Shown one piece after another: positions 1 to 64,000 of a stretch of 64,000 nucleotides of DNA. How positions within the stretch are numbered: the stretch's first letter is position 1; each line of letters starts with the position of its first letter. The notes beneath the pieces were generated by a model. It saw only the letters and a program-made list of their open reading frames with translations, was not told the DNA's origin and did not search any database. This stretch comes from Escherichia phage PECP20. The position numbers were made by a program, and so were the translations under genes. Location: sequence record OQ873415.1. One strand, 5' to 3'.

Positions 1-145
1 AGACATGAACTGCTTTAACTTCATTGCCTTCAACGCGTAATGGCTCAATCCAATACTTGATAGTGTTCTCGAATCCATCATCATCTTTAACGTCTATTTC
101 AACTTCAAGCCCGAGCCCAGCATTATTAAATTCATCTAAAGTCAT
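1..145 (-). CDS. Hypothetical protein, N-terminal fragment (gene runs off the window); start overlaps gene 47 stop (ATGA)
   Basis: Minus-strand ATG at 143-145 overlapping the gp47 stop; translation MTLDEFNNAGLGLEVEIDVKDDDGFEN... has no P-loop, so it is not gp46 and is more likely a small 46.x-like ORF. Confidence 0.3.
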   Translation of the reverse strand, partial: MTLDEFNNAGLGLEVEIDVKDDDGFENTIKYWIEPLRVEGNEVKAVHV

Positions 146-1161
146 TGTGTTGCCTCAATATAAAGTTCGTTGGAATATTTGACCAGCGCTTCTCTGTCTT
201 CGTCTGAGATATCTGGAATCGCGTCAATATATTCTTTAATGATATCTTGAAGTGATTTAATCTCGATTTCCTGGTCGTCATCAGATTCAACACTGTTATC
301 AACTTTAGAAACCATACGAAGAGAGTGAACTACTTTTTCAAGTTCAGATTCAAACTTAGTCAACTCTGAATCAATTTCTGATACTATAACACGTACGGCT
401 AGATTAGTATAATCAGAATAATTGATTTTGCCTTTAAATGGATAAGTGATTCGTCGATGCCATGTTGTTTCATTAGGAATAAATTCCATACGTTCAACAT
501 CAGTGTCAAATACCCAGAATCCACGTGGGTCGTTCTCGTCACCTGCAGTAAGGGTCCATGGTGTCCCAATATATTTGACGTTAGCAGCTTCAGAGATTGT
601 GTGGAAGTGGCCGGACCAGACTTGTTTATAGGTCTTTAAGAAATCAGGTTCAAGCCCATGGGACTTCATTCCTTTATAGAAATAAAAGCCGTTCAGTTCC
701 CAGTGACCAACACAATACGCAGCAGAAGAAGTCTTGATGTGCTCTAAGATTTCACCTGTATTTTCTTCACACATCCATGGAACGATATCAATCAGACATC
801 CGTCAAAATCTACAGTAGTTGGATGCTCGTAAATAGTAAAGTTTTCAAATTGAGTTAACAATTCAGAAACAGTGTTAGGTGTTATTGTATTCTTAAACGC
901 CATGTCATGGTTTCCTATCGTGACATGAACGTGAATGCCTGCTTTAGAAATCATATCAACGATTTCACGATTGAATTCCATTGTACGATGTGTTATTGCT
1001 TTACGGACGTCAAACCAATCACCGTACTGAATCCAAGTTTTAATCCCGTGTTTCTTAGAGTATTCAATTGCTTGTCGAATACCATCACGTTGAATATCTT
1101 GAACCCATGGGTCGTCTTGTTTGACTCCGATATGGAAGTCGCCTAAGTGCAAAATTTTCAT
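142..1161 (-). CDS. 47: Recombination endonuclease subunit gp47 (Mre11/SbcD-like calcineurin-type phosphoesterase)
   Basis: 339-aa ORF; N-terminus MKILHLGDFHIG and GNHD metallophosphoesterase motifs; same length as T4 gp47. Confidence 0.9.
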   Translation of the reverse strand: MKILHLGDFHIGVKQDDPWVQDIQRDGIRQAIEYSKKHGIKTWIQYGDWFDVRKAITHRTMEFNREIVDMISKAGIHVHVTIGNHDMAFKNTITPNTVSELLTQFENFTIYEHPTTVDFDGCLIDIVPWMCEENTGEILEHIKTSSAAYCVGHWELNGFYFYKGMKSHGLEPDFLKTYKQVWSGHFHTISEAANVKYIGTPWTLTAGDENDPRGFWVFDTDVERMEFIPNETTWHRRITYPFKGKINYSDYTNLAVRVIVSEIDSELTKFESELEKVVHSLRMVSKVDNSVESDDDQEIEIKSLQDIIKEYIDAIPDISDEDREALVKYSNELYIEATQ

Positions 1162-1204
1162 ATTATTTCCTCATTAGTTAATTCATTCTATCATCCGTTT
1201 ATAA

Positions 1205-1231
1205 AGCAAAAAAGGAACTCCGAAGAGTTCC
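1205..1231 (-). terminator. Intrinsic terminator-like hairpin (GGAACTC-TTCG-GAGTTCC followed by a U-run on the minus strand)
   Basis: Perfect 7-bp stem with 4-nt loop followed by TTTTTTG, read on the minus strand. Confidence 0.5.
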
Positions 1232-1404
1232 TATCCACATAGTACACCGTACAGAGGCTCATTTGAACTTTTAAATCGAATGGGCTTGTACGTAATAGTT
1301 CCTTCGGCTTTAGCTTTATCATAAGACTCTTTAAAACGTCTCATTCTTTCTGCTTTGCCTTTACGGATTTTATCGAAATTTTCAGAAGTCGGGATGTTCG
1401 TCAT
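1231..1404 (-). CDS. Small hypothetical protein (57 aa), not in the ORF track
   Basis: Hand translation MTNIPTSENFDKIRKGKAERMRRFKESYDKAKAEGTITYKPIRFKSSNEPLYGVLCG; GAGGTG upstream; terminator directly after. Confidence 0.35.
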   Translation of the reverse strand: MTNIPTSENFDKIRKGKAERMRRFKESYDKAKAEGTITYKPIRFKSSNEPLYGVLCG

Positions 1405-1443
1405 GCATAAGCACCTCTCAGAAAATACCTAAATCGATTTCTC

Positions 1444-1650
1444 TCATCGTTTCCACCATTTCTTAACTTGAAATGAATCGACCCACACGAGTTGTTTTGG
1501 GTCTGCCTTTACAATAGGCGGACAAATTTCTGTAATAGAACCGTCGTGATATTCCTTTTCAGAAATTTTAACGCAAAGAGGACCACCCAATTTAACGGTG
1601 AACCCTGCGTTCAGCTTCAGACGTTTAAACTTTGTTTGAACTAGCGCCAT
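1444..1650 (-). CDS. Hypothetical protein (~68 aa)
   Basis: ORF track; internal ATG with GAGGA ribosome-binding site; first codon of the track ORF is TTG. Confidence 0.45.
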   Translation of the reverse strand: MALVQTKFKRLKLNAGFTVKLGGPLCVKISEKEYHDGSITEICPPIVKADPKQLVWVDSFQVKKWWKR

Positions 1651-1948
1651 TAATGATGTCCTCAATAGCCTGACGAGTAGTAACCCACTGGATTTTAATT
1701 AACTTGTCATTATACGGTTGTCGTAGAATATCCCGAGATTTCTTAATAGCATATTCGTAAGCTTCGAAGTTGTTTTGAATTGCTGCTTCTTGAGCATGTG
1801 CATAAAGACGGTTTAGTTCAAAACGATTCTTTTTAAGAATCTTTTCGGATTTTTTACGTGCTTCAGCTTCATTTTTCTTTTGGATTTCTTGTAGCATTTT
1901 AGCTACTGCATCTTCTGCTTCTTTATTTTCAATAATCTCGGTAGTCAT
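1625..1948 (-). CDS. Hypothetical protein (107 aa), charged/helical
   Basis: ORF track; packed head-to-tail in the minus-strand operon. Confidence 0.5.
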   Translation of the reverse strand: MTTEIIENKEAEDAVAKMLQEIQKKNEAEARKKSEKILKKNRFELNRLYAHAQEAAIQNNFEAYEYAIKKSRDILRQPYNDKLIKIQWVTTRQAIEDIINGASSNKV

Positions 1949-1949
1949 A

Positions 1950-2165
1950 TTATCTCATTAAATTAAAATAAAAACGTCCATCCTCTTCAATACAGAACTC
2001 GTACTCAACTGGAGTCCCATTTATCGAAAATGACACGTCATGTGGGTTCAAAGGGTCGATGTCAAAATTAATTTTAAATTCACGACCCAACAGTTTTACC
2101 AAATAAGGGATTGCTTCGTCAAAAGGTTCTTCTAAGTAGTTAGAGATGTCAATTGTCATCCTCAT
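1950..2165 (-). CDS. Hypothetical protein (~71 aa)
   Basis: ORF track, start moved to an internal ATG to limit overlap with gene 55. Confidence 0.4.
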
Positions 2166-2706
2166 ATAAAAAATCCAAACTAGGCGAATCGCTAACAACT
2201 TCCTTCTTTTCAGCCCCAGGAGCTTTATAAGCGGATTCTTCATAATGCGTCATTTTATCGTAGATGTCTTGAATAAACGTTTCATCTACCAACGCTACCA
2301 TATCATCGTCATGACTGTCGTAGACATTATGAACGAAGTAACTATATTTCTTTGCAACTTCCTTACGTTCTTTTTTGATACGTTGGACAAAAGCATTAAA
2401 ACAAGCTCGAGTTATGTATGCATGTGGGTTATTGTACTTAGTTTCGTCGAAATTATGAAGTCCCTTAATAGAGGCTTCAATCCCATCTGCAATCATCTCC
2501 TGCTTCCAAGACTGGGTATATCCTGAAAAGTTGAAACGTTTGGACAGGCCTTCGGCGATAAGCATAATTGCTAAACCGATGGTATCATTCTGACGAATAA
2601 TTTTGTTTGGGTCTTTATTATTTAAGAGCTCCTTTTTCCACTCGATTATAGCAGCGAGAAGCTCTTTATTATTCACATAGTTATTTTTAGGTTTTTGTTC
2701 AGTCAT
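2149..2706 (-). CDS. 55: Late-transcription sigma factor gp55
   Basis: Translation ...[79 protein letters not shown]... is near-identical to T4 gp55 as I remember it; start placed at the internal ATG (185 aa). Confidence 0.9.
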
Positions 2707-2778
2707 AAGTACCTCTTGGCTCAATTCATAGGTCTATTATATCATAATATTTAGAGACCTATCTTAAAGCACGAGATA

Positions 2779-3048
2779 CTATCGGAGCAAACAATAAGCC
2801 TGAAACACTTTTTCCATTAAACGTTTGAACTCATGGATATCGATATAAAGCTCAGTAAGACCGGCATTATAAAGAAAATCTAAAAAGTTCTCATGTGTTT
2901 CGTTATAGTCGCCTTCGTTTAATTGAGATACATGAGTTTCCCAAAAACCGACACCTTTAACAAATGGAAAATACGTAACTTTCATAAAGTTGTCGACGTA
3001 AAATTCGCCCAGCTTTTCTTCAGTTATACTGATTCGAGTTAATTTCAT
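2779..3048 (-). CDS. Hypothetical protein (89 aa)
   Basis: ORF track; ATGA overlap with neighbour. Confidence 0.5.
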   Translation of the reverse strand: MKLTRISITEEKLGEFYVDNFMKVTYFPFVKGVGFWETHVSQLNEGDYNETHENFLDFLYNAGLTELYIDIHEFKRLMEKVFQAYCLLR

Positions 3049-3272
3049 TCTAGTTCCTTTGCTGCAAATAAGGCAGCATCCAATGAATCAAATTGGTCAA
3101 CGAAATCAATATTCAACGCATCGTCAACCGTAGCATATAGCCACCATTGTTTGAATTCGTATTCTAGAATAAATCCAGGACCTTCGATCTGAGGAAGACC
3201 TAGACTATTTGTACCAACTTCGTAACCAGCTAGACGCAGGTCATTAATCAAAGTTTCTGTTAATACGCTCAT
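3045..3272 (-). CDS. Hypothetical protein (75 aa)
   Basis: ORF track. Confidence 0.5.
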   Translation of the reverse strand: MSVLTETLINDLRLAGYEVGTNSLGLPQIEGPGFILEYEFKQWWLYATVDDALNIDFVDQFDSLDAALFAAKELE

Positions 3273-3601
3273 TTTACCGCCTTAACAATTTTAAGGTCAA
3301 CGAATTTTTTCTTACGTTGATTTTTCATACGACGGATAGTCTTTTCAGAGATTTCATGTTTCTGATAAGCTTTAGATTCAACACCAAATGCAGCAACGTC
3401 AAATTCAGAAAGAATATATTGTACTAGAATTTCACGAATAGAATTACGTCCAATTTTCTGGTCGTGTTTTTGCATGATTTCATAAAGACGGAATTCCCAC
3501 GCGTCAAGAACTTGAGGAGTAACAATATTGCCGGATTCCAGAAGAGCAACAACTTTATCGAAAGCGAAAGAATTAACTACGTTTTTGATTTTAGTAGACA
3601 T
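3269..3601 (-). CDS. Hypothetical protein (~110 aa)
   Basis: ORF track; internal ATG preceded by GAGGAAAATAAT. Confidence 0.5.
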   Translation of the reverse strand: MSTKIKNVVNSFAFDKVVALLESGNIVTPQVLDAWEFRLYEIMQKHDQKIGRNSIREILVQYILSEFDVAAFGVESKAYQKHEISEKTIRRMKNQRKKKFVDLKIVKAVK

Positions 3602-3638
3602 ATTATTTTCCTCGGTTATTTTATTATCCAACGAGAGA

Positions 3639-3667
3639 ATTATACTCATCTCTCAAGAGTTTGTATA
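3639..3667 (-). promoter_or_regulatory. T4-type early promoter (-35 TATACA, 17 nt, -10 TATAAT) with the -10 inside a GAGAGA/TCTCTC inverted repeat
   Basis: Read on the minus strand; the ~50-nt element recurs at 33090-33140. Confidence 0.5.
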
Positions 3668-3907
3668 TTATTTTTTAAGCATGAAAAGTAAGTAATTTGT
3701 ATCACGTGGAGTAATATCAACACCCATATCAAAGATGCCTTTATAGATTGGGTATTTGTTTTCGGTTGTATCGAAGCTGAAACTATTTCCATCACAACTA
3801 ACAGTAATAGCATCTGTTAAAATGTCATACTCAATCCTAACAATTGAATTCCCAATTTTAACGTCGAGGTGTTTTTTGAATTTGATAAAATCTAATTCTT
3901 GGGCCAT
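3668..3907 (-). CDS. Hypothetical protein (79 aa)
   Basis: ORF track; GAGGAAAATATC ribosome-binding site upstream. Confidence 0.5.
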   Translation of the reverse strand: MAQELDFIKFKKHLDVKIGNSIVRIEYDILTDAITVSCDGNSFSFDTTENKYPIYKGIFDMGVDITPRDTNYLLFMLKK

Positions 3908-3970
3908 GATATTTTCCTCATTTTAAGACGATAGAAAGATAATAACATGTCTTCCTATCGTTGTACATTA

Positions 3971-4171
3971 TTAACCGAACTTTTTAGCGCCTTTCCAGCC
4001 TTCGTACATAGCTGCACAAGTCAATAGTACAGCGTGCTGGCATTCTTTGTATTTGTAAATCCAGAACCAGCGTAAGAAGTCTTCATCCTCAACGCCGTTG
4101 AGTTTCATATTGGCAAAGAATTCGGCACGTTCTTCACGAAGCTTTTGCGATAACATAGATTCAGGATTCAT
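3971..4171 (-). CDS. Hypothetical protein (~66 aa)
   Basis: ORF track; start set to the first ATG (track start is GTG). Confidence 0.4.
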   Translation of the reverse strand: MNPESMLSQKLREERAEFFANMKLNGVEDEDFLRWFWIYKYKECQHAVLLTCAAMYEGWKGAKKFG

Positions 4172-4302
4172 TTTGTATTCCACGCCCCATTTTCATCGAT
4201 GAACTTAATCCAGTCATTTACAGACCATTTAGTTGTATCACCCTTTGGATTAACATTTAAAGTATATAATCCTTGCTTAAAAAGCATTCGTTTAATATTC
4301 AT
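4168..4302 (-). CDS. Small hypothetical protein (~44 aa)
   Basis: Internal ATG of track ORF 4168..4395 with GAGGAA ribosome-binding site; the upstream part of the track ORF overlaps the next gene. Confidence 0.3.
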   Translation of the reverse strand: MNIKRMLFKQGLYTLNVNPKGDTTKWSVNDWIKFIDENGAWNTK

Positions 4303-4309
4303 AATTTCC

Positions 4310-4603
4310 TCAACTGTAACGATAACATTCGTTAGCTTTACGTTTGGCTTCAGTATGAGAAGTATTATAATCATACTCTTCTTTACTGTAAACATCTTTT
4401 TTCAACTTACGAACCTCTTTGCGGAGTTGTCGATTCATTTCATTCTTGACTTCAGAATCAACACCTTTCATACGTTTCCATTTATCTGAGCGGAAGATGT
4501 TTTCAACCATGTCTTTGTGGCTAACACCGTCAGGAGCTTTACGCTTACCAAAATAGTCGTAATCGCGAACTTTCAAATCTTTACGACGATATGTTTTACC
4601 CAT
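4310..4603 (-). CDS. Hypothetical basic (Lys/Arg-rich) protein (~97 aa)
   Basis: ORF track; internal ATG with GAGGT ribosome-binding site. Confidence 0.45.
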   Translation of the reverse strand: MGKTYRRKDLKVRDYDYFGKRKAPDGVSHKDMVENIFRSDKWKRMKGVDSEVKNEMNRQLRKEVRKLKKDVYSKEEYDYNTSHTEAKRKANECYRYS

Positions 4604-4610
4604 AAGTACC

Positions 4611-4859
4611 TCAGAGGTTGATTGATACAATGCGTTTGATAAAATTCACTTCACTTACTGAAAGGTCTTTAAGACCGATTGATTCTAAACGCTGAGTAAG
4701 CGTCAACATTGGGATATAGTCCCATTGAGTTTTAGACATTTGATAAGTACGAACGCCATTAGCAATTTCAACATGCAAATCTGAAATGGTAACGAATACC
4801 GGTCGCTCATCATTAACTTTAAGGGTTAGAACAACTTTCTTTGAATCTAAACTAATCAT
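4611..4859 (-). CDS. Hypothetical protein (82 aa)
   Basis: ORF track. Confidence 0.45.
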   Translation of the reverse strand: MISLDSKKVVLTLKVNDERPVFVTISDLHVEIANGVRTYQMSKTQWDYIPMLTLTQRLESIGLKDLSVSEVNFIKRIVSINL

Positions 4860-5038
4860 AGTTTAATTTCCTTCGCAATTGAACAGAAGATACTACGGTC
4901 ACAAAGCATTTCACCAATTTCTGGATATTTGATTGAACGGTACCAAACATCCAGGCTTGAAACTCTGGTTATCTGTACTGCATTACCGTTGACAGAATAG
5001 TACTGGTCAACCTTAATTTCTTTATCTTCAATTGTCAT
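4856..5038 (-). CDS. Hypothetical protein (~60 aa)
   Basis: Internal ATG with AGAGGAAAACAAA ribosome-binding site; track start is TTG. Confidence 0.4.
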   Translation of the reverse strand: MTIEDKEIKVDQYYSVNGNAVQITRVSSLDVWYRSIKYPEIGEMLCDRSIFCSIAKEIKL

Positions 5039-5066
5039 TTTGTTTTCCTCTATAGCAGATGGTTTA

Positions 5067-5095
5067 ATCTTAACACATCTATCGAGGATGTAAAC
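5067..5095 (-). promoter_or_regulatory. T4-type early promoter candidate (-35 GTTTAC, -10 TAAGAT)
   Basis: Minus-strand GTTTAC followed 17 nt later by a TAAGAT hexamer. Confidence 0.35.
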
Positions 5096-5175
5096 TGTTT
5101 TATGAAAAATATTTTTGATTTGAGAGGGGCGCAAGGAGATAGTGAAGTGAAGATTCCAATGGATTATATTAGAAA

Positions 5176-5207
5176 TAGGATAAAGAAGACCAGGCGCCGC
5201 CTGGTCA
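5176..5207 (-). terminator. Intrinsic terminator-like hairpin (GACCAGGCG-CCG-CCTGGTC) at the stop of the redoxin gene
   Basis: Palindrome followed by a T-rich tract on the minus strand. Confidence 0.45.
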
Positions 5208-5528
5208 ATCTTCTATGATATCAGAGTCATATCCTAATGAAATCAAGGACTTTTTAAACTCTGCAATATTCTTTTGTTTCTTATCATTTAAAAATATGAC
5301 AGGATAACGAATATTAAGTGAAGTGAATCCTGCACGTTTAGCAAGAGATACGATTAAAGGACGGTCGTATTCAATCTTACCATTATTAGTGAGGACTTTA
5401 TAAAATGTATAAGGAACATTGAGCTCCTTTAAAAGTTTTGTAACAGTATAACATCCTGGACAACGTCCAACTTCTTCAGGGATGCCATAAATTTCAATCT
5501 TGTTCTTTAAGTTCGAGTTTTGTTCCAC
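5205..5528 (-). CDS. Glutaredoxin/NrdH-like small redoxin (CPGC active site)
   Basis: Motif ...KIEIYGIPEEVGRCPGCYTVTKLL... typical of the thioredoxin-fold N-terminus; no in-frame ATG near the domain start; GTG at 5526-5528 with AAGGAA upstream proposed as start. Confidence 0.5.
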   Translation of the reverse strand: MEQNSNLKNKIEIYGIPEEVGRCPGCYTVTKLLKELNVPYTFYKVLTNNGKIEYDRPLIVSLAKRAGFTSLNIRYPVIFLNDKKQKNIAEFKKSLISLGYDSDIIED

Positions 5529-5811
5529 GAGAAATAATTCCTTGATAAGCCCAATAAGGAGGATTAACAGAATCATCACCAGAGTTTTCTTCAGGAAAAT
5601 AAACCTGGATAACAAATCCAGATGCATCAAATGTAAAATAAACTGTAGGCAGTTCACCTAACAATTCGACACGAGCATTAATTTCTTCGAGATCTCGTTC
5701 GCGTCCAGCCCAAAAACTAGGATTTAGATTACATTCGTAAAAATAATAGTCATTACCGAACATATCAAACCCATTCCAACTCTCTACCACGTACCGCTCA
5801 AAACTAATCAT
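5494..5811 (-). CDS. Hypothetical protein (105 aa)
   Basis: ORF track; 3' end overlaps the redoxin gene in another frame. Confidence 0.45.
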   Translation of the reverse strand: MISFERYVVESWNGFDMFGNDYYFYECNLNPSFWAGRERDLEEINARVELLGELPTVYFTFDASGFVIQVYFPEENSGDDSVNPPYWAYQGIISRGTKLELKEQD

Positions 5812-5813
5812 AA

Positions 5814-6029
5814 TTAAGCCTTTTTATCAAGAACAGCATTCAGCTTGTTAGTAATTTTATCCAGACGCTCATTGAACTCACTAGAAGATAAGCCCTTTTC
5901 TGGAGAAATTAAACTAATCACGAAAAATACACCAGTAAAAGGAATAAGAAAAATAGCTCCAACTGCCATAAACAAAAAGAACGTTACAGTTGTAAGAAAA
6001 TCAGCTAAACCTTTACGAAATTTATACAT
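5814..6029 (-). CDS. Small membrane protein (71 aa, one predicted transmembrane helix)
   Basis: Hydrophobic stretch TVTFFLFMAVGAIFLIPFTGVFFVISLI. Confidence 0.5.
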   Translation of the reverse strand: MYKFRKGLADFLTTVTFFLFMAVGAIFLIPFTGVFFVISLISPEKGLSSSEFNERLDKITNKLNAVLDKKA

Positions 6030-6140
6030 ATTTACCCCTAATTAATTAACCAAGCATTGATAAGCAAACCATATTGCGAATAAAATTCTGGACCAAAATG
6101 AAAAATCATATCATTTATAGTATCCATAATGTAATTCAAT

Positions 6141-6611
6141 TTAATCATGTTTCCACACCCCATCGGTATTTGACCAAAGTCGCTGATTATCTGATCCTCG
6201 CCACAGCTTTTTGGTCGGAAGATTTTTCTCATACTTCCCATCAATAATAACATCAACATATTTAAGCATTTCTAGCTGTTTAATATCTTCAAACTTATAT
6301 CCTGTCCACAACCAAATGCTTTTATTGGGATAAAGATTTTTAATAGTTTGAACTACAGAGTGAATAACATCTCGGTTATCAGGATAGAGAGGGTCTCCTC
6401 CGGTTATAGTCAATCCTTCTATATAATCATTATTCAAACATTCAATTAATTGTTCTAGTGTTTCACCAGTGAATGGAATACCATTTCTAGCATTCCATGT
6501 TGATTTATTATAACACCCTTCGCATTTATGCAAACAACCTGTAACGAAAAGAACGACCCTGCAACCAGGGCCATTAACAAAATCGCAAGGATAAAATCTA
6601 TCATAATTCAT
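6141..6611 (-). CDS. nrdG: Anaerobic ribonucleotide reductase activating protein NrdG (radical SAM)
   Basis: N-terminal CLHKCEGC cluster (CxxxCxxC); 156 aa; directly downstream of nrdD. Confidence 0.9.
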   Translation of the reverse strand: MNYDRFYPCDFVNGPGCRVVLFVTGCLHKCEGCYNKSTWNARNGIPFTGETLEQLIECLNNDYIEGLTITGGDPLYPDNRDVIHSVVQTIKNLYPNKSIWLWTGYKFEDIKQLEMLKYVDVIIDGKYEKNLPTKKLWRGSDNQRLWSNTDGVWKHD

Positions 6612-8425
6612 TGGTGTTTAACCCTATGCATGATTTCTTTATTTTTACCGAGATTAAATCCGCGTTCGTTCGGATTTCCCAAATAACCGCATGTCCTTCT
6701 TATAGTGTTCATCTTTTTAGGATCAGTTTCTCCACAAACTGAACAAACAAATCCGTTTTCAGTAGGAGTCATTTCATGAGTACTTCCACACGTAAAACAT
6801 TTATCTACTGGCATATTAACACCAAAATAATCTAAATGTTGTGCAGCATAATCCCACACGGCCTCAAGACCTTTTAGGTTATTTTTCATATCAGGAAGTT
6901 CAACATAAGAAATGTGACCACCTGTCGCAATGAAATGATATGGCGCTTCACGAGAAATCTTTTCAAACGGAGTAATATTTTCTTCTACTGAAACGTGGAA
7001 ACTATTAGTGTACCAGCCTTTATCGGTAACATCTTTTACGCTTCCATATTTTTCTGTATCAAGTTTACAGAAACGATAACACAAGTTTTCAGCAGGAGTA
7101 GAATATAAACTAAAAGCAAATCCAGTTCTTTCGGTCCACTGTTTAAGATGAGCATTCATTTTAGTTAAAATTTCTTGCCCAATATCACGACCGACAAGAA
7201 TATTCAATTCGTGAATACCAATGTATCCCAAAGACACTGAACTTCTACCGTTTTTAAATAACTCAATTATATCGTCGTCAGGTTTAAGACGAACCCCAAA
7301 TGCACCTTCTTGGTAAAGAATAGGAGCAACAGTCGCTTTAACTCCTTTTAAGGAACTAATTCTACACATCAAGGCTTCAAAGCACAGATCCATTCGTTCA
7401 TTAAATAACTCAACAAATTTCTGTTCATTGAACTGTGTTCCAATATAAGAATCTAACGCGATGCGAGGAAGATTCAGTGTTACAACACCGAGATTATTAC
7501 GTCCATCAAGAATTTCATTACCAGTCGAATCTTTCCATACACTCAAGAAACTACGGCAACCCATTGGAGAAACTGGAACTGAAGAACCAGTAATAGCTTT
7601 ATTATTCTTAACCGAAATAATGTCAGGATACATTCTTTTGCTTGCACATTCTAACGCAAGTTGTTTAATATCATAGTTCGGATCATCTTTATAAAGATTA
7701 ACACCTTCTTCAACAAACATAACAAGTTTAGGAAAAATAGGAGTTATTCCATCACGACCAAGACCTTTAATCCGATTTTTCAGAATTGCTTTCTGAATCA
7801 TTCGTTCGGTCCAATCAGTTCCAGTACCAAATGTAATTGTTACAAAAGGCGTTTGCCCGTTTGAACTAAAAAGAGTATTTACCTCATACTCATAAGCTTG
7901 AAATGCGTCATATACATCTTTTTCTGTTTTAGATTGAGCATAATTCAGAATGTCTGGTATTTGCCATTTTTCTGCATCTTCAACATGTTTAGCGTATGTA
8001 CGTTTAACATAAGGAGAAAGAACTTTATCGACATTCGCAAATGTAGTTCCGCCGTACTGATGTGAAGCAACTTGTGCAGTAATTTGTGCCATAATTGCAG
8101 TAGCAACACCAATCGATTTAGGCGTTTCAATTTGAGCATTGCCCAATTTAAATCCGTTCTCAAGCATCCCCTTTAAATCGACTAAACAGCAATTGGTAAA
8201 CGGAAGAGCAGGAGAATAATCAATATCATGCATGTGGATAATTCCACTTTCATGCGCATTCATAATAAAAGACGGGACCATATTTTTGGCAATGTGCTTA
8301 GACACAATACCAGCCATAAGGTCCCGTTGAGTTGGAAAAACACGAGAATCTTTATTAGCATTCTCGTTCAAAAGATCTTTATTAGTTTTATAAATTAATC
8401 CTTCAATTTCTTTTTCAATTTTCAT
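6608..8425 (-). CDS. nrdD: Anaerobic ribonucleoside-triphosphate reductase NrdD (glycyl radical enzyme), uninterrupted
   Basis: 605 aa; C-terminal glycyl-radical motif RRTCGYLG and Zn-ribbon cysteines; same length as T4 NrdD; one continuous ORF, no intron. Confidence 0.95.
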   Translation of the reverse strand: MKIEKEIEGLIYKTNKDLLNENANKDSRVFPTQRDLMAGIVSKHIAKNMVPSFIMNAHESGIIHMHDIDYSPALPFTNCCLVDLKGMLENGFKLGNAQIETPKSIGVATAIMAQITAQVASHQYGGTTFANVDKVLSPYVKRTYAKHVEDAEKWQIPDILNYAQSKTEKDVYDAFQAYEYEVNTLFSSNGQTPFVTITFGTGTDWTERMIQKAILKNRIKGLGRDGITPIFPKLVMFVEEGVNLYKDDPNYDIKQLALECASKRMYPDIISVKNNKAITGSSVPVSPMGCRSFLSVWKDSTGNEILDGRNNLGVVTLNLPRIALDSYIGTQFNEQKFVELFNERMDLCFEALMCRISSLKGVKATVAPILYQEGAFGVRLKPDDDIIELFKNGRSSVSLGYIGIHELNILVGRDIGQEILTKMNAHLKQWTERTGFAFSLYSTPAENLCYRFCKLDTEKYGSVKDVTDKGWYTNSFHVSVEENITPFEKISREAPYHFIATGGHISYVELPDMKNNLKGLEAVWDYAAQHLDYFGVNMPVDKCFTCGSTHEMTPTENGFVCSVCGETDPKKMNTIRRTCGYLGNPNERGFNLGKNKEIMHRVKHQ

Positions 8426-8895
8426 TTTAAACTCTTTCTAAGCTGCTTTTTGAATGAAGCTATTAATTGTGTTTTAGTATCAGATTCATTATATTCAAAT
8501 CCTCTTTGAAGCATCTCAGTCATCATTTCCTCTTTACCTAGTCTTGAGAACTCTTTAGTTTTGTCTGGAACAAAATTAGGATGGATATTATTATCAGAAT
8601 AATCTTGTTTCAAATAAGCAAGAAGAGCTTCAAGCCATTCGAGGTAGTCGACATCACGACCTTTAAGACCAGAACGGTTGAACTTATGCTTCATTTGGCC
8701 TTCTGCTGCGTTGCACAGATTACAGAGTAATCCACGAACTCTACCGGCTTTTGGCCCGTTTAACTCGTGGTCGTGGTCAAGATGGTTACCTTGAACATCA
8801 GGGTCTAATTCACGGTGGCAAATAGGACACTTACCGTTCTGTGCATCATAAAATTTTTGTTTTTCTTCTTTATATTTTGCGCCTGATAATAACAT
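8422..8895 (-). CDS. 49: Endonuclease VII gp49 (Holliday-junction resolvase)
   Basis: 157 aa; N-terminus MLLSGAKYKEEKQKFYDAQNGKCPICHREL... matches T4 endo VII as I remember it. Confidence 0.9.
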   Translation of the reverse strand: MLLSGAKYKEEKQKFYDAQNGKCPICHRELDPDVQGNHLDHDHELNGPKAGRVRGLLCNLCNAAEGQMKHKFNRSGLKGRDVDYLEWLEALLAYLKQDYSDNNIHPNFVPDKTKEFSRLGKEEMMTEMLQRGFEYNESDTKTQLIASFKKQLRKSLK

Positions 8896-8924
8896 GATAA
8901 ACCCTTACCTTAAATAGATAAGGG

Positions 8925-8932
8925 TATTTATA
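8925..8932 (-). promoter_or_regulatory. T4 late promoter (TATAAATA) upstream of gene 49
   Basis: Exact TATAAATA on the minus strand about 30 nt upstream of the gp49 ATG. Confidence 0.6.
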
Positions 8933-8934
8933 AT

Positions 8935-9105
8935 TTAGTAAATGTTATAAAAGTTACGATGAGAACGTTTAGCTTTGCGAAGCTGACGTTTAGTAGGACG
9001 AACTGTAAATGGTTGTCCAGAGAAAAAATTCGGATCGGTTTTAATAAGCAAATACCAATCACGCTTGCCATTTTTTAATAAACGGTACAATAATTTAACT
9101 TGCAT
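8935..9105 (-). CDS. Small basic hypothetical protein (56 aa), not in the ORF track
   Basis: Hand translation MQVKLLYRLLKNGKRDWYLLIKTDPNFFSGQPFTVRPTKRQLRKAKRSHRNFYNIY; GGAAGAG ribosome-binding site. Confidence 0.35.
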   Translation of the reverse strand: MQVKLLYRLLKNGKRDWYLLIKTDPNFFSGQPFTVRPTKRQLRKAKRSHRNFYNIY

Positions 9106-9233
9106 AATAATCTCTTCCCATTTCCATATCGATTAATTCATTTATTGAAGGTTCATCATAACATGGTTCTTCGTCGTTGTAAACTGTTTCGACGTCTGGC
9201 TCGACAGTCTCCCATCGAGCAGAATACCACGGT

Positions 9234-9590
9234 TTAACCCCGGAGTTTATTGAGCTCTTCATAATCAATCCAGGATTCTAGCCCTGACGGCAGGTCACAT
9301 TCAATGTTCCACAGAAGCTCTTCAATGGCTTGCAGGCGATTATATTCTTCAACGGTAATGGTAACCATTGGTGCAACCGGTTCTGCCTTTTTAACCATCA
9401 TGTCATTCATCAGGACATACAAGTCATCACGAACGACGGTGTCGTTCCAACCCCATGATTTGGCTTCATACGCTAATGATGAAGGGAGCACATTTAAAAC
9501 TTCAATAATAGATGGAGATTCAGGACCAAGCTCTGATACACAAACTTCGTATGCATCTTGGAAATCTTTAAGATTTAATGAATATGTCAT
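9234..9590 (-). CDS. Hypothetical protein (118 aa)
   Basis: ORF track. Confidence 0.5.
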   Translation of the reverse strand: MTYSLNLKDFQDAYEVCVSELGPESPSIIEVLNVLPSSLAYEAKSWGWNDTVVRDDLYVLMNDMMVKKAEPVAPMVTITVEEYNRLQAIEELLWNIECDLPSGLESWIDYEELNKLRG

Positions 9591-9609
9591 TTAAAATATT
9601 CTCGCAGTT
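9588..9609. repeat. 22-bp direct repeat CATTTAAAATATTCTCGCAGTT, copy 1 (gene junction)
   Basis: Exact match to 9903-9924. Confidence 0.8.
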
Positions 9610-9905
9610 TATTGTTCTACCCAGGCATAGGAAACTTCGAAATCAGGACCACCGTATTCCCAGTGATATTCACCAACAGGAATCCAGTCACCGTGCTCGT
9701 TTTCTTCATAGTCCTCAGCCTCAAGGCCAACGAATCGCCATTGGACACCGATGATTCGATTACCCATCATTACTCTAAATTCACCCCATGGATTATCGAT
9801 AGCATATTGGATATCGTTCTTAGCACGAGAACACATTTCTTGATATAACAAAGCTTCTAATTTACCCTGGTCATAAGAGCCCGGGAAAGTTAAATCAATA
9901 CTCAT
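9609..9905 (-). CDS. Hypothetical protein (98 aa), flanked by the 22-bp direct repeats
   Basis: ORF track. Confidence 0.5.
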   Translation of the reverse strand: MSIDLTFPGSYDQGKLEALLYQEMCSRAKNDIQYAIDNPWGEFRVMMGNRIIGVQWRFVGLEAEDYEENEHGDWIPVGEYHWEYGGPDFEVSYAWVEQ

Positions 9906-10165
9906 TTAAAATATTCTCGCAGTTGGTCAAATCCACCAATATGACTTCCATCAGGAGCAAACACTTGAGGCATAGTCAATCCGACTTGTGATTCACGTCC
10001 AAGCTTAACCAGAAGCTCAGCAATTTTCTCATCATCAAAAACACCTTTTTCTGGCATAACATTAATGAATTCGAATGGCTGTTTCTTAACAGTCAGCAAT
10101 CGTTTCGCATTATCACAATAAATGCATTTATGAATAGTAGAGTCATACCCGTACACTTTAAACAT
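9902..10165 (-). CDS. nrdC: Glutaredoxin NrdC (phage thioredoxin), CIYC active site
   Basis: MFKVYGYDSTIHKCIYCDNAKRLLTVKKQPFEFINV... near-identical to T4 NrdC; 87 aa from the internal ATG. Confidence 0.9.
   Translation of the reverse strand: MFKVYGYDSTIHKCIYCDNAKRLLTVKKQPFEFINVMPEKGVFDDEKIAELLVKLGRESQVGLTMPQVFAPDGSHIGGFDQLREYFK
9903..9924. repeat. 22-bp direct repeat CATTTAAAATATTCTCGCAGTT, copy 2 (encodes the nrdC C-terminus ...REYFK and stop)
   Basis: Exact match to 9588-9609. Confidence 0.8.
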
Positions 10166-10571
10166 TATTTTTCCTTTCATCGATTAAATATGCAATGCCA
10201 AATACAATACATGTAATAAAACCTGTGATACAGATAGAAACCAACAACACTGTACCAAAGAACCAAATCAAGTTATCTTTAGTAGTTTGTTTGATATCCA
10301 TCTCACGAATTTCTATAGCTATCGTATCACCTTTATTCAGAAGCGTATAAAACGACGGTGATACACGCCTGTCAAAAACTCGTCCTTGCTCATCTTTATA
10401 GACTGCAATAAATTCTAATTTAGAATATTTTCCTGTAGATTGGCCTGAGATTAATTCCACTACCTCCACAGGAATTACTTTAGTTTCCATGTAAGTATTC
10501 TGGCTGTTCCAAATGAATGGAATAATGGCAAAAACTAAAGCTGCGATAAAACAACGAAGGCTATATCTCAT
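10158..10571 (-). CDS. Hypothetical membrane protein (137 aa; N- and C-terminal transmembrane helices)
   Basis: Hydrophobic segments in the translation. Confidence 0.5.
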   Translation of the reverse strand: MRYSLRCFIAALVFAIIPFIWNSQNTYMETKVIPVEVVELISGQSTGKYSKLEFIAVYKDEQGRVFDRRVSPSFYTLLNKGDTIAIEIREMDIKQTTKDNLIWFFGTVLLVSICITGFITCIVFGIAYLIDERKNNV

Positions 10572-10876
10572 TATAATGTTCTCTCAAATTTGTGGAAGCA
10601 TTTACGGCATTTCAATTTCAAGTTATCAGTGGTCCAGTTAACCAGTTGGACTTGGATAGTTCCACATTCCGGGCATGGATGTTTTGCTGCTGATTTGGCA
10701 GCATTTTCACGTCGTTCAACCATTTTCATTATTTCGTTCCATGCTGGAGGAACGAACTCTTCTTCACCGTGGATTTTATCTCGCTGAACAAATTCAATCT
10801 TTGAACTATCGTCAATAAACTTAACCAAGCCATGATTAGTGCTCATATCAATATCCTCTAAAAGACGTAGTTTCAT
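10571..10876 (-). CDS. Hypothetical protein with C-terminal zinc-ribbon (CPEC...CRKC), 101 aa
   Basis: Cys pairs CPEC and CRKC about 20 aa apart. Confidence 0.5.
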   Translation of the reverse strand: MKLRLLEDIDMSTNHGLVKFIDDSSKIEFVQRDKIHGEEEFVPPAWNEIMKMVERRENAAKSAAKHPCPECGTIQVQLVNWTTDNLKLKCRKCFHKFERTL

Positions 10877-11826
10877 TATAACACCTCAATGGCATTTCGT
10901 AAACCGTCCGCTTTCGCATTCAGAGTTTTTAACGATTTAGTCTGTTCTTTAATCTGGGCTTCGACTTCTTTCAGACGAGATTTGAGATATTCACGTTCTT
11001 CGCTCAAGTTGTCAACTTTTTCTACTTTAGGTTCTTTAATAGTCTTAAGTTTATACTCGTTAGGGTTCTTCAGCTTAATTCGGGTGCGAGAACTGTATAA
11101 CATTGAACCGTTATCTTCGGATTCGTCGAACGTTTCAACAACATCCATAGTCTCTAACAATGTAATAAGTTTATAAGACAATGAACGAACGGTTTTATTA
11201 TGCTTATTAATTTCTTCAGCTTTCATGGTACCGAGATTACGTGAGTAGTAATAAGGAACCTGGATATCAATTGATAATGATGCGTTACCATTACCGGTCG
11301 GTTTGAATACTGCAGTAACCCAATCTTTAACATGAACTTTATTTGTACGACAATCACCGCCCGTGAATAATTTACGAGAATGTTTAAAAAGCATATTCAC
11401 TTGGTTATTGAATTCACAAGCAAATTTATCAGCGAATTTAGTTTCAGGAATGGTAGATAACCAATCAGCCAAATGAGTCTTTTTAACATCATTAACAATA
11501 GTGAATTCAACCAAATCAGTTTTAGATGTCACAGATTTAATAAAGCTCGGTTTCATAAAGTTTTTAATGTTATCGCGAGCTACAGTAGAAGATAATAAAC
11601 GAGAACGTTTGAACCATTGAAGCAGTGTCCCTAATGAATGAGAATACGCATTCTGAGTATCTTTACAGATATGATTTTCTTGACCTGTGTATGTACCAAA
11701 ATCGCGAAGAATACCACTTACTACATCTCGGTGTGGAACATCAAATCCTAGTGCACCAACAGCGCGCTGGGCACGAACGTTAGCGATAAGACCGGCAAAG
11801 TATTCAATGTAATGTGAACGTGTCAT
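10876..11826 (-). CDS. Hypothetical protein (316 aa) with C-terminal coiled coil
   Basis: ORF track; own promoter; no recognisable catalytic motif. Confidence 0.55.
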   Translation of the reverse strand: MTRSHYIEYFAGLIANVRAQRAVGALGFDVPHRDVVSGILRDFGTYTGQENHICKDTQNAYSHSLGTLLQWFKRSRLLSSTVARDNIKNFMKPSFIKSVTSKTDLVEFTIVNDVKKTHLADWLSTIPETKFADKFACEFNNQVNMLFKHSRKLFTGGDCRTNKVHVKDWVTAVFKPTGNGNASLSIDIQVPYYYSRNLGTMKAEEINKHNKTVRSLSYKLITLLETMDVVETFDESEDNGSMLYSSRTRIKLKNPNEYKLKTIKEPKVEKVDNLSEEREYLKSRLKEVEAQIKEQTKSLKTLNAKADGLRNAIEVL

Positions 11827-11854
11827 AATATTTTCCTCTCGTTAAGATAGATTT

Positions 11855-11883
11855 ATTATACTCCAACCATCCTTGGTTGTAAA
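11855..11883 (-). promoter_or_regulatory. T4-type early promoter (-35 TTTACA, 17 nt, -10 TATAAT) inside a 30-bp repeat
   Basis: The 30-mer ATTTATTATACTCCAACCATCCTTGGTTGT (11851-11880) is identical to 12871-12900. Confidence 0.55.
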
Positions 11884-11888
11884 CCGTT

Positions 11889-12848
11889 TTATGATTTTAA
11901 TGCATTCATTGCATTAAAAAGTTTAGAGTACTGCAACTGGAGATTCGTTACAACACTTTGAGCATCACGAAGCTTAGCTTGTGCTTTGTCAAGTTCAACG
12001 GACAGTTGGTCTGCAGTAGCCTTGATTTGGTTGTAATGATAATCTTCGGCCGGAAGAAGGTCATTAGAAACATTTAGTTTTACTGCCGACAGTTTGCACA
12101 CATTTGGCAAACCTTTAAACATACCGGGTTGTGTCGGAGAATATGCGCTTAGAACCTCTGCATTACCGACTGGTGTTGCTGTGATATTGCCTTCGAACGT
12201 TGCATTTTCCTTTTTAAGATTTTGATAGTATTCAGAGTCTTTGTGCCACCATGGCGCAGGAACCTTTTTACCAATAGATACACGAGCCTGGATAGCGATA
12301 TGGCCCTTATTCTTGATAGGGTCGATAATATTAAGCTCACGAGAATAAATTGCTTTAATCTGGTGGATATTATCACCTAAAACTTCTAACGCTTGGTGGA
12401 ATACACGAGCAACGTTATCGTTCTTAGGTTTATACGTGAGAGTGAACTCGTTCTCGCTGATAACCATGATTTCCAACTTATCGTAAGTATATTTCAAATG
12501 TTTCATGTTAATTGCTTGAGGACGAATACGAGAAGCAATGGCCATCAGATTGTTAAGGTTATTCCGGAACTGCTTAGCGAAATATTGTCCTTCACCGCCA
12601 ATACAAAAATTACGAAGTTTCTGTTTGGCTAATAAACGGCTGAACTCACCATTTTTAATGAACTCTTTAACGGGCGTGTTAGTAACACATTCAAATTGAG
12701 TAAACATACGAGAAGTAATCCCATAATACGAACAGACTTCCTCAATCTCTTCAGGAGTTTTTACAGGCATACGGATAGGATTAGGTCCTGGAGTATATGC
12801 GTTCGAGGTAAATTCTTTGATAAGTTCTCTACGTGTAATAAAAGCCAT
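11889..12848 (-). CDS. Hypothetical protein (319 aa) with C-terminal coiled coil
   Basis: ORF track; own promoter. Confidence 0.55.
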   Translation of the reverse strand: MAFITRRELIKEFTSNAYTPGPNPIRMPVKTPEEIEEVCSYYGITSRMFTQFECVTNTPVKEFIKNGEFSRLLAKQKLRNFCIGGEGQYFAKQFRNNLNNLMAIASRIRPQAINMKHLKYTYDKLEIMVISENEFTLTYKPKNDNVARVFHQALEVLGDNIHQIKAIYSRELNIIDPIKNKGHIAIQARVSIGKKVPAPWWHKDSEYYQNLKKENATFEGNITATPVGNAEVLSAYSPTQPGMFKGLPNVCKLSAVKLNVSNDLLPAEDYHYNQIKATADQLSVELDKAQAKLRDAQSVVTNLQLQYSKLFNAMNALKS

Positions 12849-12874
12849 TTTATATTCCTCATGTTGAAAAATTT

Positions 12875-12903
12875 ATTATACTCCAACCATCCTTGGTTGT
12901 ACA
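12875..12903 (-). promoter_or_regulatory. T4-type early promoter (-35 TGTACA, 17 nt, -10 TATAAT) inside the second copy of the 30-bp repeat
   Basis: Identical 30-mer at 12871-12900. Confidence 0.55.
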
Positions 12904-13899
12904 TCATTCCTTAAGAAGTTTTACTACTTGAATAAGATTAGCTCGTTCTGTTTTATTTTTACCATTTAAGCCTGCTAATCGTGAGATTTCATCGTCAGTC
13001 TGTTGAATAGTTACATTAAGTTCGTTAATCAAAGCTTCAAAGTATTTGATTTGCTCAGCATGTTTTGATTCAAATTTCTGAACCGGAATAACGTCTTGGT
13101 TCAGTTCATCAATAAGGTCTTTAAGAGCATCTTCTTGGTTGATATCGTATTCAACTTCTTTTATTTCTTCAACGAACTCGTTTTTATATCTAACATCTTT
13201 TAGTCCTGGTGCCGGTCCTGAAATCTCTTCTTTAAGAGTACAAACATACCCAATACGGTATTGGATACCGTCTCGCTTGATATCAACTTCGTCGATAAAT
13301 CCGCAATGTTTAAGACCAGAGCCGATTAGGTCAAAATATCCTTGACGTCGTCCTTCAAACGTTACACGAACTACTAAGACAGTTTTGCCAGCGACCTTTT
13401 GAAGCTCACATTTATAAAAGTTCGTTGAACCTGAATAACGTGGATGAGTTTTAAAGTTCATCTGACGATCTAGGCCCATTTGTAAACGTGCTGTTACGGC
13501 CATAAAACGTGTTTGGTTCTCGTTAAGATGAGCAACAATCCATTTCAAAGGCATTTTACCCTGTTCACGACCGAACAAATCAGTACATCCTAGATTACGC
13601 AGGATGTTGTTAGAGTTAATCATCGACAGAACGTTAAGTTTATTCAGCGCGCTGAAGATTCCATCAGCCATTGATTTTCCATAACCTTTACACGCTTTAA
13701 TAAGTGCTCGCGGCAGATTAGTATAGATTTCAGACGGCATATGAAAATCAAATTTACTAGTCAGTAATTGATGAACTTGGATAGCAATTTGCTCGTAATT
13801 AAGTGCTCTGCGATCATTATGGTCTTTAAACCACACTTTAATCTGTGAAGCACATAAACCGTTAATTTCATGTTTTACCGCATCAGATGTAATGCTCAT
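12904..13899 (-). CDS. Hypothetical protein (331 aa) with C-terminal coiled coil
   Basis: ORF track; related CCNTCCTTGG promoter element upstream. Confidence 0.55.
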   Translation of the reverse strand: MSITSDAVKHEINGLCASQIKVWFKDHNDRRALNYEQIAIQVHQLLTSKFDFHMPSEIYTNLPRALIKACKGYGKSMADGIFSALNKLNVLSMINSNNILRNLGCTDLFGREQGKMPLKWIVAHLNENQTRFMAVTARLQMGLDRQMNFKTHPRYSGSTNFYKCELQKVAGKTVLVVRVTFEGRRQGYFDLIGSGLKHCGFIDEVDIKRDGIQYRIGYVCTLKEEISGPAPGLKDVRYKNEFVEEIKEVEYDINQEDALKDLIDELNQDVIPVQKFESKHAEQIKYFEALINELNVTIQQTDDEISRLAGLNGKNKTERANLIQVVKLLKE

Positions 13900-13961
13900 A
13901 ACTATTTCCTCAGATTGAATTGGAACTCAAAACCATTATAACCCGTCCTTGGGTAAAGCGT

Positions 13962-14489
13962 TTATGCGTGAACCGTCTTTAAACGTTCTTCAAATTTCCG
14001 AAGAGTACTAATACGTTCTGCTTTCTGTTTTGTATAGTTTGCAATACGTTCTGAAGTGAGAGCGTATCGTTCGTTTACTGTTTCTTTCATGAAGTCAGGG
14101 ATTTCACGAGAAGCTTTAATTTCATCAAACTTGTCGAGTACTGCCTGGTCTTCAGCGATTAAATTTTCATACATCTCGATATCTTTCTTGATAAACTCGA
14201 TATCTTCCTGGGTTACTTTGGATAAACGAGACGCTTTATCCTTTTTGTACTGCTCGTTAGTTTCACGAGACCAGAATAATGTACGTTTTTTGTTAGTGTT
14301 TTTGTAGACTTCCACAATTCCAACTGAATCGATGATAACAATCCAATTCCAGCGAGATTTGAAAATCTGACCTCCGTCCACGGTAATCTCGTTATCATAA
14401 GCAACGTCATTAAAGAACTTGCTTTGTGCTTCAGATTTAAATTTACCGTCGTTATAATTTACCAGGTTGAAAATATCTTTAGCGTTCAT
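13962..14489 (-). CDS. Hypothetical protein (175 aa)
   Basis: ORF track; GGAGG ribosome-binding site; early promoter upstream. Confidence 0.55.
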   Translation of the reverse strand: MNAKDIFNLVNYNDGKFKSEAQSKFFNDVAYDNEITVDGGQIFKSRWNWIVIIDSVGIVEVYKNTNKKRTLFWSRETNEQYKKDKASRLSKVTQEDIEFIKKDIEMYENLIAEDQAVLDKFDEIKASREIPDFMKETVNERYALTSERIANYTKQKAERISTLRKFEERLKTVHA

Positions 14490-14516
14490 GTTTTACCTCC
14501 AGTAGTTGATAGGTCT

Positions 14517-14545
14517 ATAATAACATAACCATAGACCTTGTAAAC
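14517..14545 (-). promoter_or_regulatory. T4-type early promoter (GTTTACA ... TATTAT) with AGGTCTAT/ATAGACCT inverted repeat in the spacer
   Basis: Minus-strand GTTGTTTACA, 17 nt, TATTAT. Confidence 0.5.
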
Positions 14546-14547
14546 AA

Positions 14548-14835
14548 CTAAAAGAAACTTTTTTCAGTATTTTTTCCACTGAACCAAACAGACTTCGGGA
14601 TTTTTTGTAATTTTTCAGACTTAAGTTTCTCTTCCTGTTCTTTCTTATATACTCCCTTGTCGTACTGGAGCATCTCTAGGGCATTCTTTTGCAAACGATC
14701 TAAGGTAATTAAGGCTTTAGTTTTTCCTTTCAAGGAAGAGTCCTGGCGAACTTCCTCGCTATATTGCATCGTAGAACTAACCATACGATGTGCATACAGT
14801 TCGACTGCGGCTTTGATTTTTTGCATAAAATCCAT
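14548..14835 (-). CDS. Hypothetical protein (95 aa)
   Basis: ORF track. Confidence 0.45.
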   Translation of the reverse strand: MDFMQKIKAAVELYAHRMVSSTMQYSEEVRQDSSLKGKTKALITLDRLQKNALEMLQYDKGVYKKEQEEKLKSEKLQKIPKSVWFSGKNTEKSFF

Positions 14836-14973
14836 AACATATCCTCTTTGATTTGTACATCATTATTTTTAAATATTTCTATGCCCTCAGTAGGTTCCTG
14901 GTGTCCTTCTTTGAGGTAAGCCATATGGTTATTAATCTTTGTGGCTTTTGTTACCTCAGGACTTCCTGTAAGC

Positions 14974-15954
14974 TTATTTCAGTAAAGTTACTTCAGAGAT
15001 TTCCTCCCAACCATCTTTATCGGTTGAAATAAAATCTGCTACATAAAGAGCCGTACGTAATGATACATTGCGAAGACGAGATACATTAGCCTTCATCCAG
15101 GACAATGCTTTATACGTTTCAGCATCAGTCAAGCCACGTTTCTGCATCATATCAGTAGATAATATTACATCTTCAACTCGAACCATAATCTCTTCATTAG
15201 AGTGTACTCCAAGGTCGAGATACACTGAACGAGATACTAAAGCTTGAAGGTGTGGAGCAAGTTTCGAACCCCGTTCTAACTCTTTATCGATATCAACGTT
15301 TGTAATGAAAACGATAGTACCTTCAAACTCAAATTCTTTATCAATACCCTTATCCTCGAGATAAGATGACGCAGTGCTCCAACAAACTTTGCGTTTATCT
15401 CCGGTATCTAATGCTGCTTTAAGAAGGTTCAGGATGTCCATATCTGAGAATACGTCAACGTCATCGATTAAGAGAACGCTGTCTTCATCACGGTTGAGCC
15501 AAAGTTGTTCGTAAAGGCCAATACCGGAGATTTTACCATTAATGCTTTTGTATTTGATGAAACCATTATCATTAGCATTATTAAGTGCTTTATCCAGAGA
15601 ATACGTCTTACCAATACCAGCTGCACCTGAAATAATGAGTGAACGAATTTTGCCATCAATAATGCCATTCGTCATCATGTTCATTACTTTAAAGCGTTTG
15701 TTGATACGAGTTTTCATATCTTCAGTGCTTTCAACAACTGCAACTGGTGACGTCTCAACTCCTTCCATTACGATGTCTGATTTGAAGACCCATACTCCAC
15801 GTTCAGAACCATCAATCATAACGAAAATTTTACCATCACCTAAGTGGGAACATTCAGGATTAAGCTTTGCCGGGAACCATGTCTTTGTGGCAACATAAGA
15901 ACCAGAGATTTCGTTATTACGATAGATACCTTTTTTGATTTGAACGTTGAACAT
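14974..15954 (-). CDS. P-loop NTPase, AAA-like (Walker A GAAGIGKT, Walker B LLIDDVD)
   Basis: Motifs read in the translation; start at internal ATG with GGAG ribosome-binding site. Confidence 0.6.
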   Translation of the reverse strand: MFNVQIKKGIYRNNEISGSYVATKTWFPAKLNPECSHLGDGKIFVMIDGSERGVWVFKSDIVMEGVETSPVAVVESTEDMKTRINKRFKVMNMMTNGIIDGKIRSLIISGAAGIGKTYSLDKALNNANDNGFIKYKSINGKISGIGLYEQLWLNRDEDSVLLIDDVDVFSDMDILNLLKAALDTGDKRKVCWSTASSYLEDKGIDKEFEFEGTIVFITNVDIDKELERGSKLAPHLQALVSRSVYLDLGVHSNEEIMVRVEDVILSTDMMQKRGLTDAETYKALSWMKANVSRLRNVSLRTALYVADFISTDKDGWEEISEVTLLK

Positions 15955-15992
15955 TTTATTCTCCAATTTACTCATTTCGTTTCGATAGGTCT

Positions 15993-16020
15993 ATAGTATC
16001 ATATCCTAAAAGCATGTACA
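15993..16020 (-). promoter_or_regulatory. T4-type early promoter candidate (TGTACA ... TACTAT); also carries a TGCTTTTA MotA-box-like sequence
   Basis: Minus-strand read. Confidence 0.4.
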
Positions 16021-16041
16021 CTACTTTTTAAAAATATTTTG

Positions 16042-16069
16042 ACCCCCTAAAGGGACCCGAAGGTCCCCA
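16042..16069 (-). repeat. Dual-hairpin element ACCCCCTAAAGGGACCCGAAGGTCCCC (possible terminator half of a promoter/stem-loop cassette), copy 1
   Basis: GC-rich palindromes; near-identical element at 34001-34026. Confidence 0.5.
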
Positions 16070-16144
16070 CATTTACTTATCGCACTTAGCAACATAATTA
16101 GGCATATCACAGAATACGGAGCGTGTAACTACTCGACCCTTTGA

Positions 16145-16333
16145 CTATGCTTCAGTTGCTTGTCCGGCAGTGCTATTAATATAGCTCGATTTGATATTCT
16201 CAATACCCTGAGAATGTGATGCATTTACCGAACCGTTGGAAGGCCCAGAAGACTGGTTACCACCAGCTCCTGTGGTAGCACCAACAGAGAATGCCATCAT
16301 TACTGCGAATAAACCAATTGCTAATTTTTTCAT
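16145..16333 (-). CDS. Small secreted Ser/Gly/Asn-rich protein (62 aa) with N-terminal signal peptide
   Basis: MKKLAIGLFAVMMAFSVGA followed by a low-complexity tail. Confidence 0.45.
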   Translation of the reverse strand: MKKLAIGLFAVMMAFSVGATTGAGGNQSSGPSNGSVNASHSQGIENIKSSYINSTAGQATEA

Positions 16334-16364
16334 ATTTACCTCAAGTTAAGGGTTATTTATCTAC

Positions 16365-17354
16365 TTATTTATAGTAAGAATTATGATTTTCGAGATAGAC
16401 TTGCTCAAGGAAATCATCCCAGAAACTCATATCTACTTTTTGTTGCATACCATTCTTGGCAGCTTGTTCTGACGCATGTTCAACTTGGTCAACGATATCT
16501 TCTAGGAATTCTTGTACAGTTTTAAACGTATGTTTACCAAGCTTAACATCGAGAATAAATGGAGCATCCTGAAGTGGGTAAACCAGGTCGCCGGTTTTGT
16601 AAATTTCCAATAATTGAAGTCCACCACGACATGCATGACTCAATGCTTTCCAGTCAATACCTTCGTTAGCTTCTGCTTTACGAGCACGTTCACCATAGTT
16701 CTCTTCCAGTTTAACCAGGATAGCATTGAACTCTTTATTGGTTAACGTGTCTTGGAATTTACGGTCTAACAGACTATAGAATGTTTGCTTACCTGTTTTC
16801 TCGTTTTCGGTTTCAACCCATGAAGCAAATTCACCTACAGGTAGAACATTCTTCATATGTGATAAACGAATTACTGCACCATTATCAAAGTATTGTCCCC
16901 ATTCATTAGAACGTTTAAGGGCTTGACGAAGAACAGCCAGTCGAGAACCCTTGACACCGTATTTAGAAGCTTGCTTACGGACGTACCCTAAATAAGATTT
17001 CATGTTAGTGGTATAGAAACGAGACCTGTTATCTTGAATATACTTCCATACATCAGGCAAATCAGATTTAACTACTAGACTTGGTGGAGTATGAAGCATA
17101 TCTAATGCGACGGTTTCACCATCTGCAGCTAGTTTAAAGAAATATTTGAGACTATATAACTCATGGTCTACGTCGTCTTTTGTGTTCTTAGAAGATGTGT
17201 TATTCGTGTTCTTGCTCATATGTTCTTTAACGTTACCGGTCAAAATATCACGAGCATGAGGGACATAAATTTCTTTAAAATCGACGTCAGATTCAGGAGT
17301 AGACGTTCCATAAAGGTGGCTACCAAAGTAGCTTTTCATAATTGTTTTCATCAT
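16365..17354 (-). CDS. Predicted nucleotidyltransferase-fold protein (Pol-beta-like GS...DVD motif), 329 aa
   Basis: N-terminal YFGSHLYGTSTPESDVDF matches the hG[GS]x(9-13)DhD signature of the minimal nucleotidyltransferase fold; rest helical. Confidence 0.55.
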   Translation of the reverse strand: MMKTIMKSYFGSHLYGTSTPESDVDFKEIYVPHARDILTGNVKEHMSKNTNNTSSKNTKDDVDHELYSLKYFFKLAADGETVALDMLHTPPSLVVKSDLPDVWKYIQDNRSRFYTTNMKSYLGYVRKQASKYGVKGSRLAVLRQALKRSNEWGQYFDNGAVIRLSHMKNVLPVGEFASWVETENEKTGKQTFYSLLDRKFQDTLTNKEFNAILVKLEENYGERARKAEANEGIDWKALSHACRGGLQLLEIYKTGDLVYPLQDAPFILDVKLGKHTFKTVQEFLEDIVDQVEHASEQAAKNGMQQKVDMSFWDDFLEQVYLENHNSYYK

Positions 17355-17824
17355 TTAGCCTTATATTCAAGAGTAGGACAGACTTTTTCTTTACGAGCTT
17401 TAAGGTATTCACCTATTAATGATTTCTTACGTTCAATAGGCTCAAGTCCATTTTTAATTCGTTCTTGGTTTTGCGCAATGAGCTCAATTTCTTTATAATA
17501 TTTTCTGTCGTTATATTTGTCTAACAACCAAGACGGACCAATTACCAACCCGGTAGCAATAAAAGCCATGACTGCTACAATTAAAATGCCTACACCAATT
17601 GAGGCTGGAACTAATGTCCATAGACTGCTAAAAACAAAGAATTTAGTTAAAATTTCCTGGCCAATGATTGTGACTGCTGCTAAAATCGCAAATCCAATAA
17701 TTGAAACAGCCAATACCGGGATTAACGTTTTCCAAAAATAAGCACACAACGTTTTCGGACGATTCCATGTACTATTGAACGCGGCATAAATTTTAAAGTG
17801 CCAAGAGTTTTCATTGATAATCAT
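17351..17824 (-). CDS. Hypothetical membrane protein (157 aa, 2-3 transmembrane helices); stop overlaps the nucleotidyltransferase start (ATGA)
   Basis: Hydrophobic segments LIPVLAVSIIGFAILAAVTII and GVGILIVAVMAFIATGLVIG. Confidence 0.5.
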   Translation of the reverse strand: MIINENSWHFKIYAAFNSTWNRPKTLCAYFWKTLIPVLAVSIIGFAILAAVTIIGQEILTKFFVFSSLWTLVPASIGVGILIVAVMAFIATGLVIGPSWLLDKYNDRKYYKEIELIAQNQERIKNGLEPIERKKSLIGEYLKARKEKVCPTLEYKAK

Positions 17825-17833
17825 AATAATTCC

Positions 17834-18364
17834 TTATTTCAAAGTTGGGATAATAGAATCGAGATAAGCTTTAAGAGCAACTGCTTCATCTTTGTCTAAT
17901 GTAACGATATGTTGACGAAGGTCATCAATTTGACGAATAACTACAACATCGCCATCTTCATAAGAAGGATTAACGCCTAGGACCGTTGTATAGTCAGGGC
18001 GGTCCTGATTTGTAATAAAAGCATTACGGCATTTAGCCCATTGAAGTTTGGCCTTTTTGGCTATTTCAGATTCCATTAATTCTTTCACCTTAGTGACGAA
18101 TGTTTTCCAATTATTGATAGAAAGGCATTCATCTTCTGTTTCGATATTAACCCCACTATAAAGACCGTGATAAAAACGAACTTGAAGGTCTTCATCGATG
18201 TTAATTACAGATGCATGGCCCGGCGGATTGAGTTTCAAAATCTTGTCCAGTTCCATAGGAAGAATAGTAACAGAATCATCTTCTTGTGTCAGAACGTAAG
18301 CATAACCACGTTTTTCGATACATAAATCACCAAACAACTCGGTTGTTTCAATTACAATTTTCAT
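17834..18364 (-). CDS. Hypothetical protein (~176 aa)
   Basis: ORF track, start at internal ATG. Confidence 0.45.
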   Translation of the reverse strand: MKIVIETTELFGDLCIEKRGYAYVLTQEDDSVTILPMELDKILKLNPPGHASVINIDEDLQVRFYHGLYSGVNIETEDECLSINNWKTFVTKVKELMESEIAKKAKLQWAKCRNAFITNQDRPDYTTVLGVNPSYEDGDVVVIRQIDDLRQHIVTLDKDEAVALKAYLDSIIPTLK

Positions 18365-18376
18365 ATTATTCACCAA

Positions 18377-18544
18377 TTAAAGTTTCAACAAAATTCACCA
18401 AAGCATTCTGGCACGCATCAACCTGATTTTCATAAAAGTCTCCGTTATCATTTACCGCGTGATAAGCTACATCATTCAAATCTGAATCGGCTTCACGTAG
18501 GTCACGGATAAGGTCCATCAATTTATTAGCTTGTTCACGGGTCA
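18377..18544 (-). CDS. Small hypothetical protein (55 aa), not in the ORF track
   Basis: Hand translation MTREQANKLMDLIRDLREADSDLNDVAYHAVNDNGDFYENQVDACQNALVNFVETLIGE. Confidence 0.3.
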
Positions 18545-18680
18545 TTTTACCATACTCGTTTCAATAAGATTCACTATGCCGTTTACCATGTTATAAGTAA
18601 ACATCGGATAATTGTATTGTACTACAACATAAGCGATAAGCAAAAGTTTCATTTTGTTCTCCGTTCGTTTTGGTAGGACT

Positions 18681-18710
18681 ACTATAACATAGTCCTACCA
18701 AGATGTAAAC
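18681..18710 (-). promoter_or_regulatory. T4-type early promoter (GTTTAC ... TATAGT) with perfect 10-bp inverted repeat GGTAGGACTA/TAGTCCTACC around the -10
   Basis: Minus-strand read. Confidence 0.5.
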
Positions 18711-18916
18711 TACCGATTGTGTTTTAAATGTTGATAAAGTTCTTCAACTTGTTTAGGGTCCAAAACAATTAGGTCATTTTCTTGACGAAGATAAATCCAT
18801 CCCTTATCCCCAGGGCCATTTTTACAAAACATCACCACCATATCATCATCTTCAGCGCTTTCAGGCAAAAGTTCAAGTACACCGTCTTCAGATTTTCCAG
18901 TATAATCGTAAAGCAT
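18710..18916 (-). CDS. Hypothetical acidic protein (~68 aa)
   Basis: ORF track, start at internal ATG. Confidence 0.4.
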   Translation of the reverse strand: MLYDYTGKSEDGVLELLPESAEDDDMVVMFCKNGPGDKGWIYLRQENDLIVLDPKQVEELYQHLKHNR

Positions 18917-18923
18917 AATGTCC

Positions 18924-19103
18924 TCACATAATCTCGTTAACATACATTTGCAATTCGGTGTGGGCGTCGGCCATCTTTTTCATAGCTCTGTTAATGTCGA
19001 TGTCTCCATCTTCGCAACCATGAGCATTTTCCCAATCAGATACCGCATTAGCGTACTCTTCAATCAAAAACATCAACTTAGAAATCTTTTCTTTACGTGT
19101 CAT
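18924..19103 (-). CDS. Hypothetical protein (~59 aa), at the T4 rI.-1 position
   Basis: Internal ATG with GAGGAG ribosome-binding site; lies downstream of rI. Confidence 0.4.
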   Translation of the reverse strand: MTRKEKISKLMFLIEEYANAVSDWENAHGCEDGDIDINRAMKKMADAHTELQMYVNEIM

Positions 19104-19130
19104 AACGTTCTCCTCTAGTAAGTAAGGACT

Positions 19131-19159
19131 ACTATAACACATCTCAAGGAGAAGTAAAC
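19131..19159 (-). promoter_or_regulatory. T4-type early promoter (GTTTAC, 17 nt, TATAGT)
   Basis: Minus strand: GTTTACTTCTCCTTGAGATGTGTTATAGT. Confidence 0.55.
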
Positions 19160-19170
19160 TGTTAAATACC

Positions 19171-19198
19171 AAAAAGCCCCAACCATAAGGAAGGGGCT
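19171..19198 (-). terminator. Intrinsic terminator after rI (AGCCCC stem, then TTTTTGG)
   Basis: Hairpin plus U-run on the minus strand just past the rI stop. Confidence 0.6.
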
Positions 19199-19204
19199 AG
19201 TAAA

Positions 19205-19507
19205 TTAGATAGATGTAGGCTCTAATTTTATTTTCATGAACTCAGCAAATTGTCTGGCAGTTTTTATGCCTTGTTCATGACATTCAAATGCATCATCACA
19301 GGGGCTATTTTTGTAATGCTTTGCCATATACTTATAGAATTTTTCAGAATTCTCGACATTTTGAATTTCAAACAAAGTATATACGTTTTTAATCCCTGAT
19401 TCCATAAAGTTATCAAAATATGGGTCAATATGTGCAGTACCAACGATAGGAGTTGTTGCTGCAAAAAACCCCAGCATCGCCATGACAGCTATCGCTCTTA
19501 AGGCCAT
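19205..19507 (-). CDS. rI: Lysis-inhibition regulator rI (signal-anchored periplasmic protein)
   Basis: MALRAIAVMAMLGFFAATTPIVGTAHIDPYFDNFMESGIKNVY... matches T4 rI in length (100 aa) and sequence as I remember it. Confidence 0.8.
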   Translation of the reverse strand: MALRAIAVMAMLGFFAATTPIVGTAHIDPYFDNFMESGIKNVYTLFEIQNVENSEKFYKYMAKHYKNSPCDDAFECHEQGIKTARQFAEFMKIKLEPTSI

Positions 19508-19519
19508 ATAGGCCTCCTG

Positions 19520-19732
19520 TTAATTTTGGCCAGTATTTATTTTTCGCCTTTGGACGGCCTTAACATCTGTGAGGTATTTTTCCAGCTTGCGCTTGCGTGT
19601 ATAATCAGCTTTAGAACCAGTTTGACGGATATCCTCGTTTAAATGAGAAATAGAATGTCCTAATTCTCTTCGGATTTCATCCAATTGGGTTACAGTAAGA
19701 TTACGAAGTTGTCTTTCGTTTAATTGCTGCAT
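19520..19732 (-). CDS. Hypothetical protein (70 aa), at the T4 rI.1 position
   Basis: ORF track; synteny. Confidence 0.45.
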
Positions 19733-19759
19733 ATATACCTCTTGGTTAGATATTAGTAT

Positions 19760-20341
19760 TTATAACAACCCTGTCAAATCATTCCAATGCTTCCGGCATA
19801 ATGACACATATCTATCGGTATCACCAATTTCAATTTGACTGCCATCTGTAATTGGAAGTCCGTCTTCCGTGACTCTAGCTACCATTGTGGCCTTTTTACC
19901 ACAATGACAGACACCTTTAAGTTCAACAAGCTTATCGGCAATAGCCATTAATGCTTGAGAACCTTCAAATAGATTACCTTTAAAATCTGTTCGTAGTCCA
20001 TATGCCATTACCGGCACATTGTATACGTCAACAATACGACTAAGTTGATACACCTTTTCAGTAGTTAAGAACTGAGCTTCGTCAACAAATACGCAGTGAA
20101 TATCCTTTTGTGCTGCAGCCCATTTATAGAATTCAAAGATATCCATGTCTTTTGTAATTATATTGGCATCCTGACGAATACCAATACGAGAGACTATTTC
20201 ACCTTTTGAATCACGAGTATCAATAGCCGGTTTAAGAACTAATACACCCATGCCACGTTCTTTATAGTTATGTGCGGCAGTAAGTAATGAAGCAGACTTA
20301 CCAGCGTTCATAGCGGCATAGGTAAAAATTAAACTAGCCAT
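19760..20341 (-). CDS. tk: Thymidine kinase
   Basis: 193 aa; P-loop NAGKSASLL; same length as T4 Tk. Confidence 0.9.
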   Translation of the reverse strand: MASLIFTYAAMNAGKSASLLTAAHNYKERGMGVLVLKPAIDTRDSKGEIVSRIGIRQDANIITKDMDIFEFYKWAAAQKDIHCVFVDEAQFLTTEKVYQLSRIVDVYNVPVMAYGLRTDFKGNLFEGSQALMAIADKLVELKGVCHCGKKATMVARVTEDGLPITDGSQIEIGDTDRYVSLCRKHWNDLTGLL

Positions 20342-20350
20342 AAGAGTCCC

Positions 20351-20533
20351 TTATAGTGAATTCACGTAGTCAATGAGTTCTTGTTCTTTCCTGTCAAATG
20401 ATTCCATCAATGCTTGATATTCTTCGTCTGTTAAAGGAGCATATTCATCGTACGCATTAGTGGCTGCTTGCTCATCCAATAGGTCATGGATAAGTTCGAA
20501 CAGTTTAGTTTTCTCTTCTTTAGTCAATTTCAT
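20351..20533 (-). CDS. Hypothetical acidic protein (60 aa), tk.1 position
   Basis: ORF track; synteny. Confidence 0.45.
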   Translation of the reverse strand: MKLTKEEKTKLFELIHDLLDEQAATNAYDEYAPLTDEEYQALMESFDRKEQELIDYVNSL

Positions 20534-20736
20534 TTAGGTTCACCTTCTTTAACGAAATCTGGGTAAGGGTAAAATCCTGAGTAAAACCCTTCACCTTTAT
20601 GATTGCTACAACCTTTGTTCGAACAGTAACACCAATAATCAAAATCACAAGCCATTTCGTCATTGCATAAAGCAAAAACTACAGGCCATTCGCATTTTTC
20701 GCATTTAGCACCTGTAAGAATTTTTGTTTGACTCAT
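20530..20736 (-). CDS. Small Cys-rich protein (~68 aa; CEKC...C...C), tk.2 position
   Basis: ORF track; multiple Cys pairs suggest metal binding. Confidence 0.4.
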   Translation of the reverse strand: MSQTKILTGAKCEKCEWPVVFALCNDEMACDFDYWCYCSNKGCSNHKGEGFYSGFYPYPDFVKEGEPK

Positions 20737-20945
20737 AACCATTTGACCTGCATGCAATATTCTTCGACATGCTTTTTACGACATTTCTTATCAATAAAGG
20801 TATATTCCATAAAGCGTCCATGATAACGACGTTCAACATCGTGAGGGGTGTTAATAGGACACTTAGTCTGGCGAATTTCTTCCCATTCACGAATAATAAC
20901 TGCTTTATTCTTTGGGTCATACGGGTGAGGATAATGCACATTCAT
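20733..20945 (-). CDS. Hypothetical protein (~70 aa), tk.3 position
   Basis: ORF track. Confidence 0.4.
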   Translation of the reverse strand: MNVHYPHPYDPKNKAVIIREWEEIRQTKCPINTPHDVERRYHGRFMEYTFIDKKCRKKHVEEYCMQVKWL

Positions 20946-21409
20946 AACAATGGTTCCCAATCAACAATCACAATTTCTAGTTTAGTGGAATACGTATCTA
21001 AAATCTCTTCGATGACATCCCAGTTTCCACCACCAATACCTGCACCAATTCTTGGCATATAAATTACAGGCTTTGTTATCTTATTTTTTCCGAATTCATT
21101 TAATTCTATTATACAATTCATTAAAGCAGAGTACTCAAAATTAGGTCCCGGCTCAAACTGTGTATAAAGATTAAAGCAATAAGCTTTATGGGTCTTAAAA
21201 TATTTTTCATAAACCGAATAAGTCCCGAGTTTAGACTCGTCTCCGAATTCGGTTTGAAGTTTATCGGCTTCTAAAATTTTTGGATAAGCCTTTGCCAATT
21301 GACCTGCTACACCGGCACCCATTGTATGAAAACAATTGCACCCATGAGCAATATTATTACCTTTAGAAAACAGGGCGACAATATCGCCCTTGATATAGTT
21401 TTTAATCAC
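20942..21409 (-). CDS. Macro-domain-like protein (candidate ADP-ribose binding/processing), 155 aa
   Basis: Gly-rich motifs HGCNCFHTMGAGVAGQLAKAY and GAGIGGGNW resemble macrodomain signatures. Confidence 0.45.
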   Translation of the reverse strand: MIKNYIKGDIVALFSKGNNIAHGCNCFHTMGAGVAGQLAKAYPKILEADKLQTEFGDESKLGTYSVYEKYFKTHKAYCFNLYTQFEPGPNFEYSALMNCIIELNEFGKNKITKPVIYMPRIGAGIGGGNWDVIEEILDTYSTKLEIVIVDWEPLL

Positions 21410-21749
21410 TTGCTACAAGTCCTCTAGTATAAGAGTCAACTAGACGGTCCACCATAGAATTGCATGCTGCCTTATCTTTAGGTTCCGCCACCGAGCATTC
21501 TAATATTTGCCATTTTTTATAGTATCTTTTAATTAAGGTAGACGCCTTGAACCTACTAGACGCCCCATCTTTTTCTCCGTCTTTATACGCATATAACAAT
21601 TTTTGTGAAAAATCTACTTTACACTCTTGACTTTTACCACAATAATCAGACGCCGTTCTGTTTGTATACTCCGTTACATCAGTATATGTAGTATTAGCAA
21701 GAGCGTTAAATGAAACCAAGCCAACTATTAAAGCTAACATTTTGGTCAT
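21402..21749 (-). CDS. Secreted protein with signal peptide (115 aa); position and length match T4 vs
   Basis: MTKMLALIVGLVSFNALA signal peptide; synteny only. Confidence 0.4.
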   Translation of the reverse strand: MTKMLALIVGLVSFNALANTTYTDVTEYTNRTASDYCGKSQECKVDFSQKLLYAYKDGEKDGASSRFKASTLIKRYYKKWQILECSVAEPKDKAACNSMVDRLVDSYTRGLVASD

Positions 21750-22288
21750 TCTTTTATTTCCAGTAGTTTATTTGATTTAAGGTAATTAGCCTTTTCTAGG
21801 ACTTCAGAAGCATATTTACTTCCAGCACTTGTCTTCCACCCCGCATTATATGAGGATATAGCTTTTCTTATATCCCCGTTATGTATATTTAACCAATAAG
21901 AAAATTCGATATAAGCCCATCTGGCCGAATTAGACCGCTTAGATAGCATTTTCTTAATTTGGGCATCAGACATATTATAACCAAGCTGGTTAATTCTTGC
22001 CCTCATTGTTGGTAGATAGTTTTGGAACATTCCATACGCATGGTGACCTTTCTTATCTTTAAGATTAATACCGGCAGATGATTCTTGCCATAGTATTGCG
22101 GCCATTATGTATCCAAGTCCTTTCTTATGCATATTTTCATGCGTTTTAAATTTTCCGTCCTTAGAAAACTGTTCCCCAAACTGATAAGCATAATTCAAGT
22201 TATCGAGTTGGACATTACTAAAAGTATGCTCGGAGCTATGTGCTGATAACGAAAGAGCAAATAGACCAGCGAGTAGTGCTTTTCTCAT
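21746..22288 (-). CDS. Secreted lytic transglycosylase-like protein (SLT domain; ES, GMFQ and SYNAG motifs), 180 aa
   Basis: Signal peptide MRKALLAGLFALSLSA plus motifs WQESSAG / YGMFQ / SYNAGW. Confidence 0.55.
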   Translation of the reverse strand: MRKALLAGLFALSLSAHSSEHTFSNVQLDNLNYAYQFGEQFSKDGKFKTHENMHKKGLGYIMAAILWQESSAGINLKDKKGHHAYGMFQNYLPTMRARINQLGYNMSDAQIKKMLSKRSNSARWAYIEFSYWLNIHNGDIRKAISSYNAGWKTSAGSKYASEVLEKANYLKSNKLLEIKE

Positions 22289-22296
22289 GTTTACCT

Positions 22297-22755
22297 CTAG
22301 ATTTTAATCACTGCTTTAGAAGCTTTTCCTGGTAGTCGTTTACTGTTAATAATAGCCATTCTACATTGAAGAGTCTTCATTTTGAATGTTGGATTTTCGC
22401 GACAGACTGTAAGTCCTAACCAAAGATTTCCATCAGTTATTTCTAAACGGCCTGGGCGATATTCGACACCTTCGACAAAATCTTCATCAACATCTGGACG
22501 TGCCGGCATTGATAAAAATTCTGCAACTTCTTTAACATGATTTTTTACTTTATGAAATAATTCAAAAACGTAATTCTCATCTATTTCTCTCTGGATGGCG
22601 CGATCTAAGAGATGTTGAGAATACTTGATATGAAAGCCTGGTAGTCCAAAAGACTTTGCAGCATCTTTTATACCGGCATTTATTTTGCGGAACTCCGTTT
22701 CAAAGATTCGACGGAGTTTATTACGGCGGATAAAAACTTCCGAATTGATAGTCAT
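22297..22755 (-). CDS. regB: Site-specific RNA endonuclease RegB
   Basis: MTINSEVFIRRNKLRRIFETEFRKIN...HLLDRAIQREIDE...QCRMAIINSKRLPGKASKAVIK is near-identical to T4 RegB as I remember it. Confidence 0.9.
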   Translation of the reverse strand: MTINSEVFIRRNKLRRIFETEFRKINAGIKDAAKSFGLPGFHIKYSQHLLDRAIQREIDENYVFELFHKVKNHVKEVAEFLSMPARPDVDEDFVEGVEYRPGRLEITDGNLWLGLTVCRENPTFKMKTLQCRMAIINSKRLPGKASKAVIKI

Positions 22756-22783
22756 TTTGATTTCTCCTCTAGTTGACAGGTCT

Positions 22784-22812
22784 ATAGTAACACAACTAGA
22801 GGAGAAGTAAAC
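22784..22812 (-). promoter_or_regulatory. T4-type early promoter (GTTTAC, 17 nt, TACTAT) with 11-bp inverted repeat TCCTCTAGTTG/CAACTAGAGGA around the -10
   Basis: Minus-strand read; upstream of regB. Confidence 0.55.
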
Positions 22813-23111
22813 TACTCTTTGAAAGGAATTAACTTTTTAACTGCTTTAGATACTTCGTCACGAACCTGATGGAAGTTCTTGAGCTGTTCAAGGCGTTGTT
22901 CGTAATACGCAATCTCATCTTCTTCAAGACAATCGTCAGCGTCTTCTTTCAGATATGCCTTGTACTCATTAAAGAGGGCCCATAGGCGGTTCTCAAAGTC
23001 ATCAAGGCTTTGAATTTTCTTGTGCTTCGGAACAAGGCCAAAAGGATTGCTTTCAGTTATGCGTCTAGATGCTTCATAATGAGTTCCAAAGCCTGATAGG
23101 ATTTGAGCCAT
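22812..23111 (-). CDS. Hypothetical protein (99 aa), vs.3 position
   Basis: ORF track. Confidence 0.45.
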
Positions 23112-23377
23112 TAGTATTTTTCCTCAGGTCGAAATACTGCACGACAGGCCCACATGCTGGCTTCTTTTAGATGTTGCTTAGCATACTTAAGAGCCTGTAC
23201 TGCATCCATATCTTCTTTGGTTTGTTGCTCTGTTTCATTTTCTTTCAAGATATATGCTTCTTCAATCAGAGCATCAAACAACAATCCAAGACGGACTTCT
23301 GCATCTTTAATAGCGTTCACTTTACCGATTTTATCGTCGGTATGTGGCTTGTAGCCTTTAATATCTTCAATCGACAT
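23111..23377 (-). CDS. Small protein at the T4 vs.4 position; candidate Acb2-like cyclic-oligonucleotide sponge
   Basis: Synteny (regB - vs.3 - this gene) and size (~88 aa); start at internal ATG with GAGGAA ribosome-binding site; identity not confirmed. Confidence 0.4.
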
Positions 23378-23591
23378 AAGGAATTTCCTCATCGGTGGCA
23401 AGGTCATATTCGACCAATTGGATAGGCTCATTAATACCATATCCACGTACAGTGATATCAGTTGCCGGATAGTTTCCAGTAATATCACCCATTCTAAATG
23501 CTTCAATGAATGATTGCTCGCCTGAGCAACTAAACCAGGCGGCAAAACATTTTAAAACATCTTCAGACCCTTCTATAATCAATTTAGCCAT
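23367..23591 (-). CDS. Hypothetical protein (74 aa)
   Basis: ORF track. Confidence 0.45.
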   Translation of the reverse strand: MAKLIIEGSEDVLKCFAAWFSCSGEQSFIEAFRMGDITGNYPATDITVRGYGINEPIQLVEYDLATDEEIPYVD

Positions 23592-23953
23592 TATAGACTC
23601 TCAGTAAAGGTACGAGCGATAACGTCACGCTGCTGTTCCGGAGTCAGAGAGTTAAAGCGAACTGCATAACCGGATACACGGATGGTCAGCTGCGGATATT
23701 TTTCCGGATGCTTAACTGCATCTTCCAGAGTTTCACGACGCAGAACATTAACGTTCAGGTGTTGACCACCTTCAATTTTAACTTTAGGTTGATGTTCAAT
23801 TTCAATTTCGCGGGCATGTAAACCGTAGAAAATTTCCGGGTCTACAATAGCGTCTTCTTTAAAAGTCTTAGAGACAATAATCCGGGCTTGAGTACCGTCT
23901 TCAAAATAAATAGTGCCTTTGTGTGTGCCTTCAAGAATTTGATATGCTTTCAT
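23591..23953 (-). CDS. Autonomous glycyl radical cofactor (GrcA/YfiD-like)
   Basis: C-terminal half ...[60 protein letters not shown] carries the glycyl-radical signature RVSGY and matches E. coli GrcA as I remember it. Confidence 0.8.
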
Positions 23954-23959
23954 ATAACC

Positions 23960-24268
23960 TCAATTAGAAAATAAATTTATCCAAGTTTTTTCTTTAATCA
24001 AAAATGGGTCGGAATTAAACGCCATTAAACTTTGAGTGATTAATCCCTTAAATGGCCCATCAATAAATTCCATTTTGAAATGCGGAATACTAGTCATCAA
24101 CCGTGCATTAGGAGCAGTACAAAGAACCTGCTGCCCTGCGAACGGACCTTTAGTCAAACGGTATCGTTTAGGTTTAAAATGGTAAATCTCGTAATTTTCT
24201 ACAAGAGCCCTTTTATTGCATACTGGGCTGTTATAACAATACTCAAAAACTTCAATAGTGGTCATCAT
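23960..24268 (-). CDS. Hypothetical protein (102 aa)
   Basis: ORF track. Confidence 0.45.
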   Translation of the reverse strand: MMTTIEVFEYCYNSPVCNKRALVENYEIYHFKPKRYRLTKGPFAGQQVLCTAPNARLMTSIPHFKMEFIDGPFKGLITQSLMAFNSDPFLIKEKTWINLFSN

Positions 24269-24804
24269 TGCATTCCAATCACAAAAAATTGAGGACGAGC
24301 ATTACCGCCGATGCAATATTTGCTTTTGCAACAGTGTTGGACTGTTTTAATATGTACATTGTAAATCTTATCCATATCAGGAGCTTTAATAGGCTCGTCA
24401 ATTATATACAGAATACGAGAAAGCGTTAATCCACGGAATTTAGAACCTTCATTGCCAATAAAACTACGAACAGAATCAGTAAATAAACGGAATCGAATAT
24501 CGTCGCTAGAATAACGAGAAAATTCTTTTTTAATGTTGCCAGCAGAAATTTTAGAATAAGCTGAAGTATTAGAAAGAACAATAACTGTTCCACCATCATA
24601 CAGCCAATTAACAGCAAAATTAGTTACTGCGGTCGATTTACCTGATTGTCGGCCGCCGTCTAAACGAAGTGTACAGTACTGCTTGAGTACGTCTTCAAAC
24701 GGTGGGATATAACCGTTCTTACAAATTTCTTCTACTCTAGCATCAGAATGGTGTGTAAAAGCATTCATCAGGGATAGATAAGGTCCAGTTAAAAATGTTC
24801 TCAT
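24265..24804 (-). CDS. Hypothetical P-loop protein (Walker A GGRQSGKST), 179 aa
   Basis: Walker A motif in the translation. Confidence 0.5.
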   Translation of the reverse strand: MRTFLTGPYLSLMNAFTHHSDARVEEICKNGYIPPFEDVLKQYCTLRLDGGRQSGKSTAVTNFAVNWLYDGGTVIVLSNTSAYSKISAGNIKKEFSRYSSDDIRFRLFTDSVRSFIGNEGSKFRGLTLSRILYIIDEPIKAPDMDKIYNVHIKTVQHCCKSKYCIGGNARPQFFVIGMQ

Positions 24805-24976
24805 TTAGTTTCTCTTAAGGTTGGGGCCATTCCATGGCACATGTTAGGTCCTTCGACTCGCTATGTAAACCCATTACCGCATTGCGCTCGACCTTATTAC
24901 AGGTTGGAAAAGGTACATCACTCAGAGGACTCGACGTTCATGAGGAGAGGTTGCGTTTCCCTTTATTAGGCAAGAA

Positions 24977-25306
24977 TTATACTCTAGGCTTTTGAGCTTG
25001 TTTGGTATTGGATTCCCATGTGGCTTTGGTAATTTTGTTAGCGGCATAACCAAAGGCATTAGATAGAACACCTTTAGAGTTGAATACATCCAATCCAATA
25101 AGTACACCGGCTGTGTTAAATTTAGGAGCAAAGTACGCATTAGTTTTAGAAAGAGCTTTTTTCAATTCAGGGTCTTGAACCAAGTCATCAAAAACGCCTT
25201 TACTATTTACTTTATATGTTACTTTGGGATTTTTACTTTCTTCGATAGCAGCTTTCTGTTCCGCAGATAATGTAACTTCAGTGATAAACTCTTGATATGT
25301 TTTCAT
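24977..25306 (-). CDS. Internal-protein-like head protein with N-terminal capsid-targeting sequence (MKTYQEFITE...)
   Basis: N-terminus matches the T4 internal-protein targeting consensus MKTYQEFIAE; AAGGAAAAA ribosome-binding site. Confidence 0.55.
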   Translation of the reverse strand: MKTYQEFITEVTLSAEQKAAIEESKNPKVTYKVNSKGVFDDLVQDPELKKALSKTNAYFAPKFNTAGVLIGLDVFNSKGVLSNAFGYAANKITKATWESNTKQAQKPRV

Positions 25307-25313
25307 TTTTTCC

Positions 25314-25727
25314 TTAGTAAATTGATTTACCATAGTATTTGTACCAAGTCGGACGTTGAGCAATTTTTTCATCTAAGCGTGCTTGACTTATCGCAATGGA
25401 CACTTCGGACGGGACATAATTATTACGAAATTCGGCAGGAATGTCGGAAATATCCTGGACTGTCGTGTCCTTGATTTTGAAACCACGTTTCAAACATTCA
25501 GCGATTAGCTCGATTTGTCGTAAACGTAAAAATTCAAGTTTGTCGTAAAAGAATGTTACGTGACCTGTGCCTAAGATAAATGTTGGAGAGATTTTAAAAT
25601 CCTTTACACGTTTACCGTTTTGAACATGTTTACGGACTGCACCAAATACGCGTGGTAATTCACGATACTCAGCCATAAGATGTTGGTCGGACAGTTCAGA
25701 AACAAGTGTTAAATTGATACGAGTCAT
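25314..25727 (-). CDS. denV: Endonuclease V (pyrimidine-dimer DNA glycosylase) DenV
   Basis: [34 protein letters not shown]... near-identical to T4 DenV; 138 aa. Confidence 0.9.
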
Positions 25728-25754
25728 AATTTCCTCCAAGTAGTTGATGAATGT

Positions 25755-25784
25755 ATAGTATCAAAACCCTTGGAGGAAGTAAAC
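25755..25784 (-). promoter_or_regulatory. T4-type early promoter (GTTTAC, 18 nt, TACTAT) upstream of denV
   Basis: Minus-strand read. Confidence 0.5.
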
Positions 25785-25785
25785 A

Positions 25786-26067
25786 CTATTTTTCTGAAGC
25801 GCCTGAAATATATTTTTCAAGACGTTGTTTCATCAGCGAGCCGTTCTTAGCGATTTCTTCTGGTTTATCGCACATACGCAACAAGGCTTCAAGCTTAGCG
25901 ATATCGCTGGTACGTTCAAATTTGCGAGTATCTATCTTACTAGCAAGTTCAGAAATACGTGCTAATAGACTTTCAGCTTCAACCAAAGCTGCACCTAGCT
26001 TAGTTGCAAATGTGTCAGTAGCTTCGTTAAGAATAGATTCTGATAAAAATTCACTATATGTTTTCAT
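25786..26067 (-). CDS. Internal-protein-like head protein with capsid-targeting N-terminus ([10 protein letters not shown]...)
   Basis: Capsid-targeting consensus; start ATG overlaps the e stop (ATGA). Confidence 0.55.
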
Positions 26068-26552
26068 ATATACGCTTTCCAAGTTCCTGTTTTAAATGTT
26101 GAGATTACGCGTTTCGCGCGATTAGGTGTCTGACGATACCATTTAGATTGAGCTAGATTTACTGCCGCTTCATCCCAACGTTTCTGTTTAAGCATACGAA
26201 GAGAATTAGTAAAACCGGCGACTCCTGCTACACCCATTTGGAAGACCATATTGACCAATGCACACCGACGAACTGCATCTAAAGAATCATATACCGGTTT
26301 AAGTTTAGCATTACCCAAGATTCCGCGAACGGCTTTATCGACGTCTTCATTAAATAGCTTTTCAGCCTCATCAAGGGTAATTGTACCGTTGCATTTACGA
26401 CCGATCATTCTGTCAAGTTCAGCTTTAGCTACGGCTAAAGACTGGTTCTTTGTTACCAAGTGGCCTATGCCAATCGTCCAAAAGCCTTCAGTGTCTTTGT
26501 ATAAAGTCAGTCTAAGACCTTCGTCATTACGAAGCATTTCAAATATATTCAT
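26064..26552 (-). CDS. e: Lysozyme (endolysin) e
   Basis: [32 protein letters not shown]... roughly 80% identical to T4 lysozyme by eye. Confidence 0.95.
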
Positions 26553-26554
26553 AA

Positions 26555-26578
26555 TACCTCCCACGTTTATAGGAGGTA
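26555..26578 (-). promoter_or_regulatory. Hairpin that sequesters the gene e ribosome-binding site (TACCTCC ... GGAGGTA), with a late-promoter-like TATAAACG in its loop
   Basis: 7-bp inverted repeat whose 3' arm is the Shine-Dalgarno sequence; same arrangement as described for T4 gene e. Confidence 0.6.
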
Positions 26579-26586
26579 TTTATTAC

Positions 26587-27045
26587 TTATAGGATGGTAG
26601 TGAGCACCTTATATAATGATTTGCCCATTACATATTCCCATTGAGAAGGTTTAATTAAAGCGAATGCATCAAATTCAGGAATCTGTCGTCCGTCTGGGAA
26701 TGTATGATAGGAATTACAAACACTGTTTCTGAATTGCTCGTGCTCTACAGGGATGGTATATAGGAACAGATGAATATTCTTATTATCTGAGTAATGATGT
26801 TCACCTAGGTCTTTCAGGAAGACAGGGTCATATTGTGTAAACCCAGTTTCTTCTTCGCATTCACGAATAGCGGCTTCAATAGGAGATTCGCCAGGTTCGA
26901 CATGGTCTTTAGGAATATCCCACCGATGAGCTAAAGAACCTTTAGGACGAGAACCAGTTACACGACCCATGAATAACTCTTTATCTTTTGTCATGAAGAT
27001 AATACCGGCTGATAGTTCTTTCACTTTATTTTTCTTACTCATCAT
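26587..27045 (-). CDS. nudE: Nudix hydrolase NudE
   Basis: Nudix box ...GESPIEAAIRECEEETG; 152 aa. Confidence 0.85.
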   Translation of the reverse strand: MMSKKNKVKELSAGIIFMTKDKELFMGRVTGSRPKGSLAHRWDIPKDHVEPGESPIEAAIRECEEETGFTQYDPVFLKDLGEHHYSDNKNIHLFLYTIPVEHEQFRNSVCNSYHTFPDGRQIPEFDAFALIKPSQWEYVMGKSLYKVLTTIL

Positions 27046-27271
27046 ATCGGTCCCATGATTTGGCCATCAATTCGGACATAAATTCTTCAATGCGCGTTTC
27101 TTTAGATGGACTTTCACTATTAGAGACCGCAAGTTTGTAATCTGCAATAGGACAGAACATATCAAGGTCCATATTAAGATCGTCTTTGATTTTTTCTTCT
27201 GACACATCTTTATCATACGTGTACAGATAACTATCGCATGATTCTGATTTAATGTAAATTGCTATACTCAT
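27035..27271 (-). CDS. Hypothetical acidic protein (~78 aa)
   Basis: ORF track; internal ATG with AGGAAT ribosome-binding site. Confidence 0.4.
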   Translation of the reverse strand: MSIAIYIKSESCDSYLYTYDKDVSEEKIKDDLNMDLDMFCPIADYKLAVSNSESPSKETRIEEFMSELMAKSWDRYDE

Positions 27272-27759
27272 CTCAAATTCCTGCATTCGGTAATAAAACG
27301 TTCAACTTCGTTATTCTTGGCCTTTATCTTGTCTTTACGTTCCTGTAAACTACTTTTAACAAGATTAATAATGATGGCGGCGGTACCGCCGCCAATGATG
27401 CCACCAACAACACTTACGATACTAGATGCTAATAAGATAGCAATAATATCAACAAAACCGAAAGAACTCACCTTAGTACTGAAAAACCATACCGACGGTA
27501 CAAATATAATCCATCCTGTTATCCATTGGCACTTATTGAAAAACTTTTCAAGCTCAGCTTGAGTTGTTCGTATTACTTCATCGATAGGTTGATATCCATT
27601 AATGTATCTGTTCACGATAATACCTGCTGGCTGGTCGATTTTAAATTCTTGGCAAATACGTTTCACTAAGTAGGATGGACATCCTGTCCAATCCACTGAA
27701 TAGTACGAAATACCTTCGTTGCCATCGTCTATATTAGACCAATATGTTTTGTTAATCAT
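27268..27759 (-). CDS. Membrane protein, C-terminal ...ERFITECRNLR (FIxECR-tail family member 1)
   Basis: Transmembrane segments plus conserved C-terminal motif shared with ORFs at 28447, 31113, 31451 and 31815. Confidence 0.5.
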   Translation of the reverse strand: MINKTYWSNIDDGNEGISYYSVDWTGCPSYLVKRICQEFKIDQPAGIIVNRYINGYQPIDEVIRTTQAELEKFFNKCQWITGWIIFVPSVWFFSTKVSSFGFVDIIAILLASSIVSVVGGIIGGGTAAIIINLVKSSLQERKDKIKAKNNEVERFITECRNLR

Positions 27760-28445
27760 TACCAGCCTTCCATAGGGAATTCCAGATAAACTTGAGCATT
27801 GACACGAATTTCATTGGTAATCTTTTTAACTCGGTCTGTATTACGAGATACACGTCCGAACCAACGCCATCCATTACTAATTGCACGAGAACCAGTGTGC
27901 CATGTTTGCCAATCAAACTGAAGAAGAGTACGGTCCGGAGCTTCCCATTTCTCTAGTTCACCTTTTTCAATTTTTTCGAGGACTTCTTTGTGCCACTGGC
28001 GATAGATAAGTTCGCCATCAGGAATCTGACTGAACTCTGCAGTTCCTGTTGCAAAATGAGTAGGACACACATCAGCGTTAACAAGACCAAGAATATGTTC
28101 AGACAAATAGCGAGGATTGTCATAGTCAGGTTGTCCTGCAGTAATAAAATGTTGACCAACCGGAATATCCGGGCGTGGTACGTCATCATGGTGATAACCA
28201 GGAATAGCAGGATACCAACCAGGCATCAGCATATGGACTCGTGAATCAAATACTACATCTGAGTCTTTCCAATCGTCAGGGAGATTTTGGATAAAGCTAC
28301 GAGTAATTGGACCGCCGTTATCAAAAGCAAAATTCAAATCGCAATTAAAGAACATAGGCTCGTTTTTAATCTGGTCATTTTTAATCGCATGAGCAAAACC
28401 ACCTACTGCACGAGCTTGACTATTAAACACTTTAGAACTATTCAT
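27759..28445 (-). CDS. Hypothetical protein (228 aa)
   Basis: ORF track. Confidence 0.5.
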   Translation of the reverse strand: MNSSKVFNSQARAVGGFAHAIKNDQIKNEPMFFNCDLNFAFDNGGPITRSFIQNLPDDWKDSDVVFDSRVHMLMPGWYPAIPGYHHDDVPRPDIPVGQHFITAGQPDYDNPRYLSEHILGLVNADVCPTHFATGTAEFSQIPDGELIYRQWHKEVLEKIEKGELEKWEAPDRTLLQFDWQTWHTGSRAISNGWRWFGRVSRNTDRVKKITNEIRVNAQVYLEFPMEGW

Positions 28446-28446
28446 A

Positions 28447-28752
28447 TTATTTTCCTCGACATTCTTTAATGAAATTTTCTAGATTGGTAGATTCAATAGC
28501 TTTTTTACGAGCTTCTGCGTGTTCTTCTTCAGACAATTTACATTTATAATTGACCCAGACGTTATGGTCGAAACTAGTCGTGGCATATAATAACAATGCT
28601 CCAACGAATAGCAAAAACGGCGATAAGAATACAAAACCAGGAACACCATCCATACTGTAAGCCTTTTGTAATACTGCAACAGAAAGAGCTGCGTAAAAAA
28701 GTGATACAAATATTGTTAAAAGACCAATTCGGTTGGTTTCGCCTAATTTCAT
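28447..28752 (-). CDS. Membrane protein, C-terminal ...ENFIKECRGK (FIxECR-tail family member 2)
   Basis: Two transmembrane helices plus conserved tail. Confidence 0.5.
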   Translation of the reverse strand: MKLGETNRIGLLTIFVSLFYAALSVAVLQKAYSMDGVPGFVFLSPFLLFVGALLLYATTSFDHNVWVNYKCKLSEEEHAEARKKAIESTNLENFIKECRGK

Positions 28753-28780
28753 AATATTCTCCTCATGTTTTAATAGGACT

Positions 28781-28809
28781 ACTATAACATAGTCCTATCA
28801 GTTTGTACA
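28781..28809 (-). promoter_or_regulatory. T4-type early promoter (TGTACA, 17 nt, TATAGT) with inverted repeat ATAGGACTA/TAGTCCTAT around the -10
   Basis: Minus-strand read. Confidence 0.5.
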
Positions 28810-28810
28810 C

Positions 28811-29011
28811 TTATTTTGACATTTCTTCGATGTCACGACGATACCCATCACGAACTTCACGAAGAGCTTCAAGGCCACACATAGGCTCGATACCAGTAAT
28901 GTGAACTTGATTAATCTGATACTCTACATCTTCTAACTGAGCGAAAACATAACGACGTTCTGCTGCACAACCAGGTTTAGCTTTACCGAAACGTTTATTC
29001 AAAGTAGTCAT
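28811..29011 (-). CDS. Hypothetical protein (~66 aa)
   Basis: ORF track, internal ATG. Confidence 0.4.
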   Translation of the reverse strand: MTTLNKRFGKAKPGCAAERRYVFAQLEDVEYQINQVHITGIEPMCGLEALREVRDGYRRDIEEMSK

Positions 29012-29049
29012 TTTTATATCTCCATTCACTCATTTGTTTTGATAGGTCT

Positions 29050-29079
29050 ATAGTATCAACAACTACAGACCTTGTAAAC
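29050..29079 (-). promoter_or_regulatory. T4-type early promoter (GTTTAC ... TACTAT) with AGGTCT/AGACCT inverted repeat
   Basis: Minus-strand read. Confidence 0.45.
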
Positions 29080-29091
29080 TGTTTTGTGAAA

Positions 29092-30048
29092 TTATTTGAA
29101 AGGTTTTACCATATGAAAGTTTTGTTTGAAACGCTTGACGTAATCGTCGTGTCCTAAGCTTTGGTACATACTTACTACTTTGTTATAATTTTCCCAAGCG
29201 AACTCACGGAACCATCCTGATGTGATTGATGTACAGACCTTTTCAAGGGCCATCATAAAACTATCACGTGGATGGATTTCAAAGTTATTAGGAATCTGAG
29301 AACGTTCTAACGCTAGTACACATGATTCTTCGTATACGCCGGCCAATTTGACCATTTCTGGTAATGATTCGAACTTCTCGCGTGAGGTCATGACTTCAGA
29401 ACCATCTTTCATATAAAATGTATACGCTGGACGGTCTGTTAGTGCAATGGCTTCATGAATAGTATCATGGTCATATGTATAGATGTCATCTTTAAAGAAC
29501 GCACTTTTAGAAGTGTCAAGAACTGGGTGAGCATAATTCAAGGTTTCTTTCTGGCGTTTCAGCATAATTTCAGTAAGTTCATCGTTCAGTGTAACACCTT
29601 TACCACGAAGATACTGAATATGGTTCATAGTCTTTAAAAAGAATGGATTATTTTTCTTGAAACGATGAGACATCTTAATTGCAAGACATATCTCAGGAGT
29701 TGCCCAGTAAAACCCGTTCAAACGGTCTTTAGTCAAATTTTTCTTGGCGTATTTTAAAAGGTCATAAGAAGACGTGAAATCTTCAGGAGTGAGTTCACCG
29801 ACTAGTTCGCGAACGTTAGTGATAGCCGGAACGATGTATGCTTCAAAATGAGTTTCGCGTCCATTATGGAAGCATTTGAAAACTTGGACATCAGGGTTAT
29901 CTTGGTGAACATATACACCCATCATTTGATTTTTGAATGCATTCCAAGAACCTTGGTCCGCAATAAAGTCCCAATCACTATTTTTAATAGCGCTAGAATC
30001 AATAAGACCGTGATAGTGAAGTGCACGAGAACCAATAACTAACATCAT
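29092..30048 (-). CDS. Hypothetical protein (318 aa); weak nucleotidyltransferase-like N-terminal motif (IGSRALHYHG...SDWDF)
   Basis: GS ... DxD spacing is 17 residues, longer than canonical, so the fold call is tentative. Confidence 0.5.
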   Translation of the reverse strand: MMLVIGSRALHYHGLIDSSAIKNSDWDFIADQGSWNAFKNQMMGVYVHQDNPDVQVFKCFHNGRETHFEAYIVPAITNVRELVGELTPEDFTSSYDLLKYAKKNLTKDRLNGFYWATPEICLAIKMSHRFKKNNPFFLKTMNHIQYLRGKGVTLNDELTEIMLKRQKETLNYAHPVLDTSKSAFFKDDIYTYDHDTIHEAIALTDRPAYTFYMKDGSEVMTSREKFESLPEMVKLAGVYEESCVLALERSQIPNNFEIHPRDSFMMALEKVCTSITSGWFREFAWENYNKVVSMYQSLGHDDYVKRFKQNFHMVKPFK

Positions 30049-30076
30049 AATATTTTCCTCGGATTAATTCATTAAC

Positions 30077-30328
30077 TTAAATTTCACGACATGCGATATT
30101 ATATTCATCCCAGAGGTCATCATGTGAAGCCTCTACCAATGGAACGATTGTACCGTTTATGTCTTCATTATAAGGGCAAATTGTACAGTGCGCATCTTCG
30201 AATCGGATGCCTTTGTGTTCAGATTTTTTATAACGCATATCGAATATCTTTGCAAACTTTTCACGAGTAATGGTTTTACCAACCACTTTGGTTCCGATAC
30301 TTTCGTAATAAATCATTGTGGACTCCAT
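30077..30328 (-). CDS. Hypothetical protein (83 aa)
   Basis: ORF track. Confidence 0.45.
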   Translation of the reverse strand: MESTMIYYESIGTKVVGKTITREKFAKIFDMRYKKSEHKGIRFEDAHCTICPYNEDINGTIVPLVEASHDDLWDEYNIACREI

Positions 30329-30344
30329 TTGTTTTGATAGGACT

Positions 30345-30374
30345 ACTATAACATAGCCCTATCTTGTTGTAAAC
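30345..30374 (-). promoter_or_regulatory. T4-type early promoter (GTTTAC ... TATAGT) with inverted repeat ATAGGGCTA/TAGTCCTAT
   Basis: Minus-strand read. Confidence 0.5.
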
Positions 30375-30378
30375 TGTT

Positions 30379-30576
30379 TTAGCAAGAATAACTAGATGAT
30401 ACCCAGCCTTGAACAGTGATACTATTGTGGGATAATGAGATCGCGTCCTGGAGATTCAGACCTGCGTTATCTTCAATCCATAATGTAACTTCTTCGCGTT
30501 CTTCTGCTGCAATTTGGAACAGGTTTTCCAGAGCAGCTACTGCCGTACGTACAGCACAATCTAATTCACGAGACAT
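30379..30576 (-). CDS. Small acidic protein, C-terminal ...GWVSSSYSC (SSSxxC-tail family member 1)
   Basis: C-terminal motif shared with the two genes upstream. Confidence 0.5.
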   Translation of the reverse strand: MSRELDCAVRTAVAALENLFQIAAEEREEVTLWIEDNAGLNLQDAISLSHNSITVQGWVSSSYSC

Positions 30577-30585
30577 ATTGTTTCC

Positions 30586-30813
30586 TTAGCAAGACATAGA
30601 GGAAGAGAACCAGAAACCTTTGCCTTCCGGAATTCCATAATCGTTACGGATCCAGCCATATTCATCATATTCTGAACTGGTCGCCGGAATATATCGGTTA
30701 AGTCCTTCAGCATACACATGAAAATACTCGCCGGTTTTATCAGCTAATTGTTGGCCTTCACAGATTAGTGCTCGAATTTGGTCTTCAATTTCTTTAACGG
30801 TTTTAGTGGTCAT
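30586..30813 (-). CDS. Small acidic protein, C-terminal ...GFWFSSSMSC (SSSxxC-tail family member 2)
   Basis: Conserved tail; junction TGCTAAGGAAACAATATG. Confidence 0.5.
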   Translation of the reverse strand: MTTKTVKEIEDQIRALICEGQQLADKTGEYFHVYAEGLNRYIPATSSEYDEYGWIRNDYGIPEGKGFWFSSSMSC

Positions 30814-30822
30814 TTTATTTCC

Positions 30823-31116
30823 TTAACATATTTGAGAAGAGGAGATCCATACACCGGAAGTAACGATACCATTTTCGTCAACTTCACCGCCATAGTTTTC
30901 AATTTCATCGCGCATCCAGCGACTACATTCATAACCAACAGGATAGTAAGTACGACCTGAACCATATTCACCTACATCAAATGAAACACCATACTTATCT
31001 GCGATAATAGTAGCTTCATTCTCGATATGGTCTTGAGCACGAAGAAGTTTGCTGATTGCTTCTTCTGCAGATTTAGCGTCATTGTATTCAGGGATTACGA
31101 TTTCAATTTTACTCAT
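30823..31116 (-). CDS. Small acidic protein, C-terminal ...GVWISSSQIC (SSSxxC-tail family member 3)
   Basis: Conserved tail; junction TGTTAAGGAAATAAAATG. Confidence 0.5.
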   Translation of the reverse strand: MSKIEIVIPEYNDAKSAEEAISKLLRAQDHIENEATIIADKYGVSFDVGEYGSGRTYYPVGYECSRWMRDEIENYGGEVDENGIVTSGVWISSSQIC

Positions 31117-31472
31117 TTTCTACATTCCTTAATAAAGTTTTCGATTGTTTCATTTTCACGTTTAGCTAGGAGTTCATTATAACTAATCATTTGAGAAGCG
31201 TAAACCTTTTTATTTTTCTTGTTGTGGTTTATAAAATCGTAGTAAAAATAGACTACAGTACAAAATGATGCGATGGATGCAAAGGCTTGGGTATACCGTA
31301 AGTCCTGCCATTGGTCTGTGAATCCACCAGTGTTCCCTATAAATCCTAACACAACGCCGTCAATAAGAAATCCAACTAATCCAAAGGCAAATCCCATGCC
31401 AATACTCATAATAAAAATTAGAATGTTCTCACCAAGAGAAGGCCATACGGTTAAGAGTTGAGGCTTTTGCAT
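31113..31472 (-). CDS. Membrane protein, C-terminal ...ENFIKECRK (FIxECR-tail family member 3)
   Basis: Transmembrane segments plus conserved tail; stop overlaps the next start. Confidence 0.5.
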   Translation of the reverse strand: MQKPQLLTVWPSLGENILIFIMSIGMGFAFGLVGFLIDGVVLGFIGNTGGFTDQWQDLRYTQAFASIASFCTVVYFYYDFINHNKKNKKVYASQMISYNELLAKRENETIENFIKECRK

Positions 31473-31846
31473 CTTATTTCCTTAACGAATTCCATAGCTT
31501 CTTCATATTCATACTTTTTAACAGCTTCATCATACTGAGCTTGGGCTTTTGCGCACTGAACTTTCCATTCTCTTAATCGGGCTCTGTGATGACGGCCTTG
31601 GTGCCAATATCCTACCCAATTAATAGGCATTAATAAAAACGGTACAATAAGTGGTGCGACGAACATTAATGAAAATGCTGCATCAGACGATATAACTTCA
31701 CTAGAATCTAAAACAGCTCCTATAATCATAAAGATTAAAAATGCTAAAGCTAAAATAGGACCAAATAATACTTCATACGGGATTAATTTACGTTTGTATT
31801 CGTAGGCCCAGGGCTTACTTGGCATGTATAGGGTTGGCTTTGACAT
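31451..31846 (-). CDS. Membrane protein, C-terminal ...EFVKEIRCKSLNS (FIxECR-like tail, family member 4)
   Basis: Transmembrane segments; related tail. Confidence 0.45.
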   Translation of the reverse strand: MSKPTLYMPSKPWAYEYKRKLIPYEVLFGPILALAFLIFMIIGAVLDSSEVISSDAAFSLMFVAPLIVPFLLMPINWVGYWHQGRHHRARLREWKVQCAKAQAQYDEAVKKYEYEEAMEFVKEIRCKSLNS

Positions 31847-32438
31847 ATTCTCTACATTCCATAATAAATTGCTCAAGGATTAAATTGTTAGTGAAATTAG
31901 GACTAACAACCATAGTTTCATAAAGCGCATCAATAGCACTTAAAGCATCAACTCTTTTAAGCAAAGGCTTGCCTTCATACATAGTTTCAGAATCGATGAT
32001 TAACGTAAAGTAATATTTTTTATTATCGACTAGAACTTCTGTATCGATATAAAACATATTAGACCTCAGAAGCTTATCTCTAAAACCATAATAATCTTCA
32101 GAGCGTTCGCTGATATATTCCCATTCAGTGTTTAAACAACAAACAGACCACGTAGGAGCAACGAAATCAGTGAATCTAATATCATGGTCTGCAACTAGTT
32201 TAGCAATAGCTCCGATATCATGAATCATAATACCTGGGGCTAATAAAGATTTTCTGCTATGGCTAGCCGTTTTCTCGGTGGTCTCATAAGAAGACGACCA
32301 GTACCATTTACGTCCGGTTGCAACATATCGTAATGAATCAACTAAAGACGTAGGTGGATTTACCTTATCTCGGAACTCTTCGAACATTGAGTCAATATCA
32401 TTATTTTGGTTTCGCATGTTAGCTCCTTTATTATCCAA
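31815..32438 (-). CDS. Hypothetical protein (207 aa) with internal ...EQFIMECREYVK motif
   Basis: ORF track; start uncertain. Confidence 0.45.
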   Translation of the reverse strand: MDNKGANMRNQNNDIDSMFEEFRDKVNPPTSLVDSLRYVATGRKWYWSSSYETTEKTASHSRKSLLAPGIMIHDIGAIAKLVADHDIRFTDFVAPTWSVCCLNTEWEYISERSEDYYGFRDKLLRSNMFYIDTEVLVDNKKYYFTLIIDSETMYEGKPLLKRVDALSAIDALYETMVVSPNFTNNLILEQFIMECREYVKANPIHAK

Positions 32439-32466
32439 AAGGAGGACCGGAGTCCTCCGTATTATT

Positions 32467-33060
32467 TTATTTCAAAGAGTTAATATATTCTTGTACATCA
32501 GCAGAAGTGGTTTCGACACCAGCTGGAGTGCCATTGAACGTTTCAACACGAGTCAGAGTGTCTTCGATATCAACCTTAGTCAGTGCAGCGATTTCAATTA
32601 CATCGTCAGCGGTAGAGATACCAAGGGCATTGGCTGCTCGAGTTTCACGAATGTATTCGAGTTTGATTGCCAGGTTCTGACGAGCATCGTCAAGTTCAAC
32701 CACCTTACGAGCAATTTCAATTCGCATAGCGGCATACCCGTCAGCTTTTGTATTAAGTTGTTCGGCAGTTCGACGATACAGAAGACCAAGCTTAGCATGC
32801 ATGGTAACATCTTGTCCTTCAGCCAGGAGTTTACGAATTTCACGTTCCTTAGAAGCGGCTTGCTTGTTCTTTTCATTAACAAGTTCGCGAATACGTTTTT
32901 CTTCATTAATAGATTTAACAGAAGCCGTTTTTAGTTCTTTGATTTGGGTAATCAACTTATCTGCAGCTGCGTTATACTGTTCTTCGACAGTCAGATTTTT
33001 AGCCATGGCAGTACCCAGTTTAGTGCGAATGAATTCAACAAGTTTCTTCAGAGTGTTCAT
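32467..33060 (-). CDS. Coiled-coil protein (197 aa)
   Basis: Long heptad-like charged helices; no catalytic motif. Confidence 0.5.
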
Positions 33061-33102
33061 ATTATTACCTTTTCAATTAGTGGGTTTATTATCCATGAGA
33101 GC

Positions 33103-33131
33103 ATTATACTCTGCTCTCAAGAGTTTGTAAA
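33103..33131 (-). promoter_or_regulatory. T4-type early promoter (-35 TTTACA, 17 nt, -10 TATAAT) with GAGAGC/GCTCTC inverted repeat around the -10
   Basis: Second copy of the ~50-nt element at 3615-3670. Confidence 0.55.
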
Positions 33132-33359
33132 TTATTTTTTAATCAAATTGACATAAAACTTGGCGTCTTCGGGGTGCATGCCTTCGCAGTATTCTTCAAC
33201 CATGAACTTCTTAACAGCTTCATAAGGACCACTCAGATTAAGCTCGGTTGTCCAGAACTTGGAATCTTGTACTGAATCGATACGAACTTCAGGGTGACGG
33301 TTGCGAATAACTTCTTCTGTGTATTCATAATCAACGACATCAATACTAACTTTAGCCAT
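33132..33359 (-). CDS. Hypothetical acidic protein (75 aa)
   Basis: ORF track. Confidence 0.45.
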   Translation of the reverse strand: MAKVSIDVVDYEYTEEVIRNRHPEVRIDSVQDSKFWTTELNLSGPYEAVKKFMVEEYCEGMHPEDAKFYVNLIKK

Positions 33360-33388
33360 TTTGTTTCTCCTCTTGATTTGATAGGTCT

Positions 33389-33417
33389 ATAGTAACACCA
33401 TCCTTGGCGTTTGTACA
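33389..33417 (-). promoter_or_regulatory. T4-type early promoter (TGTACA, 17 nt, TACTAT)
   Basis: Minus-strand read; contains the CCATCCTTGG core. Confidence 0.45.
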
Positions 33418-33921
33418 TCATTTATTTTTAATTTTACAAATTTTTCCAGCTTCGATACACGCGGCATAGATGATGCTCTGGGCAATTTTATTGCTAGTAG
33501 ACCTTGCAATCACACTAAGAACAATTTCTTTTTCTTCACCACCCCATCCCCAGCTATTTTGTCCATAGGTACCTTTAACTACGGCCGAAACTTCAACAGA
33601 ACGTCCACCATCAGAAGTTTTAACATCTACAACCCAATCGCCATCTTTCTCTTCAACTCGTGGTTTATCCCAAGAAATACTAATATATGATTCACTGCCG
33701 ATAGAAGTTGCCGGGTTTTTCTCTATCGTAAGCCCTTCACTTTCCAGCCATTCAATAGTATTTGCACATAAATCCGAAGAACACCTCATCGGAAAGCGGC
33801 AAGATTTTTCACCTTTAGAGGCGGCTTCATACGTCTTTTCTAAAATACGCTTTTGCACGTTTTTAAAAATAGTTTCAGCAGATTCTTCAGATTTTTTATT
33901 CAGTTCAGTATAAAGACTCAT
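33418..33921 (-). CDS. Hypothetical protein (167 aa)
   Basis: ORF track. Confidence 0.5.
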   Translation of the reverse strand: MSLYTELNKKSEESAETIFKNVQKRILEKTYEAASKGEKSCRFPMRCSSDLCANTIEWLESEGLTIEKNPATSIGSESYISISWDKPRVEEKDGDWVVDVKTSDGGRSVEVSAVVKGTYGQNSWGWGGEEKEIVLSVIARSTSNKIAQSIIYAACIEAGKICKIKNK

Positions 33922-33950
33922 AACATTTTCCTTTGTGGTTGATATGTCTT

Positions 33951-33979
33951 ATAGTATCATGTCCTTAGAAGAAGTAAAC
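33951..33979 (-). promoter_or_regulatory. T4-type early promoter (GTTTAC, 17 nt, TACTAT)
   Basis: Minus strand: GTTTACTTCTTCTAAGGACATGATACTAT. Confidence 0.5.
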
Positions 33980-34000
33980 AACTTTTTCAGTAAGTTGTAG

Positions 34001-34026
34001 ACCCCCTAATGGGGACCGAAGTCCCC
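34001..34026 (-). repeat. Dual-hairpin element ACCCCCTAATGGGGACCGAAGTCCCC, copy 2
   Basis: Near-identical to 16042-16069; directly upstream of an early promoter. Confidence 0.5.
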
Positions 34027-34031
34027 ATTCT

Positions 34032-34658
34032 TTACTTACGAGTTTTTGCATACTGAGCAGCGTCAGCAGCCAAACGACCTGCTTGTCGAAGTTTTTCTTT
34101 AATCTCATCATGAAGTGGTTGAGTATACTTCAAACCTTCGATAGTCAAATAAAGACGATAAAGGTCTGGGGTATCAAGGTTGTTGATATGTTGGCCATTA
34201 CGAAGACTATTGAATTCACGAACGAGTGAAGATGTATCAGATTCAATATCACGAACAAGCGAAGATAGTTGTTTATATTTTTTTTCCAGGCTAGAAGTAT
34301 CAAACTTAAGAGCAGGAGCTTTAGGAGTTGCTTTTACTTCCGGCTTAGGCTCAGGTTTTGCTACTGCTTTAGGGGTCGCAGGTTTAGGAGTGGTAGGAGC
34401 AGGTTTTACTTTAGGCGAACCAGATTTAGCAGAAACACCACCACTAACAATATCTTTGAATGCTTTAGAAGCTCTGTAATATTCTTTTTGGCTGGAAGTG
34501 TCGATACCGTACATGGCTTGAACGTTTTTGAAAAACTCTGTACTAGTTTTTGTACCAGAAATAGCATCGTAAGCAGCTTGCCATTTCTCTTTTGTCATAC
34601 GTACACCGGCTTCGGTGATTACTTCCGTTTCGGCTAAAAATTCATTAAAAGTATACAT
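34032..34658 (-). CDS. Internal-protein-like head protein (208 aa) with capsid-targeting N-terminus (MYTFNEFLAE...) and Pro/Lys-rich low-complexity core
   Basis: Capsid-targeting consensus; preceded by late promoter TATAAATA. Confidence 0.55.
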   Translation of the reverse strand: MYTFNEFLAETEVITEAGVRMTKEKWQAAYDAISGTKTSTEFFKNVQAMYGIDTSSQKEYYRASKAFKDIVSGGVSAKSGSPKVKPAPTTPKPATPKAVAKPEPKPEVKATPKAPALKFDTSSLEKKYKQLSSLVRDIESDTSSLVREFNSLRNGQHINNLDTPDLYRLYLTIEGLKYTQPLHDEIKEKLRQAGRLAADAAQYAKTRK

Positions 34659-34693
34659 TGATGGTCCTTAGAAAGTAGGTTTATTGTTTACTA

Positions 34694-34701
34694 TATTTAT
34701 A
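34694..34701 (-). promoter_or_regulatory. T4 late promoter TATAAATA for the internal-protein gene
   Basis: Exact octamer on the minus strand about 35 nt upstream of the ATG. Confidence 0.6.
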
Positions 34702-34702
34702 C

Positions 34703-34731
34703 AAAAAAGCCCCAACCTTTCGGAAGGGGCT
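34703..34731 (-). terminator. Intrinsic terminator (GCCCC stem, then TTTTTTG) ending the tRNA/small-RNA transcription unit
   Basis: Hairpin plus U-run on the minus strand. Confidence 0.6.
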
Positions 34732-34740
34732 ATATACCTT

Positions 34741-34900
34741 GTCGGGGTTTCCACCTACTAGGTAAGTGTTTGTACGAAACGCCGGGATTCGAACCCGGTT
34801 ATTAAGCAGTTGACGCTACTCAATATTTTTAAAAGGCCATATCTCTACCATATCCGAACGTCCCGTCAAAAACGCTACTCGGCTTACGGCAAAGATATTT
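34741..34900 (-). ncRNA. tRNA-like element with canonical T-arm (CCGGG-TTCGAAT-CCCGG) but no canonical acceptor stem; possible small stable RNA or tRNA remnant
   Basis: T-loop consensus at complement(34781..34799); I could not fold a full cloverleaf; sits in a 330-nt non-coding stretch. Confidence 0.3.
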
Positions 34901-35033
34901 CCTCGAATCGATAATTCTGTGCGCCGTTTCTGCTGTGATGTAAGGGGATATTAACGAATCATAAAGATTTATTAAGACCAGTCCCTACTCAGGGAACATC
35001 AGTCCGACGACTTGCCGGTAGCGACCCGGCTTC

Positions 35034-35378
35034 TTATTTTGGCATATCATCAATTTGCTCTCGACGCCGACGCCATAGATTAATCGCTTCATAGGCACAT
35101 TCTGCGTTTGGTATATGACGGCAATAATATAATGATTCGCGTTTCTGGAACCGATGTTGTAATGGAATTTCGTTTAAAAGGTCTTTACGGTCAAAGTATT
35201 CAAAACTAGTTAACCCAGAACGGTTTTTAAGAAACTTCCAATGTCCGAATTCATTTTGAACATAGATGTAATCGGCATGCTGATACAGCGAATTAATCAA
35301 TCGATGAGAAATAACTGTATCATATTCGTTAAAATAAAACGTTAAATCATGAACTACCAGATAAATATTGCCTTTCAT
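35034..35378 (-). CDS. Hypothetical protein (~114 aa)
   Basis: Internal ATG with GAGGAAAAT ribosome-binding site; track start is TTG and would run into the tRNA. Confidence 0.45.
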   Translation of the reverse strand: MKGNIYLVVHDLTFYFNEYDTVISHRLINSLYQHADYIYVQNEFGHWKFLKNRSGLTSFEYFDRKDLLNEIPLQHRFQKRESLYYCRHIPNAECAYEAINLWRRRREQIDDMPK

Positions 35379-35396
35379 ATTTTCCTCACTTAAAGT

Positions 35397-35473
35397 TGGT
35401 CGAGACAGAAGGATTCTAACCTTCAACCTACGGATTAGAAGTCCGTTGCTCCATACAATTGAGCTATGCCTCG
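35397..35473 (-). tRNA. tRNA-Arg (anticodon TCT), CCA encoded
   Basis: Hand fold: acceptor CGAGGCA/TGTCTCG, D-arm GCTC...GAGC, anticodon stem ACGGA/TCCGT with loop CTTCTAA, T-stem GAAGG/CCTTC, discriminator A plus CCA. Confidence 0.75.
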
Positions 35474-35479
35474 AATATA

Positions 35480-35553
35480 TGGCCCAGACCAGATTCGAAC
35501 TGGTAACCTTTCCCTTATGAGGGGACTGCTGCTAACCATTGAGCTACAGGGCC
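35480..35553 (-). tRNA. tRNA with anticodon CAT (Met, or Ile if lysidine-modified)
   Basis: Hand fold: acceptor GGCCCTG/CTGGGCC (one U-U mismatch), anticodon loop CTCATAA, T-arm ACCAG-TTCGAAT-CTGGT; no encoded CCA. Confidence 0.7.
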
Positions 35554-35632
35554 TAAATAACTTTCTATTATGAAAGGCACTTTAGAGCACCTTTGGTAAT
35601 AGAGAGTATGAATTAATAATAACACATAATTC

Positions 35633-36148
35633 TTAAAGCAAATCAATCATTTTAACGGTTGGCAAAACGATTTCTTCTTCAATATAAGCAAATTCGACAC
35701 GTTCAACTACACGCAAGAAATCGTAATCATAGTATTCAGAAGCATAGCCAAGAATATCAATAAGTCCTTGAGATATCTCATCGCCTTTCACAAAGAACAG
35801 GTCGAATACGCGGGCTTCGTCTTCTTCAGATTTATCACCAAGGTCTACTTCGATGCCAAAGACCTTTTTAATAAATTCCGGTTGGAGTTGGTCTGAGAAC
35901 AGTCCTTCAACCAGATATTCGTAGATAATAAGCGAGCAACGACCGAATGGTGTATTACCGCAATAACGTTCGGCTTTGGTGCTAGAATGACGGCTCTTAA
36001 ATTTCTTCAAGAGATATTTAAACTGTTGGAGCTCATGCTCTTCCACTTCAAACAATGTTTTGGTTTTATAGTTGTCACCATCACTTTCATAGGTAGTGAC
36101 ATCAATTACGTAGCCCTTAGGAATTGTACTGCCTAATCGAATATTCAT
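35633..36148 (-). CDS. Hypothetical protein (171 aa)
   Basis: ORF track. Confidence 0.5.
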   Translation of the reverse strand: MNIRLGSTIPKGYVIDVTTYESDGDNYKTKTLFEVEEHELQQFKYLLKKFKSRHSSTKAERYCGNTPFGRCSLIIYEYLVEGLFSDQLQPEFIKKVFGIEVDLGDKSEEDEARVFDLFFVKGDEISQGLIDILGYASEYYDYDFLRVVERVEFAYIEEEIVLPTVKMIDLL

Positions 36149-36152
36149 TTAA

Positions 36153-36443
36153 TCACCGTACCATATTAATGTAATTATATTCAATGCAACGTAATTTCAA
36201 AGGATTCTTGAAAATATCATATTCAAGAGGGCCTTTTTCTGTTTCAATAAAGAAATCAAAGTTAACTGTGTTAAATTTATCATCTTCACAGAGTAATTTA
36301 ACCTGTGAAGACGAACGGTCAATGTAAACCTTTTCAACTTCAAAATATGTTAAAATGCCATAATCATCGATCAATGCTTTAGCTGCACGTTGATCGCTTT
36401 CGTATCCATTCTCGACAGATTTTACTTTAGCATAAAGAATCAT
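36153..36443 (-). CDS. Hypothetical protein (96 aa)
   Basis: ORF track. Confidence 0.45.
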   Translation of the reverse strand: MILYAKVKSVENGYESDQRAAKALIDDYGILTYFEVEKVYIDRSSSQVKLLCEDDKFNTVNFDFFIETEKGPLEYDIFKNPLKLRCIEYNYINMVR

Positions 36444-36802
36444 GAGTGTTCCACCACTTCAAAAGTATGTGCATTTACAATCTGGTACCAGTCAAAATTT
36501 TCTTCAGCATTTTTGTAGATTTCACGAAGAGCTTCAGCAGTTTTTCCTGTAGCAACAAGATCGTCAATACCGCCAAGAGGATAACAGTCGTAACCAGCAA
36601 ACAGAAGGAAATTAATAGTTTCTGTAGGTTCTGGATGCAGTGTACCATTGTCATCGACTACTTCAAAGAACATATAACCAGGCGATTTAGATTTAATCCA
36701 AGCCCATGCTTGAGCTGCTGAATCAAATGGTCTGCGTATCAAACGACAATCAGGGTCTTTAGAAGGATTTGCTTCAAAATCTGCATATACATGATATTTC
36801 AT
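36440..36802 (-). CDS. Hypothetical protein (120 aa)
   Basis: ORF track. Confidence 0.45.
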   Translation of the reverse strand: MKYHVYADFEANPSKDPDCRLIRRPFDSAAQAWAWIKSKSPGYMFFEVVDDNGTLHPEPTETINFLLFAGYDCYPLGGIDDLVATGKTAEALREIYKNAEENFDWYQIVNAHTFEVVEHS

Positions 36803-37009
36803 TTACTCACCTTTTGCAATTTTATCCATAACGATAGCGATTAAGCCGATTAGAAATGCTACTACCAATGAGATAGAGTTTTCAGTTGTTGTCAGTAGTC
36901 CACAAATGAATCCTACAAACATCGAAAAGCTAAAAGCCATTGAAGCAATTACTACAGCAACATTACGAATCAGTTCAGCGCGTTTCATTTTATTTCTCCA
37001 TTTACTCAT
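36803..37009 (-). CDS. Small membrane protein (68 aa, two transmembrane helices)
   Basis: Hydrophobic segments. Confidence 0.45.
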   Translation of the reverse strand: MSKWRNKMKRAELIRNVAVVIASMAFSFSMFVGFICGLLTTTENSISLVVAFLIGLIAIVMDKIAKGE

Positions 37010-37026
37010 TTTGTTTTGATAGGACT

Positions 37027-37056
37027 ATTATAACATAGTCCTATCGGCATGTAAAC
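37027..37056 (-). promoter_or_regulatory. T4-type early promoter (-35 TTTACA, 17 nt, -10 TATAAT) with inverted repeat ATAGGACTA/TAGTCCTAT around the -10
   Basis: Minus-strand read. Confidence 0.55.
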
Positions 37057-37059
37057 TAC

Positions 37060-37347
37060 TTACAGAAGAGTTTTTGCAATAATTTTAAGCTGAGCTACAG
37101 AAATGTGCTTAGCTTTAAACAGTGCAGTCTCTTCAGCCGGAGAGATAACAATAGTAGCGCCATCTTTCTTAGCAGACCATCCGTCCCCTAAGTAAACAGT
37201 ACCTTTTACTTCTTCACCGTCAACCAGACTAATCATTGGTTTACCCTCACGTCCTTTATTTGTTTTAATAACTTCAGAAGTAAGGGATGCTTCGGTCAGA
37301 GTAGAAACGTTAGCAACAGGTGATATAAATTCTTTATAGGTTTTCAT
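37060..37347 (-). CDS. Internal protein I-like head protein (95 aa) with capsid-targeting N-terminus MKTYKEFISP...
   Basis: Capsid-targeting consensus; same length and position (next to 57B) as T4 IPI. Confidence 0.6.
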   Translation of the reverse strand: MKTYKEFISPVANVSTLTEASLTSEVIKTNKGREGKPMISLVDGEEVKGTVYLGDGWSAKKDGATIVISPAEETALFKAKHISVAQLKIIAKTLL

Positions 37348-37380
37348 TTTATTTCCTTGGGGCTGTTTATTTGATAGGAT

Positions 37381-37410
37381 GATAGTAACACACCATCATC
37401 TTTATGTAAA
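37381..37410 (-). promoter_or_regulatory. T4-type early promoter (GTTTAC ... TACTAT)
   Basis: Minus-strand read. Confidence 0.45.
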
Positions 37411-37424
37411 CTGTTTTGTGAAAA

Positions 37425-38110
<686 letters not shown>

Positions 38111-38114
38111 TTTA

Positions 38115-38849
38115 TTACCTTAAGATTTTTTCAATTTTAGAATAAAGCTCTTCTAACGAGCCGTCGTTTGTAATAACTAAGTCGCCTTCTTCAATAGGCA
38201 ACCCAGCTTCTGTAATATGTTTATCAGTGGATTCCGTACCAGAGCGAACCACATGAATAACTGTAGCACCCATCGCTCTAGCGGTTTCCATTTCATGGAC
38301 TTGGCGTGTATCGGTCACAACGTAGTAATCGAAATCACTTCCAATATAATCCATATAGTTTAATGCAAAAAGCTTAACCCAATACATACGGTCAAATAAA
38401 TTAACGACAACATCCGTACCGAGGGCTTGCATAAGACGGCGGATCGACCATGTGTCGTTGATATTATTTATAGCTTCACGCAGGGCTTCATATGGTTTAA
38501 TATCTAGATATGAATATCCACCTTCTAACGATGATAATACTTTAACATTATTAATTGGTAAATATTGACTTTGTAAATAAATTAGCGCTTCTTCCAATAA
38601 TTCAATAACATCCAACTTATTGAGATTTAATGGTGTTTCACGGTCGTATCCAATGCCTTCAAAGTATTCGTATTTCAACTCTGTGAATACATCAGGATTT
38701 TCAGCATGTCTACGTCCCCAGGCTATTGCTAGAGCGTCTTTAATTGGATATGCTAATTGGTATTTTACGGATTTAAAGTTTGAATTGATGTAATCAGCAG
38801 TAGTGTCTTTACCACTACGTTTGATGCCACTTAAAAAGATTAGCTCCAT
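38115..38849 (-). CDS. 1: Deoxynucleoside monophosphate kinase gp1
   Basis: MELIFLSGIKRSGKDTTADYI... P-loop; similar in length to T4 gp1. Confidence 0.85.
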   Translation of the reverse strand: MELIFLSGIKRSGKDTTADYINSNFKSVKYQLAYPIKDALAIAWGRRHAENPDVFTELKYEYFEGIGYDRETPLNLNKLDVIELLEEALIYLQSQYLPINNVKVLSSLEGGYSYLDIKPYEALREAINNINDTWSIRRLMQALGTDVVVNLFDRMYWVKLFALNYMDYIGSDFDYYVVTDTRQVHEMETARAMGATVIHVVRSGTESTDKHITEAGLPIEEGDLVITNDGSLEELYSKIEKILR

Positions 38850-38902
38850 AGGTTTTCCTCATATAATTTATAAGTGATTATAACATACGGAGCTAGAAGC
38901 GA

Positions 38903-39487
38903 TTAACGCAAGGAAGGGTGTCTAGAAATGGATTTAGATTCGGCTGCTTGACGAGGCTGTTGAGATACAATGACTTCGCCGTCTTTTTCTATCGTCATAT
39001 ACGCGTAGTGAATAGTTGCTACGCACGTAACGGCAGGATCAGAATCTTCAGTGTAACTAAATTCAATTTCGCTCAAATCGGAAATCCATGGTTTATAGAA
39101 ATTTGCCGTCAAAACGACTTCAGTCTTATTGTTGTTTAAAATGTGCAAAGTAACAAACTCAGGACCATCGGCATGGGCTGTATTATGACCGGTTATATAG
39201 TTATTAGTGCTGAGCATCCATTTATACATGTTCATCCAGGACGTCATGTCTTCATCAACTATAAATCGTACAATAAAAGGGTCATATTCAAATGTAGTGC
39301 CTGCGCGCATTGCACGTCCTAACCCCATTGTGCCTGTCACAGTTTCAACAACAGGAATTCTCACACCTGGCAATGGTGCCGTTTGGGCATTGAGCACAAA
39401 ACCTGAAGTTCGTGTACTATCTGGGATATCCACAACAAAGTTTGTTATATTTGTTTGGTTAAAAATCTGTCTCGTTGGACGAGTCAT
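38903..39487 (-). CDS. 3: Tail completion / sheath stabiliser protein gp3
   Basis: Position between genes 1 and 2; size; start uncertain. Confidence 0.65.
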   Translation of the reverse strand: MTRPTRQIFNQTNITNFVVDIPDSTRTSGFVLNAQTAPLPGVRIPVVETVTGTMGLGRAMRAGTTFEYDPFIVRFIVDEDMTSWMNMYKWMLSTNNYITGHNTAHADGPEFVTLHILNNNKTEVVLTANFYKPWISDLSEIEFSYTEDSDPAVTCVATIHYAYMTIEKDGEVIVSQQPRQAAESKSISRHPSLR

Positions 39488-39589
39488 AAGCACCTCAAAA
39501 ACGCTTTAATAAAAATACAGTATAATGGTTTTAGGTCTCTTCCATTAATCCGGTTCAACAGAATATCAGAAGAACGGAAGAGAATAGAA

Positions 39590-40411
39590 TTAAGATTTCC
39601 AAACAGTATTCGCAGAGAAACGTTTTCCTTTTGACATAAATTGCTGAGTAGGTAACATGATTATGTTAGCCCAGTCTTTAGGAGCGATTTCTGTTATTGT
39701 TCCTCTAATGTGGCCTGGCAGGTATGCTTTAATCATTTTGTCAGCACCTTGAAATCCTTTCACCTTGCTCCAGTCTATCTTCAACTTTGTGTTATTAGTA
39801 ATAGTAGTTGTGCTAGCATATTGCTTCAGCAATTCTTCAAGAAACTGTTGACGTGCTTTAGGTGGGATATAGTGCAAGTTTAACCCGTACATCAAATTAT
39901 GTTTACCTAATCCTAAATAAATAATCAAAGGATATCGGTCCCAGTATGGCAGAGTATCTTTATGTTTAGCATCATACACGTAAGTATAAATTTTGCCTGG
40001 CGTAGGCTTGACTACTTTATGACCTTTTACACTTTTCTTAATTGTTTCAACAAACCACTTAGATGATTTGTTGTTTACTGCTGCGCCTTCATTTCTAATC
40101 TTTTCTCGTATTGAACTGCGAAACGAGTTTATCATCAGAAGTTGACGTTCTTGCTTATTGAGTTTATTTTTAGGTTTAGATTCAAGCGTTTCAATTTTCT
40201 GTGCAGTCTTAATAGATGATGCATATCTAGACATTGCAGATGTAAACGACGAGTATTTTATTCCTTTTGATTCTGCAAATGCTTTTGCAGTGATTCCTTT
40301 CTCTTTAGCTTTCTTGTATTCTAATCCTATCTCAATCCATTTTCTTTCATTCATAGACTGAGCAATCTTAGGGGCTTGTACGCCTTCAGATATAATTTGG
40401 AATATACTCAT
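39590..40411 (-). CDS. 2: DNA end protector protein gp2
   Basis: 273 aa; synteny between genes 3 and 4. Confidence 0.8.
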
Positions 40412-40413
40412 AA

Positions 40414-40863
40414 TTACCCCTTGTATCCGAGTTTCCTAAGTCCGTCTTCGGTTAGAACTCGAAATTTTATATTTCTCTTTTCTGCGACAGCAGAAGCAGC
40501 TTTCCATTTGTCGCAGTTCACAGACCAGGTGTATATTTCATTCATATAACGTTTCTTTGCTGCGGTCGTAAGATTTGCAGGCTTAATAGGTGGTTGAGTT
40601 TCTTTCTTTGGTTTTATTTCTACAAAGAACTCTTGACCTGATGCATCTTTCATCCATATGTCCATATAGTATCGACGTTTCTTACCTTCAGCATTACAAA
40701 AATATGGAATTACGGCTGTTTCACTACCCCATGCAATAATTTCCGGATTTTTATCCAACCATTCGAAAAAGAATTTTTCCCAGTTTGAACGATACGTTAT
40801 TTTGGTATGGTCTCCACGGTATTTTTTTAAATTTTTTGGGACCCATTTACCAGAGTAGGCCAT
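40414..40863 (-). CDS. 4: Head completion protein gp4
   Basis: 149 aa; synteny; divergent from gene 53. Confidence 0.8.
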
Positions 40864-40874
40864 GTTGTCCTCCT

Positions 40875-40882
40875 TATAAATA
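40875..40882 (+). promoter_or_regulatory. T4 late promoter TATAAATA for gene 53
   Basis: Exact octamer about 40 nt upstream of the gp53 ATG. Confidence 0.65.
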
Positions 40883-40889
40883 GTATTAT

Positions 40890-40897
40890 TATTTATA
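40890..40897 (-). promoter_or_regulatory. T4 late promoter TATAAATA for gene 4 (divergent)
   Basis: Exact octamer on the minus strand upstream of gp4. Confidence 0.6.
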
Positions 40898-40924
40898 CCA
40901 ATTTAATATTGGAAGGAGACTATT

Positions 40925-41500
40925 TTGTTATTTACATTCTTCGACCCAATAGGATATAGTGCTAAAACAGTTGATAAGAATGCACCTACTATTCCTATGA
41001 CAGACATATTTCGTAACTATAAAGAGTACTTTAAACGTGTTGCTGCCAATTATAGATTACGTTCTTATTACATTAAAGGCTCTCCACGTCCTGAAGAACT
41101 AGCAAACATAATTTATGGCAACCCTCAATTATACTGGGTCCTTTTGATGTGTAATGATAACTATGATCCGTATTATGGTTGGATTACATCTCAGGAAGCA
41201 GCGTATCAAGCGTCTATTCAGAAATATGCAAATGCTGGCGGAGACCAAATTCTTTACCATATTAACGAGAACCGTGAGAAATTTTACAATTTAGTTTCAT
41301 ATCCAGACGAGCCTTTAGTGTGGTACGATAAAGGTGATGAAGCTCGTAAGTATCCGCAATATAAAGGACCTTTAGCTGCAGTAGATACTTATGAAGCGGC
41401 AATATTAGATAATGAAAAACTTCGTAAAATAAAAATTGTTGCAAAAGAAGATATAAACTCGTTTATTACTGATTTGATTCGTGAGATGGAGATTGCATAA
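40925..41500 (+). CDS. 53: Baseplate wedge protein gp53
   Basis: MLFTFFDPIGYSAKTVDKNAPTIPMTDIFRNYK... matches T4 gp53 N-terminus. Confidence 0.9.
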   Translation: MLFTFFDPIGYSAKTVDKNAPTIPMTDIFRNYKEYFKRVAANYRLRSYYIKGSPRPEELANIIYGNPQLYWVLLMCNDNYDPYYGWITSQEAAYQASIQKYANAGGDQILYHINENREKFYNLVSYPDEPLVWYDKGDEARKYPQYKGPLAAVDTYEAAILDNEKLRKIKIVAKEDINSFITDLIREMEIA

Positions 41501-43233
41501 TGGAAATGATTAGCAGTAGCCTTAATTGGTTCGTGGGTGTTGTTGAGGACAGAATGGACCCATTAAAACAAGGGCGAGTTCGAGTTCGAGTCGTTGGTCT
41601 TCATCCAGCACAGAGAGCACAAGGTGATGTACAAGGTATTCCTACAGAAAAACTTCCGTGGATGACTGTTATTCAACCTATTACGTCTGCATCAATTTCA
41701 GGTATTGGTGGTTCTGTTACAGGTCCTGTTGAAGGAACTCGAGTATACGGTCATTTCTTAGACAAATGGAAAACAAACGGGATTGTACTTGGTACATACG
41801 GCGGAATCGTACGTGAAAAGCCTAATAGACTTGAAGGTTTTTCAGACCCGACTGGCCAATATCCGCGACGTTTAGGTAATGATACGAACGTATTAAACCA
41901 AGGTGGTGAAGCTGGTTATTATTCAAACTCTAACGTAATTCAAGATAACAACTTGGATTATGGTATAAACCCAGATGATACAGATTTGGCAAATATTCCA
42001 GAAGATGATGACCCTAATTTTACAATAACAGAAATGTTACGTCGTGACGAAGGACTTCGTGATAAAGTGTATTGGGACCATCTAGGGTATCCTACAGTAG
42101 GTATTGGACACCTTATCGTAATGGAAAAGACCCGAGATATGTCTCGAATTAATAAATTGTTATCTGATCAAGTAGGGCGTGAAGTAACAGGAAATCCAGG
42201 GACTATTACATTAGAAGAAGCAACAGCGTTATTTGAGAAAGACCTTGCTAAGATGCAGAAAGATATTCGTTCTAATTCTAAAGTAGGTCCTGTTTATGCC
42301 AAAATGAATAGGTCTCGCCAAATGGCATTAGAAAACATGTGCTTCCAAATGGGTGTTGGCGGTGTAGCAAAATTCAATACTATGCTTAAAGCAATGGCCA
42401 CAGGTGATTGGAAAACTGCATACAAATCTGGGCGTGATTCGTTATGGTTCCAACAGACTAAAGGACGTGCTTCACGCGTAACAACAATTATTTTAACTGG
42501 TAACATGGAATCATACGGTGTTCCTGTTAAAACACCACCTTCGCCTGGTGTTGGTGCCGATTTAGTTACTAGAAATACAGATCCAGAAGACCCGGCTGGT
42601 CCTCCTGTTCCATTAGATTCGCGTATCCTTTTTAAAGAACCTGAATCAAGTTATCGCGGTGAATACCCGTATGTTCATGCTATGGAAACAGAAAGCGGTC
42701 ATATCCAAGAATTTGATGACACTCCAGGTAACGAACGTTATCGCTTAGTTCATCCAACAGGGTCATATGAGGAAGTTTCTCCATCCGGGCGTCGTACTCG
42801 TAAAACTGTAGAAGACCTTTTTGACATCACTAATGGTGATGGGAATTTCCTGGTTTCTGGTGATAAACTTGTTAACGTTGGTGCTAATGAAATATATTAT
42901 AACATGGCAGACCGCCTCCATCAAATAGATGGCAACGACACAATCTTTATTCGTGGCAACCAAGTTAAAACTGTTGAAGGCGATGGAACTCTTTACGTTA
43001 AGGGCAATATCAAAATAGTCGTTGACGGGAATGCAGATATTCTTGTTAAAGGCGATGCTAAAACTCAAGTTGAAGGGAATCATGACTATACTGTCAATGG
43101 TAATGTTAAATGGACTGTCAATGGTAATGTTGATATGACTGTTGCTGGTGATTGGTCGGAGACAATGACTACAATGAGCTCAATAGCTTCAGGACAATAT
43201 ACTGTTGACGGATCTCGTATTGATATTGGGTAA
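41500..43233 (+). CDS. 5: Baseplate central spike / tail lysozyme gp5
   Basis: 577 aa; internal lysozyme domain ...ITEMLRRDEGLRDKVYWDHLGYPTVGIGHL...; C-terminal beta-helix repeats VxGxxxxxV. Confidence 0.95.
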   Translation: MEMISSSLNWFVGVVEDRMDPLKQGRVRVRVVGLHPAQRAQGDVQGIPTEKLPWMTVIQPITSASISGIGGSVTGPVEGTRVYGHFLDKWKTNGIVLGTYGGIVREKPNRLEGFSDPTGQYPRRLGNDTNVLNQGGEAGYYSNSNVIQDNNLDYGINPDDTDLANIPEDDDPNFTITEMLRRDEGLRDKVYWDHLGYPTVGIGHLIVMEKTRDMSRINKLLSDQVGREVTGNPGTITLEEATALFEKDLAKMQKDIRSNSKVGPVYAKMNRSRQMALENMCFQMGVGGVAKFNTMLKAMATGDWKTAYKSGRDSLWFQQTKGRASRVTTIILTGNMESYGVPVKTPPSPGVGADLVTRNTDPEDPAGPPVPLDSRILFKEPESSYRGEYPYVHAMETESGHIQEFDDTPGNERYRLVHPTGSYEEVSPSGRRTRKTVEDLFDITNGDGNFLVSGDKLVNVGANEIYYNMADRLHQIDGNDTIFIRGNQVKTVEGDGTLYVKGNIKIVVDGNADILVKGDAKTQVEGNHDYTVNGNVKWTVNGNVDMTVAGDWSETMTTMSSIASGQYTVDGSRIDIG

Positions 43234-43236
43234 TAT

Positions 43237-43752
43237 ATGGCACAAATACTTCCTTTAAATACCGACTTAGGAGAAGACATGGAAGGGGCGTCTATTGACG
43301 TCCTTTTTACTCCGCAGCTAGAAACGTCCGAAACTTTAGTGTCAATAAATATAACAGATTATGAACCGACACAAGGCATTACGGTAGATGGTAATCGTTT
43401 ATATGGAACATATGAAAGTGTGTTTAGCTTTTCTTCGGATGCATTGAAATATCGATTAAATGATGATTTTAAAACTGCATCTTCATGGGATGATTTACCG
43501 AAAGATGAATCCGCACAGTTATATTTGTGGAGAGCTCCTCAGAATCTTCGTAAAGTGTTTAGTTATACGGTTGAAATGATTTATAACTACCAAGAAGAAA
43601 GTTCATCAGGCGGCTCAAGAAGTGACTCTAGTACAGAACCTCCGCCAGCTCCGGTACAAAAAACTCTTACTAAGGTTTATACAAAAACTATAGTAGGAAA
43701 TTGGAGCAAATGGGCCCAACAATTACGAAACTATGTTTATGCGAGGTCATAA
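43237..43752 (+). CDS. gp5.1-like protein (171 aa)
   Basis: Position between genes 5 and 5.4. Confidence 0.55.
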
Positions 43753-43754
43753 AA

Positions 43755-44048
43755 ATGTCTGGATTAAGTTACGACCAGTGCGTTACAACAGGTCATGAAG
43801 CATGGCCTCCTACAGTAATTAATGCTTCTCAATCTAAAGTATTCACAGGCGGTATTCCTGTTCTTGTAGCAGGAGACCAAATAACACCTCATACAGAAAT
43901 TAAAAAACCGTACGAGACTCATGGTGGTGTTACTGAACCTCGTACATCTAAAGTATATGTCACCGGTAAAAAGGCCGTTCAAATGGCTGACCCAATTTCA
44001 TGCGGGGACACTGTTTCTCAGGCCTCGTCAAAAGTCTTTATAAAATAG
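43755..44048 (+). CDS. 5.4: PAAR-repeat spike tip protein gp5.4
   Basis: 97 aa from the internal ATG with GAGGT ribosome-binding site; synteny. Confidence 0.7.
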
Positions 44049-44056
44049 GAATTAAA

Positions 44057-46027
44057 ATGGCAAACACTCCTGTAAATTATCAGTTAGTCAGAACGGCGAA
44101 TGCTATTCCCGAAATTTTTATCGGGGGCACATTTGCCGAAATTAAAACAAATATAATCGAATGGCTCAATGGACAGAACGAATTTCTTGATTATGATTTT
44201 GAAGGTTCGCGTTTAAACGTATTGTGCGACCTTTTAGCATATAATACTCTTTATATCCAACAGTTCAGTAATAGTGCGGTGTATGAAAGCTTTATGCGCA
44301 CTGCAAACTTGCGTAGCTCTGTTGTACAAGCGGCTCAAGATAACGGATACCTGCCTTCATCTAAATCGGCAGCACAAACAGAAATTATGCTCACATGTAC
44401 GGATGCATTAAATAGAAACTATATCACTATTCCACGTGGTACTCGTTTCCTGGCGTATGCTAAAGGTACTTCTGTAAATCCATATAACTTTGTTTCCACA
44501 GAAGACGTCATTGTAGTTAAAGACAAAAATAATCAATATTTCCCACGTCTTAGGTTAGCTCAGGGACGTATTGTTCGTACTGAATTAACATTTGATAAAT
44601 TAAAACCTATCATTATTCGTGATAAGAACATTGACCGTAATTTGGTTAAATTGTATGTTGACGGAGCAGAATGGATTAACTGGACTCGCAAATCGATGGT
44701 TCATGCTGGTTCTACTTCAACCATTTATTATATGCGAGAAACTGTTGACGGGAACACTGAATTTTATTTTGGTGAAGGTGAAATCTCTATTAACACGTCA
44801 GAAGGTGCTTTAACATCTAACTACATTGGCGGCCTTAAACCTGTCCAGGGTTCTAAAATCGTAATTGAATATATTTCTACTAATGGTGCTGAAGCAAATG
44901 GTGCAGTAGGATTCTCTTATGCTGATACATTAGCTAATATCACAGTTATTGGAATTAATGAAAACCCAAGTAATAACCCTGACTTCGTTGGTGCGGATGG
45001 CGGTGGCGACCCTGAAGATATTGAACGTATCCGTGAATTAGGTACAATTAAACGCGAAACTCAACAACGATGTGTGACTGCGACCGATTACGACACATTC
45101 GTCTCTGAACGATTTGGTTCTATTATTCAAGCGGTTCAGACATTTACGGATTCATCTAAGCCTGGGTACGCATTTATTGCTGCTAAACCTAAGTCTGGGC
45201 TATATTTGACTTCCGTCCAACGAGACGATATTAAAAATTATCTTAATGAGTATAACTTAGGGACGATAACTCCTGTTGTTATTTCTCCTGATTATTTGTT
45301 TATTAAAATGAATATTCGCGTTACGTATGCATTGAACAAATTACAAGAATCTGAACAATGGTTAGAAGGCCAAATTATTAATAAAATCGACCGGTATTAT
45401 ATTGAAGACGTGGAAATTTTTAACTCGTCATTCGCAAAATCTAAAATGCTAACGTATGTCGATGACGCAGATATTTCTATCATTGGTTCGTCTGCGACTA
45501 TTCAAATGGTTCGCGAGGTACAGAACTTCTACAAAACACCTGAAACAGGTATTAAATACAATAACCAGATTAAAGATAGAACATTAGAATCTAACGTGTT
45601 TTCATTTGATAGTTTACGCGTTGACCCTGAAACGGAAGATACTATTAAATATGACGTTCGCATTGTAGGTTCAGATAGAAATGACCGTGGCATTGGACAA
45701 GTTATTATTGGCCCGTTTGCAGATGGTGACGTTATAGAAAATGCTTATATTCAACCATATACTGGTGACGATTTTAATAAACTTCATGTTACGGACGGAA
45801 GAAACAAATATTACTCTATAGGTGAAGTAAATTATCCGGCTGATTCAATTTATTGGAATATAGCTAAAATTGATTTAACTTCCGATAGATTTGAAGTTCA
45901 AACTATTGAACTCTATTCAGACCCAGCTGATGATGTTATCTTTACTAAAGACGGGTCATTAATTGTATTTGAAAATGACTTACGTCCACAATATTTAACC
46001 ATAGATTTGGAGCCTATTTCACAATGA
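44057..46027 (+). CDS. 6: Baseplate wedge protein gp6
   Basis: About 656 aa from MANTPVNYQ...; synteny and size. Confidence 0.9.
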   Translation: MANTPVNYQLVRTANAIPEIFIGGTFAEIKTNIIEWLNGQNEFLDYDFEGSRLNVLCDLLAYNTLYIQQFSNSAVYESFMRTANLRSSVVQAAQDNGYLPSSKSAAQTEIMLTCTDALNRNYITIPRGTRFLAYAKGTSVNPYNFVSTEDVIVVKDKNNQYFPRLRLAQGRIVRTELTFDKLKPIIIRDKNIDRNLVKLYVDGAEWINWTRKSMVHAGSTSTIYYMRETVDGNTEFYFGEGEISINTSEGALTSNYIGGLKPVQGSKIVIEYISTNGAEANGAVGFSYADTLANITVIGINENPSNNPDFVGADGGGDPEDIERIRELGTIKRETQQRCVTATDYDTFVSERFGSIIQAVQTFTDSSKPGYAFIAAKPKSGLYLTSVQRDDIKNYLNEYNLGTITPVVISPDYLFIKMNIRVTYALNKLQESEQWLEGQIINKIDRYYIEDVEIFNSSFAKSKMLTYVDDADISIIGSSATIQMVREVQNFYKTPETGIKYNNQIKDRTLESNVFSFDSLRVDPETEDTIKYDVRIVGSDRNDRGIGQVIIGPFADGDVIENAYIQPYTGDDFNKLHVTDGRNKYYSIGEVNYPADSIYWNIAKIDLTSDRFEVQTIELYSDPADDVIFTKDGSLIVFENDLRPQYLTIDLEPISQ

Positions 46028-49000
46028 CAGTAAAAGCGCCAGCAGTCACGAGTCTCAGATTATCTAAATTGTCCGCAAACCAAGTTCAAATTCGCTGGGA
46101 TGAGGTTGGCGCTAATTTCTACTATTTTGTGGAAATAGCTGAGACCAAAACAGCTAACGGGGAAGAAATTCCCCGTAATAGCTATAGATGGACTAATTTA
46201 GGATATACCGCTGATAACAATTTCTTTGAGTCTGGTTTAAATTCATTAACAACATATATGATGCGTGTGGCTACAGCAGCGGAGGGATTTGAGCAGTCTG
46301 ATTGGAGATACACTGAAGAGTTTGAAACATTTGAAATAAACGCTTACACATTCCAACATATGATTGAAATGCAATTAGCTAACGAGTTTATTTCTGAAAA
46401 ATTTACAAAAAATAATACAAACTACGTTGATTTTAATAATGACACGATCATGGCAGCACTGATGAGCGAGTCGTTCCAATTTAGTCCTGCATACACCGAT
46501 GTGTCGTCGATTAGAAATTTTATAATTGGTGAAAATCAGTATCATGAAATCCAGGGGCATATCCAGGATGTATGTAAAGATATAAATCGAGTATATCTAA
46601 TGGAATCTGAAGGAATTCTTTACCTTTTTGAAAGATTCCAACCTATTGTAAAAGTATCTAATGATAAAGGCCAAACATGGAAAGCGGTTAAATTGCTTAA
46701 TGACCGTGTAGGATATCCACTTTCACGAACCGTATATTACCAATCAGAATATACGACGTATTTGCTCGGCTATGATAAGATTTTTTACGGGCGTAAATCA
46801 TCGGATATTCGTTGGTCTGCTGATGATGTTCGTTTCAGTTCACAAGACGTAACATTTGCTAAAATCGGGGACCAATTAAATTTAGGTTTTGATGTAGAGA
46901 TTTTCGGTACATACGCGTCATTACCAGGAAACGTATCACGTATTGCAGAAGCTATTACTTGTAATGATGACTATGTTTATATTGCGGCCAGAGATAAAGT
47001 TCGCTTCGTTAAAACCAGTAACGCTCCTATTGATTCAGATCCATTATCTCCGACCTATTCCGAACGGTTGTTTGAACCTGAGACGTTTACAATAACAGGC
47101 AACCCTAAAGCAGTTTGTTATAAAATGGATTCTGTTGGTGGAAGAATATTCGCTCTTATTATTGGTGAAGTTGAAAACGTTAATGACGACCCAAGAACAA
47201 AGCCTATTTTGGATTCCGTTGATAAAGGTGTATACGTTTTAGACCATGACGCTGGAACATTTAAAAGGATATTTGGTAATACCGAAGAAGAACGCCGTCG
47301 TATAGAACCGGCTTTCACCAATATGTCTACTGATGGTGTTGAGCTTTATATCTCTTCTAGTAATTTTAAATTTTTAGAATCTGATATTGTTGACGACCCA
47401 GAAACGCAATCTAAGTACGGACTTTTTGGAGCAGTTAAGTATGAATATCCTAGAGAATGGCTCGCAGATAAACATTACCATATGATGATTTTCGCATCAA
47501 ACGAAGAAAGTAATTGGGAAACTTTTTCACCAACTCCTATGCAGTATTATGCAGAACCTTTCTTTAGTTATTCTAGAAAATCAGGCACACGTTCTTGGAT
47601 TAATAACTCTGATAGAGCGGTAGTGATTTATTCTGATTTGCTTTACACAAAGGTAGTGGAAAGCTACCCTAGCACTTCACCTGATCGTAAAGTTCACGAA
47701 TACTGGAATGATGGCGATTGTAAGATTGTTATGCCGAATATAGAATTCACTGGATTTAAAAAATACGCATCTGGTATGTTGTTTTATAAATCATCAGGTG
47801 AAATAATTTCATATTATGATTTTAGTTATCGTGTTAGAGATAACGTTTCTATAATTTGGAAGCCCACTAACGTATTTTTGACCGCCTCATTACAAAACCA
47901 AGAAAAAGAAACTTCTTGGGTTCCTGTTGAAGAGACAGGTCTAGCTGACCCGGATTTACGCCCATTACTCACTACAATGATGCCAGAGTCTTATCTGTTG
48001 GATAGTACAAACTTTGAAGCATTTTGTGAAGCGTATATTCAATATCTTTCTGATGGATACGGGACTCATTATAATAACTTATTGAATTTGATTAAAAATA
48101 AATACCCACGAGAAGAACACGCATGGGAATATCTTTGGTCTGAAATTTATAAACGGAACATTTATTTGAATGCTGAGAAACGTGATTTAGTTTCTAGGTT
48201 CTTTGAGTCCAGAAGTTATGATTTTTATTCTACTAAAGGAACTGAAGCGTCGTATAAGTTTTTGTTTAAAGTTCTTTATAACGAAGACGTTGAAGTGGAA
48301 ATTGAGTCATCTGCTGGAACAGAGTACGATATCATAATTCAATCTGATTCTATAAGTGAAGATTTGGTTGGACAAACTATATACACCGCTACAGGTAGAT
48401 GTAATGTTACATATTTAGAAAGAAGCTATTCTAAAGGTAAATTACAATGGACTGTGACTATTCATAACCTTTTAGGTAGGCTTTTAGTCGGTCAAGAAGT
48501 AAAAGCCGAAAGACTAGCAGATTTTGAAGGTGAAATAGTTCGCGGTATTAAAGGTAAAGAACTTGCCCAAAACACTATCGATTATTTTAATCGTGGTAGA
48601 GCTTATTACGTCATGAAAATAAAGTCAAATCTTCCATCCTCTCGTTGGAAATCTGACGTACTACGTTTTGTACATCCGGTAGGATTTGGATTTATTGCAA
48701 TAACCTTATTAACAATGTTTATTAATACAGGATTAACGCTTAAACATGTTGAAACTATTATTAATAAATATAAAAATTATAAGTGGGATTCCGGACTGCC
48801 TACGGAATATGCAGACCGCGTCGCTCGTTTAGACCCTCAAGGTAATGTAGAATTCAATCCTGTTACAGGTGAAGTAATTTATGATGCTGGTCCTTATGCC
48901 GGTATCGAATACCCTTTACCTGCAAATTATAATGAAGAAAATGATAACTCTATTTTCCAAGGACAATTACCGTCCGAACGACGCAAGCCAATGAGCCCAT

Positions 49001-49122
49001 TATTTGATGCATCAGGTACAACGTTCTCTAGATTTAGAGAGCTTGTTAATGAAAGATTGTTAGATAACGTGGGAAATCCTAGAGACCCGATTAATCCACC
49101 ACAGGTTAAATTAGATGAATGA
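46024..49122 (+). CDS. 7: Baseplate wedge initiator gp7
   Basis: 1032 aa, identical in length to T4 gp7. Confidence 0.9.
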   Translation: MTVKAPAVTSLRLSKLSANQVQIRWDEVGANFYYFVEIAETKTANGEEIPRNSYRWTNLGYTADNNFFESGLNSLTTYMMRVATAAEGFEQSDWRYTEEFETFEINAYTFQHMIEMQLANEFISEKFTKNNTNYVDFNNDTIMAALMSESFQFSPAYTDVSSIRNFIIGENQYHEIQGHIQDVCKDINRVYLMESEGILYLFERFQPIVKVSNDKGQTWKAVKLLNDRVGYPLSRTVYYQSEYTTYLLGYDKIFYGRKSSDIRWSADDVRFSSQDVTFAKIGDQLNLGFDVEIFGTYASLPGNVSRIAEAITCNDDYVYIAARDKVRFVKTSNAPIDSDPLSPTYSERLFEPETFTITGNPKAVCYKMDSVGGRIFALIIGEVENVNDDPRTKPILDSVDKGVYVLDHDAGTFKRIFGNTEEERRRIEPAFTNMSTDGVELYISSSNFKFLESDIVDDPETQSKYGLFGAVKYEYPREWLADKHYHMMIFASNEESNWETFSPTPMQYYAEPFFSYSRKSGTRSWINNSDRAVVIYSDLLYTKVVESYPSTSPDRKVHEYWNDGDCKIVMPNIEFTGFKKYASGMLFYKSSGEIISYYDFSYRVRDNVSIIWKPTNVFLTASLQNQEKETSWVPVEETGLADPDLRPLLTTMMPESYLLDSTNFEAFCEAYIQYLSDGYGTHYNNLLNLIKNKYPREEHAWEYLWSEIYKRNIYLNAEKRDLVSRFFESRSYDFYSTKGTEASYKFLFKVLYNEDVEVEIESSAGTEYDIIIQSDSISEDLVGQTIYTATGRCNVTYLERSYSKGKLQWTVTIHNLLGRLLVGQEVKAERLADFEGEIVRGIKGKELAQNTIDYFNRGRAYYVMKIKSNLPSSRWKSDVLRFVHPVGFGFIAITLLTMFINTGLTLKHVETIINKYKNYKWDSGLPTEYADRVARLDPQGNVEFNPVTGEVIYDAGPYAGIEYPLPANYNEENDNSIFQGQLPSERRKPMSPLFDASGTTFSRFRELVNERLLDNVGNPRDPINPPQVKLDE

Positions 49123-50119
49123 TTCAAGTGTTGTCTATCGTGCGATAGTTACTTCAAAATTTAGAACTGAAAAAATGTTGAATTTTTACAATTCAATAGG
49201 TGATGGCGATAATAAAAACACCATCTTTATAACGTTTGGTCGGTCTGAACCATGGGCTGCTAATGAAAATGAGGTGGGCTTCGCCCCACCGTATCCAACA
49301 GACTCGGTTTTAGGTGTAACAGATATGTGGACTAACATGATGGGTTTAGTTAAAGTTATCCCATCTATGTTAGACTCGGTTATTCCTAGACGTGACTGGG
49401 GAGATATTCGTTATCCGGACCCTTATACATTCAAAATAAATGATATAGTCGTATGTAATACAGCCCCATATAATGCCACTGAAGTCGGAGCTGGATGGTT
49501 AGTATACCGTTGCGTAGATGTTCCTGATGTTGGGATGTGTTCTATTGAGTCTCTCGACAACAAAGAAGAATGTCTTAAATTAGGCGGTAAATGGACTCCA
49601 TCTGTTAGGTCTTTAACCCCTCCTGAAGGCCGTGGAGACGCTGAAGGGATTATCGAAGTTGGTGATGGATATATATGGGAGTATCTTTATGAGATTCCAC
49701 CCGATGTGTCTATAAACCGATGTACTAATGAATATATAGTCGTTCCATGGCCGGAAGAAGTTAAAGAAGACCCTGCTCGGTGGGGATATGAAAACAATCT
49801 AACCTGGCAACAAGATGATTTTGGCCTTGTGTATAGAGTTAAAGCAAACATAATTCGTTTTAAAGCCTATTTAGACTCAGTTTATTTCCCTAATGCAGCA
49901 CTGCCTGGTAATAAAGGATTTAGACAAATTTCTATTATCACAAACCCCTTGGAAGCTAAACTCCGTCCTAATGACCCTAATATAAAAGCTGAAAAGGATT
50001 ATTATGACCCCAGAGATTTACAGCGTCATTCGGGTGAAATGATTTATATGGAAAACCGTCCACCTATTATTATGGCAATGGACCAAACCGAAGAGATCAA
50101 TATTTTGTTTATGTTCTAA
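49115..50119 (+). CDS. 8: Baseplate wedge protein gp8
   Basis: 334 aa; synteny. Confidence 0.9.
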   Translation: MNDSSVVYRAIVTSKFRTEKMLNFYNSIGDGDNKNTIFITFGRSEPWAANENEVGFAPPYPTDSVLGVTDMWTNMMGLVKVIPSMLDSVIPRRDWGDIRYPDPYTFKINDIVVCNTAPYNATEVGAGWLVYRCVDVPDVGMCSIESLDNKEECLKLGGKWTPSVRSLTPPEGRGDAEGIIEVGDGYIWEYLYEIPPDVSINRCTNEYIVVPWPEEVKEDPARWGYENNLTWQQDDFGLVYRVKANIIRFKAYLDSVYFPNAALPGNKGFRQISIITNPLEAKLRPNDPNIKAEKDYYDPRDLQRHSGEMIYMENRPPIIMAMDQTEEINILFMF

Positions 50120-50123
50120 TTTA

Positions 50124-50147
50124 GGGAGACTTCGGTCTCCCTTTCGT
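50124..50147 (+). terminator. Terminator-like hairpin (GGGAGAC-TTCG-GTCTCCC) after gene 8
   Basis: Perfect 7-bp stem followed by TTTCGTG. Confidence 0.5.
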
Positions 50148-50148
50148 G

Positions 50149-50156
50149 TATAAATA
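50149..50156 (+). promoter_or_regulatory. T4 late promoter TATAAATA for gene 9
   Basis: Exact octamer 26 nt upstream of the gp9 ATG. Confidence 0.65.
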
Positions 50157-50181
50157 GTATAAACTATTAAGGATTAGCCAC

Positions 50182-51045
50182 ATGTATATTCAAACTCCAA
50201 AACAATTGATTGACGTTGGCGAAATTGGTAACGCTTCTACAGGCGATATCCTTTTTGACGGCGGTGTTAAAATAAACAATGATATAAATGCTATTTACAA
50301 TGCGTTTGGCGACCAACGAAAAATGGCAACTGCTAATGGGACAGGACCAAATGGACAAATAATCCATGCTACTGGATACTACCAAAAAGGAGGTCCTACT
50401 GATTATTTCACCCCTGTTCCAGTAGGAAGTAGACACGACATAGATGCTTCCACCGGTGGTGTTATTGTTACTGTTGCTAGAGGTGAACTCGGTGATTCCG
50501 TGGAATTTATAAATTCAAACGGGTCAATTTCGGTAAACAACCCATTAAGTATCCAAGCATTAGATTCTATTAAAGGTGTTGCAGGTAATTTAGTTATAAC
50601 CACACCTTATACTAAAGTTACTCTTCGTTGTATTTCTTCTGGTACAGGCGGCTCAATATGGGATTATTCTACAGAAAGTATGTTTAGTCATACCGAAATT
50701 CCTGTAGACGGGACATGGAATATTATTTCAGACTATGTCAATATTCCTCTATTTTATAAAACTGAATATAATGCTGCTAAACTTTTGGTTACATGCCAAT
50801 CTGCCAACGGCAGAAAAATTAAATCATGCGAAATAAATATTCTAATAGATACAATTAATTCAAGAGTTATTTCAACCGAATACGCAGTGATGCGCGTTGG
50901 TAATGATAACGAAGAAGATGAAATTGCGAATATTAGTTTTTCGATAATTAACAATTTTGCCACTATGACAGTTTCTTCACATATAAATGGTCTTCGAGTG
51001 GCAGCTAAAGTTATTTCAACTCAGAAAATTAGGGTCGCTCAATAA
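50182..51045 (+). CDS. 9: Baseplate wedge / long-tail-fibre socket protein gp9
   Basis: 287 aa; synteny. Confidence 0.85.
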   Translation: MYIQTPKQLIDVGEIGNASTGDILFDGGVKINNDINAIYNAFGDQRKMATANGTGPNGQIIHATGYYQKGGPTDYFTPVPVGSRHDIDASTGGVIVTVARGELGDSVEFINSNGSISVNNPLSIQALDSIKGVAGNLVITTPYTKVTLRCISSGTGGSIWDYSTESMFSHTEIPVDGTWNIISDYVNIPLFYKTEYNAAKLLVTCQSANGRKIKSCEINILIDTINSRVISTEYAVMRVGNDNEEDEIANISFSIINNFATMTVSSHINGLRVAAKVISTQKIRVAQ

Positions 51046-52859
51046 TGAAACAAAATATTAAAATTGGGAACGTCGTTGATGACGGACAAGGCGATTACCT
51101 TCGTCGTGGTGGTGCAAAAATTAATGAAAACTTTGATGAGTTGTATTATGAATTAGGCGATGGCGAAGTTCCATATTCCGCTGGTGCCTGGAAAACATAC
51201 CATTCTTCAGATGGACTTAATTTAGCTGCTGAATGGGGTAAATCATACGCAATTGATACTTCAACAGGGCGTGTTTCTATAAATTTACCTAAAGGAACAG
51301 TGGAAGATTATAATAAAGTAATTAGAGCCCGTGATGTATTCGCCACGTGGAATATTAACCCTGTAACATTAATTGCTGCCAGCGGTGATACTATTAAAGG
51401 TTCTTCCAGCCCAGTAGAAATCAATGTGCAGTTTTCAGACTTAGAATTAGTTTACTGTTCTCCTGGGCGCTGGGAATACGTTAAAAATAAACAAATAGAC
51501 AAAATTACTAGTTCTGATATTAGTAGTGTAGCTCGTAAAGAATTTTTAGTCGAAGTTCAAGGTCAAACTGATTTTCTTGATGTATTTGGGTCTGTTTCTT
51601 ATAATGTGAATAATATCCGTGTAAAACATCGTGGTAACGAATTATACTACGGTGATGCGTTCAGTGACAATAGCGACTTTGGTTCTCCAGGAGCTAATCC
51701 TGGAGAAATCGTTGCATTAGATGGTAAAAACATCCGTTTAAGACAACCATGTAATATTGGCGACACCGTACAAATTGAAACCTTTTTGGATGGGATTACA
51801 CAATTACGCAGTTCTTATTCTCGCCGCCAAATACGTATTTTAGATTCGAAATTAACAACCCGTCCTTCCTTAGAAGGAAGTGTATATGTCGCTGATTTGT
51901 CAACTTTGAAATCTATTCCTTTTTCCGCATTTGGAGTTAATCCTTCAGAACCGGTCAATACCAATTCTTTAGAAGTTCGTTTTAACGGTATTCTTCAAGA
52001 ATTAGCTGGTACTGTTGGTTTACCTATGTTCAGGTGCGAAGGTGCTGATGCAGAAACTTCTACCGAGTGTTCAGCTTTAGGTGGGACTTGGGTTACATCT
52101 AATACCGATTATTCTATTGAATATGATGATAATGATGCAACTATTGCACGTGCTTTAGTCTTTGACCGTAAGTTTGAAGACCAAGACATTATTGATATTA
52201 CATGGTTTAATAACGATTTAGGCACTTTATTAAGTATCGATGACATTTTAGATACAACTGATGAAAGGTATGTCGCACAAGGCGCAACCGTAAATGTGAC
52301 AGGCGATGTGGCTTTGACCGATTTCAATAATATCGGATGGCCTAATGTAGAACCTGTTCCGACATATAGCAGGGAATTCTCGTCTATTGCAAATATTTTT
52401 AACACCATTTACCCTGTCGGTACTATTTACGAAAATGCAGTGAACCCTAATAACCCAGCCACATATTTAGGATTTGGCTCTTGGAAATTATGGGGACAAG
52501 GAAAAGTATTAGTTGGATGGAACGACGATATTAGCGATCCTAATTTTGCATTAAATAATAACGACCTTGATTCTAGCGGGAATCCTACACATACCGCCGG
52601 TGGAACAGTCGGAACAACGTCTAACACACTAACTAATTCTGATTTACCTCCTACTCAAACTGACGAGAAAGTTCTTATTTCCGATGAGAACGGTACAATT
52701 ATTATTGGTGGTTGTCAATACGACCCTGATGCGGAAGGTCCTATATACACCAAATACCGTGAAGGCCACGCCACAACGAATAGTACACACGTACCGCCTC
52801 AAGCTGTAAATAATATTCAACCGTCAATTACCGTATACCGTTGGGTAAGGATTGCATAA
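51045..52859 (+). CDS. 10: Baseplate wedge / short-tail-fibre attachment protein gp10
   Basis: 604 aa; synteny. Confidence 0.85.
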
Positions 52860-53518
52860 TGACCATACTTAATACTAAAGCGGGAGTAATATCCCGCGAA
52901 GCAGATTTTTTAGGATTTAGAAAAAATCCTACTCAAATTGATATTTTAAACAACCAAGGCGTAGGTTCTGTAACTATTTCTCAATTGGCAAAAGGATTCT
53001 ACGATGATAACGTGGAATCTGCAATAAACGATGTTCATAATATTGCTAGAGCAGATGTAGGAACAGTTACAATTAACACCTCAGGTGTATCTCCTGAAGG
53101 AACTTCACAGGTAGATTATTGGTCATTTAGTGGAAGTGTAACTGACCCTAGTTTGCCCGATGGAAGCCCTGTTATTGTAAAAGTTTACGGGCTTCCTGTT
53201 AACGCTACTGTAGGTATGACAGCCGACGAATTTGTTGTACAATTACGTACTACTCTCCGGAATGCGATTTCCGACCAATTGGCTATTGCAGAGTATAAAG
53301 ATGACCCTACTGTTGGGACTAAATTACAAATAACATATTTAGATAACCAAAGACACATACTCCCAACGTATTCCGCTTATGGTATCACGGTTTCTCAAGA
53401 AATAGTGTCTCAGGCTAAGTCCGGATACGGCACTTGGAATTTACTAGGTGCGCAAACCATTACTCTTGACAACCATACTTCACCTACAACCTTTTATTAT
53501 TTTGTGAGAAGCGCATGA
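52859..53518 (+). CDS. 11: Baseplate wedge protein gp11
   Basis: 219 aa from the ATG overlapping the gp10 stop (TAATG). Confidence 0.85.
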
Positions 53519-55065
53519 GTAACAATACATATCAACACGTTTCGAATGAATCGGTATATGTTGAATTTGACCCTGCAGGGTCAAATTTTGATAGTTCAAT
53601 AACCAATGTCCAGGCAGCCTTAGCCTCAATTAGCGCATATGGTGTTAAAGGTGTTCCGGACGCAAGCGAAGCAGAAAAAGGTGTAATTCAATTAGCGACA
53701 GAACAAGAAGTTCTTGATGGATTTAATAGTACTAAAGCCGTTACACCCGCCACATTAAATGCAAGACTTCAGTATCCGAACGCGTCAGAAACACAATACG
53801 GTGTAACTAAATATGCAACACAAGAGGAAGCCATTGCCGGCACTTTAGACACTGTTTCTATTACTCCACTTAAATTAAACCAAACTATTGATAACACGTT
53901 CTCTACTCGTTATTCCACCGAAACAACTAATGGTGTTATTAAAATTGCAACTCAAACCGCTGCACTTGCCGGGTCTGATGATACCACGGCAATGACACCG
54001 CTTAAAACTCAGCAATTAGCAATAAAATTAATTTCTCAAATAGCTCCTAATAACGACCCGGCTTCAGAATCTATTACCGGTGTTGTGCGTTTAGCTACGG
54101 TGGCTCAAACACGTCAAGGAACTCTTCGCGAAGGATATGCAATTTCCCCATACACCTTTATGAATTCTGTTGCAACACAAGAATATAAAGGTGTTATACG
54201 TCTAGGAACACAAGCGGAAATTAATAGTAATTTAGGAGATGTTGCTGTAACAGGTGAAACGCTAAATGGTAGAGGAGCTACCGGTTCTATGCGTGGAGTC
54301 GTAAAATTAACGACGCAGGCCGGTGTTGCACCCGAAGGCGATAACTCTGGAGCATTAGCATGGAACGCGGATGTAATTAATACACGCGGTGGGCAAACTA
54401 TTAATGGTTCTTTAAATTTAGCCCATCTCACAGCAAATGGAATTTGGTCACGTGGCGGAATGTGGAAAAACGGTGACCAGCCGGTTGCAACAGAGCGATA
54501 TGCATCTGAACGTGTTCCTGTTGGAACAATTCAAATGTTCGCAGGTGATAGCGCTCCTCCAGGTTGGGTTTTATGTCATGGCGGGACCGTTTCTGGGAAC
54601 CAATTTCCGGACTATCGAAATGTGGTTGGAACGAGATTTGGTGGTGATTGGAATAATCCTGGAATTCCAGACATGCGCGGTCTTTTTGTTAGAGGAGCTG
54701 GTACAGGCAGCCATATTTTAAATAATCGCGGTCAAGACGGCTATGGAAAGGATAGATTAGGTGTAGGATGTGACGGTATGCATGTTGGTGGTGTCCAAGC
54801 ACAGCAAATGTCATATCATAAACACGCTGGTGGATGGGGCGAATATCAACGTCATGAGGCACCATTCGGAGCATCCGTATATCAAGGTTATTTGGGTACT
54901 AGAAAATACGCTGATTGGGATAACGCATCATATTTCACAAATGACGGCTTCGAATTAGGTGGTCACCGCGACGCAACAGGCACTCTTAACCGTGAAGGAC
55001 TTATCGGATATGAGACTCGTCCATGGAATATATCTTTAAATTATATTATTAAAGTCCATTACTAA
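53515..55065 (+). CDS. 12: Short tail fibre gp12
   Basis: 516 aa; synteny. Confidence 0.85.
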
Positions 55066-55074
55066 GGGTAAAAA

Positions 55075-56517
55075 ATGATCGAATTAAAAAGTCTACCATA
55101 CGTTGATGGCCCTCCTGATGAGGGTCAAAAACGTTTAAACTGGATTAAAAATTCAGAAGAAATAACTGGCGCTGATACGTTATACGGTTCTGAAGGAGTA
55201 ATGAACCGTCCAATAACAGAAGTTCAACGAAATGTAGAAACAATTAACGATAACGTTAAGACTATCGCAGAATCTTTAGATACCGCTAATGCTGATATTG
55301 TCACAATTAAAAGTATCTTGGATGTTTCTGGTGACGTAGATGCTTTAGCACAAATTGGACATAACACTGATGATATTGAAGTATTAAAACACACTGTAAA
55401 TTCACACGGTGTTGATATTTTAAACACTGAAGAAAAACTAGATGATACTATTGCTAATATCGGAGTAGTTAATCCAGAAACAGATTCAGTGTATCGTACG
55501 GTGCGTAACGACCTTCTTTGGATTAAAACCGAATTAGGGCAATATACTGGACAAGATATTAATGGTGTTCCGACCGAAGGTAATGAAAGCACCGGGATGA
55601 AACGACGTATTATTACTAACAGCTCAGTGTTGGTTGACCAAGGCGTTCGTTTAACCGAGTTAGAAAATAAATTTGCCGATTCTGATGTTGGGGCTCTGAC
55701 AACCGAAGTTGAAAACCTCCGTCAAGAAATAGGTCCTAGACCATCGTTAACAGTACCGGTTTACACTCGTTTATCCGGTATTGATTCATCCATTTCTATC
55801 CAAACCAGAGATATTGCGGCATTAAAAGATTTTGTTGGATATCCTAATTCAACCGCTATTAAAACTCAAGACGAGGCCAATCGTCTTTCTATATCAACAA
55901 TAAATTCAGACATTAACTCGCCTGGTGGTATTAAACCACGTTTGACAACGTTAGAAACTACTATAGGCTCTCCAGATTTACCAACTACTCTTCAGGGTAA
56001 GATCAAATTAAATACCGATTCCATTTCAGGTATTAACACAGTTTTAGGTGTTGATTCTTCTAGTGGTTTACGTTTTAATGTAGCATGGCTTAATCAGGTG
56101 GTTGGAGTTGATTCAAACGGTGGACAACCTGAACCGGTTGGTTCACTTTTATATAGGACTCGTATTCTTGAAACCGGTGTTACCGACCTAGGCAATAACA
56201 TTCAAAACGTTCAAACTGAATTGGGAACTAATTCGTCTGGTATTAAAGGACAAGTAACTAGTTTAAATAAACTTATAAGCGGCACTAACCCAAACGGTCA
56301 AACCATAGAAGAACGTGGTATATTGCCAACAGTTAAAAACCACGACACGACAATTACGGATTTAACTACGCGTGTTACCACTTTAGAAACAGACCTTGCT
56401 GCAGCAGAAGCAGAAATTCAAGCCCTTAAAGAGGCTGGATATATCGAAGATGCTCCTTCAGACGGTAAATTCTATGTTCGTAAAGATGGTGCTTGGGTTG
56501 AACTTCCTACAGCTTAA
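55075..56517 (+). CDS. wac: Fibritin (whisker antigen control, wac)
   Basis: 480 aa with segmented coiled coil and C-terminal foldon-like ...GYIEDAPSDGKFYVRKDGAWVELP. Confidence 0.85.
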   Translation: MIELKSLPYVDGPPDEGQKRLNWIKNSEEITGADTLYGSEGVMNRPITEVQRNVETINDNVKTIAESLDTANADIVTIKSILDVSGDVDALAQIGHNTDDIEVLKHTVNSHGVDILNTEEKLDDTIANIGVVNPETDSVYRTVRNDLLWIKTELGQYTGQDINGVPTEGNESTGMKRRIITNSSVLVDQGVRLTELENKFADSDVGALTTEVENLRQEIGPRPSLTVPVYTRLSGIDSSISIQTRDIAALKDFVGYPNSTAIKTQDEANRLSISTINSDINSPGGIKPRLTTLETTIGSPDLPTTLQGKIKLNTDSISGINTVLGVDSSSGLRFNVAWLNQVVGVDSNGGQPEPVGSLLYRTRILETGVTDLGNNIQNVQTELGTNSSGIKGQVTSLNKLISGTNPNGQTIEERGILPTVKNHDTTITDLTTRVTTLETDLAAAEAEIQALKEAGYIEDAPSDGKFYVRKDGAWVELPTA

Positions 56518-56523
56518 TGAAAA

Positions 56524-56537
56524 GGGCCTTCGGGCCC
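56524..56537 (+). other. RNA hairpin GGGCC-TTCG-GGCCC between wac and gene 13
   Basis: Perfect palindrome; no clear U-run. Confidence 0.4.
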
Positions 56538-56549
56538 TAAAGGATTTAT

Positions 56550-57476
56550 ATGTCAGGTTATAATGCACAAAACCCTAAAGAATTAAAGGATGTAATATTA
56601 CGTCGTTTAGGCGCTCCTATTGTAAATGTTGAATTAACTGCAGACCAAATTTATGATTGTATTTCACGGGCGTTAGAACTTTATGGCGAATATCATTTTG
56701 ATGGATTGAATAAAGGTTTCCACGTATTTTTTGTTGACGACGAAGAAAAATATCGTCATGGCGTATTTGATATGCGTGGTTCTAATGTATTTGCTGTAAC
56801 AAGAATTATAAGAACAAACGTTGGCTCTATTACTTCAATGGACGGTAATGCAACTTATCCTTGGTTCACTGATTTCCTTTTAGGAATGGCCGGTGTTTCT
56901 GGTGGTATGGGTAGTAATTGTGGTAAATTCTACGGTCCGAACGCTTTTGGTGCCGACCTCGGGTATTATTCTCAATTAGTATCTTATATGGGTATGCTTC
57001 AAGATATGATTGCTCCTCTTCCGGATTTTTGGTTTAACTCTGCAAACGAGCAATTAAAAGTAATGGGTAATTTTAGACAGAAAGATGTCATTATCGTTGA
57101 ATCGTATGTTCGCTCTTATATCGAGACCCATAAGATGGTAGGAAATACAGTAGGGTACGGACAGGTCGGTCCTCGTGATTCATGGTCTCTTTCTGAACGT
57201 TATGACAACCCAGACCATAATTTGGACGGACGACGAGTCGGTGAAGATCCTGCAACCAAACAAGGCGCATATAACAACCGCTGGGTTAAAGATTATGCGA
57301 CTGCATTAGCTAAAGAGCTTAATGGACAAATTCTTGCTAAACATCAAGGTATGATGTTACCTGGTGGTGTCACTGTTGATGGTGTTCGATTAATTGAAGA
57401 AGCTCGTTTAGAGAAAGAAGCTTTACGAGAAGAGTTATATTTACTAGACCCTCCTGCAGGTATTTTGGTAGGTTAA
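56550..57476 (+). CDS. 13: Neck protein gp13
   Basis: 308 aa; synteny. Confidence 0.85.
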
Positions 57477-57477
57477 T

Positions 57478-58242
57478 ATGGCGACTTATGATAAAAATCT
57501 TTTCGCCAAACTAGAAAATCGTGGCGGGTATTCTCAGACAAATGAGACCGAAATCCTCAATCCATTTGTCAATTTTAATAACTATGAGAATAGTCAGACA
57601 TTAGCTGATGTTCTAGTGGCAGAAAGCATACAAATGCGCGGTATTGAATGTTTTTATGTTCCACGTGAATATGTTGCTGTGGATCTTATCTTTGGTGAGG
57701 ACCTTAAAAATAAATTTACTAAAGCATGGAAATTTGCTGCGTATCTGAACTCTTTTGAAGGTTATGAAGGAGCGAAATCGTTCTTCAGCAACTTCGGAAT
57801 GCAAGTTCAAGATGAAGTTACATTATCTATTAACCCGGGTCTTTTCAAACACCAGGTCAACAATCAGGAGCCTAAGGAAGGTGATTTAATATACTTCCCA
57901 ATGGACAACAGTTTGTTTGAGATTAACTGGGTTGAACCATATGACCCGTTCTATCAAGTAGGTAAAAATGCGATTCGTAAAATTACTGCAGGCAAGTTTA
58001 TTTACTCTGGCGAAGAAATCAATCCGGTGCTTCAGAAAAATGAAGGTATCAATATACCTGAATTTAGTGACTTGGAACTTAACCCTGTTAGAAATCTTGA
58101 CGGTATCCATGACATTAATATCGATGAATATTCTGAAGTTGAGCAAATCAATTCAGAGGCAAGTGAATACGTTGAACCATATGTAGTAGTTAACAACCGT
58201 GGTAGACAAAATTCACCATTTGACGATGGGTTTATGAATTAA
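57478..58242 (+). CDS. 14: Neck protein gp14
   Basis: 254 aa; synteny. Confidence 0.85.
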
Positions 58243-58294
58243 TAAATAGATAAGATAAAGCAAACACCGGTCGAAAGGCCGGTTAGGAGAAATG

Positions 58295-59116
58295 ATGTTT
58301 GGTTATTTTTACAACTCGTCGTTCAGGCGATATATCACAATGATGGGCGATTTGTTTTCAAATATCCAAGTTAACCGTCAATTGACTACAGGCAATAAAT
58401 TAATTAGAGTTCCTATTACGTATGCATCTAAAGAGCACTTTATGATGAAACTTAATAAATGGACCTCTATAAACTCACAAGAAGATGTGGCTAAAGTCGA
58501 AACTATTCTACCACGTATAAATCTCCAAATGGTAGATTTCGTTTATAACCCGACTTTTAAAACGAATATATTGAATAACTCTCTTTTGAGTAAATCGACT
58601 AAGGATATTGTAGACCAATACAACCCATCACCAATTAAAATGATTTTTGAACTGAGCATCTTTACTCGTTACGAAGATGATATGTTCCAAATCGTTGAGC
58701 AAATTATTCCATATTTTCAGCCGCATTTTAATACGACTATGATTGAGCAATATGGGCAGGATATTCCATTTGAAAGGGATATTAAAGTCGTATGGATGGC
58801 GGCAGCAATGGATGAACAAATAGACGGTGATAATTTATCCCGTCGACGTTTAGAGTGGTCATTAACATTTGAAGTAAATGGATGGATGTATCCTCCGGTA
58901 GGCGCAGCTGAAGGCCTTATTAAAACGACTTATCTTGATTTTCATGCTAATGAACGAGACCTTCAAACAGCCGCCAGCGTTTTTGAATCAGTTGATACAG
59001 AAATTAAACCGAGAGACGTTGAAGCACAAGATTGGAATGGTGAAGTTGAACAAACTTATACTCATGATATTCCAATCCCGACTCCACCAACCCCTCCTGG
59101 TCCTAGAAAACAATAA
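58295..59116 (+). CDS. 15: Tail sheath stabiliser / tail terminator gp15
   Basis: MFGYFYNSSFRRYITMMGDLFSNIQ... near-identical to T4 gp15. Confidence 0.9.
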   Translation: MFGYFYNSSFRRYITMMGDLFSNIQVNRQLTTGNKLIRVPITYASKEHFMMKLNKWTSINSQEDVAKVETILPRINLQMVDFVYNPTFKTNILNNSLLSKSTKDIVDQYNPSPIKMIFELSIFTRYEDDMFQIVEQIIPYFQPHFNTTMIEQYGQDIPFERDIKVVWMAAAMDEQIDGDNLSRRRLEWSLTFEVNGWMYPPVGAAEGLIKTTYLDFHANERDLQTAASVFESVDTEIKPRDVEAQDWNGEVEQTYTHDIPIPTPPTPPGPRKQ

Positions 59117-59125
59117 GAGGTAAAT

Positions 59126-61441
<2,316 letters not shown>

Positions 61442-61469
61442 AAAATAAAGCAAATTAAGAGGAATTAAA

Positions 61470-63452
61470 ATGTCACTTCTCTCTCCGGGCGTTGAGCTCA
61501 AAGAAACTACCGTACAGAGTACTGTAGTTAATAACTCCACTGGTACTGCTGCTCTGGCTGGAAAATTCCAATGGGGCCCTGCATTCCAGATTAAACAAAT
61601 CACCGATGAAGTTGCATTGGTTGATATGTTTGGTACTCCTAATACGGATACAGCAGATTATTTCATGTCTGCTATGAACTTCCTTCAATACGGTAATGAC
61701 CTTCGTGTTGTACGCGCAGTTGATCGTGATACTGCTAAGAACTCATCTCCTGTAGCAGGCAATATCGAATTCACAATCTCAGCTGCAGGTAGTAACTATG
61801 CGGTTGGTGATAAAATTATCGTTAAGTATTTGTCCGAAACTGTTGAAGCAGATGGTTATGTCACTTCAGTTGATGTCGATGGTAAAATCCTTAACATTTA
61901 TATCCCAACCGGTAAAATTATTGCTCGTGCAAAAGAAATTAATGAATATCCGGCATTAGGTTCTAACTGGACCGCCGAAGTTGCCGGTTCTTCTTCTGGA
62001 CTCTCTGGCGTTATTACAATTGGTTCTATCGTAACCGATTCAGGTATTCTGTTGACTGAAGTTGAAACTTCAGAAGAAGCTATTACTTCTCTAACTTTCC
62101 AAGAATCTATTAAAAAATATGGTGTCCCAGGCGTAGTTGCTCTTTATCCTGGTGAACTTGGCGACCGGCTCGAAATTGAAATCGTATCTAAAGCAGACTA
62201 TGACAAAGGTGCTTCAGCCCAGTTAAAAATTTATCCTGATGGTGGTACTCGCGCATCTACTGCTAAAGCAATCTTTGGGTATGGCCCACAAACTGATGAC
62301 CAATATGCGATTATCGTTCGTCGTAACGATGCTGTAGTCCAGAGTGTAGTTCTTTCTACTAAACGCGGTGAACGCGATATTTATGGTAGTAATATCTTTA
62401 TTGATGATTTCTTTGCTAAAGGCGCAAGCAATTATATTTTCGCTACTGCACAAGGTTGGCCAAAAGGTTTCTCTGGTGTAATCAAACTGAGTGGTGGCTT
62501 ATCATCTAATGAAACGGTTGACGCTGGTGATTTAATGGAAGCTTGGGATTTGTTTGCGGACCGCGAATCTGTTAATGCGCAGTTGTTTATTGCCGGTTCT
62601 TGTGCAGGTGAATCTTTAGAAGTTGCTTCTACAGTTCAGAAACATGTTGTAGCAATTGGTGATTCTCGTCAAGATTGCTTGGTTCTTTGCTCACCACCAC
62701 GTGCAACTATAGTCGGTATTCCTGTTAATCGTGCAGTTGATAATCTGGTTGATTGGCGTACTGCATCAGGATCTTACACTGATAATAACTTTAATGTAAG
62801 TTCTACTTATGCTGCTATTGACGGTAACTATAAATATCAATACGACAAATATAACGATGTGAATCGTTGGGTTCCGTTAGCTGCTGATATTGCCGGTCTT
62901 TGTGCTCGCACAGACAATATTTCTCAGCCTTGGATGTCTCCGGCCGGTTATAACCGTGGACAAATTCTTAACGTTATTAAGCTTGCAATTGAAACTCGTC
63001 AACCACAACGTGATCGTTTGTATCAGGAAGCTATTAACCCTGTTACTGGTACCGGTGGTGACGGATATGTTCTGTACGGCGATAAAACTGCCACTTCCGT
63101 TCCTTCACCATTTGACCGTATTAACGTTCGTCGTTTGTTCAATATGGTTAAAACGAACATTGGTTCAGCATCTAAATATCGCCTGTTTGAATTGAACAAC
63201 GCATTTACCCGTTCTTCTTTCCGTACAGAGACTTCTCAATATCTACAGGGTATTAAAGCTCTCGGTGGTGTATATAACTTTAAAGTTGTTTGTGATACTA
63301 CCAATAACACCCCAGCAGTTATCGACCGTAATGAATTTGTAGCTACTTTCTACTTACAACCTGCCCGCTCGATAAATTATATTACGTTGAACTTTGTAGC
63401 AACAGCAACTGGTGCCGATTTCGACGAACTGATTGGTGCTGTAGGTGGTTAA
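61470..63452 (+). CDS. 18: Tail sheath protein gp18
   Basis: 660 aa; MSLLSPGVELKETTVQS... Confidence 0.95.
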   Translation: MSLLSPGVELKETTVQSTVVNNSTGTAALAGKFQWGPAFQIKQITDEVALVDMFGTPNTDTADYFMSAMNFLQYGNDLRVVRAVDRDTAKNSSPVAGNIEFTISAAGSNYAVGDKIIVKYLSETVEADGYVTSVDVDGKILNIYIPTGKIIARAKEINEYPALGSNWTAEVAGSSSGLSGVITIGSIVTDSGILLTEVETSEEAITSLTFQESIKKYGVPGVVALYPGELGDRLEIEIVSKADYDKGASAQLKIYPDGGTRASTAKAIFGYGPQTDDQYAIIVRRNDAVVQSVVLSTKRGERDIYGSNIFIDDFFAKGASNYIFATAQGWPKGFSGVIKLSGGLSSNETVDAGDLMEAWDLFADRESVNAQLFIAGSCAGESLEVASTVQKHVVAIGDSRQDCLVLCSPPRATIVGIPVNRAVDNLVDWRTASGSYTDNNFNVSSTYAAIDGNYKYQYDKYNDVNRWVPLAADIAGLCARTDNISQPWMSPAGYNRGQILNVIKLAIETRQPQRDRLYQEAINPVTGTGGDGYVLYGDKTATSVPSPFDRINVRRLFNMVKTNIGSASKYRLFELNNAFTRSSFRTETSQYLQGIKALGGVYNFKVVCDTTNNTPAVIDRNEFVATFYLQPARSINYITLNFVATATGADFDELIGAVGG

Positions 63453-63464
63453 TAAGACGCCTGA

Positions 63465-63484
63465 TGGGCTATTTCGGTAGCCCA
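63465..63484 (+). other. Hairpin TGGGCTA-TTTCGG-TAGCCCA between genes 18 and 19
   Basis: 7-bp palindrome immediately before a late promoter. Confidence 0.45.
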
Positions 63485-63492
63485 TATAAATA
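63485..63492 (+). promoter_or_regulatory. T4 late promoter TATAAATA for gene 19
   Basis: Exact octamer about 70 nt upstream of the gp19 ATG. Confidence 0.55.
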
Positions 63493-63563
63493 TACTATAT
63501 CGTTTAAAAATTAATTCTATGGGCATCTGGTTAATCCTAAGCCCATATTACTACAGAGGCTAA

Positions 63564-64000
63564 TATGTTTGTAGATGATGTAACTCGCGCCTTCGAATCT
63601 GGTGATTTCGCTCGCCCTAACCTGTTCGAAGTAGAAATCTCTTATCTTGGGCAAAACTTTAGCTTCCAGTGTCGTGCTACGGCTCTTCCTGCTGCAATTG
63701 TTGAAAAGGTTCCTGTTTCTTATATGAACCGTAAAATTAACGTGGCCGGTGATCGTACATTCGATGATTGGACTATTACAGTAATGAACGACGATGCTCA
63801 TAGTATTCGTCAGAAATTTGTTGATTGGCAAGGTATTGCAGCAGGCCAAGGTAATGAAATTACCGGTGGTAAACCTGCTGAATATAAAAAGACTGCTATC
63901 GTTCGTCAATTTGCTCGTGATGCTAAAACGGTCACTAAAGAAGTTGAAATTGTTGGCTTGTGGCCTACTAACGTTGGTGAAGTATCTCTTGACTGGGATT
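63564..64000 (+). CDS. 19: Tail tube protein gp19, N-terminal part (runs off the window)
   Basis: MFVDDVTRAFESGDFARPNLFEVEISYLGQNF... matches T4 gp19 N-terminus. Confidence 0.9.

Follow-up and report, generated by a model that had tools for sequence, protein, structure and literature searches.

A conserved, covarying RNA element adjacent to an internal-protein-like gene between vs.8 and denV of T4-like phages

Cleavage by the T4 prohead protease follows the rule (L/I)-x-E, and the known internal proteins are mutually unrelated in their mature parts. In T4, ipII and ipIII are located between denV and e. IPI* inhibits GmrSD, and IPIII is required on ECOR17 (PMC9391042, PMC13326640). Intergenic cassettes termed PeSL (promoter-early stem-loop) have been described in T4-type phages (PMC2839356). 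Known systems comparable to the element described here include T4 RNA C and RNA D (species 1 and 2), small stable RNAs encoded next to the T4 tRNA genes, and a 2010 review recorded no riboswitch or trans-acting small RNA characterised in T4 (PMC3014915).

The window analysed is a stretch of 64,000 nucleotides from Escherichia phage PECP20 (OQ873415.1), a Mosigvirus, that is, a T4-like phage of the RB69 group. All genes at the locus are on the minus strand, in the order e, ipII-like gene, denV, Ip-like ORF, non-coding tract, vs.8-like P-loop gene (Table 1). A sequence-only reading of this DNA had reported the Ip-like ORF as an extra internal-protein-like gene preceded by the tract. The ORF is present as reported, but is coded on the minus strand, and the T4 genes ipII and ipIII had been placed correctly. 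The tract is not upstream of the Ip-like gene: transcription runs from the ORF through the tract to vs.8, so the tract is downstream. Lying 3' of the ORF and 5' of vs.8, it is not the leader of the ORF. The locus as a whole is explained, with moderate confidence, as two independent features that are adjacent, an Ip-like gene and a tract carrying a conserved RNA. The RNA was missed by the earlier reading; it is independent of the Ip-like gene and far more widely conserved.

Table 1. Positions of features in the vs.8-denV interval, numbered along the window
Feature	Position	Strand	Remarks
denV (endonuclease V)	25314..25727	-	neighbour 5' of Ip-like ORF
Shine-Dalgarno site AAGGA of Ip-like ORF	25312..25316	-	6 nt 5' of ATG, directly past denV stop codon
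Ip-like ORF, 109 aa	24977..25306	-	RB69ORF123c family, phrog_3966; start MKTYQEFITE
Putative capsid-targeting sequence MKTYQEFITE	25277..25306	-	I-T-E prohead-protease-type cleavage motif
RNA 5' domain	24909..24964	-	long-range stem P1: 24964-24960 AAAGG with 24913-24909 CCUUU
Imperfect hairpin inside P1	24950-24916	-	CCUCUCCUCAUGAAC...GUCCUCUGAGUGAUG
Three-way-junction core, 43 nt	24868..24909	-	P2, P3, mini-helix, junctions
P2 closing stem	24908-24905 with 24873 and 24871-24869	-	G24872 bulged
P3 hairpin ACCU-GUAAUA-AGGU	24904-24891	-	consensus loop GUNANA
Junction CGA	24890-24888	-	C-N-A pattern invariant
2-bp mini-helix GC-GCAAU-GC	24887-24879	-	
Invariant junction GGUAA	24878-24874	-	
3' part of tract	24826..24869	-	leader/cassette of vs.8; contains GUUUACA
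Promoter-like site	-35-like TTTACA 24869-24864; -10-like TAACAT 24846-24841	-	17-nt spacing
Small hairpin GUC-GAAG-GAC	24857-24848	-	
Hairpin P5 GCCAU-GGA-AUGGC	24838-24826	-	compensatory GGCAU/AUGCC in two lineages
vs.8 ribosome-binding site AAGAG	24816-24812	-	
vs.8 start codon	24804-24802	-	
vs.8-like P-loop protein, 179 aa, phrog_1488	24265..24804	-	gene 3' of RNA in most T4-likes

The Ip-like ORF starts with an ATG at 25306-25304 and ends with a TAA stop codon at 24979-24977. Its first ten residues are identical to MKTYQEFIAE of T4 IPII and IPIII at nine positions, in agreement with their earlier description as the capsid-targeting consensus of T4 internal proteins. Starts of this type were found in only two ORFs of the 64-kb window, one on each side of denV. 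The protease-processed targeting sequence was upheld at motif level, with I-T-E at residues 8-10 and a second motif, I-E-E, at residues 21-23. Cleavage between ITE and V would give a mature protein of 99 aa that begins at V11 (VTLSAEQK...), with a predicted pI of 9.6, small and basic. The near-perfect targeting sequence, the I-x-E motif, the small basic product and the neighbouring ip genes make the description 'internal-protein-like' reasonable. From its sequence, the ORF probably encodes an internal protein packaged in the capsid; judging by the leader, this protein would most likely enter the prohead core, lose its leader through prohead-protease cleavage after ITE and be injected with the DNA. 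A literature search found no virion proteome paper covering this ORF. The Ip-like ORF thus resembles IPII and IPIII in leader, size, charge and its denV/e neighbourhood among ip genes, and is unlike them in lying on the vs.8 side of denV. Its leader also differs from that of T4 IPI, which is longer and of other sequence.

In the mature part, unlike the leader, similarity to IPI, IPII and IPIII was not detectable. Its best PHROG was phrog_3966, annotated as 'unknown function'; PHROGs of internal head proteins matched the ORF weakly (E = 8e-4 to 5e-3), and Pfam gave zero matches even at E <= 10. As the mature parts of the known internal proteins are themselves unrelated, missing mature homology is a weak criterion. 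A word-indexed homologue search returned 2 clusters and an exhaustive search 5 representatives. The single-sequence AlphaFold model was unusable (pLDDT 52). Weak matches to repeats of the MBG_2 domain recurred in these searches and are taken only as a lead, the protein itself having no Pfam match.

The homologue search that had been proposed for this gene recovered the RB69ORF123c family, in ∼76 Mosigvirus records at 95-99% identity. The gene is already catalogued as RB69ORF123c, with function unassigned, and the observation is not new. Of the suggestion that it is a differently placed extra copy, the position between vs.8 and denV holds; the unusualness does not, given the number of Mosigvirus records and the variability of the vs.8-denV interval, an ip locus that carries 1-3 ip genes per relative across the genus.

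The tract (24805-24976) is 172 nt long, with a G+C content of 46.5% against 37.7% for the window. ARAGORN located no tRNA or tmRNA in it. It had been described as lacking an ORF, which is correct for the minus strand, where all three frames contain stops; the plus strand holds ORFs of only 42 and 53 aa. That the tract codes, either as an N-terminal extension of vs.8 in the style of the T4 reference or as one of the small plus-strand ORFs, is extremely improbable. NC_000866 does draw vs.8 as a protein of 220 aa starting inside the RNA element, and both plus-strand ORFs appear in ORF lists. Against this, the stops interrupt every minus-strand frame of the window tract, indels of 1 nt and 17 nt and inserted hairpins distinguish the homologous tracts, vs.8 homologues have a common start (MRTFLTG/MKYLT) 3' of the element, and substitutions are governed by base-pairing and not by codon position. 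Coding readings were rejected on the minus-frame stops and the indels among homologues, and the vs.8 start of T4 is probably mis-annotated.

The short palindromes reported for the tract are present. They correspond to the helices of an RNA whose structure is conserved, and the tract is not a spacer. Covariation shows the first ∼95 nt of the tract (24964-24869, minus strand) to fold as a conserved RNA, comprising the P1 domain and a three-way junction. In 52 distinct core variants the predicted pairs were formed in 95.8% of cells, against 77.7% in shuffles, with 0 of 500 shuffles as high; the core sequences are kin, and the cell counts therefore exceed the number of independent events. The covariation score of the core was 0.452, compared with 0.119 in shuffles and at most 0.071 when the partners were slid by 1-3 columns. 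Several pair types occur at six positions of the core, the pairs of P2 having 3-5 types each. The mini-helix pair is C-G in 42 variants and U-A in 10; C-A and U-G never occur, although the search pattern permitted them. About eleven chance pattern matches from metagenomes, used as the negative control, fail the pairing test. Core positions were often fixed by the search patterns, so that their invariance is partly by construction.

P1 has changes on both sides at 5/5 pairs in T4-likes (23 sequences) and is formed elsewhere by many different sequences. The P1 hairpin ends 0-2 nt 5' of P2 in most of 89 distinct upstream sequences. The inner hairpin of P1 is near-invariant, and pairing there is therefore neither supported nor refuted. 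G-U outnumber A-C mismatches by 14 to 2 when read in the minus-strand sense, which fixes the sense strand as minus. Model R1, run over the 64 kb with filters off, gave one match in the window at 62.6 bits, with the runner-up at 9.6 bits.

Minimum-free-energy folding of the tract was not better than that of shuffled sequences (z = +1.9 for the minus strand, +0.8 for the plus strand), so the claim of structure rests on covariation only. Folding energy by itself would have dismissed the RNA element. Pairing of the P3 loop (GUAA) with a downstream UUAC as a pseudoknot was rejected; it shows a single compensatory change, is missing in several groups and overlaps the -35-like GTTTAC. A stem ACAU/AUGU in the 3' part was unsupported in other groups and was also rejected. 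The 5' hairpin might conceivably be a k-turn or C/D-box, and a likeness to RNase P J11/12 is a further conjecture.

Nucleotide searches (blastn) with the tract retrieved 997 phage records at 77-100% identity, from eight genera of Tevenvirinae and a Vequintavirus, and including T4; divergence is far greater in the flanking vs.8 proteins (E about 1e-33) than in the tract. Copies of the core were also found in phages of the rV5-like and jumbo kinds and in uncultured phages, where they lie within tRNA gene arrays or next to them, always on the tRNA strand. Its carriers belong to several genome size classes and gene contexts, and come from gut and ocean samples. No match to the element was found by blastn in 5,426 E. 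coli genomes. A 16-base core pattern gave 117 matches in 185,579 bacterial and archaeal genomes, with 0 followed by GCGGTAA; the pattern is narrow and divergent copies could escape it. By our own arithmetic ∼280 chance matches were expected, and as none carried GCGGTAA all 117 were treated as chance. Searches of cultured phages by blastn with two non-T4 variants found nothing past the shared core.

Outside the T4-likes, a same-strand tRNA lies within 700 nt (<=700 nt) in 33/52 members and an opposite-strand tRNA in 0/52; every tRNA in these loci is co-oriented with the RNA. The RNA starts 39-53 nt past a tRNA in loci L174, L189, L216 and L249, and ends 27 nt 5' of a tRNA in locus L176. These spacings resemble the tRNA-tRNA spacings within arrays. 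The L176 RNA has a TTGACA-17-TATAAT promoter 5' of it, and intrinsic terminators lie 3' of the RNA in L189 and L191. Kanagawaviruses carry two tandem copies. The gene 3' of the RNA varies (vs.8, an Ip gene, a small basic protein, tRNAs, or a terminator in place of a gene), which argues against a gene-specific leader. In the window the nearest tRNAs are at 35397-35553, placing this copy outside a tRNA array. The RNA of T4-likes lies 6-10 kb from tRNA genes with no terminator 3' of it, so that cis action is possible there.

On the evidence of this context, the element is tentatively read as a small stable non-coding phage RNA that is trimmed from polycistronic transcripts and uses its junction as a docking site; we hold this at a little under even confidence. 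The enzymes responsible for maturing the neighbouring tRNAs would release the RNA from polycistronic transcripts, either early or stable-RNA ones. At the invariant junction a partner that is conserved in many bacteria would dock, probably a component of the translation or tRNA machinery or a nuclease attacking that machinery. It is possible, though rather doubtful, that the element represents a so far undescribed class of functional RNA, carried by many virulent phages including T4, with a specific activity new for phage RNAs. One activity that would fit is that of a decoy for host nucleases or enzymes acting on tRNA anticodon loops. In connection with the decoy idea, the P3 loop U-GUA/GUG resembles Tyr and His tRNA anticodons, and the RNA accompanies tRNA arrays of phages. 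A new ribozyme, an aptamer, or an RNA that brings about antitermination in untranslated operons independently of protein would also fit.

Action in cis on transcription or processing is unlikely overall. The RNA would then be an antitermination signal, put- or nut-like and either protein-independent or factor-dependent, or an RNase entry site; the antitermination version would keep RNA polymerase from stopping in tRNA arrays, which are untranslated, and in long early operons. The constant co-orientation of the RNA with the surrounding transcription unit agrees with this, as does its frequent promoter-proximal position 5' of tRNAs: it is 200-580 nt upstream in the rV5-like and 46-kb groups, L176 has the order promoter, element, tRNA, and the T4-like copy is part of a long early operon and is not followed by a terminator. 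P3 (CCU-GUAAAA-AGG), whose short CCU/AGG stem carries a loop rich in purines, may also resemble the boxB hairpin of lambda nut. However, the L189 copy follows the last tRNA and lies just 5' of the intrinsic terminator, the L174, L216 and L249 copies are mid-array or at the 3' side of the array, a boxA-like sequence was not apparent by eye, and the tandem copies of Kanagawaviruses are unexpected for such a signal.

The three-way junction has features of small three-way-junction riboswitch aptamers, being compact, with invariant unpaired junction nucleotides enclosed by variable, covarying stems. A riboswitch responding to a small molecule and regulating expression downstream of it would also accommodate the tandem arrangement in some phages, and in L189 an antiterminator-like pairing is conceivable between the 3' strand of P2 with the following UUU (GGGGUUU) and the 5' arm of the terminator (AAAGCCC). 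This explanation is nevertheless improbable: the downstream genes have no common function and are often only tRNAs or nothing, a conserved expression platform was not found, the vs.8 ribosome-binding site of the window is free, and the Rfam riboswitch families were unmatched. The element differs from riboswitch aptamers, lambda nut boxB and HK022 put alike in lacking an Rfam match and a consistent regulated gene or expression platform.

Phages commonly carry small ribozymes of several known classes, and a new small self-cleaving ribozyme could cut polycistronic phage transcripts at the position of the element, between genes and beside tRNAs that need release from long precursors. The core is near-invariant across unrelated phages, as would suit such an activity, but the ribozyme families of Rfam 15 were unmatched even at E <= 10, and neither a cleavage site nor a characteristic pseudoknot was supported. 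We regard a ribozyme as quite improbable. More generally, the Rfam 15 covariance models gave no relevant match in the window region (E <= 10) or in six other element loci (E <= 1), and no paper carrying the core sequence was found in the literature covered, on vs.8/denV and on small RNAs of T4, which did not take in the candidates of a 2023 catalogue of >10,000 viral RNAs (PMC10690425).

The RNA shares with T4 RNA C and RNA D that it is phage-encoded, tRNA-sized or slightly larger, and located in tRNA arrays on the tRNA strand (PMC3014915). It is unlike them in having no resemblance to their sequence or structure, and its T4-like copies are away from the tRNAs. When model R1 was applied to an 11-kb stretch of T4 (L173), only the vs.8-proximal copy at 1359-1401 was matched; rnaC and rnaD (7409-7672) were not. 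On the T4 genome the denV/ip-vs.8 interval is at about 64,824-64,938.

The 3' part of the tract behaves differently from the core. A partial copy of the 3' part alone is present in locus L251, in front of an Ip-like gene, and this part is therefore separable from the core. The last ∼45 nt (24869-24826) would be a separable vs.8 leader with a weak early-promoter-like site, stem-loops and a ribosome-binding site, the last of which is not sequestered in the window. CsrA-type GGA loops were considered as a conjecture, but the loop is inverted in L251.

An effect at the level of DNA was considered for the whole tract, which would then border the ip locus as a linker for recombination or a cassette of PeSL type, kept alike by frequent exchange between phages and having no function as RNA. 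The tract separates conserved vs.8 from variable ip genes, the partial L251 copy comes with an early-promoter-like site, and a stem-loop accompanies the TTTACA-17-TAACAT site in the window. PeSL cassettes, known from T4-type phages (PMC2839356), likewise border variable regions between genes, with the succession stop codon, stem-loop, Shine-Dalgarno site and ATG, and a partial copy of the element travels with another gene. Unlike PeSLs, which are short, dispersed, multi-copy combinations of promoter and terminator, the element is a 95-nt multi-helix RNA with covariation and is single-copy in the 64-kb window. Three helices are kept by compensatory changes, the bias of G-U over A-C is strand-specific, and the core lies inside tRNA arrays and is common to phage groups differing in genome size and gene context. 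The promoter-like site matches at 9/12 positions, is missing in T4, and belongs to a type of site as frequent as expected from shuffles. For the tract as a whole a DNA-level effect is very improbable; it may apply to the 3' 45 nt only.

The product of the Ip-like gene may reasonably be regarded as a candidate anti-defence protein that is injected. Gene models are also affected, the vs.8 start of T4 being probably mis-annotated, and a conserved RNA marks the edge of the variable internal-protein locus. This RNA has strong covariation in ∼1000 T4-like genomes and lies under a coding annotation in the reference of T4, which with RB69 is among the best-studied viruses. Its presence raises the question of its partner and role, and of a link to the phage tRNA arrays that overcome host defences. 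If the new RNA class proved true, it would be the first characterised functional RNA of T4 other than tRNA, and phage counter-defence or gene control would gain a layer that works through RNA.

The genes of this region lie on the minus strand in the order e, ipII-like gene, denV, Ip-like ORF (RB69ORF123c family), 172-nt tract, vs.8-like P-loop gene, vs.7, vs.6 and onward, as given by the ORF table together with the annotation of relatives. A 1.9-kb stretch around the Ip-like ORF was 99.4% identical to Escherichia phage LF82-41 (Mosigvirus) and was matched over most of its length by ~100 further RB69-group phages. The sequence-only reading had placed a non-coding tract ahead of the Ip-like gene; on the minus strand the tract lies downstream of that ORF and upstream of vs.8. 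At the vs.6 position the window carries a counterpart of the relatives' 'autonomous glycyl radical cofactor' gene (GrcA-like).

Coordinates of features in the window and in the compared loci (L-numbers)
Feature	Sequence	Position	Strand	Detail
Ip-like ORF	window	25306 (ATG) to 24977 (stop)	minus	
Tract	window	24805-24976		
RNA element	window	~24964-24869	minus	
Core, covariance-model match	window	24909-24868	minus	62.6 bits
Tract 3' part	window	24869-24826	minus	last ~45 nt; weak -35/-10-like site and two small hairpins, then vs.8 ribosome-binding site
P5 hairpin	window	24838-24826		
vs.8-like P-loop gene	window	24265-24804	minus	
GrcA-like ORF	window	23591-23953	minus	
tRNA-Arg-UCU and tRNA-Met-CAU	window	35397-35553	minus	
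vs.8 start/RNA overlap	L173 (T4)	1292-1413		about 64,791-64,912 of NC_000866
Tandem RNA copies	L006	1263-1416		
Tandem RNA copies	L035	9023-9177		
Tandem RNA copies	L244	365-519		
Partial copy of 3' part	L251 (Mosigvirus-like)	2940-3050		
Group I intron	L045 (rV5-like)	3115-3418		Rfam RF00028, 81 bits

The ORF claimed to carry a leader (capsid-targeting sequence) close to that of the T4 internal proteins was confirmed, with an AAGGA ribosome-binding site immediately past the denV stop codon. Its leader MKTYQEFITE matches MKTYQEFIAE of T4 IPII and IPIII at 9 of the first ten residues, and the ipII-like gene is the sole further ORF of the window to start in this way. The T4 prohead protease cleaves by the rule (L/I)-x-E, which the terminal I-T-E of the leader fits as a motif. 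The protein would be packaged and cleaved, with a predicted mature form of 99 aa and pI 9.6. Weak resemblance to internal-head-protein families in PHROGs was confined to the leader. The internal-protein reading is backed by leader, motif and ip locus but not by the mature part; the Pfam search with the protein gave no match, and its PHROGs family (phrog_3966) is of 'unknown function'. Residues 11-90 showed a weak likeness to the repeats that make up MBG_2 (YGX-type) domains in large adhesins of bacteria (summed E-value 1.7e-9 over 12 repeats, 28-33% identity per repeat), which may serve as a lead, nothing more.

The homologue search proposed in the sequence-only reading (tblastn) returned the Ip-like ORF in 90 phage records. 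In 76 of these, from phages of E. coli, Shigella or Salmonella, identity was 95-99%, and those examined were Mosigviruses; 13 further records (WG01/KIT01 group) were at about 35% identity. Only five proteins came out of an exhaustive profile search across 1.84 billion representatives. RB69 is among the 76, with the gene catalogued as RB69ORF123c, 'hypothetical protein', and hence it is not new. Described earlier as an extra, unusually placed copy, the gene is, by sequence comparison, typical for the genus. Between denV and the Ip-like ORF, relatives carry 0, 1 or 2 additional small genes; in APCEc01 one of these starts MKTYKEFIAE and another MYQEFIIE. At this site the Jiaodavirus and Gelderlandvirus records examined carry genes of Ip or Ip4 type, and denV is not annotated there. 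These neighbours point to the Ip-like gene as a probable internal protein within a variable ip locus, a reading that is reasonable and ordinary for the genus. IPI* counters GmrSD, and infection of ECOR17 requires IPIII (PMC13326640, PMC9391042); a role of internal proteins as injected counter-defence factors is plausible.

The tract itself proved to be more than the non-coding gap first described. Its folding energy was unremarkable (z = +1.9, minus strand; z = +0.8, plus strand), and Rfam returned no match to the tract. Blastn with a 200-nt query for the tract matched 997 phage records at 77-100% identity, including T4 and, at 88-89%, Klebsiella Jiaodaviruses. Salmonella S16, Edwardsiella PEi26, Citrobacter Merlin, Cronobacter Pet-CM3-4, Serratia CBH8 and a Vequintavirus were also matched. 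In these phages the adjoining vs.8 proteins have diverged much further (E about 1e-33 to 1e-45). The conserved block lies directly upstream of vs.8, at the same position in eight genera. The aligned sequences share ACCUGU(R)A(W)AAGGUC(R)AGC-N5-6-GCGGUAA without change, and the stems on either side of it show compensatory substitutions. Exactly one copy in the window was found with a covariance model built on the core, the runner-up scoring 9.6 bits.

Diverse members were added by pattern scans of IMG/VR and metagenomes, and pairing was tabulated for 55 distinct variants anchored on invariant bases, scoring only positions left free by the search patterns. Five pairs were canonical in 55/55 variants: P2 pair 1 (A-U 23, U-A 18, U-G 7, C-G 7), P2 pair 2 (five pair types), P2 pair 3 (three pair types), the outer pair of P3 (A-U, G-C, C-G) and the Y-R pair of the mini-helix (C-G 44, U-A 11). 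One nucleotide of the P2 3' strand was bulged in every variant (G 51, A 3, C 1). With 52 distinct cores aligned by MAFFT, 95.8% of the cells in the named structure were paired vs 77.7% in shuffles (0/500), and the covariation score was 0.452 vs 0.119 (0/500), falling to ≤0.071 with partners slid 1-3 columns. About eleven chance pattern matches from metagenomes, serving as negative control, failed the core pairings. The count of 14 G-U against 2 A-C pairs fixes the minus strand of the window, on which the genes lie, as the sense strand of the RNA. The P1 hairpin domain was consistently 5' of the junction. Within T4-likes both sides of P1 vary at 5/5 pairs (AAAGG/CCUUU, AAAGC/GCUUU, AAAGA/UCUUU, GGGAA/UUCCC, GGGAG/CUCCC); elsewhere its sequence differs widely, with 0-2 nt between its end and P2.

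In the searches made, the RNA was confined to phages. The core had no match in 5,426 E. coli genomes, and the GCGGUAA part was present in 0/117 pattern matches from 185,579 bacterial and archaeal genomes, where by our arithmetic about 280 chance matches to a 16-base pattern are expected. Outside T4-likes the core was found in rV5-like phages, ~46-kb and 75-93-kb contigs and ~360-kb jumbo-phage contigs, and in human-gut and TARA ocean samples. Among 52 such members, 33 have a same-strand tRNA within 700 nt and none an opposite-strand one; every tRNA detected in these loci was co-oriented with the RNA. The RNA may start 39-53 nt past a tRNA or end 27 nt ahead of one. One copy (L176) has a consensus promoter upstream and two (L189, L191) have intrinsic terminators downstream. 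In Kanagawavirus-type phages (Edwardsiella PEi26 and relatives) the RNA is present as two complete copies in tandem, each with P1 and core, the second with compensatory changes in P3 (GCCU/AGGC) and the mini-helix (GU/AC). The gene downstream differs from phage to phage. Because of this tRNA linkage and spacing, the promoter and terminators, the tandem copies and the varying downstream gene, we favour an autonomous small stable RNA matured together with tRNAs. Less likely roles are antitermination or processing in cis, or action as an aptamer or a ribozyme. The favoured small RNA would be excised and stable, with the junction as a putative binding site; it would be alike in kind to T4 RNA C and D, as a stable RNA matured with tRNAs, but resembles neither.

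The two tRNA genes of the window are its only ones; in the ~46-kb contigs the tRNAs beside the RNA are again an Arg/Met pair of this kind. The vs.8-like protein weakly matched the ATPase region of a terminase-large-subunit PHROG (E = 4.5e-5). Terminase genes also lie within a few kb of the RNA in L045 and a second locus (L028), possibly by coincidence; the L045 intron, some 3 kb downstream of the RNA copy, adjoins the terminase large-subunit gene or lies inside it.

The 3' part of the tract behaves separately. In two lineages P5 has changed on both sides, to GGCAU/AUGCC, with pairing kept. Ahead of the Ip-like gene in L251 stand an early-promoter-like site (GTTTACT-17-TAGTAT) and then the T4-type 3' part alone, as a partial copy whose hairpin reads as the reverse complement of P5 in the window; the full element is still upstream of vs.8. 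On this evidence the 3' part looks to be a portable leader cassette, of the kind described as PeSL in T4-type phages (PMC2839356), and distinct from the RNA core. The arrangement suggests that leader cassettes are shuffled at the ip locus.

The T4 reference (NC_000866) gives vs.8 a length of 220 aa and puts the start codon within the element's 5' hairpin. Homologues begin MRTFLTG or MKYLT about 40 codons downstream of this start, which argues that the T4 start is probably mis-annotated. The gene model probably masked the element from screens of intergenic regions. A 2010 review lists T4 as without a characterised riboswitch or trans-acting small RNA (PMC3014915). The RNA matched no Rfam family and carries no RNA annotation among the sampled blastn records. 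Leaving aside a large-scale catalogue of candidate viral RNAs from 2023, the core sequence was in none of the papers searched, and those read describe no RNA at this position. The valuable part of the locus is the tract, which holds a new, widespread, phage-specific family of structured RNA.

Follow-up and report, generated by a model that had tools for sequence, protein, structure and literature searches.

A C-terminal peptide tail shared by mostly unrelated proteins encoded beside a divergent PspA-like gene in T4-like phages

Five genes in the 64-kb window of Escherichia phage PECP20 (the whole stretch of DNA that we analysed), all on the minus strand, encode proteins with a similar short peptide at or near the C terminus. 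This tail is very probably a selected peptide on which the ribosome-binding site of the following gene is overlaid. The gene immediately upstream of the cluster, e.6, encodes a divergent phage member of the PspA/IM30/Vipp1 family. For our explanation as a whole—a selected tail peptide, an overlaid ribosome-binding site, and docking of the tails to e.6—we estimate a probability of about 0.45.

The gene names (e.2, RB69ORF133c, e.3, e.4, and e.5; see Table 1) are taken from the annotation of near-identical Mosigvirus genomes. The e.2 protein, which ends in ...ERFITECRNLR, matches phrog_2203 ("membrane protein", E = 4e-55), and the SA79RD annotation gives the same gene name; Tequatrovirus e.2 is a full-length homologue. 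RB69ORF133c (ORF133c below) was found, among the loci compared here, in Mosigvirus only. The tails of all five proteins are quoted correctly in a preliminary description of this region. That of e.4 (...EFVKEIRCKSLNS) is a weaker variant of the motif with Ile in place of Cys; some annotations start e.4 seven codons further in. The tail of e.5 (...EQFIMECREYVKANPIHAK) consists of LILEQFIMECR followed by EYVKANPIHAK and overlaps the start of e.4. Annotated relatives start e.5 at the ATG at 32417, whereas the start at 32438 in the preliminary description is a TTG. Among the tail carriers, e.5 is the most widely conserved, and it lies directly after e.6 in every case.

Table 1. Tail-bearing genes, tail cores, and e.6 in the window (tails are written up to the stop codon)
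Feature	Position	Strand	Description
e.2 homologue	27268..27759	-	163 aa; soluble N-terminal domain, two predicted TM helices, charged linker, tail ...VERFITECRNLR
e.2 tail core F-I-T-E-C-R	27280..27297	-	
RB69ORF133c homologue	28447..28752	-	101 aa; two TM helices, charged linker, tail ...LENFIKECRGK
ORF133c tail core F-I-K-E-C-R	28456..28473	-	
e.3 homologue	31113..31472	-	119 aa; membrane protein; tail ...IENFIKECRK
e.3 tail core F-I-K-E-C-R	31119..31136	-	
e.4 homologue	31451..31846	-	131 aa; two TM helices, long charged helix, variant tail ...AMEFVKEIRCKSLNS
e.4 tail core F-V-K-E-I-R	31472..31489	-	
e.5 homologue	31815..32417	-	200 aa; no predicted TM helix
e.5 tail core F-I-M-E-C-R	31851..31868	-	
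e.6 homologue	32467..33060	-	197 aa; immediately upstream of e.5; divergent PspA/IM30/Vipp1 (ESCRT-III superfamily) protein

The preliminary description stated that five ORFs share a C-terminal tail and that at least four of them have transmembrane (TM) helices, and our analysis bears out both statements. The strict motif E-x-F-[IV]-x-E-[CI]-R has four six-frame matches in the 64 kb (in e.2, ORF133c, e.3, and e.5 only), all of them 1–11 residues before the stop, as compared to a mean of 0.01 and a maximum of 1 in 200 dinucleotide-preserving shuffles of the window. Across relatives, the conserved core is [F/W/I]-[I/V/L]-x-x-[C/A/S/I]-[R/K]; the fuller pattern adds hydrophobic-x-x before this core and a few mostly basic residues after it. 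The tail is predicted to be a short amphipathic helix: its hydrophobic moment is 0.46 (0.33 when shuffled), and 39 of 45 tails lie above the median of their own shuffles. Beyond the window, we found the tail in T4, Aeromonas phage avDM5, RB43, and Ackermannviridae loci, with 1 to 7 carriers per phage depending on the lineage. In a six-frame search of the T4 genome, F[IV]..C[RK] matches only e.3, e.5, and a 3' fragment of e.2. With a position-weight matrix for the tail, T4 e.5, e.3, and e.4 score 24.9, 19.2, and 15.4, and the next best score is 10.7.

The capsid-targeting sequence of T4 internal proteins (MKTYQEFIAE, with gp21 cleavage after I/L-x-E) has E-F-I-x-E in common with the tails in the window. 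However, it is found at the N terminus and the tails at the C terminus. Cleavage by gp21 requires the Glu, but tails in other genera do not conserve it (they have S, N, G, Y, H, or M), and among 57,694 T4 peptides scored with the tail matrix the capsid-targeting sequence comes only 928th. A few kb from the tail genes there are internal-protein genes that contain MKTYQEFITE and a second such sequence.

An automatic hydropathy count gives two TM segments each in e.2, ORF133c, and e.4, one in e.3 (two when the sequence is read by eye), and none in e.5. Relatives encode further soluble carriers, including 95-aa and 109-aa proteins. In the membrane carriers, the tail lies roughly 29–50 residues beyond the last TM helix. 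Their termini are rich in K/R and the loops between the helices are short and poor in K/R (as counted by eye), so, by the positive-inside rule, both termini are probably inside, which would make the tail cytoplasmic.

Shared tails could mark a paralogous membrane-protein family, as the preliminary description had suggested, with alignment of the bodies set beforehand as the refuting test. We compared the proteins by profile–profile alignment (hhalign) with and without the tail, and for most pairs the similarity was confined to the tail. The probability for e.2 and ORF133c dropped from 89% to 1% when the tail was removed, no e.5 pair exceeded 0.3% without it, and the match of ORF133c to the e.2 PHROG vanished. 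The exception is e.3 and e.4, which are still related without the tail (92%, E = 8e-7, 40 columns). By this comparison, e.3 and e.4 are one genuine tandem paralogue pair, the other bodies, including that of the soluble e.5, are mostly unrelated, and the five proteins do not make up a single membrane family.

A conserved junction or ribosome-binding-site module, the other suggestion made at that time, is not supported by the codons or by the distribution of the motif. The peptide ENFIKECR is identical in e.3 and ORF133c, yet there are four synonymous codon differences. In a set of 44 distinct junction DNAs drawn from 12 loci (including this window), Phe is encoded by TTT in 30 and TTC in 12, Cys by TGT in 21 and TGC in 16, and Arg by all six codons. 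The tail also persists where no gene starts nearby. Aeromonas phage avDM5 keeps FVDYCR, with the nearest candidate ORF start 35 nt off and the next annotated gene at 68 nt, and RB43 keeps FIHSCK, 25 codons ahead of the stop; in these two phages the next start is 35–71 nt from the motif. Furthermore, every T4 gene needs a ribosome-binding site, but the motif is confined in T4 to this gene cluster, which argues against such a module. Because of the free synonymous variation, the persistence without a nearby start, and the cluster-only occurrence in T4, we consider the tail to be a peptide motif and not an RNA or DNA module.

The Shine-Dalgarno sequence forms a second code written over this selected peptide; whether it falls on the two variable residues or on the Arg codon depends on how far away the next ATG lies. 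Since the genes abut one another, the tail also carries the ribosome-binding site of its downstream neighbour. The proposal that the tail supplies this site was right in that the next ATG is within 10 nt of the Arg codon at all five junctions in the window (at e.4 it overlaps the Arg codon by one base), but AAGGAA from the Lys-Glu codons is used only at the e.3 and e.4 junctions. At e.3, AAG GAA (31125–31130) serves the ATG at 31116, and e.3 and the next gene have an ATGA stop/start overlap; at e.4, AAG GAA (31478–31483) serves e.3, whose ATG (31472) overlaps the Arg-Cys codons. At e.2, Arg AGG plus AAT gives AGGAA (27278–27282) ahead of the ATG at 27271. The Lys-Glu codons of ORF133c (AAA GAA) are not a Shine-Dalgarno sequence, and CGA GGA provides GAGGA (28453–28457) for the ATG at 28445. 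The e.5 junction has a weak site (GGAA only), with the e.4 ATG 4 nt past the Arg codon. Across the survey, Glu or Gly (AAGGAA, GAGGAA, AAAGGA) occupies the second free position in 16 of 17 junctions with a gap of at most 4 nt versus 7 of 27 with a gap of at least 7 nt (Fisher 8e-6). The Arg/Lys codon is AGG, AGA, CGA, or AAG in 15 of 16 junctions with gaps of 5–16 nt, and CGY or CGG in 7 of 11 with gaps over 16 nt. With the ATG at most 4 nt away, the site sits on the two free positions, and at 5–16 nt it sits on the Arg codon.

These regularities are also what an RNA-level element might show, and most Tevenvirinae junctions have the next ATG no more than 22 nt from the Arg codon. In such an element, the codons would be kept as a downstream translation-initiation region (a coupling structure, or an AU-rich enhancer together with a Shine-Dalgarno sequence), with the peptide as a side effect. 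We consider this very unlikely: amino acids are fixed while synonymous sites vary freely, the Shine-Dalgarno sequence shifts between different tail codons, the motif is kept without a nearby start and does not occur at any other junction between T4 genes, and the RNAs of the five junctions are no more folded than shuffles (z = -1.0 to +1.4). It is just as improbable that the repeated 3' sequence is a short homology for the gain, loss, and shuffling of cassettes in the hyperplastic e-tRNA region. Carrier number does vary between phages, and e.4 is present in two loci (L010 and L019) and absent from two others (L011 and L012) as an exact unit from one post-tail ATG to the next. But DNA identity between tails is low, the flanks of this indel have only scattered bases in common, the e.3 N-termini have diverged across it (so it is not a recent clean deletion), and conservation is at the amino-acid level. 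Separate PeSL-like repeats in the region are much better candidates. Arbiol, Comeau and Krisch reportedly described PeSL promoter/stem-loop cassettes in T4-type hyperplastic regions; like the tails, they are repeated where genes meet in this region, and they were proposed to mediate modular shuffling, but they are intergenic DNA repeats, whereas the tail is coding sequence conserved as peptide. Three PeSL-like elements, separate from the tails, are at about 28773–28809, 29050–29078, and 30337–30373. Least credible of all is a nascent-peptide ribosome arrest, like SecM or MifM, that couples membrane insertion to translation of the next gene. The C-terminal peptide does lie atop the next start site and at a distance from the last TM helix at which insertion force acts on known arrest peptides (roughly 29–50 residues). 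However, soluble carriers have the tail too, e.5 (the oldest carrier) keeps it without a gene start near, there is no likeness to known arrest motifs, and a stalled ribosome would cover, not expose, the next start site.

The neighbouring gene e.6 points to a possible role for the tail. e.6 is a divergent phage protein of the PspA/IM30/Vipp1 family. Its AF2 model (pLDDT 77) has an N-terminal amphipathic helix and a long helical hairpin, and the top eight PDB matches in Foldseek are all Vipp1. The e.6 family profile has Vipp1/PspA on top when searched against PDB (E = 2e-4 to 4e-3), collinear from residue 1. Relatives of e.6 in Ackermannviridae pass the cut-off for Pfam PF04012, and the T4-like e.6 profile matches them with E = 1e-16 to 1e-20; the window's e.6 itself has no match to PF04012. 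e.6 resembles PF04012 proteins in these structural features (the hairpin being alpha-helical) and in its length (~200 aa), and differs in being very divergent and in belonging to a compact, phage-only family, which has 45 cluster representatives among 1.8 billion proteins. A search of 185,579 species genomes of bacteria and archaea with an Ackermannviridae-type query turned up no member.

The ORF directly downstream of e.6 has the motif within its last 30 residues in 16 of 17 non-redundant loci, which are not phylogenetically independent, versus 9 of 483 background ORFs. These loci are from Straboviridae and Ackermannviridae and include e.6 relatives down to about 20% identity. In Ackermannviridae, where the neighbourhood is otherwise different, the PspA-like gene is followed by 1–4 ORFs, every one of which ends in I-[IV]-x-x-A-R. 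We infer from this that the tails physically bind e.6, and the purpose that we suggest below is likewise tentative. The tail would be a common docking handle through which otherwise mostly unrelated proteins bind one shared partner, and e.6 itself is the best candidate for that partner. The carriers are the soluble e.5 and small inner-membrane proteins whose number depends on the lineage (here e.4, e.3, ORF133c, and e.2).

The adjacency of e.6 and the carriers could instead reflect co-regulation or common descent, not contact. Descent by itself, with the carriers as tandem duplicates of one ancestral gene and the tail as their slowest-evolving remnant, without a shared partner, seems rather unlikely to us. 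In its favour, the genes form a cluster and point the same way, e.3 and e.4 are similar without the tail, adjacent long and short e.2-like forms in relatives are weakly similar over the TM region and tail (9354/9739 in L035, E = 1.5e-10 in a tiny database; 14715/15122 in L041), and L035 has three tandem e.4-like copies. But a remnant is conserved only if it is selected, so descent leaves unexplained why phages ranging from T4-like ones to Ackermannviridae retain F, I/V, C/A, and R when all else has been lost, and the soluble carriers (e.5 and the 95-aa and 109-aa proteins) have nothing else in common with the membrane carriers. Descent is also compatible with docking to e.6. A partner other than e.6 is less likely than e.6 itself: the carriers might bind each other (hetero-oligomerisation via charged helix and tail), or they might attach to the surface of the membrane or to some host protein that is conserved across Enterobacteria and Aeromonas. 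One cluster co-expresses several carriers, and in e.2, ORF133c, e.3, and e.4 the amphipathic tail helix is preceded by a long charged, probably coiled-coil stretch. However, neither a host partner nor lipid binding predicts the tight, family-spanning adjacency to the PspA-like gene, and the tails have acidic residues at -2/-1 and in the second free position, which is unusual for membrane-targeting helices.

Docking to e.6 through the tails would have parallels. Short C-terminal docking motifs are known from other systems: ESCRT-III MIM motifs bind MIT domains, and T4 gp43, gp33, and gp55 have clamp-binding tails. These are likewise short helical C-terminal peptides common to unrelated proteins that use one partner; they have no sequence similarity to the phage tails, whose partner is only a candidate. 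The gene order also recalls PspA with its small membrane partners (PspB-PspC in E. coli and Yersinia, LiaI-LiaH in B. subtilis, and PspM in mycobacteria), where a PspA/IM30-family gene is likewise followed by genes for small inner-membrane proteins. Such TM partners typically accompany PspA homologues, and the partner sets vary by lineage (PMC11237479), as carrier number does here. The cytoplasmic domain at the C terminus of PspC binds PspA (PMC5596341). Unlike the Psp systems, the e.6 cluster is phage-encoded and has no PspF-type regulator, its binding is putative, several unrelated carriers (soluble ones included) have one short tail, and none of the tail carriers matches the PspB, PspC, or LiaI families. 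Laboratory knock-down of e.2–e.6 in T4 left fitness unchanged (PMC11879866 supplement), so these genes have no phenotype that would back any function. The Aeromonas, RB43, and WSPA loci that we examined yielded no carrier with a membrane anchor, so membrane recruitment cannot be the universal role.

Overall, the same tail marks genes that adjoin a PspA-like gene in two phage families, and e.6 is a homologue of the membrane-repair protein PspA/Vipp1 that was previously unrecognised in phages. By docking through their tails, the carriers would recruit the PspA-like e.6 to the inner membrane or regulate it there, in the way that PspC acts on PspA.

The five ORFs whose proteins carry the shared C-terminal tail lie in a stretch (26–34 kb) in which every gene is on the minus strand. 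According to the annotation notes of phage SA79RD, they are e.2, RB69ORF133c (hereafter ORF133c), e.3, e.4, and e.5; in the same annotation, e.6 is just upstream of e.5, and nudE and e are downstream of e.2. Escherichia phage LH01 matches this region at 98.6% identity, and many other phages do so at about 95–98%; the two of the latter that we inspected are classified as Mosigvirus (RB69-like T-even phages). The products of e.2 to e.6 are known as "predicted membrane" or "conserved hypothetical" proteins, and in a 2025 T4 data set these genes are still "unknown," with no knock-down phenotype in the laboratory (PMC11879866, supplement).

Features of the e.2–e.6 region and its surroundings
Feature	Coordinates	Strand	Remarks
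e.2	27268-27759	minus	tail carrier
228-aa protein	27759-28445	minus	near-invariant C-terminus ...RVSRNTDRVKKITNEIRVNAQVYLEFPMEGW; His/Asp-rich motifs
ORF133c	28447-28752	minus	tail carrier
PeSL-like intergenic element	~28773-28809	minus	
PeSL-like intergenic element	~29050-29078	minus	
318-aa protein	29092-30048	minus	DUF7277 + DUF7275
PeSL-like intergenic element	~30337-30373	minus	
Small soluble ORF (tandem)	30379-30576	minus	ends W-[VFI]-S-S-S-x-x-C
Small soluble ORF (tandem)	30586-30813	minus	ends W-[VFI]-S-S-S-x-x-C
Small soluble ORF (tandem)	30823-31116	minus	ends W-[VFI]-S-S-S-x-x-C
e.3	31113-31472	minus	tail carrier
e.4	31451-31846	minus	tail carrier
e.5	31815-32417	minus	tail carrier
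GC-rich hairpin + T-run	32441-32458	minus	after e.6, before e.5
e.6	32467-33060	minus	divergent PspA/IM30/Vipp1 (ESCRT-III superfamily) homologue
e.6 promoter match	33103-33131	minus	strong early-type: TTTACA, 17 nt, TATAAT; 11/12
tRNA-Arg + tRNA-Met	35.4-35.6 kb		

The translations of the five ORFs end exactly as the preliminary description quoted them. The pattern E.F[IV].E[CI]R has four six-frame matches in the 64 kb, which are the tails of e.2, ORF133c, e.3, and e.5 (1–11 residues before the stop), while dinucleotide-preserving shuffles gave a mean of 0.01 matches. The e.4 tail is a variant, EFVKEIR, that is one residue shorter. We compared syntenic regions from T4, other Tequatrovirus and Mosigvirus contigs, two further Tevenvirinae groups, Klebsiella phage Marfa, Citrobacter phage Merlin, Aeromonas phages avDM5 and Aszh-1, RB43, and Serratia phage WSPA. 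The flanking Glu of the original motif is unconserved outside Tequatrovirus and Mosigvirus, and the core of the tail is [F/W]-[I/V/L]-x-x-C-[R/K]; position -3 is usually L or I. The whole T4 genome has just three ORF occurrences of this core (e.3, e.5, and a 3' fragment of e.2), and a tail weight matrix ranks T4 e.5, e.3, and e.4 far above all else. The tails are moderately amphipathic helices. At the Cys position, Ackermannviridae and WSPA have Ala and the e.4 lineage has I, S, V, or M, which points to helix packing by a small or hydrophobic residue rather than to thiol chemistry; a role for the Cys in thiol or metal chemistry is thus disfavored.

Some similar sequences proved not to belong. 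An 83-aa ORF (30077–30328, minus strand) ends tail-like in WDEYNIACREI, and its homologues end in DSARWDI or DYVAEI. We also considered the T4 capsid-targeting sequence and gp21 cleavage site: the tail is C-terminal, not N-terminal, the targeting sequence is no outlier against the tail matrix, and the P1 Glu that gp21 takes after I/L-x is not invariant (it is S, N, G, Y, H, M, L, or D in the tails of other genera). Internal-protein genes with capsid-targeting N-termini, including MKTYQEFITE, do adjoin gene e (~25277 and ~26060–26082, minus strand), and their E-F-I-x-E resembles the tail, but this similarity is non-significant.

In the T4 reference (NC_000866, 67490–67960), e.2 has 102 amino acids and is truncated relative to the intact 162-aa e.2 of another Tequatrovirus. 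One nucleotide is missing from an A-run and one is gained about 75 nt further on, and the original frame returns, with the tail NNFITECRKLK, just before nudE. Either T4 e.2 is a genuine pseudogene or the record carries an old sequencing error.

If the carriers formed one paralogous family of membrane proteins, as was first proposed, they should be similar beyond the tail. When we aligned full-length profiles with hhalign, every two families paired at the tail only (11–17 columns), with probabilities of 48–94%, except that e.4–e.5, one of the ten pairs, reached 8%. Trimming the tails caused these matches to collapse: e.2–ORF133c (89% over 58 columns before trimming) fell to 1%, e.2–e.3 to 3.5%, ORF133c–e.3 to 0.1%, and all pairs with e.5 to 0.3% or less. 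The sole surviving pair was e.3–e.4 (92%, E = 8e-7, 40 columns around TM2). Similarly, the match of ORF133c to the PHROG of e.2 (phrog_2203, E = 1e-4) was gone after trimming, jackhmmer kept e.2, ORF133c, e.3, e.4, and e.5 as five separate families, and BLASTP with trimmed sequences gave fragmentary clusters in which even positional orthologues of e.5 fell apart. The trimmed comparisons thus leave one clear tandem pair of paralogues, e.3 and e.4, and perhaps long/short pairs of e.2 in relatives. Otherwise, the tail is the only feature that the carriers have in common. (An apparent domain swap in e.2 was dismissed: the ORFs of the related loci L010 and L012 merely begin at an ATG farther upstream, and homology covers the whole of e.2.)

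Nor are all of the carriers membrane proteins. Hydropathy predicts transmembrane helices in e.2, ORF133c, e.3, and e.4 (automatic prediction counts two each in e.2, ORF133c, and e.4, and one in e.3, where we see two by eye), but none in e.5. Relatives have further soluble carriers: Marfa and Merlin have 95-aa ones, and loci L010–L012 have a 109-aa protein with the tail FLEYCR. Homologue searches with e.3 and e.5 gave near-identical sequences only, and because of this the AlphaFold model of e.5 was unusable (pLDDT 36). Comparing e.5-like proteins of T4-like phages, RB43/WSPA, and Ackermannviridae with hhalign, we found no significant similarity, so their orthology is a matter of position only; of the three best local alignments among them, two align the tails. 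Three relatives of e.5 are assigned to a precomputed Pfam family, PF26876, in the protein database, so a DUF-type entry covering e.5 may already exist.

The other proposal was that the tail is a junction or ribosome-binding-site module at the DNA level. Such a module should be conserved at the nucleotide level, synonymous sites included, and instead all synonymous codons are in use. The identical ENFIKECR of e.3 and ORF133c is encoded with four synonymous differences. Among 44 distinct junction DNAs, drawn from the window and 11 of the compared loci, Phe is TTT in 30 and TTC in 12, Cys is TGT in 21 and TGC in 16, and all six Arg codons occur. The residues themselves are kept: F in 42 of 44 and C in 37 of 44, with I/V/L and R/K fixed. 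A module would also be limited to places where a start is needed and would be general at gene junctions, which avDM5, RB43, and T4 contradict. In avDM5, the nearest candidate ORF start is 35 nt from the tail (FVDYCR) and the next annotated gene is 68 nt away; in RB43, the tail (FIHSCK) is 25 codons before the stop and the next start is 71 nt away. An RNA element is a related alternative, and at the five junctions of the window folding was no better than in shuffles. The gene-exact gain or loss of e.4 would suit a recombination site, yet its flanks have almost no common DNA, and we rejected this reading. (The loci L010/L019 and L011/L012, which come from closely related phages, differ at ~11130–11530 by the presence or absence of e.4: the unit runs exactly from the ATG behind the e.5 tail to the one behind the e.4 tail.) A ribosome-arrest peptide is a further rival.

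As an overlay on the peptide, the ribosome-binding site does stand. In the window, the next ATG is never far: in e.4 it shares one base with the Arg codon, and at the other four junctions it lies no more than 10 nt behind that codon. The claim that the Lys-Glu codons supply AAGGAA is true only after e.3 and e.4. After e.2, the Shine-Dalgarno sequence is AGGAA, from the Arg codon and the next codon; after ORF133c, it is GAGGA, from CGA GGA; and after e.5, it is weak. Across the compared loci, the position of the Shine-Dalgarno sequence tracks the spacing, and it is built either from the free residues of the tail or from the Arg codon. Where the ATG is within 4 nt of the Arg codon, the free residues are K-E, E-E, K-G, or M-E in 16 of 17 junctions (encoded as AAGGAA, GAGGAA, AAAGGA, and ATGGAG). 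With gaps of at least 7 nt, only 7 of 27 junctions have E or G as the second free residue (versus 16 of 17; Fisher's exact test, 8e-6), and K-E is then spelled AAA GAA, not AAG GAA; these and the other junction counts are phylogenetically non-independent, and the same pattern is seen in several genera. With gaps of 5–16 nt, the Arg/Lys codon is AGG, AGA, CGA, or AAG in 15 of 16 junctions and builds the site with the next codon, and with longer gaps (>16 nt), CGT, CGC, and CGG predominate (7/11). Overall, we conclude that selection acts on the tail as a peptide and that a ribosome-binding site is overlaid on it (probability about 0.9).

The gene upstream of the carriers suggests what the peptide might do. 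By tblastn, e.6 has homologues in 1,101 phage records, and it also occurs in Ackermannviridae; public records call it "hypothetical" or, spuriously, "host specificity protein." An AlphaFold model from a 27-sequence alignment (pLDDT 77) has an N-terminal amphipathic helix and a long alpha1-alpha2/3 helical hairpin, a predicted fold of the ESCRT-III type. With this model as a Foldseek query against the PDB, the top eight hits were Vipp1 (best E = 5.7e-4), followed by CdvB2 and PspA. An exhaustive profile search delimited a compact family with 45 cluster representatives, about 200 amino acids long; in the PDB, the top matches to its profile are Vipp1 and PspA chains, aligned collinearly from residue 1 (E = 2e-4 to 4e-3). 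Among 31 full-length representatives, five match PspA_IM30 (PF04012) on their own, with a best E of 8.9e-10; the family member P0063, for example, scores 35.1 bits (the gathering cut-off is 33.9). The members that pass are from Ackermannviridae, with Klebsiella phage May as one locus, and the T4-like e.6 profile finds them over the full length (E = 3e-20 to 4e-16). The e.6 of the window has no match to PF04012 at E up to 1, and hhalign of a close e.6 alignment against an E. coli PspA sequence was negative. A scan of genome contigs found no bacterial relatives of the Ackermannviridae-type protein. The N-terminus of e.6, LVEFIRTKL, has a possible resemblance to the tail, but by eye its Lys and Leu stand at the tail's Cys/Ala and Arg/Lys positions, which speaks against it; its rank against the tail matrix, about 14,000–16,000 of 57,694, is from a window one residue out of register (its Phe is off the Phe column).

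The tail consistently follows this gene. Of 17 non-redundant loci, whose e.6 relatives range from 100% to about 20% identity, 16 have [FWILVM][IVL]xx[CA][RK] within the last 30 residues of the ORF directly after e.6 (Aszh-1 is the exception, with FINYCI), against a background of 9 of 483 ORFs in the same loci. In Ackermannviridae, the surrounding genes differ from those of the T4-like locus, and the PspA-like gene is followed by a protein of about 180 amino acids with an N-terminal TM anchor and then by up to three single-TM proteins of 51–62 amino acids. All of these ORFs end in I-[IV]-x-x-A-R-[GSRK]-[RK]. In the window, e.4, e.3, ORF133c, and e.2 encode small inner-membrane proteins within 5.2 kb downstream of e.6. 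Since e.6 has a promoter match of its own and is followed by a hairpin, its expression level may differ from that of the tail carriers.

Homologues of PspA typically work with small membrane partners, and PspC's cytoplasmic C-terminal domain binds PspA (PMC5596341, PMC11237479). A positive-inside reading by eye would place the tails in the cytoplasm, like e.5 and e.6. Together, the amphipathic, putatively cytoplasmic tails and the precedent of PspA and its small partners led us to propose a docking role for the tail: it would be a helix, common to e.5 and the small membrane proteins, that links them to e.6, which would give a phage-encoded Psp-like module with exchangeable adaptors. Only gene neighborhood points to docking on e.6, and we consider the odds to be somewhat against it. 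Rival readings are that the carriers bind each other, a lipid, or a host factor, or that they share the tail by pure descent. The likeness of the docking proposal to PspB, PspC, and LiaI is that of small inner-membrane proteins beside a pspA homologue, both in the window and in Ackermannviridae; the difference is that the five carriers have no Pfam or NCBIfam match to PspB, PspC, or LiaI-LiaF-TM (E up to 1). The arrangement resembles known PspA-partner systems, but the putative partners here are unrelated, are unified by one motif, and are found in viruses. More broadly, we suggest, as a rather doubtful possibility, that Straboviridae (T4-like) and Ackermannviridae (Vi01-like) phages have their own Psp-like system for maintaining or remodeling membranes, made up of e.6 and sequence-unrelated adaptors that are recognized by a C-terminal docking helix, [F/I]-[I/V]-x-x-[C/A]-[R/K]. 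The variable adaptor set would comprise soluble e.5 and small inner-membrane proteins, and the phage would hold or reshape the host's inner membrane during infection, for instance in lysis inhibition or superinfection.

Other features of the locus may be worth recording. The three small soluble ORFs in tandem (30379–31116) have the extreme C-termini WVSSSYSC, WFSSSMSC, and WISSSQIC. This second tail family has 2–5 copies in the L010/L012 group, another compared locus (L035), Marfa, Merlin, avDM5, WSPA, and Aszh-1, and none in the T4, L007, L036, and RB43 loci that we examined. The N-terminal part of e.5 (~32280–32310, minus strand) has RKWYWSSSYETT (RNYYWGSSYET in T4), which resembles this second tail. 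Two larger conserved proteins are interspersed among the tail carriers; the 228-aa protein has no match in Pfam, and the T4 e.2–e.6 interval has no gene of a size comparable to either. In each PeSL-like element, an early-type promoter (T(G/T)TACA, 17 nt, TATAGT or TACTAT) overlaps the stem-loop ATAGGACTACTATAACATAG(T/C)CCTAT, and all three are "terminators" in others' annotation.

In the literature that we searched, no paper contains the tail strings, the text of none discusses the e.x gene names, and none links PspA, Vipp1, or IM30 to T4-like phages; we found no earlier account of the shared tail, its dual coding, or the assignment of e.6 to the PspA family. Whatever the tail does, the locus offers a clean natural case of dual coding, in which the same nucleotides carry a selected peptide and a ribosome-binding site; this can help in finding genes and in recoding phage genomes. 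If the Psp-like reading is true, then it would give a testable function, as a PspA/Vipp1 system of the phage with modular adaptors, to e.2–e.6, which are conserved hypothetical genes of the best-studied phage, and a six-residue handle that could be mutated or used as bait, and bacterial viruses would join the carriers of ESCRT-III-superfamily proteins.

What the first reader, a model, noticed from the sequence alone, without database searches (positions are those of the whole stretch)
29092..30048. Second, weaker nucleotidyltransferase-like candidate
The N-terminus MMLVIGSRALHYHGLIDSSAIKNSDWDFIAD has GS and DxD residues in nucleotidyltransferase-like order but with non-canonical spacing. If it is a real nucleotidyltransferase, the phage encodes two unrelated ones in accessory regions.
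Basis: inference. Interest (0 to 1): 0.35.

Follow-up and report, generated by a model that had tools for sequence, protein, structure and literature searches.

The report
Phage nucleotidyltransferase linked to tagged small proteins
The gene very probably does encode a nucleotidyltransferase-type enzyme of unknown function, and across many unrelated phages it sits just downstream of genes for small acidic proteins that all end in the same tag (Trp-x-Ser-Ser-Ser-x-x-Cys), which suggests a previously undescribed enzyme-plus-substrate pair.

Summary
The ORF is real: window 29092-30048, minus strand, 318 aa, the orthologue of RB69ORF134c. Pfam sees only DUF7277 + DUF7275, but a confident AlphaFold model (pLDDT 92) has nucleotidyltransferase-fold proteins as its best PDB matches (5uvd, MenT1, TM1012, Cid1, ASFV Pol X).

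The GS...DxD...E triad is essentially invariant in 145 representatives of a family of about 1580 clusters that is almost confined to viruses. The long GS-to-DxD spacing (17 residues) is a loop of variable length (10-26 in the family). The C-terminal 200-residue helical domain is even more conserved and has no structural neighbour in the PDB.

The window's other nucleotidyltransferase is an RlaP/T4 NrdC.11-type protein at 16365-17354. It belongs to a different family, though its family is named as part of the same Pol-beta superfamily.

New here: the gene is tightly linked to upstream, same-strand genes for small acidic proteins ending W-x-S-S-S-x-x-C-stop. There are three in the window (30379-31116). 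With a generalised motif, 225 of 232 such ORFs lie upstream on the same strand, in 24 of 33 lineages. Conversely, 19 of 26 tail ORFs found without using the enzyme as bait have it downstream, against 0 of 49 chance matches.

I infer that the enzyme modifies serines in these tails. This is untested.

The parts
29092..30048 (-). Gene for the 318-aa two-domain protein (RB69ORF134c orthologue), long-form member of the DUF7277-DUF7275 family
   Evidence: ORF; Pfam DUF7277 at aa 2-101 (E 9e-28) and DUF7275 at aa 120-305 (E 3e-79); PHROG 2141; RB69 annotation
29746..30048 (-). N-terminal nucleotidyltransferase-fold domain (aa 1-101) with catalytic-type residues G6, S7, D25, D27 and E69
   Evidence: AF2 model and its secondary structure; Foldseek PDB hits to NTase-fold proteins; residue invariance in 145 representatives
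29095..29733 (-). C-terminal all-helical domain (aa 106-318, DUF7275). K125, S127, H128, K139, H194, D195, H198, E240, E241, E248 and R249 are invariant even in members at 27-29% identity
   Evidence: Conservation; separate model with pLDDT 91.8; no PDB structural neighbour, best E 0.29
30379..30576 (-). Tail-protein gene 1 (65 aa, pI 4.18), ending ...GWVSSSYSC-stop
   Evidence: PHROG 4882, unknown function
30586..30813 (-). Tail-protein gene 2 (75 aa, pI 4.64), ending ...GFWFSSSMSC-stop
   Evidence: PHROG 899, unknown function
30823..31116 (-). Tail-protein gene 3 (97 aa, pI 4.33), ending ...GVWISSSQIC-stop; also carries the YGSGRTYYP motif
   Evidence: PHROG 899, unknown function
30077..30328 (-). 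83-aa ORF between the tail genes and the enzyme gene (PHROG 3723, unknown function); whether it belongs to the module is uncertain
30345..30373 (-). T4-early-type promoter-like site (TTTACA, 17 nt, TATAGT, with TG) upstream of the 83-aa ORF and the enzyme gene; a consensus match only

Best explanation
Shown here: the gene encodes a two-domain protein. Its N-terminal ~100 residues adopt the DNA-polymerase-beta-type nucleotidyltransferase fold, with a fully conserved GS / DxD / E active-site set. Its C-terminal ~200 residues form a very conserved helical domain of no known fold. The family is large and almost confined to viruses. In its long-form branch the gene is linked, in both directions of the test, to one to four upstream same-strand genes for small (median 84 aa) acidic proteins. 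The N-terminal parts of these proteins vary, but their extreme C-terminus is G-x-W-x-[S/A]-S-S-x-x-C-stop.

Inferred: the enzyme binds an NTP through two metal ions held by D25, D27 and E69. It transfers the nucleotidyl group (or another nucleotide-derived group) to a serine hydroxyl in the tail of these co-encoded proteins. The basic, invariant residues of the C-terminal domain would hold the acidic tail and complete the active site. In this view the tail is a common modification tag on a set of phage proteins with different N-terminal parts.

The gene probably belongs to the early, accessory gene set. This rests on its position in the e-to-tRNA region and on promoter-like sites.
For: Fold and active site: model pLDDT 92.2; NTase-fold proteins head the PDB matches; G6, S7, D25, D27 and E69 conserved in 144-145 of 145 representatives at 36-56% identity; G6, D25 and D27 still invariant at 27-29% identity; weak Pfam hits to NTase families in some members.

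Linkage, forward test: in 1.40 Mb around 107 enzyme genes, 160 ORFs end in the near-strict motif. Of these, 155 are upstream on the same strand, 1 downstream and 4 opposite; median gap 820 bp. With the generalised motif W-x(1-3)-S-[ST]-x(0-2)-C$ the counts are 225 upstream against 7 elsewhere (74 against 0.5-0.9 per 1000 ORF segments), in 89 of 107 loci and 24 of 33 lineages; lineage sign test p = 1.5e-6.

In the window: only three such ORFs in 64 kb, all immediately upstream of the gene, against an expectation of 1e-4.

Linkage, reverse test: a scan of viral contigs for the tail pattern alone found 26 ORF-ending matches with at least 3 kb held downstream. Nineteen of them have the enzyme gene downstream on the same strand, against 0 of 49 chance non-ORF matches.

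No other neighbour family recurs in more than 5 of 33 lineages, so the adjacency has survived complete turnover of the surrounding genes. T4 lacks both the enzyme and the tails in the 100 kb scanned.

The tail proteins are acidic (median pI 4.35), while the C-terminal domain keeps many invariant K/R/H residues.

Precedents for NTase-type enzymes acting on a serine of a small protein or peptide: the PsmN enzyme of the lasso peptide pseudomycoidin (PMC9266682); and CitX/MdcG holo-ACP synthases (my own knowledge; one family member gave a weak MdcG hit).
Against: No biochemical data exist for any member, and gene linkage does not say which partner acts on which. The short-form branch (Gordonia, Streptomyces and Vibrio phages) keeps the same invariant residues but has no tail genes upstream, so the shared chemistry cannot depend on tails everywhere. 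Nine of 33 lineages show no tail ORF within the sequence held. TM-scores to solved NTases are low (0.30-0.49), and no sequence-level match to any solved structure was found. I could not inspect model coordinates, so I have not shown that the C-terminal invariant residues face the NTase triad. The closest functionally characterised structural match, MenT1, acts on tRNA and not on protein. Lineages are related by descent, so the counts are not fully independent.
Confidence: 0.5

Rival explanations
1. It is an RNA 3'-end (tRNA) nucleotidyltransferase, either repairing or blocking tRNA acceptor ends as MenT toxins and CCA-adding enzymes do. The tail proteins would be unrelated to its substrate.
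For: The best functionally characterised structural match is MenT1, which adds nucleotides to tRNA 3' ends. Other matches are RNA-specific terminal transferases (Cid1, CutA, an A-adding enzyme, OAS1). Ligase, T4-type Rnl1 or PNKP genes lie within 7 kb in 9 of 33 lineages, and near the short form in Streptomyces phage Wakanda. The gene lies in the e-to-tRNA region, about 5 kb from tRNA genes.
Against: There is no Pfam match to AbiEii/MenT, PolyA_pol or RlaP. The family has a near-neutral pI (median 6.2) and an acidic N-domain, which is not what I would expect of an RNA-binding enzyme. The repair-gene neighbourhood appears in a minority of lineages and has no background rate. This reading leaves the very strong tail-gene linkage unexplained.
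Confidence: 0.2
2. The tail proteins are not substrates. They are regulators or inhibitors whose C-terminal tail plugs the active site (antitoxin-like, as the small MenA1 protein blocks MenT1), and the enzyme modifies a host molecule.
For: The gene order (small protein genes upstream of an NTase gene) is the usual antitoxin-toxin order, and MenA1 inhibits MenT1 by covering its active site. The short-form enzymes work without tails, as expected if tails are accessory.
Against: One to four paralogous copies per locus, with unrelated N-terminal parts and only the last 8-10 residues conserved, looks like a shared modification tag and not a dedicated inhibitor. Invariant Ser-Ser and a terminal Cys are typical of residues that undergo chemistry. 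A lytic phage has little obvious need to neutralise its own enzyme.
Confidence: 0.15
3. It nucleotidylates a small molecule or a nucleotide (as in antibiotic-type adenylylation, or making or capping a signalling nucleotide), for example as a counter-defence enzyme. The tail-gene linkage would be inherited synteny without a functional meaning.
For: The top structural hit, 5uvd, is an uncharacterised NTase-like protein, and two-lobed NTases with a helical second domain include antibiotic nucleotidyltransferases (my own knowledge). The distribution is virus-restricted, in accessory regions next to NUDIX, NAMPT, ADP-ribosyltransferase and Sir2-like genes.
Against: The linkage holds in both directions and across lineages that share no other neighbour, which inherited synteny alone explains poorly. 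There is no match to any antibiotic-NTase or cyclic-nucleotide synthase family.
Confidence: 0.1

Closest known systems
MenT / AbiEii (DUF1814) nucleotidyltransferase toxins, e.g. M. tuberculosis MenT1 (PDB 8AN4)
   Same: Two-lobed build: an N-terminal beta-sheet NTase lobe with metal-binding aspartates and a C-terminal helical lobe that supplies further active-site residues (K137 and D152 in MenT1). MenT1 is the second-best structural match (prob 1.00, 184 aligned columns). A small protein gene lies upstream.
   Different: No sequence-family match (1 of 145 members hits AbiEii, at E 0.021). Here GS and DxD are separated by a helix and a loop, whereas MenT1's T39, D41 and D43 are adjacent. The helical domain is about 200 residues with no structural neighbour, not a four-helix bundle. 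The family is viral, not a chromosomal toxin-antitoxin pair. The upstream proteins are multi-copy and share only a C-terminal tag.
Pfam DUF7277 + DUF7275 / PHROG 2141 (RB69ORF134c family)
   Same: The window protein is a full-length member (E 9e-28 and 3e-79; PHROG E 1.7e-150).
   Different: Nothing; but these are names only. No function is recorded, no paper mentions either DUF, and most records say 'hypothetical protein'.
RlaP family (PF10127), T4 NrdC.11: the other nucleotidyltransferase in this window (16365-17354)
   Same: The RlaP family is named a DNA polymerase beta family, so the superfamily is the same. The motif order GS...DxD is the same, and both are encoded in accessory early regions of the same phage.
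   Different: No detectable sequence or profile similarity (hhalign probability 0.1). RlaP has the canonical 10-residue spacing. T4 has NrdC.11 but lacks the DUF7277-DUF7275 gene.
NTase-type enzymes that modify a serine of a small carrier protein or peptide: CitX/MdcG holo-ACP synthases; PsmN of the pseudomycoidin lasso-peptide cluster
   Same: An NTase-type enzyme encoded next to its small protein or peptide substrate, acting on a serine (PsmN: PMC9266682; CitX/MdcG: my own knowledge). This is the closest analogy for how the module may work.
   Different: No family membership (one weak MdcG hit, E 0.062). The tag here is C-terminal, W-x-S-S-S-x-x-C, with an invariant terminal cysteine. The substrates are several phage proteins. 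The activity is not shown.

Membership tests
DNA polymerase beta-type nucleotidyltransferase superfamily | Alpha/beta core fold with a mixed beta-sheet | tested here: met
   Model pLDDT 92.2. Foldseek: 5uvd E 5.9e-4, MenT1 E 1.7e-3, both prob 1.00; then TM1012, Cid1, Pol X, CutA, Pol mu and OAS1. TM-scores are modest (0.30-0.49).
DNA polymerase beta-type nucleotidyltransferase superfamily | hG[GS] motif between the first strand and the following helix | tested here: met
   I5-G6-S7 at the end of strand 2-5 and the start of helix 6-12. G is 145/145; S is 141/145 plus 3 G.
DNA polymerase beta-type nucleotidyltransferase superfamily | [DE]h[DE]h on the next strand, 9-13 residues after GS | tested here: met
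   D25-W-D27-F on strand 25-31. D25 is 144 D + 1 E; D27 is 145/145. The spacing is 17 here and 10-26 in the family: the motif is met, the canonical spacing is met only by some members.
DNA polymerase beta-type nucleotidyltransferase superfamily | Third carboxylate (h[DE]h) on a later strand | tested here: met
   F68-E69-A70 on strand 64-73; 129 E + 15 D of 145. In short-form members this region is replaced by a short strand with an acidic residue, whose alignment is uncertain.
DNA polymerase beta-type nucleotidyltransferase superfamily | Metal-dependent transfer of a nucleotidyl group from an NTP to a hydroxyl acceptor | not testable with these tools
   Requires biochemistry.
MenT / AbiEii (DUF1814) toxins | Match to the family profile (PF08843), which includes its C-terminal motifs III and IV | tested here: not met
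   No hit for the window protein; 1 of 145 members at E 0.021, below threshold.
MenT / AbiEii (DUF1814) toxins | Cognate antitoxin gene (AbiEi/MenA type) next to the toxin gene | tested here: not met
   The upstream genes have no Pfam family. The downstream small ORFs are unrelated between lineages.
RlaP (PF10127) | Match to the family profile | tested here: not met
   No Pfam hit. hhalign of the family profile against the window's own RlaP protein gives probability 0.1.
Class II CCA-adding / poly(A) polymerase family (PF01743) | Match to the family profile | tested here: not met
   No hit at E <= 10 for the window protein, and the family is not among the 25 best-represented families at E <= 1 for the 145 members.
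HD-domain phosphohydrolases (considered for the C-terminal domain because of H128...H194-D195...H198) | HD-domain fold or profile match | tested here: not met
   No Pfam HD hit. The domain-only model has no PDB neighbour (best E 0.29). hhalign against a phage HD_4 protein gives probability 0.3.
Pfam DUF7277 + DUF7275 / PHROG 2141 | Full-length match to both profiles, in this order | tested here: met
   the same architecture in all 145 representatives and in 7 distant phage members.

The most novel reading that the evidence does not exclude
The enzyme and the tail proteins form a phage-encoded protein-maturation system of a new kind. The nucleotidyltransferase domain would activate a tail serine by O-nucleotidylylation. 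The conserved His/Asp/Glu/Lys/Arg-rich C-terminal domain would then eliminate the nucleotide to give dehydroalanine and/or guide the invariant C-terminal cysteine onto it, closing a thioether (lanthionine-like) ring. The invariant S(-4)/S(-3)...C(0) spacing is the i+3/i+4 spacing of lanthionine and aminovinyl-cysteine rings (my own knowledge of lanthipeptides). That would be a new route to serine dehydration, alongside phosphorylation and glutamylation, acting on whole small proteins in lytic phages.
Probability: 0.08. Interest if true: 0.9.

Novelty: new variant of a known kind. Interest (0 to 1): 0.62.

Why it matters
The family is one of the larger uncharacterised enzyme families of tailed phages. 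It has about 1580 clusters at 50% identity and occurs in 733 deposited phage genomes from Escherichia, Acinetobacter, Aeromonas, Pseudomonas, Vibrio, Gordonia and Streptomyces hosts. Structural relatives also turn up among predicted giant-virus proteins. It is nearly absent from cellular genomes.

Assigning the fold turns 'hypothetical protein' into a testable enzyme. The linkage to proteins with a shared C-terminal W-x-S-S-S-x-x-C tag goes further, because it names candidate substrates and a candidate modification site. The function can therefore be tested directly by co-expression and mass spectrometry.

If the tails are modified, this would be a virus-encoded post-translational tagging system acting on a variable set of small early proteins. 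Such proteins are plausible host-takeover or counter-defence effectors.

Tried and rejected
- **Sequence searches against solved structures.** A search with the single sequence and one with a 38-sequence profile found nothing relevant.
- **HD-type phosphohydrolase for the C-terminal domain** (suggested by H128, H194-D195 and H198). Rejected: no Pfam hit, no PDB structural neighbour for the domain-only model (best E 0.29), and no profile similarity to a phage HD_4 protein.
- **Conserved downstream partner.** The small ORFs abutting the 3' end in eight lineages are unrelated to one another.
- **Membership of MenT/AbiEii, RlaP or CCA-adding families.** Not supported.
- **RNA-repair neighbourhood as a functional clue.** Ligase, Rnl1 or PNKP lie within 7 kb in 9 of 33 lineages, Metallophos in 4 and NAMPT in 5. 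This is a minority without a background rate, so I kept it only as support for a rival.
- **Tail genes next to short-form enzymes.** None found in Gordonia, Streptomyces or Vibrio phages.
- **Literature.** No paper mentions DUF7275, DUF7277 or RB69ORF134c, or an NTase linked to C-terminal-cysteine proteins in phages.
- **Tests I could not do.** Model coordinates are not exposed, so I could not test whether the C-terminal invariant residues surround the NTase triad. Only the first 100 kb of T4 was scanned.

Full report
**1. The observation**

The ORF is at window 29092-30048 on the minus strand. It sits in a long run of minus-strand genes of an RB69-type T4-like phage. The region is more than 99% identical to Mosigvirus genomes such as FP43, SHSML-52-1 and ATK47. 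The RB69 orthologue is RB69ORF134c, annotated 'hypothetical protein'.

In RB69 the gene lies in a block (ORF132c-139c) inserted between the homologues of T4 e.2 and e.3. In T4 itself e.2 abuts e.3.

The bare GS...DxD motif is weak evidence on its own. The strict form occurs in 3 of 78 large ORFs of the window, and in the first 60 residues of 0.15% of shuffles of this protein. Two of those three ORFs, however, are the two nucleotidyltransferase candidates.

**2. What the protein is**

Pfam recognises only two domains of unknown function: DUF7277 (aa 2-101) and DUF7275 (aa 120-305). PHROGs gives family 2141, unknown function. There is no sequence match to any solved structure.

The family is large. 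There are 2246 hits in the clustered protein database and 1580 clusters at 50% identity in the exhaustive profile search, almost all about 300 aa and matching end to end. It occurs in 733 deposited phage genomes across many host genera. Structural relatives also appear among predicted giant-virus proteins. In 185,579 cellular species genomes it gave only 8 loci, all on metagenome-assembled contigs.

An AlphaFold model built on 38 homologues is confident (pLDDT 92.2, pTM 0.86). Nucleotidyltransferase-fold proteins are its best PDB matches: 5uvd and the tRNA-nucleotidyltransferase toxin MenT1 (both probability 1.00), then TM1012, Cid1, ASFV Pol X, CutA, Pol mu and OAS1. These are interleaved with low-probability noise.

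The motif residues sit where the fold expects them: strand 2-5, G6-S7 at the helix start, D25/D27 on strand 25-31, and a third carboxylate, E69, on strand 64-73. Conservation in 145 representatives at 36-56% identity is as follows:

| Position | Residues observed |
|---|---|
| G6 | 145 G |
| S7 | 141 S, 3 G |
| D25 | 144 D, 1 E |
| D27 | 145 D |
| E69 | 129 E, 15 D |

G6, D25 and D27 remain invariant in actinophage and vibriophage members at 27-29% identity.

A few members give weak Pfam hits to NTase families (DUF6036, DUF4269, AbiEii, MdcG). Some annotators already write 'nucleotidyltransferase'.

**3. The C-terminal domain**

This domain is more conserved than the catalytic one. K125, S127, H128, K139, H194, D195, H198, E240, E241, E248 and R249 are invariant at every depth sampled. 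Modelled alone it is again confident (pLDDT 91.8), but it has no structural neighbour in the PDB (best E 0.29).

I considered an HD-type metal-dependent hydrolase and rejected it. By analogy with MenT1, whose helical lobe supplies K137 and D152 to the active site (PMC10435456), I infer that this domain completes the active site and binds the acceptor. I could not check this because model coordinates are not exposed.

**4. The other nucleotidyltransferase**

Window 16365-17354 (-) matches RlaP, 'RNA repair pathway DNA polymerase beta family' (E 5.7e-13). By position and annotation, its T4 counterpart appears to be nrdC.11, annotated 'nucleotidyltransferase'. It shows no profile similarity to the present family. 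The phage therefore encodes two different families of one superfamily.

**5. Neighbourhood: the unexpected result**

I collected 107 loci encoding relatives, grouped into 33 lineages with less than 60% enzyme identity between them, and clustered all neighbouring ORFs. No annotated family recurs in more than 5 lineages. The recurrent ones were NAMPT, Metallophos, ATP-dependent ligases, Rnl1 and PNKP.

The most recurrent neighbour was a set of small proteins whose N-terminal parts differ but whose extreme C-terminus reads W-x-S-S-S-x-x-C-stop. The window has three in tandem: 30379-30576, 30586-30813 and 30823-31116. They lie directly upstream of an 83-aa ORF and the enzyme gene. They are the only such ORFs in 64 kb, against an expectation of 1e-4.

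Across the 1.40 Mb of loci, 160 ORFs end in the near-strict motif:

| Position relative to the enzyme gene | ORFs |
|---|---|
| Upstream, same strand | 155 |
| Downstream, same strand | 1 |
| Opposite strand | 4 |

The median gap is 820 bp. The consensus is G-x-W-x-[S/A]-S-S-x-x-C, with W, S(-4), S(-3) and C essentially invariant.

Lineages that seemed to lack tails carry variants such as W-N-P-S-S-E-S-C or W-E-S-S-G-C. With a generalised motif the counts are 225 upstream against 7 elsewhere, about a hundred-fold rate difference. This holds in 89 of 107 loci and 24 of 33 lineages, with a lineage sign test of p = 1.5e-6.

For the reverse test I scanned the viral contig collection for the tail DNA pattern alone. 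Of 26 matches that end a real ORF and have at least 3 kb held downstream, 19 have the enzyme gene downstream on the same strand. None of 49 chance non-ORF matches do.

T4 lacks both the enzyme and the tails in the 100 kb scanned. The tail proteins have no Pfam family and fall in PHROG 'unknown function' groups, mainly 899. They are small (median 84 aa) and acidic (median pI 4.35). No paper in the library describes them or the enzyme.

**6. Limits of the linkage**

Short-form enzymes of Gordonia, Streptomyces and Vibrio phages are 248-263 aa and lack the beta-hairpin region that carries E69. They have no tail genes upstream. The linkage therefore belongs to the long-form branch, which includes the window protein. 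Lineages are related by descent, so the counts are not independent. Even so, the adjacency persists while every other neighbour has turned over.

**7. Most likely mechanism**

Shown: the fold, the conserved catalytic set, and the two-way gene linkage. Inferred: the enzyme uses two metal ions held by D25, D27 and E69 to transfer a nucleotidyl (or other nucleotide-derived) group to a serine hydroxyl in the tail of the co-encoded proteins, with the basic invariant residues of the C-terminal domain gripping the acidic tail.

Several copies with different bodies but one invariant tail look like substrates sharing a tag rather than inhibitors. Precedents for NTase-type enzymes acting on a serine of a small protein or peptide are PsmN (PMC9266682) and CitX/MdcG (my own knowledge).

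I give this reading a confidence of 0.5. The rivals are an RNA/tRNA 3'-end transferase (0.2), tails acting as regulators or inhibitors (0.15), and a small-molecule transferase with merely inherited synteny (0.1).

The most novel reading not excluded is that serine nucleotidylylation leads to elimination and closure of a thioether ring by the terminal cysteine. The S-x-x-C and S-x-x-x-C spacing matches lanthionine and aminovinyl-cysteine rings (my own knowledge). I put this at about 0.08.

**8. Verdict**

As a fold assignment it is a modest result: an uncharacterised family of a very well-known superfamily, already guessed by a few annotators. The linked W-x-S-S-S-x-x-C tail proteins and the structurally orphan, highly conserved second domain make it more interesting. 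I found no description of such an enzyme-plus-tag module, and it is directly testable.

Noticed in passing
window 16365-17354 (-): A 329-aa protein of the RlaP family ('RNA repair pathway DNA polymerase beta family', PF10127, E 5.7e-13) with a canonical GS-x10-SDVD motif. By position and annotation, T4's counterpart appears to be nrdC.11, annotated 'nucleotidyltransferase'.
   Followed up: partly
window 27268-27759, 28447-28752, 31113-31472, 31451-31846, 31815-32417 (all -): Five ORFs flanking the enzyme and tail cluster end in a shared C-terminal motif, ...[FV]-[IV]-x-E-[CI]-R... (for example ENFIKECRGK, ENFIKECRK, ERFITECRNLR). Three of them were annotated as transmembrane proteins in a related phage, and they correspond in position to T4 e.2-e.5. 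They form a second paralogous set defined by a C-terminal motif, which I cannot explain.
   Followed up: partly
L010 444-1367 and 8716-10134; L018 3286-6056 and 11149-12561; L233 1-653 and 2290-3162: In several distant lineages (jumbo-phage-like contigs, Streptomyces phage Wakanda) the enzyme gene lies within a few kb of T4-type RNA ligase 1, polynucleotide kinase-phosphatase and an ATP-dependent ligase. This holds for 9 of 33 lineages. There is no background rate, so it is a lead only.
   Followed up: partly
L005 7551-9326; L232 2566-5519 (Vibrio phage K460): Nicotinamide phosphoribosyltransferase recurs near the enzyme gene in 5 of 33 lineages. In K460 a phosphatase and a ribose-phosphate pyrophosphokinase lie beside it. 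This looks like an NAD-salvage gene set.
   Followed up: no
L023 1309-2100, L024 1351-2097, L025 1318-2103, L028 1156-1917: There is a short-form branch of the family (248-263 aa; Gordonia, Streptomyces and Vibrio phages). It lacks the beta-hairpin region carrying E69 and has no tail-protein genes upstream, yet it keeps every invariant residue of the C-terminal domain.
   Followed up: yes
window 30373-30345, 29078-29050, 28809-28781 (-): Three T4-early-type promoter-like sites (TTTACA or TGTACA, 17 nt, TATAGT or TACTAT, each with an upstream TG) lie in minus-strand intergenic gaps around the gene. The overall promoter-like count is not above shuffled expectation (14 against 10.3 +/- 3.4).
   Followed up: no
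window 30823-31116 (-) and many tail proteins in other loci: About 44% of the tail proteins (88 of 199) carry a second motif, YG-x-G (often extended, e.g. YGSGRTYYP), roughly 30-40 residues before the C-terminal tag.
   Followed up: partly
window 35397-35473 and 35480-35553 (-): tRNA-Arg(TCT) and tRNA-Met(CAT) genes lie about 5 kb from the enzyme gene. A related phage record annotates an extra tRNA-Lys in this region that ARAGORN did not report in the window.
   Followed up: no

Follow-up and report, generated by a model that had tools for sequence, protein, structure and literature searches.

The stretch of Escherichia phage PECP20 DNA analysed here (64,000 nucleotides, hereafter the window) comes from a T4-type Mosigvirus of the RB69 group, and over positions 30000-31500 it shares 98.5% identity with Escherichia phage LH01. 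Downstream of the lysozyme gene e and nudE, and between homologs of e.2 and e.3, lie three consecutive minus-strand ORFs in one common frame, separated by 9-nt spacers (Table 1). The original prediction had drawn attention to a common ending of these 65-, 75- and 97-aa products. This ending is real, as W-x-S-S-S-x-x-C stands directly before the stop codon in each. The predicted conservation of a C-terminal cysteine also stands, while its placement two residues from the end was wrong: the cysteine is the last residue.

Table 1. Features of the tail-gene array and its surroundings in the window, in coding-strand order.
Feature	Position	Strand	Description
Promoter-like site TTTACG-17-TATAAT, GCTT at ~-30	31176..31204	-	Inside e.3, 60 nt upstream of ORF3; consensus match only
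ORF3	30823..31116	-	97 aa, pI 4.3, 'type A', RB69ORF139c group
ORF3 tail VWISSSQIC	30826-30849 (coding)	-	Protein end ...SGVWISSSQIC*
Spacer GGAAATAAA	30814..30822	-	9 nt, ORF3/ORF2 junction; preceding TAA plus spacer gives TAAGGA, the ORF2 Shine-Dalgarno
ORF2	30586..30813	-	75 aa, pI 4.6, 'type D' member
ORF2 tail FWFSSSMSC	30589-30612 (coding)	-	Protein end ...KGFWFSSSMSC*
Spacer GGAAACAAT	30577..30585	-	9 nt, ORF2/ORF1 junction; ORF1 Shine-Dalgarno region
ORF1	30379..30576	-	65 aa, pI 4.2, 'type C', RB69ORF136c group
ORF1 tail GWVSSSYSC	30382-30405 (coding)	-	Protein end ...QGWVSSSYSC*
Hairpin and overlapping sigma-70-like promoter TTTACA-17-TATAGT	30328..30373	-	-16 kcal/mol, z -3.97; between array and 83-aa gene
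Small intervening gene	30077..30328	-	83-aa ORF (79 aa annotated in relatives), RB69ORF135c group, PHROG 3723
Nucleotidyltransferase gene (predicted)	29092..30048	-	318 aa, DUF7277+DUF7275, 331 nt downstream of ORF1

The two junctions read TGC TAA GGAAACAAT ATG and TGT TAA GGAAATAAA ATG, and the shared junction DNA that had been pointed out earlier is indeed seen in both, as TGY TAA GGAAAY. A stop-to-ATG distance of 9 nt is the commonest in the family of tail-bearing proteins defined below (31 cases). At the upstream end of the array, the last codons of e.3 (31113-31472), AAG GAA TGT AGA AAA TGA, contain the Shine-Dalgarno sequence and ATG of ORF3. The promoter-like site inside e.3 may drive the tail-gene array; at the equivalent place, the annotation of phage SA79RD has a T4 middle-type promoter.

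Beyond ORF1, a hairpin/promoter element and the 83-aa gene separate the array from the enzyme gene, which appears to have its own promoter. The ~35-nt hairpin element is found in at least four copies in the window, all in the same orientation and at ~94% identity (30328-30363, 28766-28799, 37010-37045 and 18667-18697), and it resembles the promoter-early stem-loop cassettes known from T4-type phages. The 83-aa gene belongs to a group found in Mosigvirus and Dhakavirus. Because Aeromonas and Phapecoctavirus phages have no such gene between array and enzyme, it does not count as a core part of the arrangement.

Other features of the neighbourhood were recorded alongside. A second shared C-terminal motif occurs nearby in proteins that are otherwise different, namely e.3 (...NFIKECRK), the product of 28447-28752 (...NFIKECRGK) and the e.5 homolog (31815-32438; ...FIMECREYVK), and related phages have similar endings (JS98 ...FIKECKS, ...FIAECREYAKE). 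At residues ~43-54 of its 200-aa product, the e.5 homolog also carries an internal near-match to the tail motif, ...GRKWYWSSSYETT, which lacks the cysteine and is probably due to chance.

Conservation of the C-terminal tail

The tail family is defined here as small acidic proteins that end in W-x-[S/A/P/N]-S-[S/N]-x(0-3)-Cys right before the stop codon, a description that covers all three ORFs. When all six frames of the 64-kb window were scanned, 'SSS..C*' turned up at the ends of these three ORFs only. Across 80 related loci, a relaxed version of the pattern closes 195 of 948 same-strand ORFs lying upstream, compared with 2 of 719 downstream ORFs and none of 1227 on the opposite strand, and chance thus does not account for the tail.

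Selection acts on the tail as protein and not as a DNA signal. Within the window, its serines are encoded by TCA-TCT-AGT, TCT-TCC-TCT and TCC-TCT-TCT. Among 126 distinct tail DNAs, which correspond to 79 distinct peptides, each serine position takes all six serine codons, the cysteine is encoded by TGC or TGT, and the stop codon is TAA, TGA or TAG. With codons that vary and homologs that are widespread, the motif is neither confined to this genome nor explained by regulatory DNA.

The tail is also the most conserved part of these proteins, far stricter than the body. For instance, all 27 full-length proteins from a profile search in which the tail was not a selection criterion end in W-x-[S/A]-S-S-x-x-C. 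An S-x-x-Cys-COOH spacing is present in 137 of 176 tails, and in 31 the cysteine comes straight after S-S (span 6). Since the terminal cysteine is the sole cysteine in 66 of the 176 members, it has no conserved internal partner. One 72-77-aa subfamily type carries two copies of the motif, one of them internal (...DWLNSSCYGE...IWYPSSC), and this internal copy shows that the carboxylate need not be free in every case.

Of the roles suggested earlier for the cysteine, lipidation is contradicted by the hydrophilic N-termini (MSRELD, MTTKTV and MSKIEI), which hold no lipobox or signal peptide, and by the position of the cysteine, which is last where a CaaX box needs it four from the end. A protease tag or metal binding would be conceivable, with nothing specific in their favour. 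Two further candidates were considered and rejected: a sorting signal, as the curated C-terminal sorting and RiPP recognition tags of NCBIfam gave no relevant match at E<=1, and a T4 internal protein, as no capsid-targeting sequence is present.

Relationships among the tail proteins

The three genes are real and related, and many T4-like phages have homologs of them. ORF2 and ORF3 share 34% identity over 65 aa (E 3e-4). BLASTP similarity between ORF1 and either of them is confined to the last 8-19 residues, and with the tails removed, hhalign gives the ORF1-type profile a probability of 3.7% against the main-family profile. At the level of sequence, the body of ORF1 is not detectably related to those of ORF2 and ORF3, and the tail is portable, being found on at least two bodies without detectable kinship.

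The recent tandem triplication proposed in the original prediction was not borne out. The paralogs are old and only ~21-34% identical, and each has orthologs in other genera, at 42-99% identity. Searches with tblastn returned 461 phage records for ORF3, 114 for ORF2 and 251 for ORF1. Up to five tail types, in largely conserved order, are carried by Dhakavirus, Gaprivervirus, Marfavirus and Karamvirus-like phages.

A possible trace of exchange between paralog types is seen in the window. A mosaic patch of 286 bp (30594-30879), made up of the body of ORF2 and the final 19 codons of ORF3, stands between flanks that match ordinary Mosigvirus at 98.5% and 92% identity. The patch itself has no match there and most resembles Gaprivervirus and Dhakavirus phages, at 73-87% identity. 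In place of the 90-aa '..GGWVASSHTC' type of ordinary Mosigvirus, it brings in the 75-aa '..GFWFSSSMSC' type. Its left breakpoint (30593/30594) falls at the conserved TGC TAA GGAAAC stop/Shine-Dalgarno junction that ends ORF2, on the coding strand upstream of GGAAACAAT, and this position suggests cassette exchange between paralog types. In RB69, the ortholog of ORF3 (RB69ORF139c, UniProt Q7Y506; also P0008) is only 71 aa long and stops before the tail, and the ORF3-type gene seems dispensable or broken in that laboratory phage.

The family extends over Straboviridae, Phapecoctavirus, Otagovirus and jumbo phages. ORF3 (E 1.4e-22) and ORF2 (E 5.8e-15) match PHROG 899 and ORF1 matches PHROG 4882 (E 1.3e-36), neither of which has an assigned function. 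Scans of the three ORFs against Pfam, NCBIfam and PADLOC gave noise only; the family is without a Pfam entry or a name, and no solved fold matches it. Among 1.84 billion representative proteins, a profile search gave 33 matches, of which 30 sequences were inspected (27 of them full length); most of these 27 also share a G-[DE]-Y-G-x-G-x-T-Y-Y-P hairpin. The long, repeat-rich matches P0024 and P0038 were discarded as low-complexity false positives. Searches of word-indexed proteins and viral contigs with the small proteins themselves reached close relatives only, and the diversity described here was reached via the enzyme and the tail DNA pattern.

Members of the family are small and acidic, with a median pI of 4.4. 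In an AF2 model of ORF3 (pLDDT 86), a long N-terminal helix packs on a small beta-sheet whose last strand is closed by W90-I-S92. For residues 91-97, which make up most of the tail, the mean pLDDT drops to 68, and in this model the tail looks exposed.

Linkage with a predicted nucleotidyltransferase

The original prediction overlooked what proved the most informative feature, a conserved nucleotidyltransferase gene downstream of the array. The product of this gene (29092-30048) has more than 2200 relatives and matches DUF7277 (E 9e-28) and DUF7275 (E 3e-79) in a Pfam scan, in which PF23940 and PF23942 are the only matches at E<=1. Invariant G6-S7, D25-x-D27, E69 and K125 form a Pol-beta nucleotidyltransferase signature with the triad present, and in the highly conserved, helical C-terminal half numerous further His, Asp, Glu and Cys residues are invariant. 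The closest solved structures to its model (pLDDT 91) are MenT1 (10.2), ANT(2'') (8.7), MenT3/TglT (8.7), MenT4 (7.9) and LnuA (7.2). Sequence and profile searches against PDB chains gave no match, and neither did sequence-level comparison with DUF1814 or the PADLOC AbiE models. Taken together, signature and model predict a Pol-beta-type, MenT/AbiEii/ANT-like nucleotidyltransferase. In phages VAC36 and vB_EcoM_005, the DUF7275 enzyme is labelled 'prohead assembly scaffold protein', likely a mis-annotation, as is 'sulfurtransferase' in phage JK36, a label that was set aside because it sits on the e.4 homolog and not on the genes considered here.

In every distant locus that was inspected, tail genes lie just upstream of a homolog of this enzyme of ~300-320 aa (Aeromonas phages 31 and AS-yj, Phapecoctavirus ESCO13 and phiWec186, Pseudomonas PPSC2 and Acinetobacter PhaR5). 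The association was then counted in both directions. IMG/VR loci fetched via the enzyme (40-98% identity, including ~350-kb jumbo-phage contigs) had at least one upstream same-strand tail ORF in 72 of 80 cases, with variant tails in 3 more and an intact enzyme with no tail ORF within 3.5 kb in the remaining 5, and these loci are not independent, many coming from related phages. The reverse test used the tail DNA pattern alone across IMG/VR, where it had to close an acidic ORF of 40-170 aa with enough flanking sequence; about 21 loci, likewise not all independent, held the enzyme and 2 lacked it within 2-4.5 kb. One enzyme gene is accompanied by one to five different tail proteins. Linkage in both directions suggests that the tail family and the enzyme form a two-part module.

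Records of the enzyme and the ORF3 type follow each other closely by host genus (Escherichia 259/252, Aeromonas 59/57, Enterobacter 36/34, Klebsiella 35/34 and Shigella 18/18), again with many related phages among them. The module is essentially confined to phages: 185,579 species genomes yielded 5 MAG contigs, and 72,556 plasmids 3 partial matches.

Enzyme homologs without nearby tail ORFs were found in Streptomyces, Gordonia and Vibrio ValKK3 phages. All three keep G6, S7, D25, D27, K125, H128, H194, D195, H198, E240, E241, E248 and R249 and have replaced R129, K132, R165, H174, P175, C243, C272 and R281. The 80 tail-linked enzymes all have R165, H174, P175, C272 and R281; positions 129 and 132 are Arg or Lys only, and C243 is present in 70. 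This pattern is suggestive of co-adaptation of the enzyme with the tail, and only suggestive, as the three homologs without tail ORFs are also those that have diverged furthest, and distance alone may explain it.

The surroundings of these tail-less relatives were also recorded. All three are shorter (251-263 aa). The one in Streptomyces phage Beuffert (L106) lies ~1 kb from an RNA ligase gene, the one in Gordonia phage Lozinak (L107) near a cluster of tRNA genes, and the one in Vibrio phage ValKK3 (L108) near a gene for peptidyl-tRNA hydrolase. Such neighbours hint, weakly, that the core of the ancestral enzyme may act on RNA or tRNA. In the window, tRNA-Arg(tct) and tRNA-Met(cat) genes (35397-35553, minus strand) stand ~4.3 kb upstream of the array, the usual position of the tRNA cluster in T4-type phages. 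No general tRNA linkage of the module was seen, with tRNA genes near it only in the window (~5 kb away) and in one Gordonia phage.

Possible roles of the module and comparison with known systems

Because the tail is strictly conserved, apparently exposed, present on at least two bodies without detectable kinship and tied to one enzyme, a recognition or modification tag would be expected. Most likely, the tail is a putative handle by which the enzyme recognises the small proteins, either as substrates with a modified serine or as regulators. The best single explanation, held tentatively and with a chance somewhat short of even, is that the tail docks several clients onto the enzyme, which modifies a tail serine. 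The tail would be the common handle, the enzyme would use an NTP to nucleotidylylate or phosphorylate the serine hydroxyl, and one enzyme could in this way mature or switch several different client proteins. We infer here that tail and enzyme touch physically, that serine is the acceptor and that the terminal cysteine has a role of its own.

Pol-beta-fold enzymes that act on small proteins offer precedents, such as the nucleotidylylation of PII by GlnD and the action of MdcG and CitX on acidic carrier proteins. MenT-type active sites can also phosphorylate a protein Ser/Thr hydroxyl (PMC11375011). The nearest solved relatives speak against a protein substrate, as their targets are tRNA 3' ends for MenT1, 3 and 4 and antibiotics for ANT/Lnu enzymes, and in no case a partner protein. 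Other points that count against the docking model are the 5 enzyme loci with no tail ORF and the 2 tail loci with no enzyme, the hairpin/promoter element and 83-aa gene that separate array and enzyme in the window, and the internal motif copies.

The chief alternative, which we judge unlikely, is regulation: the small acidic proteins would be antitoxin-like or pseudo-substrate regulators of a MenT-like toxin that shuts off host translation by modifying tRNA 3' ends, with the tail inserted into the active site or inducing auto-phosphorylation as MenA1 does with MenT1. Small proteins that restrain a tRNA-modifying enzyme in a MenAT-like arrangement provide the model (PMC10435456). However, the enzyme here is accompanied by one to five long-diverged paralogs in conserved order and not by a 1:1 partner, the module is essentially phage-only, and no PADLOC or DUF1814 sequence match was found. 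MenA1, moreover, binds via one extended helix and without such a tail (PMC11375011), and the enzyme gene in the window appears to own a promoter.

It is likewise doubtful that the tail serves a role apart from the enzyme, such as docking to a host protein, bridging of subunits in homo- or hetero-oligomers through a Cys-bound metal, or tagging for stability, with the enzyme linked through a pathway or co-inheritance. Up to five paralogs could hetero-oligomerise, the two cysteines of the subfamily with two W-x-S-S-C motifs per chain could share a ligand, and linkage of genes is no proof of contact. Nevertheless, the linkage holds in Straboviridae, Stephanstirmvirinae, Otagovirus and ~350-kb jumbo phages despite unrelated neighbourhoods, and the tail-less enzyme homologs have lost a specific, otherwise invariant set of residues. 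One cysteine with three serines would also make a poor metal site.

Far less probable is a RiPP-like maturation, in which a tail serine becomes dehydroalanine and the terminal cysteine closes a C-terminal thioether ring with it, or the cysteine is decarboxylated as in AviCys. The prevailing S-x-x-Cys-COOH arrangement (137 of 176 tails) is the epidermin-type spacing of AviCys/lanthionine motifs, and an NTP-using enzyme could activate the serine hydroxyl, but the scanned neighbours in the window include no dehydratase, cyclase, LanD/HFCD or radical-SAM gene, the proteins are folded domains of 65-100 aa (model pLDDT 86) rather than a leader with a short unstructured core, and the 31 tails of span 6 cannot form the same ring. 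That the shared ending is a by-product of regulatory DNA at the junctions (stop plus Shine-Dalgarno) or of recent gene conversion can be dismissed with near certainty: two junctions do have TGY TAA GGAAAY in common and one has a recombination breakpoint, but the codon data, with six serine, two cysteine and three stop codons all in use, refute it, the motif persists at 21-35% overall identity, and no downstream gene start follows the tail of ORF1.

A counter-defence or host-takeover role, as suggested earlier, would be plausible given the phage-only distribution and the variable genome region. We consider it improbable, if worth stating, that the tail is the acceptor for a new kind of protein modification in phages, in which a MenT-like nucleotidyltransferase would add a nucleotide, or build up a short oligonucleotide, at a tail serine beside the terminal cysteine of several small acidic effectors, with the protein-nucleotide conjugates turned against host targets or defence systems.

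Literature searches, which also covered phage MenT-like enzymes and proteins with a C-terminal cysteine, found nothing on these genes, DUF7275/7277, the RB69 ORF names, the tail motif or the module. The module is present in hundreds of sequenced lytic phages, several of them therapy candidates or in model collections, which infect E. coli, Klebsiella, Enterobacter, Aeromonas, Acinetobacter and Pseudomonas, and all its components are annotated 'hypothetical'. A strict tag on up to five proteins per genome, together with one nucleotidyltransferase, provides a testable lead to a new link between an enzyme and its clients, or its regulators, in the conflict of phage and host. With a length of eight residues, the predicted site of modification could be read by mass spectrometry, and the result would give a first functional handle on DUF7275, DUF7277 and two PHROG families.

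Among known systems, lanthipeptide and AviCys precursors have a Ser-rich segment followed by a C-terminal Cys with S-x-x-C spacing, and one enzyme can serve many precursors (prochlorosins). The module resembles them in this C-terminal spacing and in its many small proteins per enzyme. It differs in having no lanthipeptide-type enzymes, in a predicted fold, and in that the conserved part is the C-terminal end and not an N-terminal leader. Another parallel is with GlnD-PII and GlnE-glutamine synthetase, where protein nucleotidylylation is reversible, and MdcG/CitX, which transfer a prosthetic group onto a Ser of small acidic carriers; as proposed for the module, a Pol-beta-fold nucleotidyltransferase acts there on a small-protein hydroxyl, and several paralogs can share one enzyme.

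RlaP (PF10127) nucleotidyltransferases are also phage-borne Pol-beta enzymes of similar size, and the Streptomyces phage homolog of the enzyme lies ~1 kb from an RNA ligase gene. RlaP extends the damaged 3' ends of RNA by adding nucleotides and is without tail-protein partners (PMC12776372). In contrast to this group, the window enzyme has no PF10127 match at E<=1, and close relatives of the window have no RNA ligase annotation within ~4 kb of the module.

The MenAT/AbiE systems (DUF1814; MenT1 with MenA1) provide the best solved matches to the enzyme model (MenT1, MenT3/TglT and MenT4), and in both cases the small-protein gene is upstream on the same strand. The enzyme described here differs in having no DUF1814/AbiE sequence match and in extra invariant residues in its C-terminal half. 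Whereas MenA has no tail and acts as a single cognate antitoxin in bacterial genomes, plasmids and defence islands, the module has 1-5 partners with an invariant C-terminal tail and a phage-only distribution. In summary, the enzyme superfamily and systems that pair a nucleotidyltransferase with a small partner are already known; what is new is the tail family and its many-to-one coupling to the enzyme.
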